From Bacillota bacterium (GTDB taxonomy: Bacteria > Bacillota > PH28-bin88), in NCBI GenBank assembly GCA_040757295.1, contig JBFLXH010000002.1, forward strand, positions 49,579 to 113,578: DNA of 64,000 bases, written 5' to 3'. Each line of letters begins with the position of its first letter. Position 1 is the stretch's first letter. The notes beneath the pieces were generated by a model. The model saw nothing but the letters and a program-made list of their open reading frames with translations, was not told where the DNA came from and searched no databases. Shown here one piece after another: positions 1-64,000 of the stretch. The position numbers and the translations under genes are program-made.

Positions 1-987
1 GAACTGGTTGAAAGTGTACACGTTACTACCTATGAGTTTGAACACATCGACAGCCTTGCCCTGATCCGTTTAGAGGATGAAGGCAGGCAGGTTTTCCCCG
101 CACCCCGCGTCTTGAAGGTTATACAAAATAAATTTACCCAGAAAAGCACTCTTCTTGCTGCCGGTATCCCGGTACCAGAATTTCGAAAAGTATCTACGGC
201 CAGTGATATTGAAAGAGCAGCGAAAGATTTGGGATATCCCCTCCTGCTGAAGGCCTGTACCGGTGGCTATGACGGTAAAGGAAACTACCTGCTGACAGGT
301 GAACAGGAGATAGAACAAGCCCTTTCGGTTTTGCGCTGTCCGCAATTAATTGTCGAAGCCTATGTTCCCTTTGTTTTGGAAGTTTCCATGATCGTTGCCC
401 GGGGTAGAGATAATCGGATTAAGAGCTATCCGTTAGTTGAAAATATTCATCAGGAGAATATTCTTAGGACCACCATCGTGCCTGCCAGGGTTAGCGGTGG
501 AGCTGCTGACAAGGCCCGGCGGATTGCCGAGGAGGTGGTGAGAGTGTTTGAAGGCATTGGTGTATTCTGCGTTGAGATGTTTATTACCGGGGAGGGTGAA
601 GTGCTGGTCAACGAGGTGGCCCCTAGGCCCCACAACTCCGGCCACTACACCATTGAGGCCTGTGTAACCTCCCAGTTTGCCCAGCATATTCGAGCAATCA
701 GCGGCTTGCCCCTTGGTGATACCCGTCTGTTGAGCCCGGCAGTAATGGTCAACCTGCTGGGAGCCGAGGACTGCCACGGGCCGGCAGTTTTGACAGGGTT
801 GCAAAAAGCTTTGGCCTTGCCTGGAGTGCAGGTACACCTCTACGGCAAAAAAACTACGGCCCCTAAACGCAAGATGGGCCATTTAACCGTGGTTGCCCCT
901 GAGCTGCCCAAAGCTCTCGAAATAGCCGCGGAAGCAGCAAGCTTCTTACATGTAGTTTCCGATCTGGAAGGAGGTAAGACCTTATGA
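1..987 (+). CDS. purK: N5-CAIR synthase (ATP-grasp), 5'-truncated by the window edge
   Basis: Frame open from base 1 (..TTYEFEH..); motifs [28 protein letters not shown]; directly upstream of purE. Confidence 0.95.
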
Positions 988-1520
988 ACCCACAAGTTGG
1001 GATAATCATGGGCAGTGATTCTGACTTGAAAGTAATGCAGGGAGCGGCAGTTGTCTTAGAACGGTTTGAAGTATCTTTCGAACTCACTGTTGTCTCAGCT
1101 CACCGTACTCCCCAGCGCCTTTACGAATATGCCGCTTCTGCGGCCAGCCGGGGTTTGAAAGTTGTAATCGCCGGGGCAGGGGGCGCAGCCCATCTGCCGG
1201 GGATGGTTGCTTCCCTGACTGAACTCCCGGTAATCGGTATCCCGGTCCAGTCGGCAGCGATGAGCGGGCTTGATTCCCTCTACTCAATTGTCCAAATGCC
1301 TCCGGGAGTACCGGTGGCAACAGTGGCCATCAACGGCGCCCAAAATGCGGGTCTCTTGGCCGTCCAAATCCTTGGAGTGAGGAACCCGGAACTGATGGCC
1401 AGGATGCGGCAGTATAAAGAAGAACTTAAGGCTATGGTAGAAAGAAAAGCACTTTCGCTGGAAGAAAGAGGCTATGCGGCTTACCTTAAATCCATGGAGG
1501 GAGTTGCCAGGAATGATTGA
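984..1520 (+). CDS. purE: N5-CAIR mutase
   Basis: [40 protein letters not shown]. Confidence 0.97.
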
Positions 1521-2805
1521 ACGTTACACGCTGCCGGAAATGGCAGCCGTATGGGATTTGGAAAACAAGTTTCGAAAGTGGCTGGATATTGAGATTTTTG
1601 CCTGCGAAGCATGGGCCGAATTAGGGGTTATCCCTCATTCTGCCGTAGAAGTTATCAGGCAAAAGGCCGTGTTTTCAGTGGAAAGGATCTGTGCAATCGA
1701 GGCGGAGACCCGGCATGATGTGGTGGCTTTTACCCGGTGTATTGCGGAAAATCTAGGAGAAGAATCCCGCTACATCCACTACGGCCTCACTTCTTCCGAC
1801 GTTGTTGATACGGCCCTTTCGGCCTTAATGGTTGAGGCCATGGACTTGATTGCAGTCGAAGCTCAGCAATTGACTGCAGAGTTGAAAAAAAGGGCCCTCG
1901 AATATAAGTACACCCCAATTATGGGCAGGACCCACGGGGTCCATGCTGAGCCGACCACTTTTGGTTTGAAGCTCGCCCTTTATGTCGCCGAGATGGACCG
2001 AAACCTGGCCAGATTGAAGCGGGCCCGGAATACTATCGCTGTAGGAAAGCTGTCTGGAGCAGTCGGCACTTACGCCAACCTTCCTCCAGCGGTGGAAAGG
2101 TATGTCTGCCAAAAGCTTGGTTTAGAACCGGCAGCTATTTCTACCCAAATCTTGCAGCGTGACCGTCATGCGGAGTACTTGACGGCTATCGCAATTACGG
2201 GCGGAACCTTAGACAAACTGGCAACGGAAATCCGCGGACTGCAAAAGACTGAAACAAGAGAGGTAGAGGAGCCTTTTTATGCCGGACAAAAAGGGTCCTC
2301 TGCTATGCCTCATAAACGAAATCCGGTGAACTGCGAGCAGATATCGGGCCTGGCTAGGGTATTGAGGGCAAATGCCATGGCTGCCCTGGAAAATATGCCT
2401 TTATGGCATGAACGGGATATTTCCCACTCATCGGTGGAGAGGATCATTATCCCAGACAGCACTACCCTATTGCATTACATGCTGCGCAGCATGACCCGGA
2501 TTATTGCCCACCTTCATGTCTATCCTGAGAACATGGCCCGGAACATGGAAAAAACCCTTGGCCTAACCTGTTCCCAGCGGGTTCTCTTAACCTTGATTGA
2601 CAAAGGAATCACCAGGGAGGAGGCTTACGACCTGGTCCAAGCCCAAGCAATGCGGGCCTGGCAGGAGCAGGTTCCCCTTCGCCAACTGCTGGAAGCAGAG
2701 CCAAAAGTCGGGCAGTATCTTAAACCGGAAGAACTGGCAGCCTGCTTTGACCTTTCACCTCATTTAAAATGGGTTGATGAGATTTTCGCCAGGTTAGGCA
2801 TTTGA
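1513..2805 (+). CDS. purB: Adenylosuccinate lyase
   Basis: MIERY start after GGAGG; [11 protein letters not shown]; fumarase-family signature [11 protein letters not shown]. Confidence 0.97.
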
Positions 2806-2822
2806 GATTGGGAGGTAAGGAC

Positions 2823-3536
2823 ATGGAAAAAATGGAAATGCTCTACGAGGGCAAGGCCAAAAAGGTTTTTAAGACCTCGAATCCGGAACTGGTGCTGGTG
2901 GAATTTAAAAACGATGCAACCGCTTTTAACGGCCAGAAAAAAGGACAAATTACCGGCAAGGGAATTTGCAACAACAAGATTTCTTCCATCTTATTTCAGC
3001 TCTTGGAACAAAACGGCATATCAACCCATTTTGTCCGCCAGGTATCCGAAACTGAAATGCTGGTGCGGAAGCTGGAAATCATCCAGGTGGAAGTGGTGGT
3101 GCGCAACCTGGCAGCAGGTACCCTGGTAAAGCGGATAGGGTTAACCGAGGGCCAGGAGCTAGAGCCGCCGGTACTGGAGTTTTACTACAAAAATGATGCT
3201 TTGGGAGATCCCTTAATTAATAATGACCATGTTTTTGTTTTAGGCTTGACAAAACCGGAGCAACTGGCTCTTATGTCAAAGATCGCCCACCAGGTTAACC
3301 GGTTGCTGCAGGAGTTTTTCTTGGAACGAGACCTCCTCTTGGTTGATTTTAAACTGGAATTCGGCATGGCTGGACAGGAGCTCTTGCTTGGTGATGAAAT
3401 ATCGCCGGATACCTGTCGCTTGTGGGACCGGGCAACAAGAAAGAAGCTTGATAAGGACCGCTTCCGCCAGGATCTGGGGGAAGTGGCTGAGGCCTACCAG
3501 GAAGTACTGCGCCGGCTGACAAACAAAACAAACTAA
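2823..3536 (+). CDS. purC: SAICAR synthetase
   Basis: LYEGKAK, DFKLEFG, DEISPDTCRLWD, DKDRFR. Confidence 0.97.
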   Translation: MEKMEMLYEGKAKKVFKTSNPELVLVEFKNDATAFNGQKKGQITGKGICNNKISSILFQLLEQNGISTHFVRQVSETEMLVRKLEIIQVEVVVRNLAAGTLVKRIGLTEGQELEPPVLEFYYKNDALGDPLINNDHVFVLGLTKPEQLALMSKIAHQVNRLLQEFFLERDLLLVDFKLEFGMAGQELLLGDEISPDTCRLWDRATRKKLDKDRFRQDLGEVAEAYQEVLRRLTNKTN

Positions 3537-3557
3537 GCTAGAAAGGCGGTTATCCAA

Positions 3558-3812
3558 GTGTATCTTGCTAAAGTTTTTATTACCTTAAAACCCGGGGTAT
3601 TGGATCCCCAGGGGTCAGCAGTGGAAAAAGCCCTCCAGGCCTTGGATTTTGCAGGGGTGCAGGAAGTCCGCATCGGGAAATACATGGAAGTGCGCCTGGC
3701 AGCCAGTGACAGAAGGCAGGCGGAGGCGGATGTGCAGGAGATGTGCCGCCGCTTGCTGGCTAACCCGGTAATCGAAAACTACCGCTTTGAGTTGGTGGAG
3801 GTATCAGCATGA
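3558..3812 (+). CDS. purS: FGAM synthase subunit PurS
   Basis: [18 protein letters not shown]; position between purC and purQ. Confidence 0.95.
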
Positions 3813-4561
3813 AATTCGGTGTGGTGGTTTTTCCCGGTTCCAATTGTGATGCCGATGTCAAGCATGTCATCGGCGAGGTTATGGGGCAACCTGTAGATTT
3901 TATCTGGCACCAATCAACTTCCCTGCAAGGTTATGATTGCATCGTGCTTCCCGGCGGCTTTTCCTACGGGGACTACCTGCGTACCGGCGCTATTGCCAGG
4001 TTCTCTCCGGTAATGCAGGCGGTTGAGGGGTTCGCCAAGAGGGGTGGGTTGGTGTTAGGCATCTGCAATGGCTTCCAAATTCTTCTGGAAGCAGGCTTGC
4101 TGCCGGGGGCTATGCAGCCAAATCATGTCCTCCAGTTTAGATGCATGGAAACCTATCTAAAAGTAGAAAACAATCAGACTCCTTTCACCAACGCTTGTGC
4201 ACCCGGGCAGGTGATCAAAGTACCAATTGCTCATGGAGCCGGGAATTATTATGCGGACCCTGCCACCCTGGCCGCTCTGGAAGATGGGCAGCAGATTGTT
4301 TTCCGCTACTGCGACCGGGATGGAGAGGTTACTCCAGCAGCCAATCCCAATGGGTCTCTGGGTAATATTGCCGGGATCATTAATCGGGAAGGAAATGTGC
4401 TGGGGATGATGCCTCACCCGGAACGGTGTGCTGAGGAGATCCTTGGCGGGATTGACGGAAGGCTTATTTTTTCCTCTATTCTAAAGGCGTGGTCAGGTTG
4501 TGGCGGGTGCGCCTGCGGCAAATCCTGCGGCTGCCGGGAAGAAAGGAGTGTCAAAAGTTGA
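3809..4561 (+). CDS. purQ: FGAM synthase glutaminase subunit, with Cys-rich C-terminal tail
   Basis: [33 protein letters not shown]. Confidence 0.96.
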
Positions 4562-6774
4562 CTAACCAAGAGCGAGAAGCCTGGCAGAAAATGGGACTCA
4601 CCCTGGCGGAGTATCGGAAAATTAAAGAGCTCCTCGGCAGGGAACCAAACTACCTGGAAACCGGCATGTTTGCGGTAATGTGGTCAGAACACTGCAGTTA
4701 TAAGCATTCCAAAACAACCTTAAGACTTTTTCCCACTTCGGGGCCCAGGGTGATCCAGGGACCTGGAGAAAATGCGGGAGTAGTAGATATTGGAGACGGG
4801 CAGGCAGTAGTATTCAAGATAGAGTCCCATAACCATCCTTCTGCCATTGAGCCCTTCCAGGGAGCTGCCACTGGGGTAGGAGGCATCGTTAGGGATGTCT
4901 TTGCCATGGGGGCCCGGCCGGTTGCCTTGTTAAATTCCCTCCGCTTTGGCAATTTAAAGGACCGTAGGGTAAAGTACCTGATGGGGGGAGTTGTCTCGGG
5001 AATTTCCTTTTACGGCAACTGCCTGGGCATTCCTACCGTTGGGGGAGAGGTATTTTTTGATGAGAGTTACGGCGGTAACCCCCTGGTTAACGCCATGTGC
5101 GTAGGAATTATAAAAAAGGATCAGGTTGCCAAGGGTGTTGCTGCCGGTGTGGGCAACACCGTCATGGTGGTAGGAGCCCGCACGGGTAGGGACGGTATTC
5201 ACGGCGCCACTTTTGCCTCGGAAGAACTGGGGGAGCAATCGGAAGATCGCCGGCCTGCCGTCCAGGTGGGAGACCCCTTTATGGAAAAACTCTTGCTGGA
5301 GGCCTGCCTGGAGTTGATTGACCAGGGGTTGATTGTGGGCATGCAGGATCTGGGCGCCGCTGGTTTGACTAGTTCTTCCTGTGAAATGGCCAGCCGGGCC
5401 GGAACAGGGATTGAACTGGATGTTTCTCTGGTTCCCCGGCGGGAAGAGGGAATGACGGCTTATGAGGTGATGCTTTCTGAATCCCAGGAGCGGATGCTCT
5501 TGGTGCCGAAGCCTGGCTCCGAACAACAAGTCAGGGATGTTTTACGGAAATGGAACCTGGAAGCGGCAGTAATTGGCAAGGTAACCGGGGACGGGCTGAT
5601 GCGGATTCTGGATAACGGCCAAGTCATGGCTGAAGTCCCGGCCAAGGCCTTAACCGATCATGCTCCCGTTTACCATCCGGTCATGGAAGAGCCGTCCTAT
5701 GTCAGCGAAGCTTTGGCCTTTGATGTGGCCTCTGTCCCGGTACCGGAGGATCTGAACCAGTCCCTGTTGCAGCTGTTGGCTTCCCCTACTATAGCCAGCA
5801 AAGAATGGGTTTATCGCCAGTATGACTATAAAGTTCAAGTAAATACAGTGGTAGTGCCAGGTTCCGATGCGGCTGTCCTGCGGCTGAAAGGCACCTCCAA
5901 GGGATTGGCAGTCACCACCGACTGCAACGGGCGTTATTGTTACCTTGACCCGTATACAGGTGGGGCTATCGCTGTGGCAGAGGCGGCGCGGAACCTAGTC
6001 TGCAGCGGCGCTGAACCCTTGGCCGTTACAGACTGCCTGAATTTTGGCAATCCTGAAAAGCCAGGGATCTTTTGGCAGTTCCGCCGGGCGGTAGAGGGGA
6101 TGAGTGAGGCCTGCCGGGTCTTGTCAACACCTGTCGTAAGCGGGAATGTGAGTTTTTACAACGAAACCAACGGCGAACCTGTCTTTCCTACTCCAGTAGT
6201 AGGGATGGTGGGACTGTTGCCGGAAATCTCCAAGCGCTGCACAATGGATTTTAAACAAGCGGGAGATGTGGTTGTGCTCCTGGGCGAAACCAAAGAGGAA
6301 ATTGGCGGCAGCGAGTTTTTGTATGCCTTGTACGGTATCACCGCCGGAAAACCGCCCCAGTTGGATTTAGAGCGGGAGAAGGCTGTGCAGTCCTGCTGCC
6401 TGGAGGCCATCTGGCAGGGGTTGATTAAATCAGCCCATGACTTAAGCGATGGGGGATTAGCTATTGCCCTGGCCGAATGCGCGGTGGCTGGGGGAGTGGG
6501 GGCAGAAATAAATGTAGAGACCGGGTTGGCGGATCACATGTTCCTGTTTAGCGAATCCCAATCCCGGATTATCTTGTCACTGGATTCCGCTTCTTTTAAA
6601 CCCCTTGCAGAACTGGCGGCAAGACACCAGGTTCCCTGCCAGGTGATTGGAGTTGTTGGCGGCGAACGGCTGGTTATTAAGGCCCAGAATAGAGAAGCGA
6701 AGGTATTAATTGATTTGTCCCTGAAGGAAATGGAGGATAAATGGCGGGGGGCGATTCCATGCTTAATGGCCTAG
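4558..6774 (+). CDS. purL: FGAM synthase large subunit (small-type PurL)
   Basis: TTG start after GAAAGGAG, overlapping the purQ stop; [32 protein letters not shown]. Confidence 0.96.
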
Positions 6775-8207
6775 AAGAACAATCATGGCTTTTGGATGAT
6801 AAACCCCGGGAAGAATGCGGCGTTTTCGGCATCTTCGGACCTGGAATGGATGCAGCTCAGCTGTCCTACTTCGGCCTCTATGCCTTGCAGCACCGGGGGC
6901 AGGAGAGCGCGGGCATTGCGGTTTCGGATGGCAGGGAGGTCCACCTGCATAAGAACATGGGCCTTGTCGCCGAAGTTTTTAATGAAGATAACCTGAGAAC
7001 CCTGCAGGGAGGTATCGCCATCGGCCATGTGCGCTATTCCACTACTGGCTCAAGTTCCCTGGTCAATGCCCAACCCTTGGTGTTTCGCTATTTGCGAGGA
7101 ACGGTTGCTTTGGCCCATAACGGGAACCTGACCAATGCCGCAGAGCTAAGACAAAACCTGGCGATAAACGGTTCTGTGTTTCAATCGACTTCCGACAGCG
7201 AAGTAATCATTAATTTAATTGCCCGTTATGGCCAAAACCCCATTGAGGAAGCCGTCATGAAGTGCATGATCGACCTTAAAGGAGCTTATTCCCTGGTGGT
7301 GATGACCGAAGATAAACTCTTGGCTGTTAGAGACCCCTACGGTATTCGGCCTTTATGCCTGGGTAAGCTGGGTGAAGCCTATGTGGTGGCTTCCGAATCC
7401 TGCGCCCTTGATACAATTGGCGCAGAATTTCTGCGGGATGTAAATCCCGGGGAAATTGTGATGATTGATAAAAACGGGCTTAACTCCATAAAAACCATGG
7501 CAGCTTCTCACCGTGCCCTGTGCTTTTTTGAGTTTGTTTATTTAGCGCGCCCCGACAGCACTATTGATGGGGAAACTGTTACGGCAGTCCGCCGGGAAAT
7601 GGGGAGGCAGTTGGCCAGGGAATATCCGCTAGAGGCTGACATGGTGGTGCCGGTACCTGACTCAGGCACTGCCGCGGCAGTTGGCTATGCGGAGGAATCA
7701 GGCATTCCCTTCAAAGAAGGCTTAATGAAAAATCGCTATATCGGCAGGACTTTTATTCAACCCTCCCAAAAGGTGCGGGATTTGGGGGTGCGATTGAAAC
7801 TTAATCCCATTCGGCAGGTTTTAAGGGGCCAGCGGGTGGTGTTGGTAGACGACTCTATTGTCAGGGGTACCACCAGTAAAAAAATAGTGGCCATGATGCG
7901 GGATGCCGGGGTCAAAGAGGTGCACCTCCTGGTCAGCTCCCCGCCGGTAAAACACCCTTGCTACTATGGCATAGACACTTCGGCCAGGGCCGAACTGATT
8001 GCAGCCCAGCACGAACTGGATGATATCGCCAGGTTTATTGGCGCTGATTCCCTTCATTATTTGAGCCTGGAGGGAATGTTAAGAAGCGCTGCCCAAGAGC
8101 CGACAAATTTCTGTGTAGCTTGTTTTAGCGGCCAGTACCCCATTGAAGTGCCGCCCAAAGGCCGTGACAGCAAACTGGCCCTGGAAAGAGGTGGCCTCTG
8201 TGACTAA
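6759..8207 (+). CDS. purF: Amidophosphoribosyltransferase (propeptide, Fe-S type)
   Basis: EEC/GVFG processing site, [31 protein letters not shown]. Confidence 0.97.
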
Positions 8208-9258
8208 GGGACAAGGAATAACTTACGCCCAGGCCGGAGTAGATATTAAGGCCGGCAACAGAGCGGTGGAATTGATGAAGGAAGCGGTCCATTCCACCCA
8301 CAGGCCGGGGGTATTAGGCGGCTTGGGGGGATTTGGCGGCCTGTTCGCCCTGGATACTGCCAAATACAGGGAACCTGTCCTGGTTTCAGGCACTGACGGA
8401 GTAGGGACCAAACTCCGGATTGCCATCGGGATGGACCGCCACGATACCATTGGCATTGATGCGGTGGCCATGTGCGTCAACGACATCCTGGTCCAGGGAG
8501 CAGAGCCGTTATTCTTCCTGGATTACCTAGCCGTTGGCAAGCTTGTGCCTGAGAAAGTAGCCGCCATTGTCAGCGGCGTCGCTGAGGGGTGCCGCCAGGC
8601 AGGATGCGCCCTGATTGGCGGCGAGACAGCTGAAATGCCAGGTTTTTACGGCCCGGATGAATACGATATTGCGGGCTTTGCCGTAGGTGTGGTTGAGAAG
8701 AAAAAAATAATCGACGGTTCCCGCATCCAAGAAGGGGACCTGTTGCTGGGCTTGGCCAGCAGCGGTCTGCATAGCAACGGCTTTTCCTTAGCCAGGAAGG
8801 TCCTGCTGGAAATGGCCGGCCTTACCCTGGAATCCGTTCCACCAGAGCTTGATGTATCCCTGGGAGAGACAATGCTAACGCCTACGAGGATTTATGTTTC
8901 CGCACTGCTGCCCCTTCTTGCCAAATATGAAATCAGGGGAATGGCTCATATTACCGGCGGAGGTTTGATTGAAAACATCCCCCGGATCCTGCCATCTGGG
9001 CTAGCAGTAAAAATTAATCTCTCCAGTTGGCCGGTGCCGCCGATTTTTCAGCTAATCCAAGAACTGGGACAGGTAGATATCCAGGAAATGTACCGTACAT
9101 TTAATATGGGTATTGGAATGGCGCTGGTTGTGCCTCCGGAACTGGCGGGTATGGTTCGTCAGGACCTGGAGGGGGTTGGGGAAAGGGTTTTTCAAGTTGG
9201 CTCAATAGTACGGGGGAATGGCGGTGTTGACCTCTGCCAATCCGGCAACCACGAATAA
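8200..9258 (+). CDS. purM: AIR synthase
   Basis: [46 protein letters not shown]. Confidence 0.97.
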
Positions 9259-9288
9259 AATGTTTTCCTCCCGCAGGGGGTGTGTGAT

Positions 9289-9888
9289 ATGCATATTGGA
9301 GTTCTGGCCTCCGGACGGGGGTCCAATTTACAGGCTATTATTGACGCTATAGAGGAGGGCCGTTTACACGTTACCCTCAGGGTGGTAATCAGTGACCGGG
9401 AGGACGCACCTGCTCTTGACAGAGCAAGGCAAGCGGGGGTTCCTGCCGTGTTTTTAAACCCAAAGGATTTCCCAGGTAGGATTGATTATGACTTAAAAGT
9501 TGCTGAAGTTCTTTCTGAAAATGGAGTAGATCTGGTAGTCCTGGCCGGCTACATGCGGTTAATTTCTGCCGAATTTTTAGCGAGATATCCCCAACGGGTG
9601 ATCAATATCCATCCCAGCCTGTTGCCGGCATTCCCTGGGCTTAACGCACAGGAACAGGCCCTAGCCTATGGTGTAAAATTCTCTGGCTGTACGGTCCATT
9701 TTGTTGATGTAGGTATGGATACCGGCCCGGTCATCGCCCAAGCGGTAGTACCGGTTTTGGACAATGACACAGAGGAGACTTTGTCGGAACGGATCTTACG
9801 GGAGGAACACAGGCTGTACCCCCAGGTGTTAGAATGGATTGCTGCCGGACGGGTCATAGTATCAGGCCGGCGGGTAATTGTTAAATAG
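9289..9888 (+). CDS. purN: GAR transformylase
   Basis: SGRGSNLQA, INIHPSLLP, GCTVHFVD..DTGP. Confidence 0.96.
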   Translation: MHIGVLASGRGSNLQAIIDAIEEGRLHVTLRVVISDREDAPALDRARQAGVPAVFLNPKDFPGRIDYDLKVAEVLSENGVDLVVLAGYMRLISAEFLARYPQRVINIHPSLLPAFPGLNAQEQALAYGVKFSGCTVHFVDVGMDTGPVIAQAVVPVLDNDTEETLSERILREEHRLYPQVLEWIAAGRVIVSGRRVIVK

Positions 9889-9930
9889 GCTTATTATTGT
9901 CTGTGGTGATAGGTGAGGAGGAATATAAAC

Positions 9931-11469
9931 TTGCTAAAGCGGGCCATTATCAGTGTCTCAGATAAAACAGGTGTTACGGATTTTGCTGGTAGGCTGGTTG
10001 AACTGGGCTACCAGATCGTGTCCACCGGAGGAACCTTTAAAGTTTTGCAAGGGGCAGGTCTCCCTGTTACTTACGTTACGGAAATAACCGGTTTTCCCGA
10101 AATACTTGATGGGCGGGTGAAGACCTTGCACCCAAAGGTGCATGGTGGCATTCTGGCCTGCCGGACGCCTGAACACCTTCTTCAGCTGCAGGATAACGGA
10201 ATCCAACCGGTTGACCTGGTGGTAGTTAATCTTTATCCCTTCAAAGAGACCATTGCCAAGCCTGGTGTAAGTTTGGAGGAAGCTATTGAGAACATTGACA
10301 TCGGCGGACCGGCGATGGTGCGGGCAGCTGCTAAAAACTATCGGTGGGTGGGAGTAGTTGTGAACCCGGCTCGTTATGGACAGGTGCTCCAGGACCTAGA
10401 AGCCAGCGGTTATTTAAGCTCCGAACTGCGGTTCAGCCTGGCAGTAGAAGCCTTTGCTCACACTGCGGCATATGACAGCGCTATATCCGGGTATTTGCAA
10501 TCTGTGTCAAGTCGCCAAGTGGATTTGTTCCCGGAAGCTTTTACTTTGTCGGGGGTTAAAGTGCAGGACCTGCGCTATGGGGAAAACCCCCACCAGCGGG
10601 CAGCTTTCTACCGGGAGGATCAGGCAGGACCGGGTACTCTGGCTATGGCGAAGCAGCTCCAGGGGAAAGAGCTCTCATTTAATAATATAGTTGATTTAGA
10701 TGCGGCCTGGTCTGTGGTCAGGGAGTTCACCCAGCCGGCTGCGGTAATTATTAAACACACCAACCCCTGCGGAGTAGCCCTTGCCGCAAGCCCCCAGGTC
10801 GCTTATCGCAAGGCTTTTCAGGCTGATCCCGTCTCAGCCTTTGGTGGGATTGTGGGTCTGAACAAGCCGGTAAACGCCGCTTGTGCGGCGGAATTAACCA
10901 AGATTTTTCTGGAAGCGGTGATTGCCCCTTCCTTTGAACCAGAGGCGTTAGTAATTCTTCGCAGCAAAGAAAACCTGCGGTTGTTAGCGGCGGGAGGAGG
11001 AGCGGCAGCCCCAAGTTTCGATATCAAAAAGGTCAGCGGCGGTTTTCTGGTCCAGGATGCGGATACCCAAACTGCTTTACTCAACCAATGGCGCGTGGTT
11101 ACCCGCCGGCATCCCGGCCCGGAAGAACTGAACGACCTGGCTTTTGCCTGGCAGGTGGTTAAACATGTGAAATCAAATGCCATTGTTGTTGCCAAAGAAA
11201 ACGTCTCCCTGGGTGTAGGCGCCGGACAAATGAACCGGGTTGGCTCTGCCCGGATCGCCTTAGAACAGGCAGGAGAGGCCGCCAAGGGCGCTGTACTGGC
11301 TTCTGATGCCTTCTTCCCATTTGCCGATACGGTGGAGGAGGCCGCGCGGGCGGGTATTACGGCCCTCATTCAGCCGGGAGGTTCCCTGCGGGACCAGGAG
11401 TCTATCGAGGCTTGTGACCGTTTGGGCATAGCCATGATATTTACGGGTTATCGCCACTTTAAACATTAA
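9931..11469 (+). CDS. purH: Bifunctional AICAR transformylase/IMP cyclohydrolase
   Basis: [49 protein letters not shown]. Confidence 0.97.
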
Positions 11470-11497
11470 GAACCCTTTTGCATTGGAGTTGGTGTGG

Positions 11498-12766
11498 ATG
11501 AAGATACTGGTTATTGGCGGAGGGGGCAGGGAACATGCCCTTGTCTGGAAATTAAGCCAGAGCCCCAAAGTAAGTAAGGTTTTTTGCGCCCCTGGAAATG
11601 CCGGCATAGCCCAATTGGCTGCCTGTGTTGATTTGGAAGCAGAAAACATTCCGGGTCTCTTGGCTTTTGCCCAGACTGAGAAAATAGATCTGACCGTAGT
11701 CGGCCCCGAAGGGCCGCTGGTCAAGGGTATTGTGGATGCCTTCCAGGCTGCGGGCCTAAAAATATTTGGCCCCACCCAAAAAGCCGCCGCTATTGAGGGC
11801 AGTAAGGCTTTTGCAAAAAACTTAATGGTGAAATACCGGATACCGACGGCCCGCTATGGGGTGTTTTCAGAGCCTAATGAAGCCAAAATATTTATCAGGG
11901 ATCATGGAGCTCCTTGCGTGGTGAAAGCAGACGGTTTGGCAGGAGGAAAAGGTGTAATTATAGCCATGGATGAAGCGACAGCCCTGGCAGCAGTAGATAC
12001 TATGATGGAGGAACGTTCCTTCGGCCAGGCCGGTGAACGGGTAGTGATCGAAGAATACCTGGAAGGGGAGGAAGTCAGCATTCTGGCTTTTACCGATGGC
12101 CAGACTGTTGTCCCCATGGTATCCGCCCAGGATCACAAACGGATTTTTGATTGTGATGCCGGCCCCAATACCGGCGGAATGGGCGCCTATTCCCCAGCCC
12201 CAGTTTTCACCCCGGAACTGCATCAACAGGTCTTAACGGAAATCCTGATTCCGACCATTCAGGGAATGGCAAGCGAAGGCAAACCCTACAAGGGAGTATT
12301 GTATGCTGGCCTGATGATTACAAAAGAGGGGCCAAAAGTTCTGGAATATAATGCCCGTTTTGGTGACCCGGAGACCCAGCCTATCTTGATGCGTTTGGAA
12401 ACTGATTTGGTGGACATTATGATGGCAGTGGTCGAAGAAAGACTTGCAGGCCAGGAAATCCGGTGGTTGCCTGACCCGGCTGTATGTGTAGTCCTTGCGG
12501 CCGGAGGATATCCGGGCAGCTACCGGAAAGGCGATATTATTGCAGGTCTTGAAGAGGTGCCGCCGGAAGTTTTGGTATTCCACGCCGGCACTGCTGAAAA
12601 GGATGGAAAAATTGTAACTGCCGGCGGCCGCGTCCTGGGCATCACAGCCAGGGGTAAAACTATTCCGCTTGCTATTCAAAAGGCCTATGATGGGGTGAAA
12701 AAGATCAACTTCCAGGGCATGCACTATCGTACTGATATTGGAAGGAAAGCCATGCTGCAAACCTAG
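11498..12766 (+). CDS. purD: Phosphoribosylamine-glycine ligase
   Basis: GGGGREHAL, KADGLAGGKG, QDHKR, GPNTGGMGAY, EYNARFGDPE. Confidence 0.97.
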   Translation: MKILVIGGGGREHALVWKLSQSPKVSKVFCAPGNAGIAQLAACVDLEAENIPGLLAFAQTEKIDLTVVGPEGPLVKGIVDAFQAAGLKIFGPTQKAAAIEGSKAFAKNLMVKYRIPTARYGVFSEPNEAKIFIRDHGAPCVVKADGLAGGKGVIIAMDEATALAAVDTMMEERSFGQAGERVVIEEYLEGEEVSILAFTDGQTVVPMVSAQDHKRIFDCDAGPNTGGMGAYSPAPVFTPELHQQVLTEILIPTIQGMASEGKPYKGVLYAGLMITKEGPKVLEYNARFGDPETQPILMRLETDLVDIMMAVVEERLAGQEIRWLPDPAVCVVLAAGGYPGSYRKGDIIAGLEEVPPEVLVFHAGTAEKDGKIVTAGGRVLGITARGKTIPLAIQKAYDGVKKINFQGMHYRTDIGRKAMLQT

Positions 12767-12777
12767 TAGTATTGTCA

Positions 12778-12811
12778 GCCGCGGACTTAAAGCTGCGGCA
12801 ATATTTTCTTT
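12778..12811 (+). terminator. Probable intrinsic terminator of the pur operon
   Basis: GCCGCGG-ACTTAAA-GCTGCGGC imperfect hairpin followed by a T-rich tract, just after the purD stop. Confidence 0.5.
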
Positions 12812-12835
12812 CCATGGATATGACGGGTACTGGAG

Positions 12836-13150
12836 GTGAATGAATTGGTAGCAAGTAGGTTTTTCTTCATTGTAACGGGATTCCTATTAATAGTTCTATT
12901 AATTTCATATTTATTGCATCGATCTTTCCCAAACAAAAGATATCCTAAGTACGCTCCTTCTCTGTCCCTGTTTGCGCTTGCTTTTAGTCACTATTTTCAG
13001 GCCGTAAGCTATTCCAGGGGCTCTGAAAATCTGGGGCAGTTGGTCCTAGCTCTCATTCTAGTAGGAGGTGCTTTATCCGGACTGCTGATGGGCTTATTTA
13101 TTGATTATCTGGCACCGTTGCTGAAAAACAGGCATCGGGTTAATCGGTAG
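12836..13150 (+). CDS. Small membrane protein, YesK-like (about 3 TM helices)
   Basis: 104 aa, three hydrophobic segments, basic loop FPNKRYPKY; GTG start adjacent to GGAG. Confidence 0.6.
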   Translation: MNELVASRFFFIVTGFLLIVLLISYLLHRSFPNKRYPKYAPSLSLFALAFSHYFQAVSYSRGSENLGQLVLALILVGGALSGLLMGLFIDYLAPLLKNRHRVNR

Positions 13151-13174
13151 ATCCTAATTTGCACTGTTTCCGTG

Positions 13175-13209
13175 TGCGACAAGGGACGGTTCTCCTGTTG
13201 TCGCATTTT
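13175..13209. repeat. Hairpin / REP-like palindrome, possibly a terminator
   Basis: TGCGACAA-GGGACGGTTCTCCTG-TTGTCGCA followed by TTTT. Confidence 0.45.
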
Positions 13210-13426
13210 CATTATTTATTGTTAGTTAATAGTTATCATTTTCGCTTTTTACTGGCCTACCGGTTCCAGCACCTGGTTGATTTCATGCACACTGAGTTCT
13301 TTCAGGTTGCACTAGACAGAAAAAAAAGATACCCAGCCACTTTATTAGCCGGGCTTACCCCAAGTCCTCTTTTCAGGAAGGGGTATAAGTAACATAAAAA
13401 TATATGAAGGAGGTTTGAAAAGCCCA

Positions 13427-14395
13427 TTAGATAAGATGACAGGCCACCCAGTGGTTGGCATCCCGTTCCACCAACAACGGTTCTTCTGCGGCACATCTAG
13501 CACTGGCGTGCCGGCAGCGGGTGCGGAAACGGCAGCCGCTGGGCGGGTCGATGGGGCTGGGGACATCTCCTTCCAGGATAACCTGCTCTCGCTGGATGTC
13601 CACACTGGGGATGGGAATTGCGGAAAGCAGCGCCCTGGTATAGGGGTGGAGGGGAGTGGCAAAAAGGTCCCGTTTGGCCGCCAGTTCCACAATTTTACCC
13701 AGGTACATCACTGCCACCCGGTCACTGATATATTTGACCACACTCAAATCATGGGAAATGAAAATATAAGTCAACCCGAATTCCAGCTGCAGTTCTTTTA
13801 AGAGATTGATTACCTGGGACTGGATGGAGACATCCAGGGCGGATACCGGCTCGTCACAGATGATCAATTTCGGGTGCAGGGCCAGGGCCCGGGCAATGCC
13901 GATGCGCTGCCGTTGACCTCCGCTGAACTCGTGGGGATACTTTTTGGTATGCTCAGGGGTGAGGCCCACCACCGTTAAAAGTTTCCGTACCCGTTCCTCC
14001 CTCTCCCGGCGGTTTCCGATGCTGTTGACCAGCAGGGGTTCCGCCACTATGGACCCGACGGTCATCCGGCCGTTCAGGGAGGCATAGGGATCCTGGAAGA
14101 TAATCTGCATGTTGCGGCGCATCTGCCGCAATTGATCTTTAGGCAATGTAAAAAGGTTTTTTCCCTCGAAAAGTACTTCTCCACCTGAAGGTTCCAACAA
14201 ACGCGGGATCACCCGGCCCAGGGTGCTCTTGCCACACCCGCTTTCCCCCACAATCCCAAAGGTTTCCCCCTGGTTGACCGTGAAACTGACGCCGTCCACC
14301 GCCTTGACGTGGTGCTGTTCCCGCTCAAACAGGTCTTTCTCCAGCGGGAACCACTTGCGCACATCCTTGACTTCCAGTAAGGGTTGTTGCATCAT
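13427..14395 (-). CDS. Oligopeptide/dipeptide ABC transporter ATPase (OppF/DppF-like)
   Basis: [26 protein letters not shown]-terminal [13 protein letters not shown]. Confidence 0.93.
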
Positions 14396-14396
14396 T

Positions 14397-15383
14397 TTAC
14401 GCCACCTGCCTGCCGGGTTGATCTTTCAGCCAGCACCGCACCCAGTGCCCTTCCGCCACCTGCCGGAGGGGTGGAGCCTCCTGGCAGCAGATGTCCTCAC
14501 GGTAGCGGCAGCGTGGGTTGAAGCGGCACCCCTTCGGCATGATGAGGGGGTTGGGTACGGTACCCGGGATGACATGCAATTTCTCATGATCTTGGGCCAG
14601 GAATGGTATGGAGCGCATCAGCCCCTCGGTATAAGGATGGGTCGGGGTGCGGAAAATATTGCGCACATCACTTTCCTCCACCACCTGCCCGGCGTACATG
14701 ACGATCACCCGTTCCGCCATCTCCGCCACCACCCCCAGATCATGGGTAATGAGCATGATGGAAGTATTCAGGTCCTTTTTTAATTTTTTCATTAATTGCA
14801 ATATCTGGGCCTGGATGGTCACATCCAGGGCTGTAGTAGGCTCATCGGCAATCAAAAGTTTGGGGTGGCAGGAAAGGGCCATGGCGATCATTACTCTCTG
14901 GCGCATCCCGCCGGACAACTGGTGGGGGTATTCCCGCACCCGGCGCTCCGGCAGGGGGATGCCCACCATTTTCAGGGCCTCTACCGCCCTGGCCAGGGCC
15001 TCCTTGCCGTCCAAGCCCTGATGCAGGCGAAACACCTCGGCAATCTGGTCACCGATGGTGTACACCGGGTTCAAGGAGGTCATGGGTTCCTGAAAGATCA
15101 TTGATATTTCATTGCCCCGGATTTTCCTCATTTGGGCGGTGGTTTTGGCCATCAAGTCCTCGCCTGCAAAAAGGATGCGGCCATCTACGATCCGTCCGGC
15201 ATAGGGTAAAAGCCGCAGGATGGATAGGGCGGTAATGCTTTTGCCACAACCACTCTCCCCCACCACACCCAGGGTTTCCCCTCTGTTGATGGTGAAACTC
15301 ACACCGTCCACCGCCGGTACCGTTCCCTCTTCGGTAAAAATATGTGTATGCAAATTCTGGATGTCAACCAAAGCTTGTTCCAT
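14397..15383 (-). CDS. Oligopeptide/dipeptide ABC transporter ATPase (OppD/DppD-like)
   Basis: [37 protein letters not shown]. Confidence 0.93.
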
Positions 15384-15407
15384 GGCTAATCCCTCCTCCC
15401 GGCGGCG

Positions 15408-16307
15408 CTAGTTTTTCTTCTTCCGAATTTTCGGATCAAGGATATCCCGCAGGCCGTCCCCCAACATATTCAGCGCCAGAACACAAAGGGTGATGGCCAT
15501 CCCCGGAAAGATGCTGATCCACGGCGCCCGCCACATGAGTACCCGGCCTTCATTGAGGGTGGTCCCCCAACTGGGGATTTCCGGCGGCACCCCTACCCCC
15601 AGGAAGCTCAGAGAGGCTTCCGCCAGGATGGAATAGGCAAAGATCATGGTAGATTGCACAATCACCGGTGCAATACAGTTGGGCAGGATATGCACCATGG
15701 CAATGCGCAGGTCGGAGGCACCGATGGATCTGGCTGCTTCCACATATTGCTGCTCCCGCTGTACCAGCACCGCACTGCGCACCACCCGAGCCATGCGGGG
15801 AGCATAGACGATGGCCAGGGCCAGGATAACGTTGGACAGCCTGGCACCCAGGGCAGCCATGATGGCTATTTGTAAAATGATGGCGGGAAAAGCCATCAGG
15901 CCGTCCAGCACCCGCATCATAATATTGTCCAGTCTACGGTAATATCCCGCCACCAAGCCCAGGATGACCCCGGCAATGGTGGTAATGGCCACGGTGCTGC
16001 TGCCGACGAATAGGGAAATCCGCGCCCCGTAAAGGATCCGGGACAGGATATCCCGGCCGAAACCATCGGTGCCAAAGAGGTGTTCTCCGCCGGGCGGTGT
16101 GAGACGCCTTTCCGGCTGGATGTCACCGGGGTCAAAGGGGCTGATTAGAGGGGCAGCCAGTGCCAGCAGCAACAACAGTGTAAACATGATGGCCCCGGCC
16201 AGTGCCCCCTTGTTTTTACCCAACAGTTTGATCCAGTACCAGGAATGGGCGGGGGAAAGGGGTCCGGTGCGGGGGGATAGTTGTTTTTTCGTTACCACTT
16301 CTGCCAT
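15408..16307 (-). CDS. Peptide ABC transporter permease (OppC/DppC-like)
   Basis: [16 protein letters not shown] loop [17 protein letters not shown]. Confidence 0.92.
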
Positions 16308-16320
16308 TTTCTCACCCCGC

Positions 16321-17259
16321 CTACAGTTTGATCCGGGGGTCCAAGTACTTGTAGATAATGTCCACCAGCAGGTTGATAATCACATAGGCTGCTGCAATGT
16401 ACAGTACAATGCCCTCAATGACCGGGTAGTCCCGCCTGGCCACGGAAGTGATTAAAAGCCGGCCGATACCCGGAATGTTAAAAATCTGTTCCGTAACCAC
16501 CGCCCCACCCATCACATTGGCAAAGGTCAGACCGATCACAGTGATGGTGGGGATCAGGGCATTTTTCAGGGCGTGTTTGAAAATAACCACCCTCTCCACC
16601 AAACCCTTGGACCTGGCCGTGCGGATATAATCGTTTTGCAGCACCTCCAGCATGTTGGCCCGGGTCATGCGGGCGATGGCGGCAGCCTGGCCGAGGGCCA
16701 GGGCCAAGGAAGGCAATACCAAATAACGCAGGTGGGGCAACACGCCCTCCTTCAAGGGAACATACCCTGTCGGCGGCAGCAACTGCAGGGTCAGGGCGAA
16801 GATCAGCATCAGCATCAGCCCCAACCAGAAATTGGGTACCGCCACGCCAAAGGAGGTCAGGAGCATCACCAACTGGTCCAGGAAACGGTTATGCTGGACG
16901 GCGGCGATGACCCCGGCCAGAATACCGATGGTGATGGAGAGGAACATGGACAGTACCGTTAACATCAAGGTGGCCTGCAGGTGCTGGTAGATAGCCTTGT
17001 TGACACTGATGTGCAAAAAGATGGACTGTCCCAGGTCACCTCGCAGCACCCTGGCGAACCACTCCACCGTCTGCTGGGCCAGAGGTTTATTCAATCCCAT
17101 TTCCTCTCTCAGCCTGGCAATGGCCTCCGGGGTGGCGTCATCACCCAAGATGTTTGCCGCCGGGTCACCAGGCGCCACATGCATGATGATAAAGACCACC
17201 GCAGCCACGATGAGCATTACCGGGATGACGGCAACGAACCGTTTAATGATTGCAGTCAA
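16321..17259 (-). CDS. Peptide ABC transporter permease (OppB/DppB-like)
   Basis: PGDPA, GDLGQS, ARSKGL, HALKNA, RDYPVI, LDPRI; TTG start after AGGGGG. Confidence 0.92.
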   Translation of the reverse strand: MTAIIKRFVAVIPVMLIVAAVVFIIMHVAPGDPAANILGDDATPEAIARLREEMGLNKPLAQQTVEWFARVLRGDLGQSIFLHISVNKAIYQHLQATLMLTVLSMFLSITIGILAGVIAAVQHNRFLDQLVMLLTSFGVAVPNFWLGLMLMLIFALTLQLLPPTGYVPLKEGVLPHLRYLVLPSLALALGQAAAIARMTRANMLEVLQNDYIRTARSKGLVERVVIFKHALKNALIPTITVIGLTFANVMGGAVVTEQIFNIPGIGRLLITSVARRDYPVIEGIVLYIAAAYVIINLLVDIIYKYLDPRIKL

Positions 17260-17310
17260 TGGTGCCTTCCCCCTTATCAATCCGCTCGGCAAAACCCGCA
17301 GAGGATGCCA

Positions 17311-17340
17311 GGGGCCGGCGGCTGCAAGGCAGCCGGCCCC
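17311..17340. other. Strong intercistronic hairpin after the binding-protein gene (probable mRNA stabiliser)
   Basis: GGGGCCGGC...GCCGGCCCC perfect 9-bp stem. Confidence 0.55.
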
Positions 17341-17352
17341 TGACCGCCGTAA

Positions 17353-18909
17353 TTACTTCTCCAGCCTGACGTTCCAGAAAAAGATGTCCTGCTTGTTAGC
17401 GAAGCCGTTCAATTTATCTGTGTAAATGCGCAGGTTGGCATAGTCACCGATCTTCACTGCGGGGACCTCATCATAGAAGAGTTTCTGTACGTCCTGCCAG
17501 ATCCTATAACGCTTATTGAAATCGCTCTCCTTGGTCAGTTCAGCAGTTAGGGTCTTTAGTTGGTTGTTTTCCCACCAACCGGCATAGGTTGGACTGATAA
17601 TCACCATCTGGGTAGGATCCGGCCGGGCAGTCATGCCGGTGCTGAAGGCATCCCACAGTTCCGGTTTGCCCCGCCTGTCGGTGAGTGTGGCCCATTCCAT
17701 GGACTGAAGGTCGATATTGAAGCCTGCCTTTTCCAGTTGACTTTTTGCTGCCAAGGAGAAATTGTACTCCAGGGGACCGGTCATCCAGCGGATGGCCTCA
17801 CCTTTGTAGCCCGCCTCAGTCAACAGTTGCTTGGCCTTGTCTGCATTTTTCTGGTTGTACTTTTCGGCGCCTGCATCGGTCCACCAGGCCTGTTCCTTGA
17901 ACATGATGGACGGATCAAGCCGCCAGAAATCCTTGTGGCCGTAACCGGCGGTCATGATGGGACCCATGTCCAGGGCGGCCAGGAAGGCCTGCCGGATGAG
18001 TTTGTTGGACATAATGCCTTCTTTTTTATTGAATACCACGGCAAACCATCCGCGCGGATCGGAGGCCACCGCCTTTAAACCCTGGACGGACTTCAACCTG
18101 TCATACTCATCAACCGGTACAAAATCGGCAAAGTGATATTCCTTACCCACCACTCCGGCCACCCGGACAGCGGCATCAGCAATGGGTACGAACTGGATTT
18201 CATCCAGGTAAGCCACCTTCTGGCCGCCATAGCCCGTGGCAGGGAAATCCACCGGCTGGTAGCCCGCAAACCTCTGCAGTTTGATATACTGGTTGGGCAC
18301 CCAGTCCACGAACTTATAGGGTCCGGTACCGATAAATTCCTTGACCGGCTCTACCCCGGCATTAGCGGCAATCTCCTTGGGATAAATCACCGCGCCACCG
18401 TTAGGCATGGCCAGGAATACCAAAAGAAGATTGGTTGGTGAGGACAGGGTGACTTTCACCCCATATTTGCCATCTGCCTGCACCGAAGCTATGTTCTTGA
18501 AAATGGTTTTGCCATTGCCGGAAACCTGACCCCACCTGTTCAGGGAAGCCACCACATCCTCGGAGGTCAGCTCATTACCGTTATGAAACTTGACACCTTC
18601 CCTTAATTTGAAGTTGTAGATCATCCCGTCGCTACTGGTGCTATAATCCTTGACCAGCATGGGGATCGGTTCCCATTTATCATTCAGCGTAAACAGGCCC
18701 TCGAAGATATGCCAGCCCACCTGATAGACCAAAGTGGTTGTGGAAACATGGGAGTCCAGGGTGGGGGGCGAAGCGTCAATTACTACCTTCAGGGTTCCCC
18801 CACCCTTGTCGGCGCCGGTTCCGCTATCCTTGGGTGATCCGCAGGCAGTCACCGCAAACACGGCTACCAACGCCAGGGCGATTAGTTTTAGCAATACGGA
18901 TTTTCTCAA
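17353..18909 (-). CDS. ABC substrate-binding lipoprotein, family 5 (Opp/Dpp/Nik)
   Basis: Lipobox VTAC, LREGVKFHNG, IGTGPYKF; AAGGAGG RBS. Confidence 0.92.
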   Translation of the reverse strand: MRKSVLLKLIALALVAVFAVTACGSPKDSGTGADKGGGTLKVVIDASPPTLDSHVSTTTLVYQVGWHIFEGLFTLNDKWEPIPMLVKDYSTSSDGMIYNFKLREGVKFHNGNELTSEDVVASLNRWGQVSGNGKTIFKNIASVQADGKYGVKVTLSSPTNLLLVFLAMPNGGAVIYPKEIAANAGVEPVKEFIGTGPYKFVDWVPNQYIKLQRFAGYQPVDFPATGYGGQKVAYLDEIQFVPIADAAVRVAGVVGKEYHFADFVPVDEYDRLKSVQGLKAVASDPRGWFAVVFNKKEGIMSNKLIRQAFLAALDMGPIMTAGYGHKDFWRLDPSIMFKEQAWWTDAGAEKYNQKNADKAKQLLTEAGYKGEAIRWMTGPLEYNFSLAAKSQLEKAGFNIDLQSMEWATLTDRRGKPELWDAFSTGMTARPDPTQMVIISPTYAGWWENNQLKTLTAELTKESDFNKRYRIWQDVQKLFYDEVPAVKIGDYANLRIYTDKLNGFANKQDIFFWNVRLEK

Positions 18910-18927
18910 TGGACACGACCTCCTTTT

Positions 18928-20388
18928 TTAAAAAATGCGAGTTCGTGAATTCTCCCCTTGCCGTTCCGCTGGACCGTCATTCCCCTCCTTTCCTTTGAAA
19001 TATGTGCTTTGAGATAGGTCCACCACCCTGTGGGGCACTTGCTGCCGCTTTAAGTGGGCCACACCCCTCTCGGTGGTTAATACCCGTCCCGGACGGTTGA
19101 TGAGTACGCCTGAAACCATGCAGATTTGCCCGTCGATGATGGTCATTTCTGCCTTCCCGGTATCCGGGTCGATGACAGCGATATCCGCATCCGCTCCCGA
19201 ACCCAGTTGTCCCTTGTTCAGCAGGCCAAACATACGGGCAGGATAATATGAGCTTTTCAACACCAGTTCCGCCAGGGTCAAGGCGCCAAAGTGCACCAGG
19301 GCCATCCCGTATGTCAGGATGCAATTTCTGGGGATCATCCCTCCATCACTGCTTAAGGCGTCCACGATGAAGCGCCCGGCGGTATCTTTAGCCGTTGCAC
19401 AAACCAGGGCGGTGGTCCGCAAGTTGACAGGGAAAGACAATCCCACCCGGGTGCCCCGCTCCTCCCATTGCCGCACTGCCTCTTCTCCCCATAGCTGCCT
19501 GACCTCGCTGCCCACCGGTACATAGACGGAGGCGTAATGGTCCAGGATAGCCTGCCTGATACCCTCTTGGGTTACAGGGTAATTTCTCTTCCGCAGGCAG
19601 TTACGGGTAACGTGGCTCATGGGTACCCCATCCTGACACAGGCCGCTGGTACCATTAAAGGGCGCCATGTGGGATTCGGAAACGATGTTGGAGGAGCGGC
19701 TGAGAAGGTCCATGGCCCTTCTCAGCTCTTCCAAAGGATGGCATACCAGCCCCCGGCAATAGGCATTGATATGGGCGATATGCAGCGGCAGGCCCCCGGC
19801 CAGCAGCACTGCCTGCTCCAGCCCGTGGATATCGCTCCCGGCGGTGGTGCTGCCGGCGTGAAAGGCCACATAACCCCTTTCGCGGTAAGTTAATTGAATG
19901 ATCCTGGCGATGGTATCCGGGGAAAGGGGATAGTGGCCGCCCAGGATCTTCAAGCCTAGCGCACCGTGATCCATGGCCCTGTTGATGGCGGCGCTGATCT
20001 CCCCATCGGTGCCGTTGGTGGAGGTTAGGCCCTTTGACGGCCAGATGCCTTCCAAGACCGCCATGTTGATCCCGTTGCCGTGGGGTACAATTTCATCCTC
20101 CACCACATCGACAGGGCCCTCCAGGTCTACGGCTGTAGTCACCCCTGCCTTGACCAGCATCCGGTACCCTGCGCCGCCCACCTCCGGCCGGGCAGTATGC
20201 ACATGGGTGTCCACCACTCCGGGAATAACCATCTTGCCGGATACATCAACAATCTCACAACCCATCTCCGGCTCAACATTCAGGCCGGCCACCTTGCCGT
20301 CCTTGACCAGTAGGTCCCCTATGGTGTCCACCCCGTTAACCGGATCCACAATCCTCCCGCCCCTCAGGACAAAGCTAGTCGAATTCAT
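18928..20388 (-). CDS. Metal-dependent amidohydrolase (dihydroorotase/D-aminoacylase-like fold), substrate unknown
   Basis: PGVVDTHVH metal motif, GVTT, HIAH, SSDGG, KGQLGSGADADIAV. Confidence 0.85.
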   Translation of the reverse strand: MNSTSFVLRGGRIVDPVNGVDTIGDLLVKDGKVAGLNVEPEMGCEIVDVSGKMVIPGVVDTHVHTARPEVGGAGYRMLVKAGVTTAVDLEGPVDVVEDEIVPHGNGINMAVLEGIWPSKGLTSTNGTDGEISAAINRAMDHGALGLKILGGHYPLSPDTIARIIQLTYRERGYVAFHAGSTTAGSDIHGLEQAVLLAGGLPLHIAHINAYCRGLVCHPLEELRRAMDLLSRSSNIVSESHMAPFNGTSGLCQDGVPMSHVTRNCLRKRNYPVTQEGIRQAILDHYASVYVPVGSEVRQLWGEEAVRQWEERGTRVGLSFPVNLRTTALVCATAKDTAGRFIVDALSSDGGMIPRNCILTYGMALVHFGALTLAELVLKSSYYPARMFGLLNKGQLGSGADADIAVIDPDTGKAEMTIIDGQICMVSGVLINRPGRVLTTERGVAHLKRQQVPHRVVDLSQSTYFKGKEGNDGPAERQGENSRTRIF

Positions 20389-20443
20389 TTTGCCAATTCC
20401 TCCTGGTTCCATTGGTGTAATTGGTGTAAGTGGTATAGCTGTC

Positions 20444-21298
20444 TTACAGGTAAAAATCAAACTCCTTGTTCACCTCATCCAGGTTGGCCAGGGCATGGGC
20501 AGCCTTTTCCTTGTTCTCCAGGGCAATACTAAGTACCAGTGCATCACAGATGACCATGGTTGCCGCATAGGAGTTGGCGAAACCGGTTGGATTGGTGCTT
20601 TTGGCGATGATAGGCAAGTCAGCGTTTTGCCCGATGGGAGAGTGTTTGTTATCGGTGATGGCTATAACCAAGGCTCCCTTCTGCCGGGCAAACCGCATGC
20701 TTTTTAAGGTATCCCTGGAATAGCGCGGGTAGCTGATGACTACTAACACATCACCGGGGTGCAGGGTGCTTAGGGTTTCAAACATCCAGAAGCCGCCGGA
20801 GACGATTTTTTCCACCGGCAACCCCAGCCGCTTGAAATGAAAGGCAAGAAATTCCGCCAGGGAGGCACAACTCCCTACTCCCAGCAAATAAACCCGGTTG
20901 GCTTTGGACAGCTTCTCCACGGCTGTGGCGAACACCTGGTTGTCAAAGGCAGCCAGGGTTTTCTCCACATTCAGCAGAGTATCTCTAAAAACCTGGGCTA
21001 CCGCTCCGTTCTTTTCCCTCACCGTGTTAAAGGTCTTCTGCATCTTGAGGGAAGGAGGCTCCTCCTGTTTAACGATTTCGTAGATTTCCTCCTTCAACTG
21101 GCTGTAGCCGGAAAGGCCAATGGTTTGGCAGAACCTGATCACACTGGCATCGCTGACACCAATCCTTTCACCTATCTCCTGGGCGCTCAAGGATGGAATA
21201 TCCTTGTAATTTTGCAGGATATATTCGGCAATGGTCTTATGGCCAGCAGAAAGGCCATTCATCTTCTCTTCAATGATCTGGAAGACAGCGGCTGCCAT
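20444..21298 (-). CDS. RpiR/MurR family regulator (HTH plus SIS domain)
   Basis: VSDASVIRFCQTIGLSGY, ISYPRYS, VIAITD..SPI. Confidence 0.92.
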   Translation of the reverse strand: MAAAVFQIIEEKMNGLSAGHKTIAEYILQNYKDIPSLSAQEIGERIGVSDASVIRFCQTIGLSGYSQLKEEIYEIVKQEEPPSLKMQKTFNTVREKNGAVAQVFRDTLLNVEKTLAAFDNQVFATAVEKLSKANRVYLLGVGSCASLAEFLAFHFKRLGLPVEKIVSGGFWMFETLSTLHPGDVLVVISYPRYSRDTLKSMRFARQKGALVIAITDNKHSPIGQNADLPIIAKSTNPTGFANSYAATMVICDALVLSIALENKEKAAHALANLDEVNKEFDFYL

Positions 21299-21339
21299 GT
21301 TACCCCTCCTTGTAGTGGGAACTCCCATAATACGCTTTC

Positions 21340-21355
21340 TGTAGCGTATGCTACA
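21340..21355. promoter_or_regulatory. Candidate RpiR-family operator
   Basis: Palindrome TGTAGC-GTAT-GCTACA about 40 bp upstream of the RpiR start; resembles TGTA..TACA boxes of HexR/RpiR regulators. Confidence 0.5.
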
Positions 21356-21591
21356 TCTTTCTACCTGCTAACCCTGCTTTCCTGCCTGATAATTGGTAAG
21401 GAGGAAATTTTTTTTGGATCAATGCTCTGTATATTTGATGTGGCAAAGCGGCGGGATTAGGGTTAAAATTAGGACAAAGTGCATGCAGGAGGGAAAACAT
21501 TAGCCAGGGCTGTGGTTGAAACGGATAAGGGAAATATAGCCTGGGTAGAAGCTTAAATAAAAATGGGCGTTGTATTTGGAAGGAGAAGGGT

Positions 21592-22307
21592 ATGAAAAAG
21601 ACCGCAGTATCAATATTACTGGTGTTCCTCATGTTAGGCGCAACTCTTTTAGCAGCTTGGAAAATAAGCAATTCCAGGTCTTTTCAATTTTTTGGAGGTA
21701 TTGTTCAAAAGGTCGAAACAAAAGAAAAAGTAGTTGCATTAACCTTTGATGATGGGCCGACAAAGAAAACCGAAGAAATCCTGGAAATCCTTGAAGGGTT
21801 AAATGTTAAGGCTACTTTTTTTGTGACAGGCCGAGAACTAAACCAAAACCTGGAAGAAGGAAAAAAATAGTCCTAGCCGGACATGAGCTTGGAAACCATA
21901 CCTATTCGCATAAACGAATGGTGTTAAAATCACCTTCATTTATCAAAAAAGAAATTGATCAAACGAACCAGTTAATAAGAGAAACAGGATATCAAGGCGA
22001 AATTCACTTCAGGCCCCCCAACGGGAAAAAGCTTCTGTTACTGCCCTATTTTCTAAAACTCAATAACCAGAAAACAATAATGTGGAATATTGAACCGGAT
22101 TCATATCCAGAAATTGCGTTCAGTTCGAAAAGAATTGTTAACCATGTCATTGAAAATGTAAAGCCAGGTGCGATAATTCTCCTTCATCTAATGTATGAAA
22201 ATAGGCGGGAATCTTTGAATTCGATCGAAGGAATAGTAACTGCTTTAAGGAATGAAGGGTATACCTTCAAAACAGTTTCAGAACTGCTACTCTATCATAG
22301 TAAATAG
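21592..22307 (+). pseudogene. Polysaccharide deacetylase (CE4/NodB) split by a 1-nt frameshift in an A7 run
   Basis: TFDDGP in ORF 21592-21870; the -1 frame after A7 (21861-21867) reads IVLAGHELGNHTYSH and continues into FRPPNG, WNIEPD, IILLH. Confidence 0.88.
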
Positions 22308-22390
22308 GGTTTGGAACACAAATAAACCAAAGCCAGGTGGTAATGATTGAAACCGGCTTGCCGGCATCAGGTTCTCAGGCATATGAATTT

Positions 22391-22768
22391 CTATCCGTGA
22401 ATAAGAACGGGCAGGCACCGGGTACAAACCCATTGCTGCTTGCCTTGTTTTCGGATTTGCAAAAGGGCCCTGTCCTGATCATCACTTCCGCAGCGATGGC
22501 AGAAGGCGTCTGCGGGGTTGTGGGCAATTTCCCGTTGTCGCTGTTCCACAGCTTCCGGGCTAAACTCTGCTGCTTCCCGTTCCTCTAAGGTCAGAGCGCC
22601 GGTCGGGCAGGCCGAAAGACAAACCCCCATTCCATCACAGAGTTCATCACTAATTACCCTGGCCTTTCCATTTACAATTTCGATAGCCGATTCGGCGCAA
22701 GGGCTGACACATAGACCGCACCCATCGCAGAGGTCCTCGTTAATGTTTATAATTTTTCTTTTTGCCAC
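22391..22768 (-). CDS. 2x[4Fe-4S] ferredoxin domain fused to a C-terminal Cys/His (zinc-ribbon-like) domain
   Basis: CDGCGLCVSPC, CDGMGVCLSACP, then CHRC...CTRC. Confidence 0.8.
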   Translation of the reverse strand: MAKRKIININEDLCDGCGLCVSPCAESAIEIVNGKARVISDELCDGMGVCLSACPTGALTLEEREAAEFSPEAVEQRQREIAHNPADAFCHRCGSDDQDRALLQIRKQGKQQWVCTRCLPVLIHG

Positions 22769-22791
22769 TTTCTATTTCCCCCATTCAAGTC

Positions 22792-22993
22792 TTTATCACA
22801 GATGGCTACCCGCTCTAATACCCCCGCATTCGCCTAGCGGCGAAGCGGCGGCAAAAGAGCGGCTACGCCACTGCATTAACTGGCCCCCTATGGGATTAAC
22901 CAGTTCTAAGCTCCGGTAAACCGGAGCCAAGAACTGGTCGAATCTAAGCTTCAGCAGGGGAAAAACCCCCACTGAAGCCAAGACCCAGTTGAA
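22792..22993 (-). repeat. Structured dispersed repeat, copy 1 (long form)
   Basis: Shares long blocks with the reverse complement of 31322-31457; several hairpins. Confidence 0.88.
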
Positions 22994-22997
22994 GGTA

Positions 22998-23026
22998 ATT
23001 TTAACCTATTGTTATGCTAGTGTCAA
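22998..23026 (-). promoter_or_regulatory. SigA-type promoter reading into the repeat and the Fe-S gene
   Basis: Minus strand TTGACA-17 nt-TAAAAT. Confidence 0.7.
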
Positions 23027-23212
23027 ACTTCTGCTGCTAATGTTTTCTCTGCCAAACATGACAACAGGATATTCTGGCAATAGTATGGTATGAGGCCGGG
23101 GTGATAATGCGGACAGAAAGGATTTGCATTAGTTATCCAGATCTATCGCGGTGGGTAAAGGAGTTAAGTCTCGTTTGTAGAATGTATAATAATAATTAGG
23201 GAGGTGGCGGTT

Positions 23213-23518
23213 GTGGTTTTTAACAGCAAGCTTCAGGATCCTTTTGTAGATGCCCTTTTTGATGCAATTCTCTTGCTGCAGGACCGGGAGGAATGCTATC
23301 GCTTTTTCGAAGACCTTTGCACTATTAGTGAGATTAAGGCCCTTGCCCAGCGCCTTGAAGTAGCCAAGATGCTGGAAAAAAACTATACTTACGGCACCAT
23401 CGCAGAGGAAACTGGAGCCAGTACCGCCACCATTAGCAGGGTTAAGCGGGCCCTTTTCTACGGTGCGGATGGTTACCGCTTGATTTTACGCCGTCTTCCT
23501 AGTCATCAGGAACCATAG
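23213..23518 (+). CDS. yerC: YerC/YecD TrpR-like regulator (HisR)
   Basis: ECYRFFEDLCT..E..AQRLEVA..TGASTATISRV; adjacent to the his operon. Confidence 0.92.
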   Translation: MVFNSKLQDPFVDALFDAILLLQDREECYRFFEDLCTISEIKALAQRLEVAKMLEKNYTYGTIAEETGASTATISRVKRALFYGADGYRLILRRLPSHQEP

Positions 23519-23529
23519 GATTATGCCCA

Positions 23530-23556
23530 AACCCCTGCGGGGGGTTTTTCTCTTTT
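23530..23556 (+). terminator. Intrinsic terminator after yerC
   Basis: AACCCC-TGCGG-GGGGTT stem followed by a T-rich tract. Confidence 0.6.
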
Positions 23557-23570
23557 GACAAAAAATTTCA

Positions 23571-23627
23571 TTGACGGGGTTTCTGATCCGGTGTTATTAT
23601 TACGTTAATACGTTATCAAGTTAAAGG
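23571..23627 (+). promoter_or_regulatory. his operon SigA promoter plus candidate HisR operator
   Basis: TTGACG (23571), extended -10 TGnTATTAT (23592-23600), then ACGTTA-N6-TAAAGG (23610-23627). Confidence 0.6.
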
Positions 23628-23643
23628 AATTGGAGAGACGGGC

Positions 23644-24825
23644 ATGGCTAAGTTAATGGCCTGGCGGGTGCCGGAAGGAGTAAAGGACTGGCTGCCGGGG
23701 GAGGCCTGGAAGAAACGAGAATTGGAAAACAGGCTGGCCAAACTGTTCCAGCAGTGGGCTTACCAAGAGGTGGTTACCCCCACAATAGAGTTTTACCATA
23801 CCTTTCAAAGTGTGGAAACCATGCTGGAAGACGATATGGTTTATAAGTTTATTGACAGGCAGGGTCCTGTGCTGGCTTTGCGGCCTGATATGACCACCCC
23901 CATTGCCCGGTTGACTGTTTCCCGTTTATTAAAGGGACAGGACGCTCCCCTCAGGCTTTTTTACATTGCAAATGTATTCCGCTACGAATCCGGTCAGGCT
24001 GGCCGTCAGCGGGAATTTTACCAGGCCGGGGTTGAATTGGTGGGGGCAAAGGGGCCGTGGGCGGATGCTGAAGTAATTGCCTTAGCCATTGAAGCCCTGC
24101 GCTCTGCAGGATTGGAGGATTTTCGCCTGGGCATAGGTCAAATATCAGTTACGAAACGCTTGCTGGCAGAGTTAGACCTACCTCCCGGTGAAATCCAAAT
24201 GCTGAAACAGGCTATGAGCAAAAAAGACCTGGTTAAACTTGAGAAAATTTTAGAAAAGGCTGAACTGTCGCCAGGGCAGCGAGAGCTCATTATGGGGGTA
24301 TATAACCTGCACGGGGGAAATTCGGTTTTGCAGAAAGTTTTTAAGTTGATCAAGGATGAAGAAGCTAGGCTTGATTTAGAAAACCTGGCAGAAGTATGGG
24401 AAGCCTTACAAGCCTACAATGTGGCGGATCAAGTCTTTTTTGACCTAGGATTGCTCAGAGATTTTGAATACTATACTGGGGTTGTTTTTGAAGGTTATGC
24501 GCCTGGCCTTGGTTTTCCTGTTTGCGGCGGGGGCCGGTATGATAATTTGTTGGAAAGGTTCGGCTGTTCCTGTCCGGCCACCGGATTTGCCCTCGGAATT
24601 GAGCGAGTTATGATGGCAAACCCGATGGCAAGGGTTGCGGTTGCCTCTCCACCAGACTATCTGGTTGCTGGGGCCAACCATGCTAAGGTACTGCAGACGG
24701 CGGCCCAGCTGCGCCAGGCCGGAGCCAAAGTAGAGGTGGAATTAAGCGGTCGGTTAGGACCGGAATTATCTGCTTATGCCAGGTCCAAAGGTATCAAAGA
24801 GGTCATTGCTATAGGAGAGGATTAG
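23644..24825 (+). CDS. hisZ: ATP phosphoribosyltransferase regulatory subunit
   Basis: HisRS-like LRPDMTTPIAR, REFYQAGVE, YYTG, GGGRYD; precedes short-form hisG. Confidence 0.95.
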   Translation: MAKLMAWRVPEGVKDWLPGEAWKKRELENRLAKLFQQWAYQEVVTPTIEFYHTFQSVETMLEDDMVYKFIDRQGPVLALRPDMTTPIARLTVSRLLKGQDAPLRLFYIANVFRYESGQAGRQREFYQAGVELVGAKGPWADAEVIALAIEALRSAGLEDFRLGIGQISVTKRLLAELDLPPGEIQMLKQAMSKKDLVKLEKILEKAELSPGQRELIMGVYNLHGGNSVLQKVFKLIKDEEARLDLENLAEVWEALQAYNVADQVFFDLGLLRDFEYYTGVVFEGYAPGLGFPVCGGGRYDNLLERFGCSCPATGFALGIERVMMANPMARVAVASPPDYLVAGANHAKVLQTAAQLRQAGAKVEVELSGRLGPELSAYARSKGIKEVIAIGED

Positions 24826-25503
24826 ATGCAAAAAGAAGTGACCATAGCCTTGCCGAAGGGAAAGCTGGGCGACGAGGCCTTAGAACTCCTGGGAAAGGCC
24901 GGCCTTCCGGTAGAAGATGTCCAAACGGAATCCCGCCAGCTATTATTCCAATTTCCCCGGGAGCAAATTCGCTATATTATTTGCCGCCCGACGGATATCC
25001 CCATATATGTTGATTACGGTGCAGCGGATTTAGGTATAGTTGGGAAAGATACTGTGGTTGAAGCTGGGGCAGAGGTTTTCGAATTGGTAGATTTAAAATT
25101 TGGCCGCTGCCGTTTTGTGGCTGCGGTGCCGAAGCAGGCAGCCGAGGAATACCTTAACAGCGGTCAAGGCTTTTCCTATTTCGATCGGGTACGGGTAGCC
25201 ACCAAGTTTCCCCGGGTTGCCCGGGAGTATTTTGCCAGCAAGGGGATGCAGGTAGAAGTTGTAAAACTGCACGGAAACATTGAACTAGCTCCCCGAGTAG
25301 GGCTGGCGGAGATGATCGTTGACATTGTATCCACTGGCCGCACCCTGGCTGAGAACGACTTGGTGCCCGTAGCGGATATCTTTGAAGCAACTGCCCGGCT
25401 GATTGCCAATAGAGTAAGCTATCGTATTCACCATCATCGAATGCAGACTATCGTTGAACATTTGCGATTGGCAGTGGGGAATGGAGGGGAACGGCAATGT
25501 TAA
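24826..25503 (+). CDS. hisG: ATP phosphoribosyltransferase, short form
   Basis: IALPKG, VATKFP, GNIELAP..GLA..IVDIVSTGRTL. Confidence 0.96.
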   Translation: MQKEVTIALPKGKLGDEALELLGKAGLPVEDVQTESRQLLFQFPREQIRYIICRPTDIPIYVDYGAADLGIVGKDTVVEAGAEVFELVDLKFGRCRFVAAVPKQAAEEYLNSGQGFSYFDRVRVATKFPRVAREYFASKGMQVEVVKLHGNIELAPRVGLAEMIVDIVSTGRTLAENDLVPVADIFEATARLIANRVSYRIHHHRMQTIVEHLRLAVGNGGERQC

Positions 25504-26828
25504 GACTTCTGAGCAGCAAGCACCCTGTGGTTTGTGAACTCTTAAATAAGAAGCTGCAGATATTGCGGGAGGTGGAAGACGTTGTAAGCCAAGTGCTGGC
25601 AGCTGTAAAAAACTCCGGTGATGCAGCTTTATTTCAATATACCTTGGAGTTTGACGGCGTAGGGCTTAACCGGGACAATCTCCGGGTAAGCCAAGAGGAG
25701 ATCAAGGAGGCCTATCAAAAGGTTGAACCTGATTTCCTCACTTCATTAAATTCCGCTAAAGAAAATATTATTGCTTACCATCGCCGCCAGTCTCAAAACA
25801 ATTGGCTGCAGCCCGATGCAGCGGGCAACATTGTCGGCCTTTTCTACCGGCCTTTACGCCGGGTTGGTATTTATGTGCCAGGCGGGACAGCTGCATACCC
25901 CTCTTCCGTATTGATGAACGCCCTACCCGCTGCGGTAGCAGGGGTGCCGGAAATTGTAATGGTTACACCGCCCCAAAAGGACAGCACAGTTAACCCTTAT
26001 GTATTGGTAGCTGCAGACCTGGCCGGGGTGACTGAGATTTATAAAGTAGGTGGGGCCCAGGCTATTGGCGCCCTTGCCTATGGCACGGAGCTGGTGCAAA
26101 AAGCAGATAAGATCGTTGGCCCTGGGAACATCTATGTAACAGCGGCCAAGAAAATGGTTTTTGGCGATGTGGATATTGATATGCTGGCTGGACCGAGCGA
26201 AATCATGATTTTAGCTGATGATACAGCCAATCCGGCATGGCTGGCTGCTGACCTTTTGTCGCAGGCAGAACATGACCCGCTGGCTTCTTCTATTTTATGT
26301 ACACCGGATGCGAATCTGGCGCAAAAAGTACAACAAGAGGTATCCCGCCAGTTGACCCTTTTGCCCCGCCAACAGATTGCCAGGGCTTCTCTGGAGCAAA
26401 ACGGTGGGATCATTATTACTGCTGACCTGGCGGAAGCTATGGATTTGGCCAATAAATTCGCCCCGGAACATCTGGAACTGGCCTTGGCTGAACCCTGGGA
26501 GTGGTTGGGCAAAGTGCAGAACGCCGGAACGGTATTCTTGGGCCATTATACCCCTGAACCCGTAGGAGACTATTATGCTGGCACCAACCACGTTCTTCCC
26601 ACAGGCGGTACCTCCAGGTTTTTTTCTCCTTTGGGGGTAGAAACCTTTATGAAGCGAATGAGCCTGGTTTCCTACACCAAGGAGGGCCTAGAAGCAGCTC
26701 TCCCTCACATTAAATGTCTGGCCCGGGTGGAAGGTTTAGAAGCCCATGCCAATGCGGTGAAGGTCCGTTTCAAGCAGCTCAATTCCCGGCTAGCAAGGGA
26801 GGAATGGAATTGTCTAGGTCGGCATTAA
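25497..26828 (+). CDS. hisD: Histidinol dehydrogenase
   Basis: GIYVPGG, GPGNIYV, DMLAGPSE, SQAEHD, APEHL, GTNHVLPT. Confidence 0.97.
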   Translation: MLRLLSSKHPVVCELLNKKLQILREVEDVVSQVLAAVKNSGDAALFQYTLEFDGVGLNRDNLRVSQEEIKEAYQKVEPDFLTSLNSAKENIIAYHRRQSQNNWLQPDAAGNIVGLFYRPLRRVGIYVPGGTAAYPSSVLMNALPAAVAGVPEIVMVTPPQKDSTVNPYVLVAADLAGVTEIYKVGGAQAIGALAYGTELVQKADKIVGPGNIYVTAAKKMVFGDVDIDMLAGPSEIMILADDTANPAWLAADLLSQAEHDPLASSILCTPDANLAQKVQQEVSRQLTLLPRQQIARASLEQNGGIIITADLAEAMDLANKFAPEHLELALAEPWEWLGKVQNAGTVFLGHYTPEPVGDYYAGTNHVLPTGGTSRFFSPLGVETFMKRMSLVSYTKEGLEAALPHIKCLARVEGLEAHANAVKVRFKQLNSRLAREEWNCLGRH

Positions 26829-27403
26829 TTAAGCGGGCAACCCGGGAAACCGAAGTCGCGGTTCGGCTTCTCCTGGAGGGAACAGGAAATTCCAGCATTA
26901 AAACTGGCATTGGGTTTTTTGATCATATGTTGTCTCTTTTTGCCCGCCACGGCTTATTCGATCTAGATGTGGAGGCAAGAGGGGATCTGGAAGTTGATGG
27001 TCATCACACGGTAGAGGATGTTGGTCTTTGTCTTGGCCAAGCCATCAAAGATTGTCTGGGGGACCGGTCAGGGATTCGCCGTTACGGCCATGCCCTTATT
27101 CCCATGGATGAGGCTTTGGTCCAGGTGGTAGTTGATCTCAGTGGACGTCCCTATTTGGTTTGGCCGGCTGAAGCTTTTCCCTTGTCCCAGGTTGGGAGCT
27201 TTGCAACTGAGCTGGTGGAAGAATTTATGCGGGCTGTTGTTAACCAGGGCGGGCTGACCCTGCATGTCAGGATTTTGGCCGGACGCAATACGCATCACAT
27301 GGTGGAAACAGTGTTTAAAGCTTTGGGACGGGCTTTGCGGGAAGCAGTGGAAATAGACCCCCGGGAGGTAGGAGTGCCTTCCTCAAAAGGGGTTTTAGTA
27401 TAA
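26810..27403 (+). CDS. hisB: Imidazoleglycerol-phosphate dehydratase
   Basis: FFDHML, DGHHTVED, PMDEAL, NTHHMVE; TTG start after AGGGAGG. Confidence 0.96.
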   Translation: MSRSALIKRATRETEVAVRLLLEGTGNSSIKTGIGFFDHMLSLFARHGLFDLDVEARGDLEVDGHHTVEDVGLCLGQAIKDCLGDRSGIRRYGHALIPMDEALVQVVVDLSGRPYLVWPAEAFPLSQVGSFATELVEEFMRAVVNQGGLTLHVRILAGRNTHHMVETVFKALGRALREAVEIDPREVGVPSSKGVLV

Positions 27404-27426
27404 TGGCACACCGGGTGGAGGAAATT

Positions 27427-28056
27427 ATGATTGCAATTATTGATTATGGTTTAGGTAACCTGCGCAGTGTCGCAAAAGGTCTTGAACAGGTGGGATATCA
27501 GTCTTTAGTTACTAATGATCCCTCCATGGTGATGCAGGCCCAAGGGGTAGTGCTGCCAGGGGTGGGGGCTTTTGCGGCAGCAATGGCCAGTTTGAAACGC
27601 ACCGGTATGGCTGAAGCTATCTACCAGGTGGTAGAAAGAGGGAAGCCCTTTTTGGGGATTTGTTTGGGCCTGCAGCTGCTGTTTCAGGCCAGTGAAGAAA
27701 ACGGCTGCCACCAGGGCTTGGGCATCCTGCCAGGTAAGGTCAGGCGGCTGCCGCCTATGCTAAAAGTGCCCCACATGGGCTGGAATTCTATCGAGATGAC
27801 AGTGGAAAACCATCCCTTATGGCAGGGTATCCCTCCCTGTACTCCTTTTTATTTTGTGCATTCCTATTATGTTGACCCAGAGGACAAGGGACAAGTCCTG
27901 GCTAGGTCAAATTATGGGATAGATTTTGTTGTCGCCGCCGGCCGGGGAAATGTGATGGGGGTCCAATTTCACCCGGAGAAAAGTAGCTATCACGGCTTGC
28001 AATTGCTAAAAAACTTCGGGGAGTTGGTAAAAAATGCTGATTATTCCGGCCATTGA
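27427..28056 (+). CDS. hisH: IGP synthase glutaminase subunit
   Basis: IIDYGLGN, LPGVGAF, GICLG, PHMGWN, QFHPEKS. Confidence 0.96.
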   Translation: MIAIIDYGLGNLRSVAKGLEQVGYQSLVTNDPSMVMQAQGVVLPGVGAFAAAMASLKRTGMAEAIYQVVERGKPFLGICLGLQLLFQASEENGCHQGLGILPGKVRRLPPMLKVPHMGWNSIEMTVENHPLWQGIPPCTPFYFVHSYYVDPEDKGQVLARSNYGIDFVVAAGRGNVMGVQFHPEKSSYHGLQLLKNFGELVKNADYSGH

Positions 28057-28771
28057 CCTCCGGGATGCCAAGTGTGTCCGCTTATACCAGGGAAAGCTGG
28101 AGGAAGAAACGGTCTTTTCTGACGATCCGGTAGCCGTAGCTTGCAGCTGGGCCGAGATGGGAGCCCCGTTTTTGCACGTCGTTGACTTGGACGGAGCTTT
28201 TTGCGGCTATCCCCGAAACCTGGATATTGTGCGGGAAATAGCCCAGAGTGTCAACATTCCGGTTCAAATGGGGGGAGGGATCCGGACTATGGAAACCGTA
28301 GCCCAGGTGCTGGCAACCGGTGTTAGTAGAGTAATCCTTGGTACAGCAGCCATATCCCAGCAGTCAATGGTTAAGGAAGCCTGCCAGGAATTCGGTTCTC
28401 GCATCCTGGTGGGAATTGACAGCCGGGATGGCCAAGTGGCGGTTGAGGGTTGGGCCGCAACAGTCGATCGGACTGCCCTTGACTTAGCCAGACAGATGGC
28501 TGACCTAGGTGTCGAACGGATTATATATACGGATATCCGGCGGGATGGAACCTTGGTCGGTCCAAATTTGGAAGCGACAAGAGAACTGGCCCAGGTTTCC
28601 GGGTTAAAAGTCATTGCTTCCGGCGGGATGGCATCGCTGGAAGATGTGGGGAAAATTGTTCAGTTGGAGCAATATGGCGTGGAAGGGGTTATCCTCGGCA
28701 AAGCATTATACACCGGAGCTATCAGCCTGCCTGACGCCCTGGCGCTAGCAGGCGGTGGGGAGGTGGGCTAG
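28034..28771 (+). CDS. hisA: ProFAR isomerase
   Basis: [32 protein letters not shown]. Confidence 0.96.
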
Positions 28772-28773
28772 TA

Positions 28774-29562
28774 ATGTTAGCAAAAAGAATCATTCCCTGT
28801 TTAGATGTTAATTCCGGTCGAGTTGTGAAGGGGACAAATTTTGTTAACCTTAGGGATGCCGGGGATCCGGTAGAATTGGCTGCTGCCTACGACAGAATGG
28901 GAGCTGATGAGCTGGTATTCCTGGATATTACCGCTTCGGCAGAAGCCAGGGATATTATGGCGGAAATAGTGGCGAAAACAGCAGAACAGGTCTTTATTCC
29001 TTTTACCGTCGGCGGGGGTTTGCGGTCCCTGGAAGACATCCGCCGGATGTTACAGGCCGGCGCTGATAAAATTTCTCTCAACACAGCTGGCGTAAAAAAC
29101 CCGGGATTAATCAGGGAGGCAGCGCAAAAGTTTGGCAGCCAATGCGTTGTGGTAGCTATAGATGCCAGGCAGGTCAGGAAGGGACACTGGGAAGTATATG
29201 TGAACGGCGGGCGAACTCCAACGGGACTCAATGTCCTTGCTTGGGCTTGTCAAGCAGAGGAGTTGGGAGCCGGGGAAATCCTCCTCACCAGCATGGACAG
29301 AGACGGTACGAAAGATGGTTACGATCTTGCCCTGACAAGGGCGGTAAGCCGGGTAGTCAATATTCCGGTAATTGCCTCCGGCGGGGTAGGCAGCCTGGAG
29401 CACCTTTATGAAGGTCTAACGGTTGGGGAAGCAGACGCTGTGCTGGCGGCGTCAATTTTTCATTATGGAGAATATACAATTGGTGCAGCCAAAGCCTATT
29501 TGGCAGCAAAAGGAGTCGTGGTGCGCCATGCAGCTAAAGATAGTATCCCAGGAATTAATTAA
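28774..29562 (+). CDS. hisF: IGP synthase cyclase subunit
   Basis: [33 protein letters not shown]. Confidence 0.97.
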
Positions 29563-30205
29563 TTCCTTTCAATTCAGCCCTCAGGGCCTCATACCGGCGA
29601 TTATCCAGGAGGAAGGAACTGGCCAGGTCTTGATGCTAGCATATATGAACAAAGAATCCCTGCAAAAGTCCTTAGAAACAGGGGAGACCTGGTTTTTTAG
29701 CCGCAGCCGCCAGGAGCTGTGGCATAAAGGGGCGACTTCCGGGCATGTGCAAAAAATCAAAGACCTTTTCTTTGACTGTGACAGGGATGCCTTGCTTATT
29801 CAAGTAGAACAGTCTGGCGTTGCGTGTCATGAAGGAGAGTTTAGCTGTTTTCATTACCGGGTCTCTGCTGATGGCCAACAGGAATCCTTGCAGGGGCAAC
29901 AGGGAATGGAGCAGAACCTAGCCATGCAATTACATAAATTGCTGCAGGTAATTGAAACCAGGAAAGCAGACCGGCCAGAAGGCTCCTACACCTCTTACTT
30001 ATTTAATTCGGGCCAGGATAAAATTCTGAAGAAACTGGGAGAAGAAGCGGTAGAGGTAGTGATTGCCTCCAAGAATCAGAACCGGGAGGAAGTTATATAT
30101 GAAATAGCAGATTTGTGGTACCACTGTTTAGTCCTGATGGCTTACCACGGTGTCAGCCTGCAGGACATATCCCAAGAGCTGAACGGCAGGGTAAGAAGGA
30201 AATAA
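29528..30205 (+). CDS. hisIE: Bifunctional PR-AMP cyclohydrolase / PR-ATP pyrophosphatase
   Basis: [43 protein letters not shown]. Confidence 0.95.
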
Positions 30206-30318
30206 CTAACAAATAAGCAGGAATTATGTGTTCTACACGGAATTAAATTACCAGCGGCCTTTTGTAGTGAGGATCGTGGCAATACAAGCAATTATTGTAT
30301 AAGGAATGAGGTGGAAGA

Positions 30319-31320
30319 ATGAAAAACAAGGTATTGCTGGCGGAAAGGATTCATCCGGTGGGAATCAAACTCTTGGAGGAACAGGCGGAAGTCCACCTGG
30401 CCCGGGATGCTTCCACTGCCGGACTATTGGAAGCCATTGGCGGGATGGCCGGGTTAATTATCCGCAGCACCAAACTGGAAAACGAAGTTTTGGAGGCAGC
30501 CGATAGTTTGAAGGTAATCGGCCGGCATGGTATTGGTTTGGACAACATTGATGTTCCCTTTGCGACCCAAAAGGGAATCGCAGTTGTTAACGCTCCCACT
30601 GCCAATGTAAATTCAGTTGCTGAACATGTCATCGCTATGATGCTGGCTTTGACCAAAAAGCTGCTGCCTGCGGATCAAGCTTTGCGTGCCGGAGATTTTG
30701 CCGTAAAAGGCGCTTCTTTGCCTCAATTATGCCAAAGCAAGGGTTTTTCTGGGATTGAGCTGGAAGGGAAGACCTTGGGTCTAATCGGTTTTGGGAAAAT
30801 TGGCTCTCTGGTAGCTAAAAAATGCGTGGCGGCTTTCGCCATGAAGGTACTGGCCTTTGATCCTCCTTTGAAAGGCCGTATTGAACTGCCGCCAGAAACT
30901 GCCTGGGCGGAGAGCAAAGAGGAACTCCTGGCCCAATCGGATTTCGTCTCTTTGCATTTGCCTTTAACCCCGGCTACTAGGGATTTCATCGGCGAAGCCG
31001 AACTGGCCTTAATGAAGCCTTCTGCCTATTTGATTAATGCTGCCCGGGGCGGGGTGGTAAACGAGGATGCCCTGGTTAAGGCCTTAAAAGCAGGAACAAT
31101 TGCCGGAGCCGGTCTGGACGTGTTTGCCCAGGAACCCCCAGATCATACGATGGAACTGTTTAGACTGCCCAATGTAATAGTAAGTCCTCATGCGGCTGCC
31201 ATGACGGAGGAGGCTTTGCAGCGGATGGCCCGGGAAGCAGTGGAAGGGGTTTTGGCTGTCCTGCGGGGAGAAAGCCCCTTTAACCTTGTCAACCCTGCTT
31301 ACCGCACTTTGGGTCAATAG
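30319..31320 (+). CDS. D-2-hydroxyacid dehydrogenase (SerA/hydroxypyruvate reductase-like, no ACT domain)
   Basis: RHGIGLDNID, GFGKIG, NAARGG, DVFAQEP, SPHAA. Confidence 0.88.
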   Translation: MKNKVLLAERIHPVGIKLLEEQAEVHLARDASTAGLLEAIGGMAGLIIRSTKLENEVLEAADSLKVIGRHGIGLDNIDVPFATQKGIAVVNAPTANVNSVAEHVIAMMLALTKKLLPADQALRAGDFAVKGASLPQLCQSKGFSGIELEGKTLGLIGFGKIGSLVAKKCVAAFAMKVLAFDPPLKGRIELPPETAWAESKEELLAQSDFVSLHLPLTPATRDFIGEAELALMKPSAYLINAARGGVVNEDALVKALKAGTIAGAGLDVFAQEPPDHTMELFRLPNVIVSPHAAAMTEEALQRMAREAVEGVLAVLRGESPFNLVNPAYRTLGQ

Positions 31321-31321
31321 G

Positions 31322-31457
31322 TTCAACTGGGTCTTGACTTCAGCGGGGGATTGTTACCCCGCTGAAGGTTAGAGCCAGTTAATGCAGTGGCGTAGCCGCT
31401 CTTAGACCGCCGCTTGGAGAAGAGGGGGTATTAGAGCGGATAGCCATCTGTGATAAA
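31322..31457 (+). repeat. Structured dispersed repeat, copy 2 (short form)
   Basis: Reverse complement matches 22792-22993 apart from one missing hairpin module and variable loops. Confidence 0.88.
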
Positions 31458-31485
31458 AAGGGGCGCCCCCACCGGGCGCCCTCTT
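31456..31485. terminator. Bidirectional terminator between convergent genes
   Basis: AAAAGGGGCGCCC-CCACC-GGGCGCCCTCTT. Confidence 0.65.
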
Positions 31486-31507
31486 AATTAGACTTTGGAG
31501 TTTTAAA

Positions 31508-32494
31508 TTAAGGCCGCAATACCACTTTAATCGCAGTGTCATCCTTGTCCACCAGATCAAAGGCTTCTTTGATCTTATCCAGGGGAAACTCATGAGTGAT
31601 CAGGGACTTGACGTCAATCAGTTTCTGAACTACCGGCCTTAAAGAACCCGGTGTCCACACAAACCGCTCTTGGGGCGAATGGTGTACCAGGCAGGTATTG
31701 ATATGCTCAATCCCGTCATCATGCCAGCGGCTGATATTTAGCTTCACCGGGGTGGTAATCCAGCTGTACCAGACAAATTTCCCATTGTGTTTGAGTATTT
31801 CTGTCGCTTGGTTAATTGATTGTTCACTTCCTGCTGCTTCGACTACCACGTCGGCTCCCATATCCTTGGTGAGGGTTTTTACCACCTCAACAGGGTCCTG
31901 TTTGGCAGCGTTAATAACTATATCTGCCCCCAGCTTTTTTGCCAGATCCAATTTGCCATCCAGCACATCAACTACAACCGTGGTGGCGGCGCCTTTCTTT
32001 TTAACTACCTGAGCAATGATCTGCCCGGCAAACCCTGCTCCCATGATCACAACCGTATCGCCTAACTGGACACCGGAGTATAGCCCGGAGTACATAGCAC
32101 AGGCAATCGGTTCCCCAAGGCAGGCCAGGTCCATATCCAGACCCGCTGGCACTGGCTGCAGTTCCCAAACCTTAGCCTTAAAAAACTGAGACAGGTTGTT
32201 ATTCCAGCCAAAAGCCATTACCTTATCTCCAACCTGGTATTCCCGCACTTTGCTGCCGGTTTCAACAACAGTGCCACCGCTTTCATGTCCCAGATAAAAG
32301 GGGAATTTTGGCTCTTGCCGGAATTCAGCTGTTTTTGGTGGGAGCTGGCCCCGGTAAAAGGTCTTATCCGAGCCGCAAATACCTACCAGGTGGTTCTGTA
32401 CGATAACCTCATCTTCGCCGCAAATAAGCTCCCTCTCAATTAGTTCGATGTCATAGGGTCCCTTCAGTAATGCTGCTTTTGTCTTAATGCTCAA
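31508..32494 (-). CDS. MDR-family (Zn-type) alcohol/polyol dehydrogenase lacking the structural-Zn loop
   Basis: GICGSD, LGHE, LGEP, GAGFAG; no 4-Cys lobe; start overlaps the glxK stop. Confidence 0.85.
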   Translation of the reverse strand: MSIKTKAALLKGPYDIELIERELICGEDEVIVQNHLVGICGSDKTFYRGQLPPKTAEFRQEPKFPFYLGHESGGTVVETGSKVREYQVGDKVMAFGWNNNLSQFFKAKVWELQPVPAGLDMDLACLGEPIACAMYSGLYSGVQLGDTVVIMGAGFAGQIIAQVVKKKGAATTVVVDVLDGKLDLAKKLGADIVINAAKQDPVEVVKTLTKDMGADVVVEAAGSEQSINQATEILKHNGKFVWYSWITTPVKLNISRWHDDGIEHINTCLVHHSPQERFVWTPGSLRPVVQKLIDVKSLITHEFPLDKIKEAFDLVDKDDTAIKVVLRP

Positions 32495-33642
32495 GCTGTT
32501 TTCCCTCCTATAATCTTTCCGACGAGAATTAGTCTCATAGTACGTTCAGCTGCGTCTGCCAGTAAATCTGACGCTTTTTCCATCGCCTGCTGCAAACCCA
32601 TAGGACCATTTACTAGCGTTACAGCTGAATTAATACCTAACTCAAAAACCTGGTGGGCTCCCGGGCCGATTTCCCCTACCAGAGCAATCACCGGAACCCC
32701 ATAACTGGCAGCCCGTTTCGCTACTCCTACCGGAACTTTTCCAAAGGCTGACTGGTGATCAAGCCGTCCTTCGCCGGTTATTACCAAGTCAACTTTGGTA
32801 AGGTAATTTTCTAACTTTACCGTGTCCAATACCGATTCAACCCCGGAGCGGAGTTCGGCGCCAGCAAAGGCAATTAGACCTGCCCCCAGACCGCCGGCCG
32901 CCCCAGCCCCGGGGATTTCCATCACGTCCTGGTTAAGCTCTTGGGCTATTACTTGGGCAAAGTGGCGCAAGTTGGCATCAAGCAGTTTTATCATTTCCGG
33001 CGAGGCGCCTTTTTGGGGGCCATAGATGGCGGCGGCGCCGTTAGGGCCGCATAAAGGGTTTTTTACATCGCAAGCAACGATGATGGGTGTTGTTTTTATT
33101 CTGGGGTCAAGGCCTGACATATTGATTTCAGCCAGCCTGCCCAGAGAGCCGCCCCCATGGGGAAGCTCTTGTCCGCTGGCGTCCTTAAGGCTTACGCCCA
33201 AAGCTTGAGCCATACCTGCCCCGCCGTCATTGGTTGCACTGCCGCCAATACCGATAATAATGCGGTTTGCCCCAGAGTCGAGGGCTTTAAGGATTAATTC
33301 CCCTGTGCCGTAGGTGGTAGTAACCATTGGGTTCCTTAATCCCTCAGGAACTAGGGTAAGCCCGGAGGCTTCGGCCATCTCCAAAACGGCTGTTCCTTCG
33401 GGAAGTAAGCCAAAGCGGGCTTCTACTGGAGCGCCTAAAGGCCCGGTTACTTCAGTTGTAATTAATTGCCCGCCGGTAGCTGCAATCAGGGCTTGTACCG
33501 TGCCTTCCCCTCCATCTGCCATAGGAATAACAGCAATTTCTGCTTCCGGGCAGACCCGAAGGATCCCTTTGGTGACTGCTGCCCCAACTTCCTGGCTAGT
33601 TAAACTGCCCTTAAAGGAATCTGAAGCGATCAAAATTCTCAA
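32491..33642 (-). CDS. glxK: Glycerate kinase (GlxK/GarK family)
   Basis: DSFKGSL, ADGGEGT, GGSATNDGG, GAAGGLG, TGEGRLD..S..GK. Confidence 0.95.
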   Translation of the reverse strand: MRILIASDSFKGSLTSQEVGAAVTKGILRVCPEAEIAVIPMADGGEGTVQALIAATGGQLITTEVTGPLGAPVEARFGLLPEGTAVLEMAEASGLTLVPEGLRNPMVTTTYGTGELILKALDSGANRIIIGIGGSATNDGGAGMAQALGVSLKDASGQELPHGGGSLGRLAEINMSGLDPRIKTTPIIVACDVKNPLCGPNGAAAIYGPQKGASPEMIKLLDANLRHFAQVIAQELNQDVMEIPGAGAAGGLGAGLIAFAGAELRSGVESVLDTVKLENYLTKVDLVITGEGRLDHQSAFGKVPVGVAKRAASYGVPVIALVGEIGPGAHQVFELGINSAVTLVNGPMGLQQAMEKASDLLADAAERTMRLILVGKIIGGKTA

Positions 33643-33693
33643 AAGAATTTTGCACCCCCTAGAATGTAGTGTATAGAAATCTGCGGCTAAAGG

Positions 33694-34395
33694 CTAAATA
33701 CCACCTGGCTCCGAATTATTGGCATAATAAAGCTTGGTTGGCCTGCCTTTTGTACCGTATTCCAATTCCACCTTAATCTTGCCCTTTGCTACTAAGTACT
33801 CCAGGTAGCGCCAAACAGTTATTTTAGACATGGATAGGGCGGAAGCAATCTGTTGGCAGCTCAGAGCCCTGACTTGTTTAAGCAAAAAGGACATAATCTG
33901 GTCAAGGGTTAATGAATGGACACCTTTGGGAAGAGGCCCCATCTGCTCAGGTTTTTCGCTGGATATTTGATTTAAGTTGTCCAAATCTTCCTGGCTCAGG
34001 TCTTTGTCTTTGGCCAGAATTGACCTTAGTCGCAGGTAGTTCTTTAAGGCCTTTTCCAGCCGCTCCAGGTCGAAAGGCTTAATTATGTAATCAATGGCGC
34101 CATGGCGCAGGGCTTGGGAAACAGTAGAAATGTCTTTGGCTGCAGTAATCAAGATTACGTCTGAAGGCAGGTCTTGTTGGCGAATAGCCTGGAGCAAGCT
34201 GAGACCGCTACCGGAAGGAAGGTAAATGTCTAATAAAACCAGGTCAGGTTTCAGTGCTGCAATCGCATTAATGGCTTCTTCCTCGGTGGTGCAAATTCCC
34301 ACTACCTTGAAAGGGACCACTTTTTCTGTCAACTGCTTATTAATATGGGCTACCATAGGGTCATCTTCTACAATTAAGACCTGAACGGTTTTCAC
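33694..34395 (-). CDS. CitB/DctR-type response regulator
   Basis: VEDDPMV, LLDIYLP, ITAA, YIIKPF, TVWRYLEYL, YGTKGRP. Confidence 0.92.
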   Translation of the reverse strand: MKTVQVLIVEDDPMVAHINKQLTEKVVPFKVVGICTTEEEAINAIAALKPDLVLLDIYLPSGSGLSLLQAIRQQDLPSDVILITAAKDISTVSQALRHGAIDYIIKPFDLERLEKALKNYLRLRSILAKDKDLSQEDLDNLNQISSEKPEQMGPLPKGVHSLTLDQIMSFLLKQVRALSCQQIASALSMSKITVWRYLEYLVAKGKIKVELEYGTKGRPTKLYYANNSEPGGI

Positions 34396-34407
34396 CTTTT
34401 TGCCCTC

Positions 34408-36006
34408 CTATTCTTGGTCATCAAAAATTGAATAGGGAATGGTGACAGTGAAGGTAGTGCCTGTTTGGTTCGAGTAATACTGAATTTTCCCGCCGGCCGC
34501 CGTGATCCTGGTCTTAATAATGGCCAGACCGAGGCCGCTGCCCCTGTTTTTGGTGGTATAGCCTTCTTGGTAAATCTTATCCCCAATCTCCGGGGGGATG
34601 CCAGGACCGTAATCAATTACTTGCAAAGAAATTTCCCAGTCGGTTTGCCGGACCTCCACCCAAACTTTTCTCCTGGGTGAAGGCTGATCAGCCACTGCAT
34701 CAAAGGCGTTTTCAATTAAGTTTCCCAAGACAACCACCATGGCGTGTTCGTCAAAATGAGGGGGTAATGAGAACAATTGACTTAAGTCACTGATATCCAA
34801 ATCAATATTCTTTTCTTCAGCTTCGCTGGCCTTTCCCAGTAATAGCCCGGCAACAGCATCATTATGGATATTTTCCGTCAAAAATGCGATTAATTGTTGG
34901 TTTCGGCTGGTAATATTAGTAATATACCTTTTTGCTTCCTCATAGGAGCCCAGCTGAATTAGGCCCGAAATCACATGCATTTTGTTCAGGAATTCATGAC
35001 TATGGGCTCTGATGCTGTTAATAATTTTCTTGACCCCAGTTAACTCCTCAGCCAGCCGGCTGACTTCGTTTAAAGGCCTGAAGGTGGCTATTGCCCCTAC
35101 AACCTCTCCGTTAATTACCAAGGGAAGCCTGTTAGTAAGAATCGTATTTCCTCCCAAGGCCAAATACTGGTCGTATTCTGCCTGCATGGTATGCATAACT
35201 TCGGGCAGCCGGGAATTTGGAATTATGTTGGTAATTGGTTTTCCAATGGCCTCATCACCGTGGGCAAGCAGTTTTTGGGCGGCTTGGTTAATTACTGTAA
35301 CATTACAGTTTTTATCGATAGCTATGACGCCTTCTTTTACAGACATCAGCATTGTTTCTCTTTCTTTTAATAAAGTGGCAATTTCCCGGGGTTCCATTCC
35401 AAACATGATATTTTTGATGTTTTTTGACAATAGAATTGAAAAAAGAAGCACTACCGCCAGCCCCAGGGGAGTAACAGCATAAAAGATTTTATAAATCCGC
35501 GACATGATTTCAGAAATCTCCGGCTGAAAGAAACCGACAGCAACTGCGCCTACCTGGCGTTGATTGAAATCATAAACTGGGGCAAAGGCGCGAATAGAGG
35601 GACCGGATATGCCGACTGCCTTGGAACTGTAAGACTCTCCTCTTAAAGCTGGACCTTCGTCTCCCCCGGTAAACCGGTTTCCGATCAGGGATTTGTTAGG
35701 GTGAGAATATCTAATACTGTCCATGTTCATAAAAACAACAAAGGCGGCATTGGTTGCCTGCATTACTTCCGCGGCTACTAATTCCAGGCCCTCCGATGGG
35801 TTGGCATGACCATAGTATGCTCTTGCATCCAAACGGGTGGCAGTAAGCCTGGCAATGGTCAGGGCCTGATTTCTCAGGTGTTCTTCTGTCTTATGGCCGA
35901 GGTAAAAGTAAAAAGAAAATAAAGCCACCAGCAAGGTGATTAACCCGCAAAGGGCAGTCGCAAGAAAAACCTTGATATGAAGAGGCCAAGAAAGCAGTTT
36001 TTGCAG
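34408..36006 (-). CDS. CitA/DctS-type sensor histidine kinase (probable CTG start)
   Basis: sCache motif IRYSHP..IG..F.GGDE, PAS domain, HEFLNKMHVI, GNLIENAFDA, GSGLGL; frame open to CTG at 36006 after AGGGAGG. Confidence 0.9.
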   Translation of the reverse strand: MQKLLSWPLHIKVFLATALCGLITLLVALFSFYFYLGHKTEEHLRNQALTIARLTATRLDARAYYGHANPSEGLELVAAEVMQATNAAFVVFMNMDSIRYSHPNKSLIGNRFTGGDEGPALRGESYSSKAVGISGPSIRAFAPVYDFNQRQVGAVAVGFFQPEISEIMSRIYKIFYAVTPLGLAVVLLFSILLSKNIKNIMFGMEPREIATLLKERETMLMSVKEGVIAIDKNCNVTVINQAAQKLLAHGDEAIGKPITNIIPNSRLPEVMHTMQAEYDQYLALGGNTILTNRLPLVINGEVVGAIATFRPLNEVSRLAEELTGVKKIINSIRAHSHEFLNKMHVISGLIQLGSYEEAKRYITNITSRNQQLIAFLTENIHNDAVAGLLLGKASEAEEKNIDLDISDLSQLFSLPPHFDEHAMVVVLGNLIENAFDAVADQPSPRRKVWVEVRQTDWEISLQVIDYGPGIPPEIGDKIYQEGYTTKNRGSGLGLAIIKTRITAAGGKIQYYSNQTGTTFTVTIPYSIFDDQE

Positions 36007-36291
36007 TTAAACCCCTCCCTGTAAAAGGGTATACATAAATTTTATCATAAATTTCTAACTTTAAAAAAATCTTTTTTGATAGATTAATTAAAAAGCCTCC
36101 TGGCCGGTTTTCTGAAGCCGTTAATAAACTGGCCAAGTGCTTCGTTATTATGGCAGGGTGTTGAAATTGGCTGCAGAGGGAAAAAATAAAGAAAAAAGTG
36201 CTGGATTTAACAAGGAAAAAATTATCTTAGTGCCGAATTCCTTGTATGCAAAAATCCCTGTAGGCATGTTTATTTTTATATATGGATCGGA

Positions 36292-36981
36292 GTGAATACT
36301 TTGCCCCAATTAAAAAATAGTCCTTTTCAGCTTAAGAATAGGTCTCTTTTAACCGAACAAGTCTATTTATTAATAAAAAATGCTATTTTTGAAGGAGTTT
36401 TTAAACCAGGGGAACGTTTAAAGGAGATAGAATTGGCTGAAAAATTAGGAGTAAGCAGGACCCCAATTCGGGAGGCAATTAACCAACTAAAACTGGAAGG
36501 GCTACTAACTCCCCTTGTGGGTGGAGGTGTTAAAGTTGTGGAATTTTCCATTGACGAAATTCACGAGATTTTTGATTTGCGTACATTGTTAGAAACCTAT
36601 GCGATTCAAAAGGCAATTGACAACATTACTGAAGCGCAGCTAAAGCGTTTAGAGGAAATAGTGGCCACGAGTAAAATTGCTCACCAGCAAGGAAACCTTG
36701 AAAGAATAATTGAATTAAATGCCCAGTTTCATAACGAGATAATCAGCGCCAGTTGCAATAAGAAACTGTGTGAATTTATTGCCAGTTTGCGAAATTACCT
36801 GCAGCCATTTCGTAATGTGAGCATGCGTCACTCTTTGGAACCTGAAATCTCAATAAAAGGACATTGGGAAATATTGCAGGCGATCAAGCTGGGGGACAAA
36901 GATAAGGCATTAGAGCTTATGAACAGCCATTTGGCCACAGCACGACAATTGTTCCTTGAGAAGATTGGTAAGGATGTCTGA
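36292..36981 (+). CDS. GntR family regulator (FadR/FCD type)
   Basis: PGERL.E..LA..LGVSRTPIREA; FCD N..FH, H..I..AI. Confidence 0.93.
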   Translation: MNTLPQLKNSPFQLKNRSLLTEQVYLLIKNAIFEGVFKPGERLKEIELAEKLGVSRTPIREAINQLKLEGLLTPLVGGGVKVVEFSIDEIHEIFDLRTLLETYAIQKAIDNITEAQLKRLEEIVATSKIAHQQGNLERIIELNAQFHNEIISASCNKKLCEFIASLRNYLQPFRNVSMRHSLEPEISIKGHWEILQAIKLGDKDKALELMNSHLATARQLFLEKIGKDV

Positions 36982-37073
36982 GTCGCCTAATTCCTGATTT
37001 TTAATTAATTTAATTTCATTATTTTATTTAGAGGAAATAATTTCGGAAGAGCGAAAAACGATCCATAAAAATC

Positions 37074-37085
37074 TTTGTATACAAA
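37074..37085. promoter_or_regulatory. Candidate GntR operator
   Basis: Perfect palindrome TTTGTATACAAA; near-copy TTGTATGCAA at 36242-36251. Confidence 0.6.
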
Positions 37086-37138
37086 AATGCAAGTGGACAA
37101 TTGCTCAGACTAAGGAGAGAGGAGATGTAAGAAGAAGG

Positions 37139-37861
37139 ATGTTAATCAACAAAGAAACCTGTATTGACTGCGGCATCTGTGTATCCCGGTGCCCGGTGGG
37201 GGCCATCAAGACGGACGCCCCGGAAGGTATTCAAGTTGACCTAGATGAATGTGTGGAGTGTGGAGTTTGTAAACGCTTGCGAATGTGCCCTACCGAGGCT
37301 ATCTATCAACAGCCATTGACCTGGCCGCGCACTATCCGAAGCCTTATGAGTGATGAACTGGTGGTAGCGGAAGAGACTGGGATCTCTGGTCGGGGGACAG
37401 AGGAAATGAAAACTAACGATGTAACCGGTCGTTTTAAGCCCGGATGGGCTGGTCTGGCTATTGAATTGGGCCGCCCTGGAATAGCCGCCAGGATGTACGA
37501 CATGGAAAAAGTGGCCATGGCGGTGGCCAAAGAGGGTGTGGAGTTTGAAAAAGCAAACCCCATTACCAGTATGATGGCGGACCCCAAGACAGGAAAATTC
37601 AAAGAGGAACTATTGAACGAACGGGTACTGTCCGGCGTAATTGAGCTGGTTATTCCCCTTGAGAAAGTGCCGGCCATTATCAGCCGACTAAAAGAAGTTG
37701 AGCCGCAATTGGACACGGTTTTTAGCCTTGGCATTATCTCAAAGGTTGAACCGGATGGTACCATTCCCCACGTCAAGGTGATCCAAGACTTGGGACTGTG
37801 GATATCTCCGAATGGAAAAAACAATGTGGGCCTTGGCAGGCCCCTGGCAAAGGAGGACTAA
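37139..37861 (+). CDS. Uncharacterised 2x[4Fe-4S] protein, module copy A
   Basis: CIDCGICVSRCP and CVECGVC..CP followed by a ~175 aa domain with GRGTEEMKTN and ELGRPG. Confidence 0.85.
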   Translation: MLINKETCIDCGICVSRCPVGAIKTDAPEGIQVDLDECVECGVCKRLRMCPTEAIYQQPLTWPRTIRSLMSDELVVAEETGISGRGTEEMKTNDVTGRFKPGWAGLAIELGRPGIAARMYDMEKVAMAVAKEGVEFEKANPITSMMADPKTGKFKEELLNERVLSGVIELVIPLEKVPAIISRLKEVEPQLDTVFSLGIISKVEPDGTIPHVKVIQDLGLWISPNGKNNVGLGRPLAKED

Positions 37862-37864
37862 ACA

Positions 37865-38494
37865 ATGACTCATTCACTTCATAGAGTAGGTACCAGGGAG
37901 AGCCTGCAAAGGGATTGGGTAATGCTGTGTATGCCTAGTAAAGACATCAACCATGTAGGGTCGGGTCCTAAATTAAGAAGGTTTTTGGAGTTGTGCCTAA
38001 AGAATGGTTGCGTCACTTTGGGGGATGCCCGAAAAGGCAACGCTTTTCACCAAGGCAGCCTGGAAAACATGATGAATAACATCGAAGACAGGGCGGTAGT
38101 AACTGCCAGTTTTAACAACAAAGATGCGGTAATCCAGATGTTAAGGGATTTGAAAGAAGAAGACCTGGGCCTATCTGTCGTAGTTTCCGGTTTGGTGGAT
38201 GAGGTCGCGGATTGTTGCGCCAAGACGGGGTTAAGACACCATACTGTGCACCAATCCCTGGGGCGATGGGGCAGGACGGAAAAGCTTCCCCCGGAAGAGA
38301 TTTTGGAGATTGCCACCATGTGTGGCCATGCCCTGGTAGCTGTGAACTTCATCAATGAAATGATTGATGAAGTGAAAAAAGGAAAGATGACCTCCAAAGA
38401 AGCTGCTGATGAACTCTTTAAGCCCTGCATGTGCGGCATTTTTAACACCGACAGGGCAGCCAAACTCATTGATGCAATTGTGGCAAAAGGCTGA
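37865..38494 (+). CDS. Uncharacterised Cys/His-motif partner protein, copy A
   Basis: MTHSLHR, CC, TMCGH, CMCGIFN; paralogous to 39391-40011. Confidence 0.82.
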   Translation: MTHSLHRVGTRESLQRDWVMLCMPSKDINHVGSGPKLRRFLELCLKNGCVTLGDARKGNAFHQGSLENMMNNIEDRAVVTASFNNKDAVIQMLRDLKEEDLGLSVVVSGLVDEVADCCAKTGLRHHTVHQSLGRWGRTEKLPPEEILEIATMCGHALVAVNFINEMIDEVKKGKMTSKEAADELFKPCMCGIFNTDRAAKLIDAIVAKG

Positions 38495-38660
38495 CGAGTG
38501 GGGCTAAATACTCCCCCTGTGAGAATACAATTAAAAAAATAAAATTAATAAAATTATATAGGCACCTCCCGAAATGATATCTAATTACTTAGGCAGTCAG
38601 CCAACAAACAGAGTTTTCTACACCAGCAATACCTAATTTATTTGTGAAAGGAGACATGAA

Positions 38661-39386
38661 ATGAGGATTGACGCGGAAAACTGTACCGGTTGCCAGGCTT
38701 GCCAACCATACTGTCCCATGGGCTGTATTATCTACGACGATAGTGAAGGAATCTGCAAAATTGATTTTGATGAGTGTGTTGAGTGCGGCATTTGTTTGCG
38801 GCCGGCAGTGTGTCCCACAGATGCTCTTTACCAGCAGGAGCTTGATGAAAAGCGGCAGTTGCGCCAAGCTTTCTCAAACCCCTTAATACCCCACAAGACA
38901 ACGTCAGTTCCTGGCAGAGGAACGGAGGAAATGAAAACTAATGAGGTAACAGCCCGTTTTAAGCGGGGCAGGGCCGGAGTTGCGGTTGAACTTGGCCGCC
39001 CGGGTACCGGAACCAGGTTTGCAGATGTGGAAAAAGTAGCTATGGCGGTAGCGAAGATTGGCATAAACTTTGAACCTCATAACCCGGTAACCCACCTGAT
39101 GATCGATAAAACCACCGGCCGGATTAGGCCTGATGTTTTAGATGAAAAGGTGTTATCAGCGATTGTTGAGTTTGAGCTGGGCATTGACCAGTTAGAAGCT
39201 GCCCTAACGGCTATTAAGAATGTTGCGCCTACCCTTGACACAGTGTTCAGTTTGGACCTTGCTTGCCGCATGGACCCCGACAATACGGTACCAACTGAAG
39301 CAATTGCCCGGAAGGTTGGGTTTACTCCTTCCATTAATGGCAAGACCAATGTAGGATTAGGCAGACCTTTAGCAAAGGAGGACTAA
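38661..39386 (+). CDS. Uncharacterised 2x[4Fe-4S] protein, module copy B
   Basis: CTGCQACQPYCP, CVECGIC..CP, GRGTEEMKTN, ELGRPG, C-terminus NVGLGRPLAKED identical to copy A. Confidence 0.85.
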   Translation: MRIDAENCTGCQACQPYCPMGCIIYDDSEGICKIDFDECVECGICLRPAVCPTDALYQQELDEKRQLRQAFSNPLIPHKTTSVPGRGTEEMKTNEVTARFKRGRAGVAVELGRPGTGTRFADVEKVAMAVAKIGINFEPHNPVTHLMIDKTTGRIRPDVLDEKVLSAIVEFELGIDQLEAALTAIKNVAPTLDTVFSLDLACRMDPDNTVPTEAIARKVGFTPSINGKTNVGLGRPLAKED

Positions 39387-39390
39387 GAAA

Positions 39391-40011
39391 ATGACACACA
39401 GTTTACACCGCCACGGGACGCCGGAAAACCTGGCAAATGACTTCGTGGTTTTCGCAATAGCAGCTCAAACCGTTAATGCTAAAGGTAGTGCTTCCGCCTT
39501 TGCGAAGTTCTTTGAAATCGTTCATAAATATAACCCTGTTTCCTGCGGCGATATGCGGACTGGCAACGAATTTGCCGTCGGCCTTGAGAAAATTCGCGCA
39601 GGATACCAGGACAACTCCATTGTCCATGCAGTGTTTACCGATAAGGAAATCGTGGCAAAAATCCTAAAAGAACTGGCCGAAGCAGAGCTGGGCCCCTCAA
39701 TCGTGGTGTCCGGCATCCTAGACCATGTTGATGAGTGCTGTAAAAAGGCCGGCATTAAGCGGCATACCATCCACCATTCTCTTGGTATTCATGGCAAAAC
39801 GGAAAAGCTGCCGGAGAACAAGGTCCTGGAGATAAGCACCATGTGCGGTCACGGTATGGTTGCCTTTAACCTGATTAAGCAGATGGCTGAGCAGGTTAAG
39901 GCAGGTAAGATTACAGCCGAAGCAGCCGCCAGGGAACTGGCTGCCCAATGCCATTGCGGTATTGTCAACCCGGTTAGAGGAGCAGAACTGTTAAAGGAAA
40001 TGGCTAAGTAG
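39391..40011 (+). CDS. Uncharacterised Cys/His-motif partner protein, copy B
   Basis: MTHSLHR, CC, TMCGH, CHCGIVN. Confidence 0.82.
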   Translation: MTHSLHRHGTPENLANDFVVFAIAAQTVNAKGSASAFAKFFEIVHKYNPVSCGDMRTGNEFAVGLEKIRAGYQDNSIVHAVFTDKEIVAKILKELAEAELGPSIVVSGILDHVDECCKKAGIKRHTIHHSLGIHGKTEKLPENKVLEISTMCGHGMVAFNLIKQMAEQVKAGKITAEAAARELAAQCHCGIVNPVRGAELLKEMAK

Positions 40012-40239
40012 GAAGGTTGCTTGTTTAGTTGATCAGGGGGACCAGAGGGATGCCTTGGTGATTACCGGACTGCGCCTACCATTTAACAAGAAGGTGTCAC
40101 CAGGCATCCAGTTACAGTTAATAACAGTCTTTTAAATTCTTGCTGTTTTTATTGAAGGGAGGAGTGCTTCAAAAAATAAATTGAGTTAATATTCTGGCGT
40201 TCTATCTGGGTTCTTCAAAACGAGGAGGGGTGAGACCAA

Positions 40240-41244
40240 ATGTATAAAAAGAATTACAAGCTATTTCTGGTAGTAATTGCTATGGTGTTGATGGTAAGCG
40301 TAGCCTTAACCGGCTGTGGTACCAAGCAGGCTGAACAACCTAAGCAAGAAGCCCCTAAATACCCGGAAAGGCCGGTAGAAGTTATCGTTGGTTGGGGCGC
40401 TGGTGGCGGTACAGACGTTTTTGCCCGGTCCTTGACTAAGCCGCTTTCCAACATTTTAGGCCAGCCAATGCCTGTAAAGAACATGCCTGGCGCTTCAGCT
40501 ACCGTTGCAGCTGATTATGTTGCGCAACAGCCTGCGGACGGGTACACTGTTTGGGCGATGACTTCAACCTGCTTACCTGTTAACGTGGCCCTCGGCCGAG
40601 CTCCCCATCCGGCAGACACTTATATCCCCGTTGCCCGGCTTCAGGACGATGTAGGTATGCTCCACGTTAATGCTAATAGCCCGTTAAAGACCATCGAGGA
40701 TGTAATTGAATATGCCAAGAAAAACAACTTGAAAGTTGGCGGAACCGGCGCTGTTTCCCATGACGAGGTTGTAGTGGCTTTATGGGCGGATGCCGCGGGT
40801 ATTCCGGTAACCTATGTTCCCTATGAAAGAGCTGGGGATATGCATGCTGCTTTAATGGGCGGCCATATCGACGCGATGTATGAAGAAATGGGTCCCGTTG
40901 CCGGTTTGGTAAAAGCTGGTAATATCAAGCCGGTTCTGGCATTTTCCAAGTCCAAAATCAGAGGCTTTGACGATCTGCCGATTGCTCCCGATAAGGGTTG
41001 GAATATTACCTTGGGTCTGTGGCGGGGGATTATGGTCAAGAAAGGCACTCCGGATCACGTTGTAAAAGCCCTTCAGGCTGCTATCGAAAAGGCCAAGGAT
41101 GACCCCGAATACAAAGCCATGGAAGCCGAAAGGTATCTTGACCTGGTGCCTGGATACCTGAAGGGTGATGACTTTAAAAAGAACATCGAAGACAGTATCA
41201 ATACCTATATTTCAGCCCTTAAAAAGCTGGGCCATATTAAGTAG
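40240..41244 (+). CDS. tctC: Tripartite tricarboxylate transporter binding lipoprotein (TctC/Bug)
   Basis: Lipobox LTGC, YPERPV..IVGWGAGGGTD..AR, PADGYT, WRG. Confidence 0.9.
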   Translation: MYKKNYKLFLVVIAMVLMVSVALTGCGTKQAEQPKQEAPKYPERPVEVIVGWGAGGGTDVFARSLTKPLSNILGQPMPVKNMPGASATVAADYVAQQPADGYTVWAMTSTCLPVNVALGRAPHPADTYIPVARLQDDVGMLHVNANSPLKTIEDVIEYAKKNNLKVGGTGAVSHDEVVVALWADAAGIPVTYVPYERAGDMHAALMGGHIDAMYEEMGPVAGLVKAGNIKPVLAFSKSKIRGFDDLPIAPDKGWNITLGLWRGIMVKKGTPDHVVKALQAAIEKAKDDPEYKAMEAERYLDLVPGYLKGDDFKKNIEDSINTYISALKKLGHIK

Positions 41245-41303
41245 TATTTGCTGGGGAGGGGCTAACCCCTCCCCCATTTTTCAAATGAGGGAGGTGGCAG
41301 GCT

Positions 41304-41783
41304 GTGGTTATTGAGTTAATAATAGCGCTAGGAATCTTACTATTTTCAGGGCTGATGTTTTATGAAACTACCAAGTTTCCTCCCACAAGGTTCACAGATA
41401 TAGGCCCGGAATACTGGCCGCAGATTGTTCTTGGCGGAATGATTCTTTTCTCGTTGATCTTACTTATCAGTATTTTTGCAAATAAACAGAAAATTGGCGA
41501 AGCCCCACCGGAAGAACCTAAACCATATCCTTTGAATTTCTGGTTTGCTATTGCCATTACGGTTTTTTATATCAAGGCTCTTCCCGTCGTTGGTTTTCCT
41601 ATTGCAACTTTACTTTTTTTCATTGCGTTTTTGTGGCTGCTTAAATACAGGTGTATAAAAAGCATATGTTTGGTGACAGTTGGTTCAACCATCCTTTTGG
41701 TCATGCTTTTCCCCCGGTTACTGTCAATCCCGCTGCCCAGGGGAACTGGCCTTTTCCGAATGATTACCCTGTTCTTTTATTAA
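41304..41783 (+). CDS. tctB: TTT small membrane subunit
   Basis: About 4 TM helices, GP.YWP, L.IPLPRG. Confidence 0.85.
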   Translation: MVIELIIALGILLFSGLMFYETTKFPPTRFTDIGPEYWPQIVLGGMILFSLILLISIFANKQKIGEAPPEEPKPYPLNFWFAIAITVFYIKALPVVGFPIATLLFFIAFLWLLKYRCIKSICLVTVGSTILLVMLFPRLLSIPLPRGTGLFRMITLFFY

Positions 41784-41813
41784 ATTAAAGTGTTTGGAAA
41801 GGAGGTCAGTTGC

Positions 41814-43316
41814 TTGAATGCATTATTTGCCGCATTAGTAAATTTATTGGAACCGGCTAACCTTGCTGTTTTGGTGGGTGGCGTTTTCCTGGGGCTGTTG
41901 AGCGGCGCCACTCCCGGGATAAGCGGAACTATGATGGTTGTTCTATTGATCCCGATTACCTACTCATTACCCGCCGATACCTCTTTTCTATTGCTGGCGG
42001 CTGTATATTGTGCTTCAGTATTTTCGGGCTCAATCAGCGCCATTTTGTTCCGTACCCCAGGGGCCCCTGAAGCAGTGGCTACAACACTTGATGGCTATGA
42101 GATGACCAAAAAAGGTAAGGCAGCTGAGGCCTTAGGGGTCTCGATTTTTAGTTCGGCGACCGGAGGCCTGATTGGCACAATCATCCTGATCACCGTAGCT
42201 CCCCGCTTGGCCAAGGTTGCTTTAAAATTCGGCCCCACCGAGTATTTTGCTTTGGCGATGGTAGGTTTAAGTGTTATTACAGTTTTAGGCGCCAGCAACA
42301 TGGTCAAGGCAGTAATTTCCGGCTTGTTCGGTTTGTTCCTGGCTACAATCGGGATTGACCCGACGGCAGGAGTTCCCCGCTTTACCTTTGGGATTGGGGC
42401 CCTGATGAGTGGTATGGAACTTGTTTCCGTCTTAATCGGTTTGTTCGCTATTTCGGAAGTGTTAAGGCGAGTCTTAGAGGACAATACAGTAAAACAGCAG
42501 GTAGGTAAAATTACCTCAACCTTACCAAATCTGCCTATGATCAAAAGGCTTTCTGGTACTATTTTCCGCTCGTCCTTAATTGGCACCTTTATTGGCATTT
42601 TGCCGGGGATCGGCGCCACCACCGCTGCAATGGTAGGATACAGCGAGGCTGTCAGGTGGTCCAAGCATCCAGAGAAATTTGGCACCGGTGTGGAGGAAGG
42701 CGTGGCAGCGCCCGAATCATCCAACAACGCTGCTGCTAATGGGGCTATGGTCCCGTTGTTGGCCCTTGGGATTCCAGGCAGCGCTACTACTGCTGTTCTG
42801 TTAGGAGCATTTATTCTCCACGGCATCCAGCCGGGACCCTTGCTGTTTTTTCAGCAGCCTTTGCTTGTCAATACCCTGTTTTTGGGGCTGTTTATTTCAA
42901 ACTTCTTAATTCTGTTTATGGCTAAGCCTTTCATCAAAGGGTTTGCCAATATCATCCGCATTCCCTACTCTATTCTTGGCCCCTTAATCTTAATGCTGTG
43001 CATCCTTGGCACTTTTGCCATTCGCAACAATATTATGGACGTTTGGTTCGCCCTCCTGTTCGGTGTAATCGGTTATGTTTTGGAGAAGTACCATTTCCCT
43101 TTGGCGCCGATTATCCTGGGGCTGGTGTTGGGTGGAATGGCTGAACAGGAACTGCGCCGTGCCTTAATCATGTCGGGCGGGAAATGGGGCGTCTTTTTGC
43201 AGAGCCCGATTGCCCTTTCATTATTAATTGCCGGAGCTGTTTTAATGTTCTGGCCGGTAGTGGCAAAACTGGTTAAAGGCCAAAAGCAAAAGGGCACGGA
43301 CCTGCCCGCGCAGTAA
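41814..43316 (+). CDS. tctA: TTT large membrane subunit
   Basis: GATPGISG, TPGAP, DGY.M..KG, GILPGIG, APESSNNA, LGIPGS. Confidence 0.93.
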   Translation: MNALFAALVNLLEPANLAVLVGGVFLGLLSGATPGISGTMMVVLLIPITYSLPADTSFLLLAAVYCASVFSGSISAILFRTPGAPEAVATTLDGYEMTKKGKAAEALGVSIFSSATGGLIGTIILITVAPRLAKVALKFGPTEYFALAMVGLSVITVLGASNMVKAVISGLFGLFLATIGIDPTAGVPRFTFGIGALMSGMELVSVLIGLFAISEVLRRVLEDNTVKQQVGKITSTLPNLPMIKRLSGTIFRSSLIGTFIGILPGIGATTAAMVGYSEAVRWSKHPEKFGTGVEEGVAAPESSNNAAANGAMVPLLALGIPGSATTAVLLGAFILHGIQPGPLLFFQQPLLVNTLFLGLFISNFLILFMAKPFIKGFANIIRIPYSILGPLILMLCILGTFAIRNNIMDVWFALLFGVIGYVLEKYHFPLAPIILGLVLGGMAEQELRRALIMSGGKWGVFLQSPIALSLLIAGAVLMFWPVVAKLVKGQKQKGTDLPAQ

Positions 43317-43317
43317 A

Positions 43318-43366
43318 GCTTTTTTGGCCTCCTGGCGACTCAGGAGGCCAAAAAGCCTGCTTTTTG
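43318..43366. terminator. Strong terminator after tctA
   Basis: GCTTTTTTGGCCTCCTG-GCGACT-CAGGAGGCCAAAAAGC stem, T-tract downstream. Confidence 0.75.
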
Positions 43367-43409
43367 ATTGGACTTCTAAAAAAGGCCCTTTTATTTTGGA
43401 AAACATGCC

Positions 43410-44489
<1,080 letters not shown>

Positions 44490-44589
44490 TATTGGGATAA
44501 CAAGTAGTTTTTGAAAAAATAGTTTACATTTTTTTTGCAAGCCAGGTTAGCCTGGCTTATTTTTAGCAGCAAGCCGAGGGGGTGATTTT

Positions 44590-45633
44590 TTGATAGACTT
44601 AAGGAGCGACACAGTGACCCAGCCGACAGAGAAAATGCGGGCAGCCATGTATACGGCGGTTGTCGGCGATGACATTTTGGGCGAAGACCCTACTGTCAAA
44701 AAATTAGAGGAGCTGGCGGCCCAAATTTTCGGCAAGGAAGCCGGCTTATTCGTTACCTCAGGCACCATGGCCAATCAAATAGCGGTTATGGTCTATAGCC
44801 GGATTGGCGATGAAGTGATTGTGGGCAAAGATACCCATATCTTTAATCTCGAGGTAGGCGGGCTGTCAGCCTTAAGCGGTGTTCAACCTCGGCCTATCGA
44901 AGTGGTCAACGGCTATTATGACCCTGCCGTTGTGCAGGCGAATGTCCGTCCCCAAGGTGTGCAGTCTCCAGACACCTGCCTCATCTGTATTGAGAATACA
45001 TATAACCTGAACAAAGGGCTGCCAGTAACTTTGGAAAACATTGAAGAAGTATGCGCTGTGGGAAGAGAATACCATATCCCGGTATACATGGACGGGGCCA
45101 GGATTTTTAATGCCGCCGCAGCTTTAGGCATCGGTGTGCAGGAGTTGACCGGACCCGTCGATTCTTTACAGGTTTGCCTGACCAAAGGATTGGCGGCGCC
45201 CTTTGGCTCAGTCTTGGTTGGTTCCGCCGAGTTTATCCATAAAGCCAGGAAGATGAAGCAAAGAATTGGCGGGGGAATGCGCCAAGCCGGGATTATGGCT
45301 GCAGCAGGCATTGTAGCCTTGGAGGAAATGGTGCACAGATTGCCCGAAGACCATCATCGTGCCAAAACCTTGGCAAAAATGCTCCTAGAGGTAGATCAGG
45401 ACTTGTTAAACATTAAAGATGTTCAGACAAACATTATTGCTATCGACATAGCCCACTGGGGTGTAGATGGAGATATCTTTGTCAAGGAACTGCTGGCCCG
45501 AGGCATTAAGATTAAAAAGATCGGCAGGACGGCTTTCAGGCTGGTTACCCACTGCCAAATAAGAGAAGAAGACTTGCCAGTGGTAGCTCAGGCAGTGGCT
45601 GAAGTTCAAGAACAATTCCGGAAGACAAGTTGA
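44590..45633 (+). CDS. ltaE: Low-specificity L-threonine aldolase (PLP)
   Basis: DLRSDTVTQP, SGTMANQ, ENT.N, MDGARIFNA, CLTKGL, GGGMRQAG. Confidence 0.92.
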   Translation: MIDLRSDTVTQPTEKMRAAMYTAVVGDDILGEDPTVKKLEELAAQIFGKEAGLFVTSGTMANQIAVMVYSRIGDEVIVGKDTHIFNLEVGGLSALSGVQPRPIEVVNGYYDPAVVQANVRPQGVQSPDTCLICIENTYNLNKGLPVTLENIEEVCAVGREYHIPVYMDGARIFNAAAALGIGVQELTGPVDSLQVCLTKGLAAPFGSVLVGSAEFIHKARKMKQRIGGGMRQAGIMAAAGIVALEEMVHRLPEDHHRAKTLAKMLLEVDQDLLNIKDVQTNIIAIDIAHWGVDGDIFVKELLARGIKIKKIGRTAFRLVTHCQIREEDLPVVAQAVAEVQEQFRKTS

Positions 45634-45712
45634 CGGTTTTAGGAATATTTGCGGCAGCAAAAACTGTGCAGCAGTAAGGGAGAATAGAATTACGGGCAAG
45701 GAGGTCATTAAA

Positions 45713-46873
45713 TTGAAGGATAATCGCTGTCTATTATTAACAGGCCCTGTTTATCTTCCTGACCGGGTGCGGGATGCCATGAGCAAGCAAATGATCGAAC
45801 GCCGGGGGCCGGACGTTAAAGCCCTGATGGAAGAAATCATTTATGGGCTCAAAGCTGTTTTTAAAACCTCCCATGATGTCTTGTTATTTCCGGCTTCGGG
45901 GACAGGCGGTTTGGAACTGGCCTTAATTAATACCTTATCACCTGGGGATACGGTATTGTCCTTAAGTTGCGGGGTATTTGGCGACAGGTTTGCAGATATT
46001 GCCAGGACTCATAAATTAAATGTTATTAAAACTGATTTTGCCTGGGGTGAGGGAGTATCCATTGAAAAGGTTAAAGAAATCCTCCGCCAGGATAGCAGGA
46101 AGGAAATAAAGGCTCTCTTGATTACCCATAATGAAACCTCGACTGGTGTGGCCAATAATCTGGCAGATCTGGGTCTTTTAGCCCAGGAACATGGGGCCTT
46201 GGCCCTGGTAGATGCGATTAGTTCCTTGGCTGGGATAGATTTAAGAACAGATGAGTGGGGGTTAGATATCGTTGTTTCTGCCTCCCAAAAAGCTTTAATG
46301 GCAGCCCCGGGAATTGTGATGGTCAGTGTCAGCCCTAAAGCCTGGACTGCCATTGAAAAATCCCAGTTCACCAAGTATTACTGGGACTTGCGCTGGATTA
46401 AAGATTTTTATGGGGAGAAGAAGCTTGCTCCTTATACAGCGCCGACTAGCGCTATGTATGGTTTAAAGGAAGCTCTGACCATGATCTTTGAAGAAGGGTT
46501 GGAACAGGTATTAGAACGCCACCGAGTAATTGCCAAGGCTTTAAGAGCAGGGATCAGAGCAATGGGTCTTGAATTATATGTGCCCGATGAATGGGCTTCG
46601 GCAACTGTAACAACTGTAAAATATCCTCCGGGTATCGACGGTGCGGCATGGCGGCAAACCCTACGCAACAAGTACTGGGTTTCTGTTGCGGGCGGGCTGG
46701 GTAAGATAGAAGCCGCTACTTTCCGGGTTGGCCATATGGGTTATATCGGCCGGGCGCAGATAATTGCGGGTCTTTCGGGGATGGAGTTGGCTTTGAAAGA
46801 TTTCAACTTCCCGGTAGAACTAGGTGCTAGCCTGGTAGCAGCACAGCGGGCATTTGCAGAGGCTGGACTATAG
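45713..46873 (+). CDS. Class V aminotransferase (serine/alanine:glyoxylate or serine:pyruvate type)
   Basis: SGTGGLE, HNETSTGV, DAISSL, SQKAL, FRVGHMG. Confidence 0.9.
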   Translation: MKDNRCLLLTGPVYLPDRVRDAMSKQMIERRGPDVKALMEEIIYGLKAVFKTSHDVLLFPASGTGGLELALINTLSPGDTVLSLSCGVFGDRFADIARTHKLNVIKTDFAWGEGVSIEKVKEILRQDSRKEIKALLITHNETSTGVANNLADLGLLAQEHGALALVDAISSLAGIDLRTDEWGLDIVVSASQKALMAAPGIVMVSVSPKAWTAIEKSQFTKYYWDLRWIKDFYGEKKLAPYTAPTSAMYGLKEALTMIFEEGLEQVLERHRVIAKALRAGIRAMGLELYVPDEWASATVTTVKYPPGIDGAAWRQTLRNKYWVSVAGGLGKIEAATFRVGHMGYIGRAQIIAGLSGMELALKDFNFPVELGASLVAAQRAFAEAGL

Positions 46874-46887
46874 GAGGGGATAGGGGA

Positions 46888-48306
46888 GTGAGTGGGGTGG
46901 ATAATTTAGTCGGTAAAATGATGGAAATTGCCGGTCCGGAAAATGTCTTAACAAGGGAATTGGACAAGTATACCTATTCTTATGACAGTTCTTTTCACTC
47001 CAGCCTGGTGCAATTACTGCCTGAGATTGTTGTAAAGGTGAAGAGCACTGCCGTAGTCTCCAGCATTATGAAGTATGCCTTTGCGAATGAAATACCGGTA
47101 ACACCAAGGGGAGCAGGCAGCGGCCAAACAGGTGGCAGCGTGCCGGCTAGTAAAGGGATCCTATTGGACCTCTCCTGCTGGGACACCATTGAGGAGATAG
47201 ACGCTAAAAACATGCAGGTAGTTGTGAGGCCCGGAGTAGTCCATGCCAATCTTAACCAGGCTTTAGCTCCCTATAACCTGTTCTTCCCTCCAGACCCCGG
47301 CAGCACCAAGATGGCTACCATCGGGGGGATGGTTTCTAATAACAGCAGCGGTTTGCGAGCCGTTAAGTACGGGAATACGGGTCAGTATGTACTTGGTTTG
47401 GAAGTAGTACTGCCGGACGGAGAGGTCATTATTACCGGTGGATTGACCTCTAAGGCCTTAAAGAGTGTTTCAGGCATCGATTTGACTAAGCTTTTTGTAG
47501 GGGCGGAGGGGACTTGTGGAATTATCACCAGAGTCCGGCTGAAGGTCTTGCCCAAGCCCGCTGCTAGGGGCCTTTTAACGGCCCTTTTTGATAAGCTGGA
47601 GGACAGTGGGGAAACCGTTTTAGAGGTTTTTAAGGCCGGCATCCTGCCTTCGGGCATCGAGATTCTGGATGACGCCGCCATCAAAGCGGCAAATCTTTAC
47701 AAGCCAGGTTTAAATATCCCTGCCGCCGAGGCAATGCTCTTGTTTGAAATTGACGGCAACCAGCCAAGTGTAGAGCATGAAGGTATGCTCTTGCAGGAAA
47801 TCGTCAAGAAAAGGGCCAAAAACGTAGAATGGGCTACGGAAAAGGCCCGGATGGCCAAGTTATGGGAGGCTAGGGGTGTAATCGGCTCTGCCTCTGCGCG
47901 GGTTAAAGAGGGGGCAACCCGCATCTTTGCCGGGGAAGACATCACCATCCCCTTGGAAAATGTCCCTAAGGCCTTAAGACGCATTAAAGAAATTGCCCAG
48001 AAATATAGCATCATAGTGGTGATTTACGGACATGTTGGCGATGGCAACATGCATACTGCGCCCATCATTGATCCTACCGATGCCAACGAAGTACAGAAGA
48101 CTTTGCAGCTTGCCGATGAGATTCACCGCCTGGCGATTGAACTAGGGGGCTCAACCACTGGAGAACATGGGGTGGGTATTGTCAGAAGGCCTTACATGCG
48201 GGAAGAGCACGGCAATGCCTTGGATGTAATGTTCAGGTTAAAGAAAACTCTTGATTCGAAGGGAATAATGAACCCAGGTAAAATCTGGCCTTTGGAAGGA
48301 GAGTAA
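46888..48306 (+). CDS. glcD: FAD-linked 2-hydroxyacid oxidoreductase (GlcD/D-lactate dehydrogenase-like)
   Basis: PRGAGSG..GG, FFPPDP, TIGG, GAEGTCG, GHVGDGNMH, TGEHGVG, MNPGK. Confidence 0.85.
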   Translation: MSGVDNLVGKMMEIAGPENVLTRELDKYTYSYDSSFHSSLVQLLPEIVVKVKSTAVVSSIMKYAFANEIPVTPRGAGSGQTGGSVPASKGILLDLSCWDTIEEIDAKNMQVVVRPGVVHANLNQALAPYNLFFPPDPGSTKMATIGGMVSNNSSGLRAVKYGNTGQYVLGLEVVLPDGEVIITGGLTSKALKSVSGIDLTKLFVGAEGTCGIITRVRLKVLPKPAARGLLTALFDKLEDSGETVLEVFKAGILPSGIEILDDAAIKAANLYKPGLNIPAAEAMLLFEIDGNQPSVEHEGMLLQEIVKKRAKNVEWATEKARMAKLWEARGVIGSASARVKEGATRIFAGEDITIPLENVPKALRRIKEIAQKYSIIVVIYGHVGDGNMHTAPIIDPTDANEVQKTLQLADEIHRLAIELGGSTTGEHGVGIVRRPYMREEHGNALDVMFRLKKTLDSKGIMNPGKIWPLEGE

Positions 48307-48310
48307 GACG

Positions 48311-49573
48311 ATGCCGGAACTAAACTTAACCGAAGGCCTTAAAAAATGTGTGCGCTGTGGTCAGTGCCGCTTTGTGTGTCCGATTTTTGAACAAGAGAAG
48401 GATGAGGCATCCTCACCGCGAGGGCGCATTGCCCTGGTTAAGGCCATGCAAGAAGGAAAATATCAGCCTTCCCAGGACATGCTGCAGAAAATGTATAACT
48501 GTCTGCTTTGCAAGACCTGTGTCAGCGAGTGTCCATCCGGAGTCCTTACTGATGAACTGATTCTTAAAAGCCGGGCTTACCTGGACCAGGTCATGGGCAC
48601 ACCATGGTGGAAAAAGACAGTTTTTCAGGGATTTCTAACCCGGCCGGCACTCCTGCATTGCTGTTTTGGGCTGATGCGCCTTTACCAAAAAACCGGTTTG
48701 CAATCATTGTTAACCAAGACCAGGATGATTGAACTTCTACCGGGGGATTTGCCTCAAGCGGAAAAAATAATGCCGGTCGTTTCCGGTATTCCGGCCCGTA
48801 AAATGTTGCCTGACCGGGTTCCTGCAAAGGGCCTCAAAAAGATAAAAGTGGCCTATTTTCTGGGTTGTGCCTCAAATTTGATTTATCCGGAAATACCTTT
48901 GGCCGCTGTGGAGGTCTTAAGCAAGCTTGGGTTTGAGGTAATCATCTCTCAGGAGTTGAAATGCTGTGGTATGCCGGCGTTGGCTTACGGCCAGGAGAGG
49001 GTTACCCGAGACCTTGCTCTCGCAAATATATCTATATTATTGGAGGAAGGAGTGGAGGCAGTGGTGTCAGATTGCGCTACCTGCAGTTCCACCCTTATCG
49101 CTGAATACCCCAGGCTGTTCCCGGAAGACAGCTTGGAATACACAAAAGCCCAAGCTCTATCCCACAAAGCCATGGATCTGACAAAATTCATTGTTGAGAA
49201 GGCCGGGGTTCCAGCAAACCTGAAGGAAGTCAACAGGACAGTAACCTATCATGACCCCTGCCATTTGATCCACTGTCAAAAGGTATCCCGGCAGCCTAGG
49301 GAATTACTGCGGGCCATTCCCGGGGTTAGCTTAAAAGAAGCCGGTAATGCAGCCCAATGCTGTGGTTCGGCGGGGAGCTTCAGTTTAGCTCATTATGACC
49401 TGTCGATGAAAATTTTAAATAAAAAGATTTCCGGTTTGGCAGCCACCGGAGCCGATACCGTAGCCACTTGTTGTCCAACCTGTATGATGCAACTTAATTT
49501 TGGCCTAAAGAAAAACGGAGTGGCTGGGCAAACGCTGCATCCGGTGCAAATTTTGGCCGAAGCCATGGAATAA
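48311..49573 (+). CDS. glcF: Fe-S subunit with CCG domains (GlcF-like)
   Basis: CVRCGQC..CP, CLLCKTC..CP, CCG twice, YHDPCH. Confidence 0.85.
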   Translation: MPELNLTEGLKKCVRCGQCRFVCPIFEQEKDEASSPRGRIALVKAMQEGKYQPSQDMLQKMYNCLLCKTCVSECPSGVLTDELILKSRAYLDQVMGTPWWKKTVFQGFLTRPALLHCCFGLMRLYQKTGLQSLLTKTRMIELLPGDLPQAEKIMPVVSGIPARKMLPDRVPAKGLKKIKVAYFLGCASNLIYPEIPLAAVEVLSKLGFEVIISQELKCCGMPALAYGQERVTRDLALANISILLEEGVEAVVSDCATCSSTLIAEYPRLFPEDSLEYTKAQALSHKAMDLTKFIVEKAGVPANLKEVNRTVTYHDPCHLIHCQKVSRQPRELLRAIPGVSLKEAGNAAQCCGSAGSFSLAHYDLSMKILNKKISGLAATGADTVATCCPTCMMQLNFGLKKNGVAGQTLHPVQILAEAME

Positions 49574-49673
49574 GCCTCCTTAGTTAAGGTGCCTTTGCTT
49601 CAGGCAGGATTTCAGGTTTCAAGGAAAGAATACATCTAGAATTGCACTGTTACTTGTTTGAGGAGGCCTGAGA

Positions 49674-51860
49674 TTGAAGGAATTGTTTGCGAACCTGAAC
49701 CCAGAGCAAGAAGAAGCAGTGAAGCACATTGAAGGGCCCCTACTGGTACTGGCGGGCGCTGGTACCGGGAAAACCAGAGTGCTGACCAGCCGGGTGGCCT
49801 ATCTGCTGTTTGAGGGCGTCCGTCCTTTTCAGATCCTGGCAATTACTTTTACTAATAAGGCTGCCCAGGAAATGAAAGAACGCCTGGCTCTTATGGTGGG
49901 TCCCCTGGCAGAAGATCTATGGGTCAGCACTTTCCACGCTGCCTGTGTGCGCATCCTGCGGCGGGAGATTGGGGTCCTGGGCTACCAACCCAACTTTGTC
50001 ATTTATGATACCTCTGACCAGCAGGTATTGCTGAAAAACTGCTTAAAAGAATTGAGTTTTGATGATAAAAGGTTTCCGCCCAGGGCGGTAGGTCATGCTA
50101 TCAATCAGGCAAAAAACCGGCTTTTAAACCCAGACCAGTTTTCATCCCTTGCCTCAACCTGGTACGAGCAGGAGATAGCCAGGGTTTATCACCTTTATCA
50201 GCACAGATTGCGTGCTTTTAACGCCTGTGACTTCGATGACCTGATCATGAAGACGGTGGAGCTTTTTGAGCGGCACCCCGAGGTGCTTCGCTATTACCAG
50301 GAGAAGTTCAAATATATCTTGGTAGATGAATACCAGGACACCAACCATGCCCAGTACAAATTAGTAAAGCTTCTAAGCCAACGGCATCACAACTTATGCG
50401 TGGTTGGTGACCCTGATCAATCCATTTACCGCTGGCGCGGTGCCGACATCCAAAACATCCTTGATTTTGAAAAGGACTATCCAGAAGCCAAAGTAATCCG
50501 TTTGGAACAAAATTACCGGTCCACCGGCAACATCTTGTCTGCTGCCAATGCAGTTATTGCCTGTAACAGTAACCGTAAGCATAAAAATCTTTGGACGGAC
50601 CAGTCTGCAGGCCATCCTCTTGTCCTCTTTGCCGGAGAGAGTGAATGGGCGGAAGCCCGTTTTGTGGTTGAAGAAATTATGCGTCTTCACCGTGAAGAGG
50701 GACTGGACTACCGGAATTTTGCCCTCCTGTACCGGACTCATGCCCAGTCCCGGGTGTTGGAAGAAATGCTAATGCAAAAAGGCCTGCCGTACCAAATTTT
50801 AGGCGGCTTGCGGTTTTATGAGCGAAAAGAAATCAAGGATCTTTTGGCTTATTTGCGGGTGCTGCAAAACCCGGCTGACAATATCAGTCTGCAACGGGTG
50901 ATCAATGTGCCCCGCCGCGGTATTGGGGAAACAACCTGGTCCCGGTTGGAAACGCTTGCTGCCCAGTACGGCCTTTCTGTAATTGAAGTTTTGGATAACG
51001 CTGAAGTTGGTGGTAGAGCCGCAAAGGCTTTGGCGGCTTTCAAGGAGTTGATCGAGGACCTCTGTGAAGCTCGTTTCCGTTTAACTGTCACAGAACTGGT
51101 GGACAAGGTGCTTTTGGCTACCGGATATTTGCAGGAACTGGAGGCAGAGAATACCCCGGAAGCATGGGCCAGATTAGAGAACCTGCAGGAATTCAAATCA
51201 GTCACTCGCAATTATGACCAAAACAGCGAAGAAAAGACACTGGAGGGTTTCCTGACTCAAGTTTCGTTAGTGGCCGATATTGATACCTATGAGGAAGGCG
51301 ATGCCGTAACTTTAATGACTCTCCACACAGCTAAGGGTTTGGAGTTTCCGGTGGTTTTTCTTGTTGGGATGGAGGAGGGGATTTTCCCCCACAACCAGGC
51401 CTTGCTTGATGAGGTCGAATTGGAAGAAGAACGGCGTTTGTGTTATGTCGGGATGACCCGTGCCCAACAGAAGCTCTATCTTTCTAATGCCAGGGAAAGA
51501 ACTCTGTATGGCAATTTGGTGGCCAATAAGCAGTCCAGATTTATCTATGAGGTGCCGGGAGAACTGCTGTTGGTTGAGGGGAACCGCCTTTCCCTGCAGG
51601 AAGGCCTTGGTCATGGATCCCAGTTTAGTCCCCGTCAAGAGACTTGGCAGGCAAGCAAGTCAAGAAGCCAGGGGGTAAAAACGGCTGGCGAAAAAACTGT
51701 CAGTTTCAACCTGGGAGACAGAGTAGAACACTCCAAGTGGGGTGAGGGGGTAGTAGTAAAGGTGCAGGGGGAAGGCGCAGACGGGAAAATAACTGTAGCC
51801 TTTCCGAACCAGGGGCTCAAAGAACTGATGATTGCTTATGCTCCTTTAAAAAAGATCTAG
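49674..51860 (+). CDS. pcrA: ATP-dependent DNA helicase PcrA/UvrD
   Basis: AGAGTGKT, TFTNKAA, DEYQDTN, QNYRS, HTAKGLEF, EEERRL.YV, C-terminal Tudor-like domain. Confidence 0.97.
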   Translation: MKELFANLNPEQEEAVKHIEGPLLVLAGAGTGKTRVLTSRVAYLLFEGVRPFQILAITFTNKAAQEMKERLALMVGPLAEDLWVSTFHAACVRILRREIGVLGYQPNFVIYDTSDQQVLLKNCLKELSFDDKRFPPRAVGHAINQAKNRLLNPDQFSSLASTWYEQEIARVYHLYQHRLRAFNACDFDDLIMKTVELFERHPEVLRYYQEKFKYILVDEYQDTNHAQYKLVKLLSQRHHNLCVVGDPDQSIYRWRGADIQNILDFEKDYPEAKVIRLEQNYRSTGNILSAANAVIACNSNRKHKNLWTDQSAGHPLVLFAGESEWAEARFVVEEIMRLHREEGLDYRNFALLYRTHAQSRVLEEMLMQKGLPYQILGGLRFYERKEIKDLLAYLRVLQNPADNISLQRVINVPRRGIGETTWSRLETLAAQYGLSVIEVLDNAEVGGRAAKALAAFKELIEDLCEARFRLTVTELVDKVLLATGYLQELEAENTPEAWARLENLQEFKSVTRNYDQNSEEKTLEGFLTQVSLVADIDTYEEGDAVTLMTLHTAKGLEFPVVFLVGMEEGIFPHNQALLDEVELEEERRLCYVGMTRAQQKLYLSNARERTLYGNLVANKQSRFIYEVPGELLLVEGNRLSLQEGLGHGSQFSPRQETWQASKSRSQGVKTAGEKTVSFNLGDRVEHSKWGEGVVVKVQGEGADGKITVAFPNQGLKELMIAYAPLKKI

Positions 51861-52085
51861 AATAACAAAGGTGAATTACTCTACGGGAGAGGCGCGTTTT
51901 TTGTCATTCTGATCCAGAGAGGCCACAAGCCCAGGAAGTTCCCTTTCCTTGCCGGTCACTTCCTCTTTCTCTCATAGGACTAATCCTGGTGATTGCTGCC
52001 TGGTTGTAATTGTTGCTGAATAGAGTGTTGCAGCGGTTAGCTGTCAGAATTTTGGGCCCTTAGGCTAGCCTACAGCGGAGGTGTT

Positions 52086-52916
52086 ATGGAATGGACCATT
52101 GGGAACCATACTACCGATTGGGTGGTGGGAAAAATGAAACGAATCTCAAAGAAGCAACTGGTAAAGGAACTGGAAGAAAGGTTCGGCGGGGAGTTTAGCC
52201 TGGCCGATGAATTGGTAAGACTTGGCTACCGGCTGTTTGCAAAACCTTTCCCCCACAAAGAACTGTTTGGTGATGTTTTACTGGCATGTGCCGTTAAGGC
52301 CCATAAATCACTGGAAAGTCTTACCATATTGGCTAAACGGGGCTTTGGCGAGGATGCCAGTGTAATTACCCGGACAATAATAGAATTGGCCATTAACATT
52401 CTATACATTGCTCAGGACCCGCGCCCCCGTACTCAAAGGTATGTTGACTGGGAGCCGATTCGTAAGGAATGGTTATGGCGGCAAATGGAGGCGTACCACC
52501 CCCAGGTGAGCAAAAAATATTTTGCTGAAAGAAAACGGGTGCTTGATCTTTACCGGAAAGTGGCCAAAAACTTCCGGGAAGATAAAAAGAAGGGCAACTG
52601 GTCTGGTATCACCTTAGCCGAAATGGCGGCAGAAGTGCAAATGTCTTGGCATGTTCATGTGCTCTATGCCCATCTGTCTAACCTTTCCCATAGCAATGTG
52701 GTAGGGGTTAAGCCTTATATAAAAGAAGCCTCCGGCGGGCGGCTTGCGGTATTGGTTGGTCCTTCTCCCGACTGGGTAGGGGAGGCCATTCCTGCCGCCC
52801 TGGAGGCCGTATTGAGGGTCTTTGGTCTGGTAAACGAGCTTTGGAACCTAAAGTTAGAACAAGAATTAAACTCCATAGCTGACCGGTATGTAGCCTTAAG
52901 GGAGCACCAGCCCTAA
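52086..52916 (+). CDS. Hypothetical helical protein, DUF5677-like
   Basis: R.IIE..IN..YI and Y..LS..SH pattern recognised by eye; start may be 52134. Confidence 0.55.
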   Translation: MEWTIGNHTTDWVVGKMKRISKKQLVKELEERFGGEFSLADELVRLGYRLFAKPFPHKELFGDVLLACAVKAHKSLESLTILAKRGFGEDASVITRTIIELAINILYIAQDPRPRTQRYVDWEPIRKEWLWRQMEAYHPQVSKKYFAERKRVLDLYRKVAKNFREDKKKGNWSGITLAEMAAEVQMSWHVHVLYAHLSNLSHSNVVGVKPYIKEASGGRLAVLVGPSPDWVGEAIPAALEAVLRVFGLVNELWNLKLEQELNSIADRYVALREHQP

Positions 52917-52918
52917 TC

Positions 52919-53761
52919 CTAGCCGCACTGGCATGCCTGGGCGGGCTTCTTGCTGCTGGCCATAAAGATCTCGATGGCCGCGGCTTTGCCGCAGCTGCTT
53001 TGGCCGCAACACCGGCAATCAAGAGCCTCAACTTTCGCCTCAATTAAGCCAGCATCCTGCATCCAGCATGCCACTTCTTCGGCCGTGAAACCCAGCCAAA
53101 TATCCGCCATTTCTTCCCGCATCCATTCATTGCTATGCTGGAAAAGGTCGGTGATTACCAATGTACCCCCGGGCTTTAAAACCCTTGCCATTTCCTGGAT
53201 AGCTATCGCGGGATCTTCCAAGTGGTGAAGGAACATATTTGCAAGCACTAGTTCAGAGGCGTTGTCAGAAACAGGCAATTCGTAGCCATCTCCCTCTAAA
53301 AACTTGATATTGGAAATACCCTCAAGTTTGGCAATCCTGGCGGCTTCTTTAAGCATTAGCTCTGAGTTGTCAACGGCAATCACCTTTTTTACCCGCGGGG
53401 CTATTGCCCTGGCCAAATAACCACTACCTGTGCCGACATCAATAACCTGCCATTCCTTCCCTAAGGGTACAGTTTCCAGTAGCCTTCTCTTAACTGATTC
53501 CCCGAAATACTCATCCTTCATATGTTCCCATTGAGGCGCGATCTGATTGAAGTAATCCTTTACCTGTACTTCTGCCAGGGAATAATCCCGGGAATCCCCG
53601 GTCCGCAGCCAGTCCATCAAGGCCTGCCGGCTAAACCGCCATTCTCGCCCGATTTTCCGCGCCGGTACCTTCTCTTCCTTCAAGGTCTTTAATAAGGTCT
53701 TGGGGGTCACCTGAAACAGCTGGCTTGCCTCCTCAAGGGTTAAAATTTCCTTTTCCATCAC
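52919..53761 (-). CDS. Excisionase-type HTH (HTH_17) fused to a class I SAM methyltransferase with Cys-rich C-terminus
   Basis: LTLEEA..L..VPARKIGREWRF; IDVGTGSG, AVDNS..ML, NMFLHH, RVLKPGG; CRCCGQSSC...CQCG. Confidence 0.85.
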   Translation of the reverse strand: MMEKEILTLEEASQLFQVTPKTLLKTLKEEKVPARKIGREWRFSRQALMDWLRTGDSRDYSLAEVQVKDYFNQIAPQWEHMKDEYFGESVKRRLLETVPLGKEWQVIDVGTGSGYLARAIAPRVKKVIAVDNSELMLKEAARIAKLEGISNIKFLEGDGYELPVSDNASELVLANMFLHHLEDPAIAIQEMARVLKPGGTLVITDLFQHSNEWMREEMADIWLGFTAEEVACWMQDAGLIEAKVEALDCRCCGQSSCGKAAAIEIFMASSKKPAQACQCG

Positions 53762-53959
53762 ATTACCTCCTTGTCATTTGATAATATTATATTCCTTTAA
53801 CAGCCAAGAAACAACTGCTAAATACAATTAAAGTAAATTAAAAGCCATTATTTCCAATGTTAAGGTAAGCAATACCTTGATTCCCCCTTGAAGGAAAAAC
53901 TGGAAGACTGGCGAAACTAAAGATGCCTATGACAGGCTTCTCCCGGAAATTCCCTTTAA

Positions 53960-55987
<2,028 letters not shown>

Positions 55988-56136
55988 TATTCAGCTGCAA
56001 TATGCAAAGCTACTGGCAGCCGCCGCAGCCGAAGTTTAAAAGAGGCTACCTCGCCTTGTATTCCAAGCTGGCAGCTTCGGCCGCCGAAGGAGCAATAATC
56101 AAGGGCTAAGCCTATCGAAGAGAGAAATCGGCATTA

Positions 56137-56168
56137 GGTACCAGTTTTGCAAACTGGTATCTTTTTTT
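56137..56168 (+). terminator. Intrinsic terminator after ligA
   Basis: GGTACCAGTTT-TGC-AAACTGGTATC followed by T7. Confidence 0.8.
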
Positions 56169-56171
56169 CGG

Positions 56172-56218
56172 TTGACAAGCCCTGATCCCTAAGCTAACAT
56201 TAAAACAGTTATTTGAAT
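56172..56218 (+). promoter_or_regulatory. cad promoter plus CadC-type operator
   Basis: TTGACA-17 nt-TAACAT; ATTAAAA-CAGTTA-TTTGAAT (56199-56218) resembles the ATTCAAA-N6-TTTGAAT CadC box. Confidence 0.7.
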
Positions 56219-56240
56219 ATTTTAATGAGGGGTGGGGCCG

Positions 56241-56615
56241 GTGAAAGAATGTCACCATGACGGCGGCGATGACCTTTGCCAGGTTTTTGAATACAATAAG
56301 GAAAAGGTCGAACGGCTGAAAGCTGAAGTTGAGTCGACTGAAGGTTTGGCCCAATTATTTAAGGCCCTGGCCGATGACACCAGGTTAAAAATAGTCTATG
56401 CCCTTTCCAGGGAGGAACTTTGTGTCTGTGATGTGGCCACAATCATCGGTTGTTCGGTGCAGACCGCGTCTCACCACTTAAGGCTTCTGCGGAATCTGGG
56501 CCTGGCCTCTTGCCGGAAGGATGGCAAACTGGTCCACTATTCTCTGAGGAGCCCGGCTATTGCTATGTTGCTTAACAAAGTCGCAACAGAATTCAAGGAG
56601 GATAATGTCAGGTGA
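56241..56615 (+). CDS. cadC: ArsR/SmtB metal-sensing repressor (CadC-like)
   Basis: FKALADDTRLKI, ELCVCDVA, SHHLRLL; N-terminal C/H ligands. Confidence 0.9.
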   Translation: MKECHHDGGDDLCQVFEYNKEKVERLKAEVESTEGLAQLFKALADDTRLKIVYALSREELCVCDVATIIGCSVQTASHHLRLLRNLGLASCRKDGKLVHYSLRSPAIAMLLNKVATEFKEDNVR

Positions 56616-58807
56616 AAGAAATAAGCAAAGGCATGGAGCCCGGGGCGGTGGTTTTCCATTTGACGGGCCTGACCTGAATAGACTGTGCTGAAAAGGTTGC
56701 CAAACGAGTGGCAACTCTCCCTGGCGTGACCAGGGCAGAACTAAACTTTGGGGCTGCCAAACTGAACGTTGCCGGCTCTTTTGACCCCGGCGCGGTAATT
56801 AAGGAAGCTGCTGCAGGGGGTCTGGGGGCCAGGCCGGCAGGAGAGGAAAATAATTCGTCCACCAGCTTGTGGCTCAAATACAGCCGGGTGATTATCCCCT
56901 CCCTTTCGGGCCTTTTAATTATTACTGCCTGGTTTTTCAAATGGTGGGGCTATGCCTCCCCGTTATTTCAAGCCGTATTCCTGGCGGCTATGGTTATTGG
57001 TGGTTATACCACCGGTCGAAAAGCTCTTTACAACCTATCTAAACTGCGTTTTGACATGAATGTGCTGATGGTGGTGGCTGTGGCCGGGGCGGTACTGCTT
57101 GGCGAGTGGACCGAAGGGGCCGTGGTAGCTTTCCTGTTTTCCGTCTCCGCCAGCCTCGAGGCCTATACCGTCAACAAGGCCCGGCAGGCCATCAAATCAC
57201 TAATGGACCTGGCTCCGAAAGAGGCCTTAGTCCGCCGTGGCGGCCAGCTGGTAATCCTGCCTGTGGAAGAAATACTGGTAGGAGATGTTATCCTGATCAA
57301 GCCAGGGGAGAAGATTCCTGTAGATGGAAAGGTCATTCTGGGTTATTCGGCAGTAAACCAGGCACCAATCACAGGAGAATCCGTCCCAGTGGAAAAAGGC
57401 CCGGAAGATCAGGTCTTTGCTGGAACAATCAACCACCACGGCCTGCTGGAAGTGGAAACAACCAAACTGGTGCAGGACACCACCTTGTCCAGGATTATCC
57501 ACATGGTGGAAGAGGCCCAGGCCAAAAAGGCTCCTACGCAGGCTTTTGTGGAGCGGTTTGCAGCTGTTTATACCCCAATTGTGCTGGTATTGGCAGCCGG
57601 AATAGTGCTGGTGCCGCCAATCTTCTTTAACCAGCCCTGGGCACCCTGGATCTACCGGGGACTGGCCCTGCTGGTGGTCTCCTGCCCCTGTGCCCTGGTG
57701 GTTTCAACTCCCGTGGCAATGGTCTCGGCCATCGGCAATGCGGCCCGCCACGGAGTACTGATTAAGGGCGGGGCCTACTTGGAACAGGCCGGTACCTTAA
57801 CAGCGGTTGCTTTTGACAAGACCGGCACCCTAACCAAGGGTAAGCCCCTTGTCACAGACCTGATTCCTGCCCCAGGTGTGGCCTCGGAAAAAGTTCTTAC
57901 CCTGGCTGCCAGCCTGGAGCAATTATCCCAGCACCCCTTGGCCAGGGCAGTCATGGCCAAAGCCGAGACCTGCCAAGTACAACCCTTGGCCGTGGATGAG
58001 TTAACCGATATCCCCGGGCAGGGCCTGGTTGGGCAAATTGAGGGTGTGGAGTACCGCTTAGGCAGCCCCTCTTCCCTGATCCAAGCAGGGGTAAAGCTGG
58101 ATGCCTTTAATGAGCAGCTTAATACCTTAATGGGAGGCGGTAAGACTGTCATGGTCTTAAGCGCCGCTGACCGGGTTCTTGGTATCATTGGCCTGGCTGA
58201 TGAAATGCGGCCTGGAGTCGGCAAAGTGGTTAAGAGCCTTAAAGATGCCGGGATAAAAACCACCATCATGTTGACCGGTGACCACCAGGCAACTGCCGAG
58301 GCCATCGCCAGCCAGACGGGAGTAAATGAGTTTATGGCTGGCCTATTGCCGGAAGATAAGGCTAATGCTGTCCATTCCCTGAGGCAGAAATACGGCAAAG
58401 TAGCAATGGTAGGAGATGGGATTAACGATACCCCGGCCATGGCGGCCGCTTCCCTGGGGATTGCCATGGGAGGATCGGGGGCAGACACGGCTCTGGAAAC
58501 AGCGGATATCGTCTTAATGGCCGATGACCTGTCCAAACTGCCCTTTACCATTAAATTGAGCAGGGCCGCTTTAGGGGTCATCAAGCAGAACATTGCTTTA
58601 GCCCTGGGGCTTAAGTTCCTGGCTGTAGCATTTGCCATTTTTGGATGGTTAACCCTATGGCTGGCGATTATGGCAGACATGGGGGCGTCCTTGTTAGTTA
58701 CCTTAAACGGTATCCGGCTCCTGAGAATGGGAGCCGAACCGGAGCAAGAAACCTGCTGTGGAGGTCATACCCACGCACCGGTACCAAAATGTGCCCGTAC
58801 CGGCTAA
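56612..58807 (+). CDS. cadA: P1B-2 heavy-metal (Zn/Cd/Pb) ATPase; in-frame TGA at 56675-56677 in the HMA motif (candidate selenocysteine)
   Basis: GTG overlapping the cadC stop after AAGGAGG; GLT*IDC HMA motif; TGES, SCPCAL, DKTGT, HP, GDGIND, ADMG. Confidence 0.88.
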
Positions 58808-58930
58808 ATTAAATTCTTCTGCCTTTACCTTGGCTTTGTCTATGTTTTCAAAAGGGGGGATGGACTGTACTCGGTTAAAATTACGGTATAAAATATATGT
58901 TACTTAATTAGAAGATTGGCAGGACTGGGT

Positions 58931-61069
58931 ATGGAATATTTAAGCGGTGTTGTTGAACGAATCACCTATGAAAACGAAGAAAACGGTTTCTGCGTCATAA
59001 AAATAAAATCCAAGGGTTTTTCTGACCTTGTTACGGTGGTAGGGAATCTTGCTGCTGTAAGTGTCGGGTCCATTGTTCGTTTAAAAGGCCAGTGGAAGGT
59101 CGATAGTAAATATGGAAGGCAGTTTGTAGCACAGGATTACCGGGAAACCATGCCCGCTACTATTGCGGGTATAGAAAAATATCTCGGAAGCGGGCTGATA
59201 AAGGGTATTGGTCCTGTGTATGCAAAAAGAATTGTGAACCATTTCAAGGAAGATACCTTGCGAATTCTGGAAGAGCAAGCAGATCGCCTTATGGAAGTTG
59301 AAGGAATTGGTCACAAGCGGTTGGAGATGATTAAAAAAGCATGGCAAGAACAGAAAGAAATCAAGAATGTCATGCTTTTTTTACAAAGTAACGGGGTTTC
59401 TACAGCTTATGCAGTAAAAATATATAAAACCTATGGCAATGATAGTATCGATATCGTGAAAGCCAATCCTTACAGGCTGGCAGATGATATTTGGGGTATT
59501 GGCTTCAAAACCGCCGATAAAATCGCTCAACAGATGGGATTTGCAAGGAATTCCTTTGAGCGCTGCCGCTCAGGGATTATTTATGTATTAAATGAGTTGT
59601 CCAACGAAGGCCATTGCTATGCCACCAGAGAGCAGCTTTTAAATGAGTCAGAGAAGATGCTGGAGCTTGAAAAACCTTTGATTGGTGAGACCCTTGAAAG
59701 AATGATTGCAGAAAAGACAGTCATAGCGGATGAAGAAAACGCTATTTTTCTTCCCCCCTTTTATCACAGTGAACTTGGCACGGCCAAAAGAATAAAGGAA
59801 ATTCTTGCGGTTAAAAGTCCTTACCAAACATTAGATGTTCAGGACGTAATAGAGGCAGTGGAGCAGGAAGAAGGCATCCTGTATGATGAGGTTCAGAGAG
59901 AAGCCGTCAGGACTGCCGCTGCTGCAAAGTTCATGGTTCTGACAGGTGGTCCGGGAACAGGTAAAACAACTACCACCCTTGCCATCATCAAGGTTTTCCA
60001 GCGCCTTGGCGCTAGGGTGTTGCTGGCAGCACCCACAGGCAGGGCGGCCAAAAGAATGTCGGAAGCCACTGGCATGGAAGCGAAAACAATCCACCGCCTG
60101 CTTGAGTACAAACCTCCTGAGGGCTATAAAAGGAATGCTGAAAATCCCTTGGAATGTGATGTTCTCATCATCGATGAAACTTCCATGGTCGATATTATTC
60201 TGATGTACAACTTGTTAAAGGCAGTAGCTGATAAAACAATCGTCATCCTGGTGGGTGATGTGGACCAGCTTCCTTCTGTGGGGCCAGGAAACGTGCTGAA
60301 GGATATCATTGATTCCGGCATTGTCAATGTGGTCAGGCTAACCAAAATATTCAGGCAGGCCCAGGGAAGTGCCATCATCACCAATGCCCATAAGATCAAC
60401 CGGGGAGAATTTCCCCAACTTAAAGGAGGAAAGTGCAGCGATTTTTTCTTTATCGAAGAGGAAGAACCGGCAAAAGCGGTACAAATCATCAGGGAGCTTT
60501 GCGCCAAGAGGCTCCCGGCATACTACAAGGTTGATCCTATAAAAGATATTCAGGTACTTTGTCCCATGCAGCGCGGAGAAACCGGCGCACATAATCTCAA
60601 CATGGTGCTGCAGGATGCGCTGAATAAATCGGAATTTTCCATCAGGTATGGCGGAACAGTTTTCAAACTTGGCGATAAAGTCATGCAGATAAAAAACAAT
60701 TATGATAAGAATGTGTTTAATGGAGATATTGGCAACATTACGCATATTGATCAGGAAGAAAGAAGGCTGGTTATCAATTTTGACGGAGAATTTGTGGAGT
60801 ATGACGCAACCGAGCTTGACGAAGTAGTGCTTGCCTATGCTACAACCGTACACAAGAGCCAGGGGAGCGAATATAAGATTGTGGTTGCTCCCTTCACAAT
60901 ACAGCATTACATGATGCTGAAGAGAAATCTGCTTTATACTTGCATTACAAGGGCTAAAAAATTAATGATTCTTGTAGGAACAAAAAAAGCAGTGGGAATG
61001 GCTGTAAGCAATAACAAGAGTATAAGACGCAATACCAAGCTTACTGAAAGGCTTTGCAATAGCAAATGA
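58931..61069 (+). CDS. recD2: RecD2-like ATP-dependent helicase
   Basis: GLIKGIGP, NPYRLA, TGGPGTGKTT, APTGRAAKR, DETSMVD, GDVDQLPSVGPG, HKSQGSE. Confidence 0.93.
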   Translation: MEYLSGVVERITYENEENGFCVIKIKSKGFSDLVTVVGNLAAVSVGSIVRLKGQWKVDSKYGRQFVAQDYRETMPATIAGIEKYLGSGLIKGIGPVYAKRIVNHFKEDTLRILEEQADRLMEVEGIGHKRLEMIKKAWQEQKEIKNVMLFLQSNGVSTAYAVKIYKTYGNDSIDIVKANPYRLADDIWGIGFKTADKIAQQMGFARNSFERCRSGIIYVLNELSNEGHCYATREQLLNESEKMLELEKPLIGETLERMIAEKTVIADEENAIFLPPFYHSELGTAKRIKEILAVKSPYQTLDVQDVIEAVEQEEGILYDEVQREAVRTAAAAKFMVLTGGPGTGKTTTTLAIIKVFQRLGARVLLAAPTGRAAKRMSEATGMEAKTIHRLLEYKPPEGYKRNAENPLECDVLIIDETSMVDIILMYNLLKAVADKTIVILVGDVDQLPSVGPGNVLKDIIDSGIVNVVRLTKIFRQAQGSAIITNAHKINRGEFPQLKGGKCSDFFFIEEEEPAKAVQIIRELCAKRLPAYYKVDPIKDIQVLCPMQRGETGAHNLNMVLQDALNKSEFSIRYGGTVFKLGDKVMQIKNNYDKNVFNGDIGNITHIDQEERRLVINFDGEFVEYDATELDEVVLAYATTVHKSQGSEYKIVVAPFTIQHYMMLKRNLLYTCITRAKKLMILVGTKKAVGMAVSNNKSIRRNTKLTERLCNSK

Positions 61070-61154
61070 CTGACGTTGTATGAAAACCTCCCACACACTA
61101 ACAAAACTTTCCTAGCAATTAAGATCTATTCTGTGCTTCTATTACATCGCACAC

Positions 61155-61283
61155 TGACCTATACCCGATTTTTCGGACACACAAGAGTGAGATAAAATAC
61201 TCTTGTGGAGGTCGAGAAAAATGGCAAAGACAGGAAAGCGGTATAACAAGGAATTCAAGGATAGCGTTATCCGACACCGGTAG
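61155..61283 (+). mobile_element. IS3-family left-end remnant (terminal IR plus first ~20 codons of OrfA)
   Basis: TGACCTATACCCGATTTTTCGGACAC end, hairpin ACAAGAGT..ACTCTTGT beside GGAGG, peptide MAKTGKRYNKEFKD then stop. Confidence 0.6.
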
Positions 61284-61481
61284 CTTACTTAAGACAATAC
61301 ATAGATTGTCAAGCAGTATAAAGGACAAGGAGAAATAATTCGTGAAGTTGTCAAGATTTCCGATTTGTTTATAGTAGTTATCATCTATATTTCAAGCAAT
61401 CCTGCGAAAAGGCGAGCAAATCACACTCAGTTGTGTCCGTTAAAGCGGGAAGGCCTCATTTTTCGACCGGGCGGTAATATA

Positions 61482-61550
61482 CTCCATGGCAACATGGCGG
61501 CAGTTTTCCGATTCCAGCCAGGCTTTCAATTCATCAAGCCCGGCAAGAAG
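61482..61550 (-). mobile_element. IS110-family transposase fragment
   Basis: Minus-strand peptide LLAGLDELKAWLESENCRHVAME, resembling the segment leading into the VAMESTG motif of DEDD transposases. Confidence 0.55.
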
Positions 61551-61621
61551 GGCGACATAAGGACAATCTTATGCCGGGCGTGAAATATGTTTGGAGGTTC
61601 TATTTCCTGCGAAGAGTGTGC

Positions 61622-62215
61622 TTATCTGTTGTGGCTGAAATGGCCTTCGTTGGGGATGGGGGCAATTGTGCTGACCCATCTGTTGGTGTAGTTAAAAAAG
61701 CCGGTGACAAAGGCAGCCTCCAATATCTCGTGATCATTAAAGCCTACCTCGCGAAGCTTGTCAACTTGCTTTGTATCAATCTCTCTGGGATATGCGGTCG
61801 CAAAATATGCATAATCGCACAGGGCACGTTGCTTCTCCGTTAGTTTGGCGCTGCGGTAATTGTATGTGAGTTTATCAACCAGAACGGGATCCCCTGTGAG
61901 TCCGCGCAGGGCATCGCTGTGGGTAGTGAGGCAATAACAGCAGTTGTTGGTAGCGGATACTACAAGTGCGATCATTTCCTTGTCGATATTACTCAGGTAA
62001 CAGGTTTCAGGCGTAAAAAGGGAAGCCTTAAAGTCCAGAAAACCTTTGAATTGCCATGCATTAAGAGGAAGAACCTTGAAGAGATTGTTAATAAAGCCCC
62101 AGTTTTCCATTTGGTATTTCATGTGTTTATCAAAAAGCTCCTGAAGCTCCTGTGGGATTTCTGAGGGATCAGGCTTCTGAAGATATGACAGTTGTTCAGA
62201 ATAAATTTCACTCAT
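61622..62215 (-). CDS. AhpD/CMD-family peroxidase-related enzyme
   Basis: EMIALVVSATNNCCYCLTTH, FFNYTNRW; ATG after GGGAGGGG. Confidence 0.85.
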   Translation of the reverse strand: MSEIYSEQLSYLQKPDPSEIPQELQELFDKHMKYQMENWGFINNLFKVLPLNAWQFKGFLDFKASLFTPETCYLSNIDKEMIALVVSATNNCCYCLTTHSDALRGLTGDPVLVDKLTYNYRSAKLTEKQRALCDYAYFATAYPREIDTKQVDKLREVGFNDHEILEAAFVTGFFNYTNRWVSTIAPIPNEGHFSHNR

Positions 62216-62433
62216 ACTTTTCCCCTCCCAATTAAATAAAACCTTGTACATTGTTGGTATTATTATACAAAAAGCAAGAAGGTTACGTCAACGAGGGATA
62301 TCGGCACAAGCCCGGTCTTTAGGCCAGGCGGCAATATGCTAATGGTTACTGTATCTGGTACAGGCGTTACGTTCAATAATTATTATTTATTGCCGTCGAT
62401 TAAAGGGTGAAGCCCACTATTTTGCCAATGTAT

Positions 62434-64000
62434 TTAATAAAAACGAGGATTCTTACCGGTTTTTCGAATATTAAAGCCTGCTTCGGCAATCATCTGGCGC
62501 AGGTTCAACATGTGGGCTGCCCCCACGAACACCGCACAGCCACCTTTGTCCAGAAATGGCAGCATGCGCTTGAAGAAAGTCTCGTCGCGGCGGTTAATAA
62601 CCATTTCAGTGCGCGAGGGGAACTCAGCCGAGGTGCCCAGCATGGCTTCCAGGTTGCCTTGGAGGTAGGCCTTTTCATGGCGAAGGGTGTAGGAGTTCCA
62701 CTTGTTGCAATCTCGGAAAAAGTTTAGTATGCGCTGGAATGGGATGCTCTCCAGGGTCTCGATTTGCTCGGCAATAGTTTCCATGCCGAATACTATCTTT
62801 CCCATATCCCGGGCCAAGTGCCACGCCTCCATATCCACGGACTGATCCCATCCCTTGCGCTGCAGGAAGGCGCACCACAAGAAGAAGAAAGCCAGCCAGG
62901 GCCGGGTTCTGGATAAATAATAACGCACGTCCGGGGCTTTTGGGTGTTCCACCCCTATAAGCTTGGCCCAAATTCCCCGGGGTCCGGAGACAACCTTTTC
63001 AAGCCGGCGGATCTCTTCCTCGCTCAAGGCTTCAATCAGGTTGGGGGTGTTGGGATCGGGTTTTTGCCCGGCTTCATTGACCTGTTCCATGCTCACCTGA
63101 TCCAAGGGACCTTCAAAAATAACCGTGTGAACATGGTTGAATAATTCCCGGAAGGAAGACTCAAAGCTGTAGCGAAAAAAGTGGGCTGTGCCGCCAATCC
63201 AGGACCGGCAACCGTTCTTCTCAATTTCCCATAGCATGGCAAAAGGCCTCTCTTTGGGGAGGCTATCCAGGTACTGCTGCTTGGTCATAGTTTTTTCCGA
63301 TGGGGGAGACAGCATCTGTAGAATTTCCTTTGCACTTAGCGGGTGTTCTTCCTTCCAAGCAGCCATTTCGTACGGCAGGGAAGGGGTGCCACCCCATTTG
63401 GATTTGAAGCGGCGGATGCCATCGTTGACACCAAGACCCAGGTGTAGGTAGCTCTTACCCTCCCGCCTTGCGATATGGATCATCTCCTTAAAAAGCAGGT
63501 CCGAGGCATAAGGGGTGTAATGAATGCGGGAATGGGCGCCGATTATGTAGCTGAGGAAATCTTTCGGCGCCAAGTCTAACAGGAGACACGCCGTTAGCTG
63601 CCCGTCTTTGGTCCATGCGTTAAGCAGGATTAGGTCGGAATTGGCGGGAAATACTGTTTCTGTCCGTTCATAGAGCCTGCGTACATTGGGGGGTAATGGT
63701 TCCCGCCCCACAAATTCGGCCCAAAGGCGCCGGTGGAAAAGGGTGAAAGTCTTTCCTTCCTCAACCTGCAGGGATGCGGCGGCACGGTTTGCCAGGCGTT
63801 CGAGACGGGCAGGTACTGGAGCATTAGCAGGTAGAACGTAATAATGATCCTGCTCCCGGCTGTGGGGCTGTAGTCTTTCCGGTAAAGAGGGTGAGATAGC
63901 CATGCAATCCTTTGCTTTTGTCTGGCTTACTGCTTCTATGAGTGCTTGGTCGAAGTCTCTTGGGTCGTAATCGCCTAAAATCGGATAGCCAACAGCCAGA
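62434..64000 (-). CDS. GNAT-like domain fused to a TraB/GumN-family domain; 5' end beyond the window
   Basis: Frame open to the window edge; LHLGLGVNDGIRRFKSKWG; LWEIEK..IGGTAH, VIFE, GMETIAEQ, RRD, FVGAAH. Confidence 0.75.
   Translation of the reverse strand, partial: LAVGYPILGDYDPRDFDQALIEAVSQTKAKDCMAISPSLPERLQPHSREQDHYYVLPANAPVPARLERLANRAAASLQVEEGKTFTLFHRRLWAEFVGREPLPPNVRRLYERTETVFPANSDLILLNAWTKDGQLTACLLLDLAPKDFLSYIIGAHSRIHYTPYASDLLFKEMIHIARREGKSYLHLGLGVNDGIRRFKSKWGGTPSLPYEMAAWKEEHPLSAKEILQMLSPPSEKTMTKQQYLDSLPKERPFAMLWEIEKNGCRSWIGGTAHFFRYSFESSFRELFNHVHTVIFEGPLDQVSMEQVNEAGQKPDPNTPNLIEALSEEEIRRLEKVVSGPRGIWAKLIGVEHPKAPDVRYYLSRTRPWLAFFFLWCAFLQRKGWDQSVDMEAWHLARDMGKIVFGMETIAEQIETLESIPFQRILNFFRDCNKWNSYTLRHEKAYLQGNLEAMLGTSAEFPSRTEMVINRRDETFFKRMLPFLDKGGCAVFVGAAHMLNLRQMIAEAGFNIRKTGKNPRFY

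Follow-up and report, generated by a model that had tools for sequence, protein, structure and literature searches.

A probable selenocysteine-containing CadA/ZntA-like metal pump encoded in a Bacillota genome

Selenocysteine in P1B-type metal pumps

Selenocysteine (Sec)-containing metal pumps form a family that was first reported in the genome paper of Carboxydothermus hydrogenoformans, where it is one of two Sec-containing transporters (PMC1287953); the founding member is ABB15669.1. The family is also found in a table of PMC1976440, has an entry in PMC5029168 with the numbers 25 and 32, which we take as organisms and genes, and is treated in Table 1 and in the text of a 2026 review (PMC13188914). 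In their entries on the family, PMC1287953, PMC5029168 and PMC13188914 agree with a remark in the initial annotation of the locus presented here, namely that UxxC HMA domains have been predicted computationally and little studied. Our literature searches, supplementary files excepted, listed no experiments on P1B pumps or HMA domains that contain Sec.

The gene discussed in this work is a new example of this selenoprotein family, which has been catalogued since 2005. It lies in a window of 64,000 nucleotides from a Bacillota bacterium (GTDB lineage PH28-bin88; assembly GCA_040757295.1, contig JBFLXH010000002.1). Positions are counted from the first letter of this window, and all features described are on its forward strand. 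Compared with the published descriptions of the family, the pump shows no difference in kind. Both are P1B-type ATPases in which Sec opens the UxxC motif of the N-terminal HMA domain and a stem-loop lies right after the UGA, and both belong to anaerobic Bacillota hosts with the full Sec machinery. What sets the window's pump apart is its motif G-L-T-U-I-D-C, with Thr before Sec where Asp is usual, and a hairpin that is shortened and re-registered.

Similarly, the pump can be compared with two other groups. With the ZntA/CadA P1B-2 ATPases, for which structures are solved (ZntA, 4umv/4umw; cadmium ATPase, 7qbz), it shares the presence of one N-terminal HMA domain, but its HMA site has Sec where the first Cys would be, and its C-terminal tail is rich in Cys and His (ETCCGGHTHAPVPKC). 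The proteins of NF041115, annotated as 'UxxU metal-binding (seleno)protein', likewise place Sec in the loop that binds metal in a ferredoxin-like HMA fold. These are small stand-alone or otherwise fused proteins, whereas the window's domain is fused to a pump, and the match of this domain to NF041115 is weak (23.7 bits against a cut-off of 95).

Gene structure and control region

The pump gene is preceded by a cadC-like ArsR/SmtB metalloregulator gene (56232-56615, an ORF of 127 aa; NF033788, 90 bits against 55), whose product has an ELCVCD motif and an N-terminal arm rich in Cys and His. Further upstream, a 12-pair stem followed by TTTTTTT (inverted repeat I1, 56136-56162) is terminator-like in its sequence; it would end the ligA-like ORF at 53963-55987 and bound the cadC-cadA unit on its 5' side. 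By its match to the consensus, 10 of 12 positions and the best of the region, TTGACA-17-TAACAT at 56172-56200 is a candidate sigma-70-like promoter. Its -10 hexamer is overlapped by another inverted repeat, CATTAAAA-N14-TTTTAATG (I3, 56198-56227), with 8-nt arms that are 100% complementary, and the position of this repeat makes it a candidate operator of the ArsR/CadC-type repressor.

At full length the P1B-type (Zn/Cd/Pb-type) ATPase gene spans 56612-58807 and has 731 codons, with Sec as codon 22. Read directly from the sequence, its GTG start (56612-56614) overlaps the TGA stop of cadC (56613-56615) in the tetranucleotide GTGA, and a Shine-Dalgarno sequence, AAGGAGG, lies 10 nt before it at 56595-56601. 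The pump gene and the repressor gene are probably co-transcribed, with translational coupling between them. From 56612 the frame reads VKEISKGMEPGAVVFHLTGLT-TGA-IDCAEKV..., with one in-frame TGA at 56675-56677, and past this codon it is open up to the stop at 58805-58807. The mechanical ORF list, by comparison, starts the pump at GTG 56708 and gives it 699 aa; this gene call is too short. The initial annotation had contrasted the ORF start at 56708 with the GTG at 56612, its ribosome-binding site and its overlap with cadC, and all of this was confirmed base for base. Translation from 56612 also bears out its claim that the TGA takes the place of the first Cys in the HMA motif (G-x-x-C-x-x-C).

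The shorter gene call corresponds to a different biological outcome, in which the UGA mainly terminates and a truncated pump is initiated or reinitiated at GTG 56708, with no folded metal-binding domain and with Sec minor or absent. The GTG does open the 699-aa frame, and ZntA without its N-terminal domain still transports. However, no Shine-Dalgarno-like sequence lies close to 56708, just GAAAAGG 13 nt before it. Three of the 11 clade members (L057, L059 and L060) have a Val codon other than GTG here, so conservation as a start codon is lacking. In addition, the 21 codons before the TGA still specify a beta1 strand of the usual kind, and their alignment with orthologues begins at residue 3.

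The HMA domain and the pump protein

The N-terminal HMA domain (56642-56836) was delineated with PF00403, AlphaFold2 and Foldseek and follows the order beta-alpha-beta-beta-alpha-beta, with beta1 encoded before the TGA. PF00403 matches this region with 25.0 bits, borderline to its cut-off of 24.8, and with one TGA inside the match. An AlphaFold2 model of the HMA fragment from 56627 has a mean pLDDT of 87.5 and the elements E6-13, H18-29, E34-40, E45-50, H54-63 and E67-70. Foldseek relates this model with TM values of 0.77-0.83 to HMA domains including the N-terminal domain of ZntA (1mwy) and that of CadA (2aj0). In the model Sec sits in the beta1-alpha1 loop, and in the alignment with ZntA U22-I-D-C25 pairs with GMDC. 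As beta1 of this confident model lies in the segment before the TGA, that segment is needed for the HMA fold.

The pump as a whole scores above the cut-offs for heavy-metal ATPases (TIGR01525, 615.9 bits against 346.25) and for the cadmium-family subfamily (TIGR01512, 540.1 bits against 313.5). Its residues 15-705 align with ZntA 4umv at an E-value of 3.1e-142. The membrane CPC, DKTGT, GDGIND and, in the last two helices, a Lys and an Asp all align with ZntA. The cut-offs of two ZntA-equivalog models were missed (NF033775, 541.5 against 1240; NF008262 (PRK11033), 623 against 1005), and because of these scores we do not regard the pump as an equivalog of E. coli ZntA. Its sequence suggests a P1B-2 type pump, with a predicted metal specificity for Zn/Cd/Pb.

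The TGA codon across orthologues

A TGA or a Cys conserved at the same site in relatives had been named in the initial annotation as the pattern to look for. Orthologues at E<=1e-150 are present in 95 of the 401 sampled genomes of the phylum, and the 83 loci that were fetched carry TGA (23 loci), Cys (54) or no motif (6). Besides the window's genome, TGA occupies the same residue in 22 genomes of several families, while Cys stands there in the remaining orthologues with the motif. The Sec-type motifs seen are GLTU[IM]DC, GITULDC, G[IV]DULDC, G[LM]DUPDC, GVDUPEC and GCSUQSC. Named records contribute 11 loci, six of them with TGA, including those of Thermosediminibacter litoriperuensis DSM 16647 and Desulfofundulus thermobenzoicus DSM 14055. 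Because it is repeated in many orthologues, the coincidence of TGA and Cys is far above chance. The TGA at 56675-56677, read as U22 at the first Cys position of G-L-T-U-I-D-C, is very probably a genuine codon for Sec.

Two other loci (L035 and L025) had been flagged with '1 TGA' or '1 TAG', and these candidate Sec or Pyl sites turned out to be terminal stops.

If the TGA were a nonsense mutation or an assembly error, the gene would be a pseudogene in this strain. Loss of the pump does occur, as nothing in the genome G001 of the same genus matches the 5' portion of the pump gene. This genome retains just a 3' remnant, so the lineage can do without the pump. A close relative, L061, has an additional in-frame TGA and may be decaying. 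The window's gene itself, in contrast, has its other 709 codons open and conserved, and the same codon is found at the same residue in the 22 other genomes, all of which have selB. The initial annotation had also raised the case of TGC or TGT in place of TGA in the sequence data. Assembled contigs of four public runs all have the identical TGA; the runs come from four studies, and two of them may be the window's own source. Run labels point to groundwater and biofilm metagenomes as the habitat of the organism, and a search for public runs that contain the stretch listed none of RNA. Sequencing error and a strain-specific nonsense mutation are ruled out by the 22 other TGA genomes and the contigs of the four runs, and a pseudogene is a very improbable explanation of the TGA that we consider close to refuted.

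Selenocysteine machinery of the genome

The genome has the machinery needed to decode UGA as Sec. The genes selA (637.7 bits) and selB (366.5 bits) and the tRNA-Sec (75.7 bits) are neighbours on one contig (C15), and selD (390 bits) contains an in-frame TGA of its own; all four score above their curated cut-offs. The search for selA, selB, selC and selD that the initial annotation had put forward was therefore successful for each of them. A second selenoprotein gene of the genome is of the FlpD/MvhD type, with VAG-TGA-HPGDC. The assembly consists of 106 contigs and is 90.5% complete with 3% contamination, and the Sec genes and the pump gene are on different contigs of it.

We also considered the presence of selB as a discriminator between the two types of pump. 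It is found in all 23 Sec-pump genomes, and because 29 of the 32 genomes with a Cys-type orthologue are positive as well, it hardly separates the Sec-type from the Cys-type and is uninformative in this respect.

RNA structure after the UGA

In bacterial SECIS elements the apical loop lies roughly 16-37 nt after the UGA. In the window, a SECIS-like hairpin is located at 56695-56716, 18 nt past the UGA, with the layout GGTTGCCA / AACGAG / TGGCAACT, an 8-bp stem (GGUUGCCA/UGGCAACU) and a distance of 25 nt between UGA and loop. This is how the initial annotation had drawn it, and it is present in the minimum-energy fold of 56670-56740. The fold reaches -24.1 kcal/mol, with a z of -2.34 against dinucleotide shuffles, of which 5 in 200 were as good. 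Against synonymous recodings that keep the protein, the hairpin has a z of -1.16 with 29 of 200 equally good, and it is not significant alone.

Comparisons within the genome and within the clade help to place this element. By itself the hairpin has -10.5 kcal/mol and extends from +21 to +42; it is close in size and stability to the hairpin of flpD in the same genome (-10.1 kcal/mol, +16 to +34) and begins 5 nt further past the UGA. The cadA and flpD hairpins both contain UGCCA/UGGCA, at different stem heights. In the clade relatives, the conserved hairpin has a 3' arm homologous to that of the window's cadA hairpin. The 5' arm of the window's hairpin lies about 8 nt further downstream than in the nearest relatives, which results in a shorter stem and a shifted register, and the loop is AACGAG as against a G-first loop (GAAAA) in the relatives. 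Because stem, loop and register depart from the nearest relatives in this way, recognition of the window's hairpin by SelB is a point that we infer.

A hairpin that is weaker than that of the relatives, re-registered and not significant alone fits with termination at the UGA and a start at GTG 56708, for example if the shortened hairpin is a decaying SECIS. Its agreement in size and stability with the flpD hairpin speaks against this, and together with the evidence on the 56708 codon we consider a truncated pump unlikely.

Apart from the first hairpin, a second one, CCCUGG-CGUGA-CCAGGG (56719-56735), follows immediately 3' of it and is conserved in the Sec clade, with 92.4% of cells paired and one pair changed on both sides. 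In the clade of the window's gene the two-helix structure is 90.4% paired, compared to 40-61% when slid, and four pairs are changed on both sides. A second Sec clade has six pairs with compensatory changes. Compared at equal G+C (0.54), the 60 nt past the codon fold on average at -22.7 kcal/mol in the 23 Sec loci and at -14.8 in 68 Cys loci (Mann-Whitney p 9e-6). Synonymous recoding gives a mean z of -2.07 for the Sec loci, 16 of 23 being below -2, and of -0.10 for the Cys loci, with 8 of 68 below -2 (p 2e-7). Across the family, the RNA downstream of the UGA is under selection for structure.

The Cys relatives within the Sec clade are informative about how the UGA is read, as the first hairpin is lost in two of the three (L107 and L110) and near-intact in the third (L061). 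Read-through might take place without Sec, by Cys on tRNA(Sec) under Se shortage or by near-cognate suppression with Trp or Cys, and would leave the protein mostly Se-free. Cys can indeed enter at Sec codons if thiophosphate replaces selenophosphate. The conservation of the downstream hairpins and the loss in two of three Cys-type relatives indicate a SelB-dependent mechanism instead, and the intact selD, itself a selenoprotein, argues for selenophosphate production. We therefore give Se-free read-through very little weight.

Proposed mechanism

Taken as a whole, we are rather confident that 56612-58807 is an intact gene for a Sec-containing CadA/ZntA-like P1B-type efflux ATPase with SelB-dependent decoding of the UGA. 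Translation would begin at GTG 56612, and the hairpin at 56695-56716 would bind SelB and recruit it with Sec-tRNA(Sec) to the UGA at 56675-56677, leading to insertion of Sec in vivo and no termination. Located in the beta1-alpha1 loop of the HMA domain, Sec would stand in for the first of the two thiols at the CxxC metal site (U22-x-x-C25). The selenolate and the thiolate of this cytoplasmic domain would then capture the metal, which the CPC-containing membrane site would export. Compared to a thiolate, a selenolate has a lower pKa and is a softer ligand for Cd/Pb/Hg/Zn, and Se may have an advantage over S in the metal site of the pump.

Evolution and significance

As the pump family is already catalogued, the locus does not overturn current views. 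It illustrates, however, how such genes escape notice: automated annotation starts the gene at 56708 or splits it at the UGA, and with the metal-binding domain lost the selenoprotein is hidden. The same misannotation is expected in the 22 other Sec-pump genomes. Moreover, Sec would serve here as a metal ligand and not as a redox catalyst.

With respect to the history of the family, an AU test rejected the hypothesis that the Sec-type pumps all go back to one origin (lnL 647 lower, p 6e-43); the tested group was delimited by the trait itself, and L094, a long branch, is unstable. Repeated switching between Sec and Cys, together with in-frame hairpin turnover, offers a compact natural series on the origin and decay of SECIS elements within coding sequence. 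The two cultured carriers identified, Desulfofundulus thermobenzoicus DSM 14055 and Thermosediminibacter litoriperuensis DSM 16647, make experiments possible.

More tentatively, the exchange of Cys for Sec in the metal site of the pump could be both adaptive and recurrent, an idea that we regard as possible rather than probable. On this account, the Sec/Cys state would have changed at least six times within one phylum, the codons of helix alpha1 would hold unrelated hairpins in different clades, the window's gene would have re-registered its hairpin on the same 3' arm, and one relative would have gained a second Sec residue by duplication of its Sec-HMA unit. If true, a selenolate ligand would be a measurable gain in affinity, pH range or transfer rate for anaerobic subsurface bacteria that capture soft metals, and, in line with the coupling of metal resistance to Se supply put forward in the initial annotation, Se supply would gate the synthesis of the pump.

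The pump gene and its protein

Both the ORF track and the mechanical ORF list begin the cadmium-type pump only at a GTG at 56708, giving 699 aa. The initial annotation had instead pointed to an in-frame GTG further upstream, and the sequence is exactly as it claimed: the start codon at 56612-56614 (+) is preceded by an AAGGAGG Shine-Dalgarno sequence (56595-56601, +) and overlaps, as GTGA, the TGA stop (56613-56615) of an upstream cadC-like ORF of 127 aa. The frame from 56612 encodes VKEISKGMEPGAVVFHLTGLT, an in-frame TGA (56675-56677) and then IDCAEKVAKRVATLPGV, and it remains open to the stop at 58805-58807, in total 731 codons when translated through the TGA. Initiation at GTG 56708 as a fallback is conceivable but poorly supported: a Shine-Dalgarno sequence is absent nearby and the codon at this position is not GTG in 3 of 11 relatives.

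With the TGA read through, the product is a P1B-type heavy-metal ATPase (TIGR01525, 615.9 bits, cut-off 346.25) that also matches the cadmium-family subfamily model TIGR01512 (540.1 bits, cut-off 313.5); in the same profile comparison it scores under the cut-offs of the E. coli ZntA equivalog models. The solved ZntA (4umv) aligns over residues 15-705 of the pump (E 3.1e-142), and the two share CPC, DKTGT, GDGIND and the late-helix Lys and Asp. In this alignment the TGA lines up with the leading Cys of ZntA GMDCAAC, in agreement with its proposed place at the first Cys of the heavy-metal-associated (HMA) motif. Family models and aligned residues together suggest a Zn/Cd/Pb-type specificity. Folding of the N-terminal 72 residues, using 31 aligned orthologous domains as input, yielded a confident beta-alpha-beta-beta-alpha-beta model (mean pLDDT 87.5), which places strand beta1 before the TGA and the TGA residue itself in the predicted beta1-alpha1 loop. 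Foldseek searches with this model retrieved solved HMA domains at TM 0.77-0.83, including the N-terminal domains of ZntA and CadA. At the other end, the C-terminal tail (58750-58804) is Cys- and His-rich (ETCCGGHTHAPVPKCARTG), is conserved in a gene remnant of a genome from the same genus, and may form a second cytoplasmic metal site.

The ORF in front of the pump gene encodes an ArsR/SmtB metalloregulator (NF033788, 90 bits versus 55). Besides an ELCVCD motif it carries a Cys/His-rich N-terminal arm (56232-56290, KECHHDGGDDLC), which we take to resemble the thiolate-rich Cd/Pb-sensing sites of CadC-type repressors. The regulator-pump unit is flanked by a ligA-like gene with a terminator-like hairpin at its end and by a RecD-like helicase ORF. 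Before the regulator are a promoter-like TTGACA-17-TAACAT, a consensus match only, and an inverted repeat CATTAAAA-N14-TTTTAATG, a pattern match only.

Evidence for selenocysteine

The complete selenocysteine (Sec) machinery asked for by such a reading is present in the genome: selA, selB and tRNA-Sec are neighbours on contig C15, selD is on contig C67, and each scores over its curated cut-off. The selD gene contains an in-frame TGA of its own (TAAG-TGA-AAKVGPG, G000:C67:7477-8400), and a FlpD/MvhD-type gene with VAG-TGA-HPGDC (G000:C20:42765-43133, -) is a further selenoprotein gene. No internal stop was found in the main FdhA-type (formate dehydrogenase alpha) gene on contig C22.

A survey of 401 sampled genomes of the phylum at E<=1e-150 found a pump orthologue in 95. 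Some 15 listed matches, mostly partial or starting after residue 75, were left out, and among the 83 loci fetched the site holds TGA in 23, Cys in 54 and no recognisable motif in 6. All 23 Sec-type genes encode a single HMA domain. TGA also occurs in 6/11 related loci of named public records, among them the cultured strains Thermosediminibacter litoriperuensis DSM 16647 and Desulfofundulus thermobenzoicus DSM 14055. The distribution of selB, found in 23/23 Sec-pump genomes, fits the Sec reading but is not discriminating, since the gene is also found in 29 of the 32 genomes whose orthologue is Cys-type.

As to a misread TGC or TGT, positions 56675-56677 are identical in contigs from 4 runs of 4 studies, two of which may be the source of the window itself, and the contigs differ from the window elsewhere only in one run, at 56390 and 57033. 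Because contigs drop rare variants, this establishes the presence of the TGA and not the absence of a minor allele. Machinery, Sec/Cys pairing and group-level RNA structure support the initial reading. The best explanation, very probably correct, is that the pump gene is intact and its TGA truly encodes Sec.

RNA structure after the UGA

As a group, Sec-type genes show additional structure immediately 3' of the codon. The next 60 nt fold at a mean of -22.7 kcal/mol in 23 Sec loci versus -14.8 in 68 Cys loci of equal G+C (p 9e-6). When synonymous codons were redrawn with the protein kept, the mean z was -2.07 for Sec and -0.10 for Cys loci, with values below -2 in 16/23 and 8/68, respectively. 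In the 11 sequences of the window's clade, 90.4% of a two-helix structure is paired versus 40-61% in slid controls, and four pairs have changed on both sides, for example GCC/GGC to GCU/AGC at third positions of Ala codons. Another Sec clade has a different hairpin with compensatory changes in six pairs. Among the three Cys-type genes nested in the Sec clade, two (L107, L110) have lost the first hairpin and it is near-intact in L061. A second hairpin, CCCUGG-CGUGA-CCAGGG (56719-56735), directly 3' of the SECIS-like one, is also kept across the Sec clade, where 92% of it is paired and both sides of one pair have changed; a different second hairpin is found at this place in another Sec clade.

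The hairpin described in the window, GGUUGCCA-AACGAG-UGGCAACU (56695-56716), is part of the minimum-energy structure predicted for 56670-56740, whose energy is -24.1 kcal/mol (z -2.34 relative to dinucleotide shuffles). Its 3' arm (GUGGCAACU, codons V-A-T) is common to the clade relatives. The window hairpin has lost the ancestral 5' arm (GCNGCCA, codons A-A-K), and a new one, GGUUGCC (codons K-V-A), pairs in its place, so that the resulting 8-bp stem occupies the position of the relatives' upper stem and loop. In size and stability the hairpin is comparable to that of flpD in this genome (-10.5 kcal/mol at +21..+42 versus -10.1 at +16..+34). Against synonymous recodings the window hairpin alone is not significant (z -1.16, 29/200), and the window's own RNA element is the weakest part of the Sec case. 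Recognition of this hairpin by SelB is therefore an inference.

Evolution of the Sec and Cys states

Trees of 80 orthologues, built with the HMA part excluded and the truncated rows L061, L090 and L126 dropped, need seven (FastTree) or six (IQ-TREE quick tree) Sec/Cys changes. A single clade of all Sec-type pumps was rejected by the AU test (lnL 647 lower, p 6e-43), with the caveats that the trait itself defines the group and that the placement of the long row L094 is unstable. In the tree the window gene falls among Sec-type genes from other families and not among the Cys-type genes of its own (G002, G003), with a support of only 88, unstarred. In the same genus, G001 retains no more of the pump gene than its final ~138 codons (L155:2017-2433), with 83% nucleotide identity to 58393-58809 and the Cys/His-rich tail included; the neighbours are unrelated, and the gene was therefore truncated or lost there.

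A close relative, L061 (G340:C1:276372-278480), has Cys at the site (GITCLDC) and the clade hairpin with one mismatch. Its genome, 96% complete, gave no selB match, as one of three such Cys-type genomes. The pattern suggests that L061 was recently converted from Sec to Cys once the Sec trait had been lost; a further in-frame TGA ends read-through at 349 aa, and the gene is perhaps decaying.

Additional Sec-HMA units were also observed. A related pump in a Syntrophomonas sp. MAG record (L146:1441-4020) has three near-identical tandem HMA repeats whose first metal residues are Cys, Sec and Sec (GITCMDC, GITUMDC, GITUMDC), with two in-frame TGAs in one open frame, which points to a duplication of the Sec-HMA unit. 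Just downstream of the Sec-type pumps of G193 and G225, another HMA domain (L085:36-173, -; L086:2680-2885, +) has an in-frame TGA in the corresponding place of its motif (GMT-TGA-ASC). It seems to belong to a CopA-like multi-HMA protein, and these two genomes would then have a second Sec-HMA gene.

Proposed mechanism and significance

In the proposed mechanism, repressor and pump genes would share one transcript, coupled via the GTGA overlap. SelB carrying Sec-tRNA(Sec) would bind the hairpin that starts 18 nt after UGA22 and insert Sec at this codon, and the HMA domain would offer a selenolate-thiolate pair (U22, C25) to the incoming metal before export via the CPC site. When selenium is absent, the ribosome would stop after 21 residues. 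From general chemistry, selenium would be expected to have an advantage over sulfur here.

A Sec-containing P1B pump is a kind already known, and the window gene is a further example. The family appears in a table of PMC1976440; PMC5029168 gives for it the numbers 25 and 32, which we take as organisms and genes. An entry in PMC13188914 (2026) lists it as TIGR01525, UxxC, with representative ABB15669.1, among transporters with predicted Sec whose roles are said there to need more study. A literature search outside supplementary material found no experimental study of such a pump. The finding provides a corrected call of the pump gene, the cultured carriers DSM 16647 and DSM 14055 make a first experimental test possible, and the Sec/Cys switches together with the turnover of hairpins form a natural series of value.
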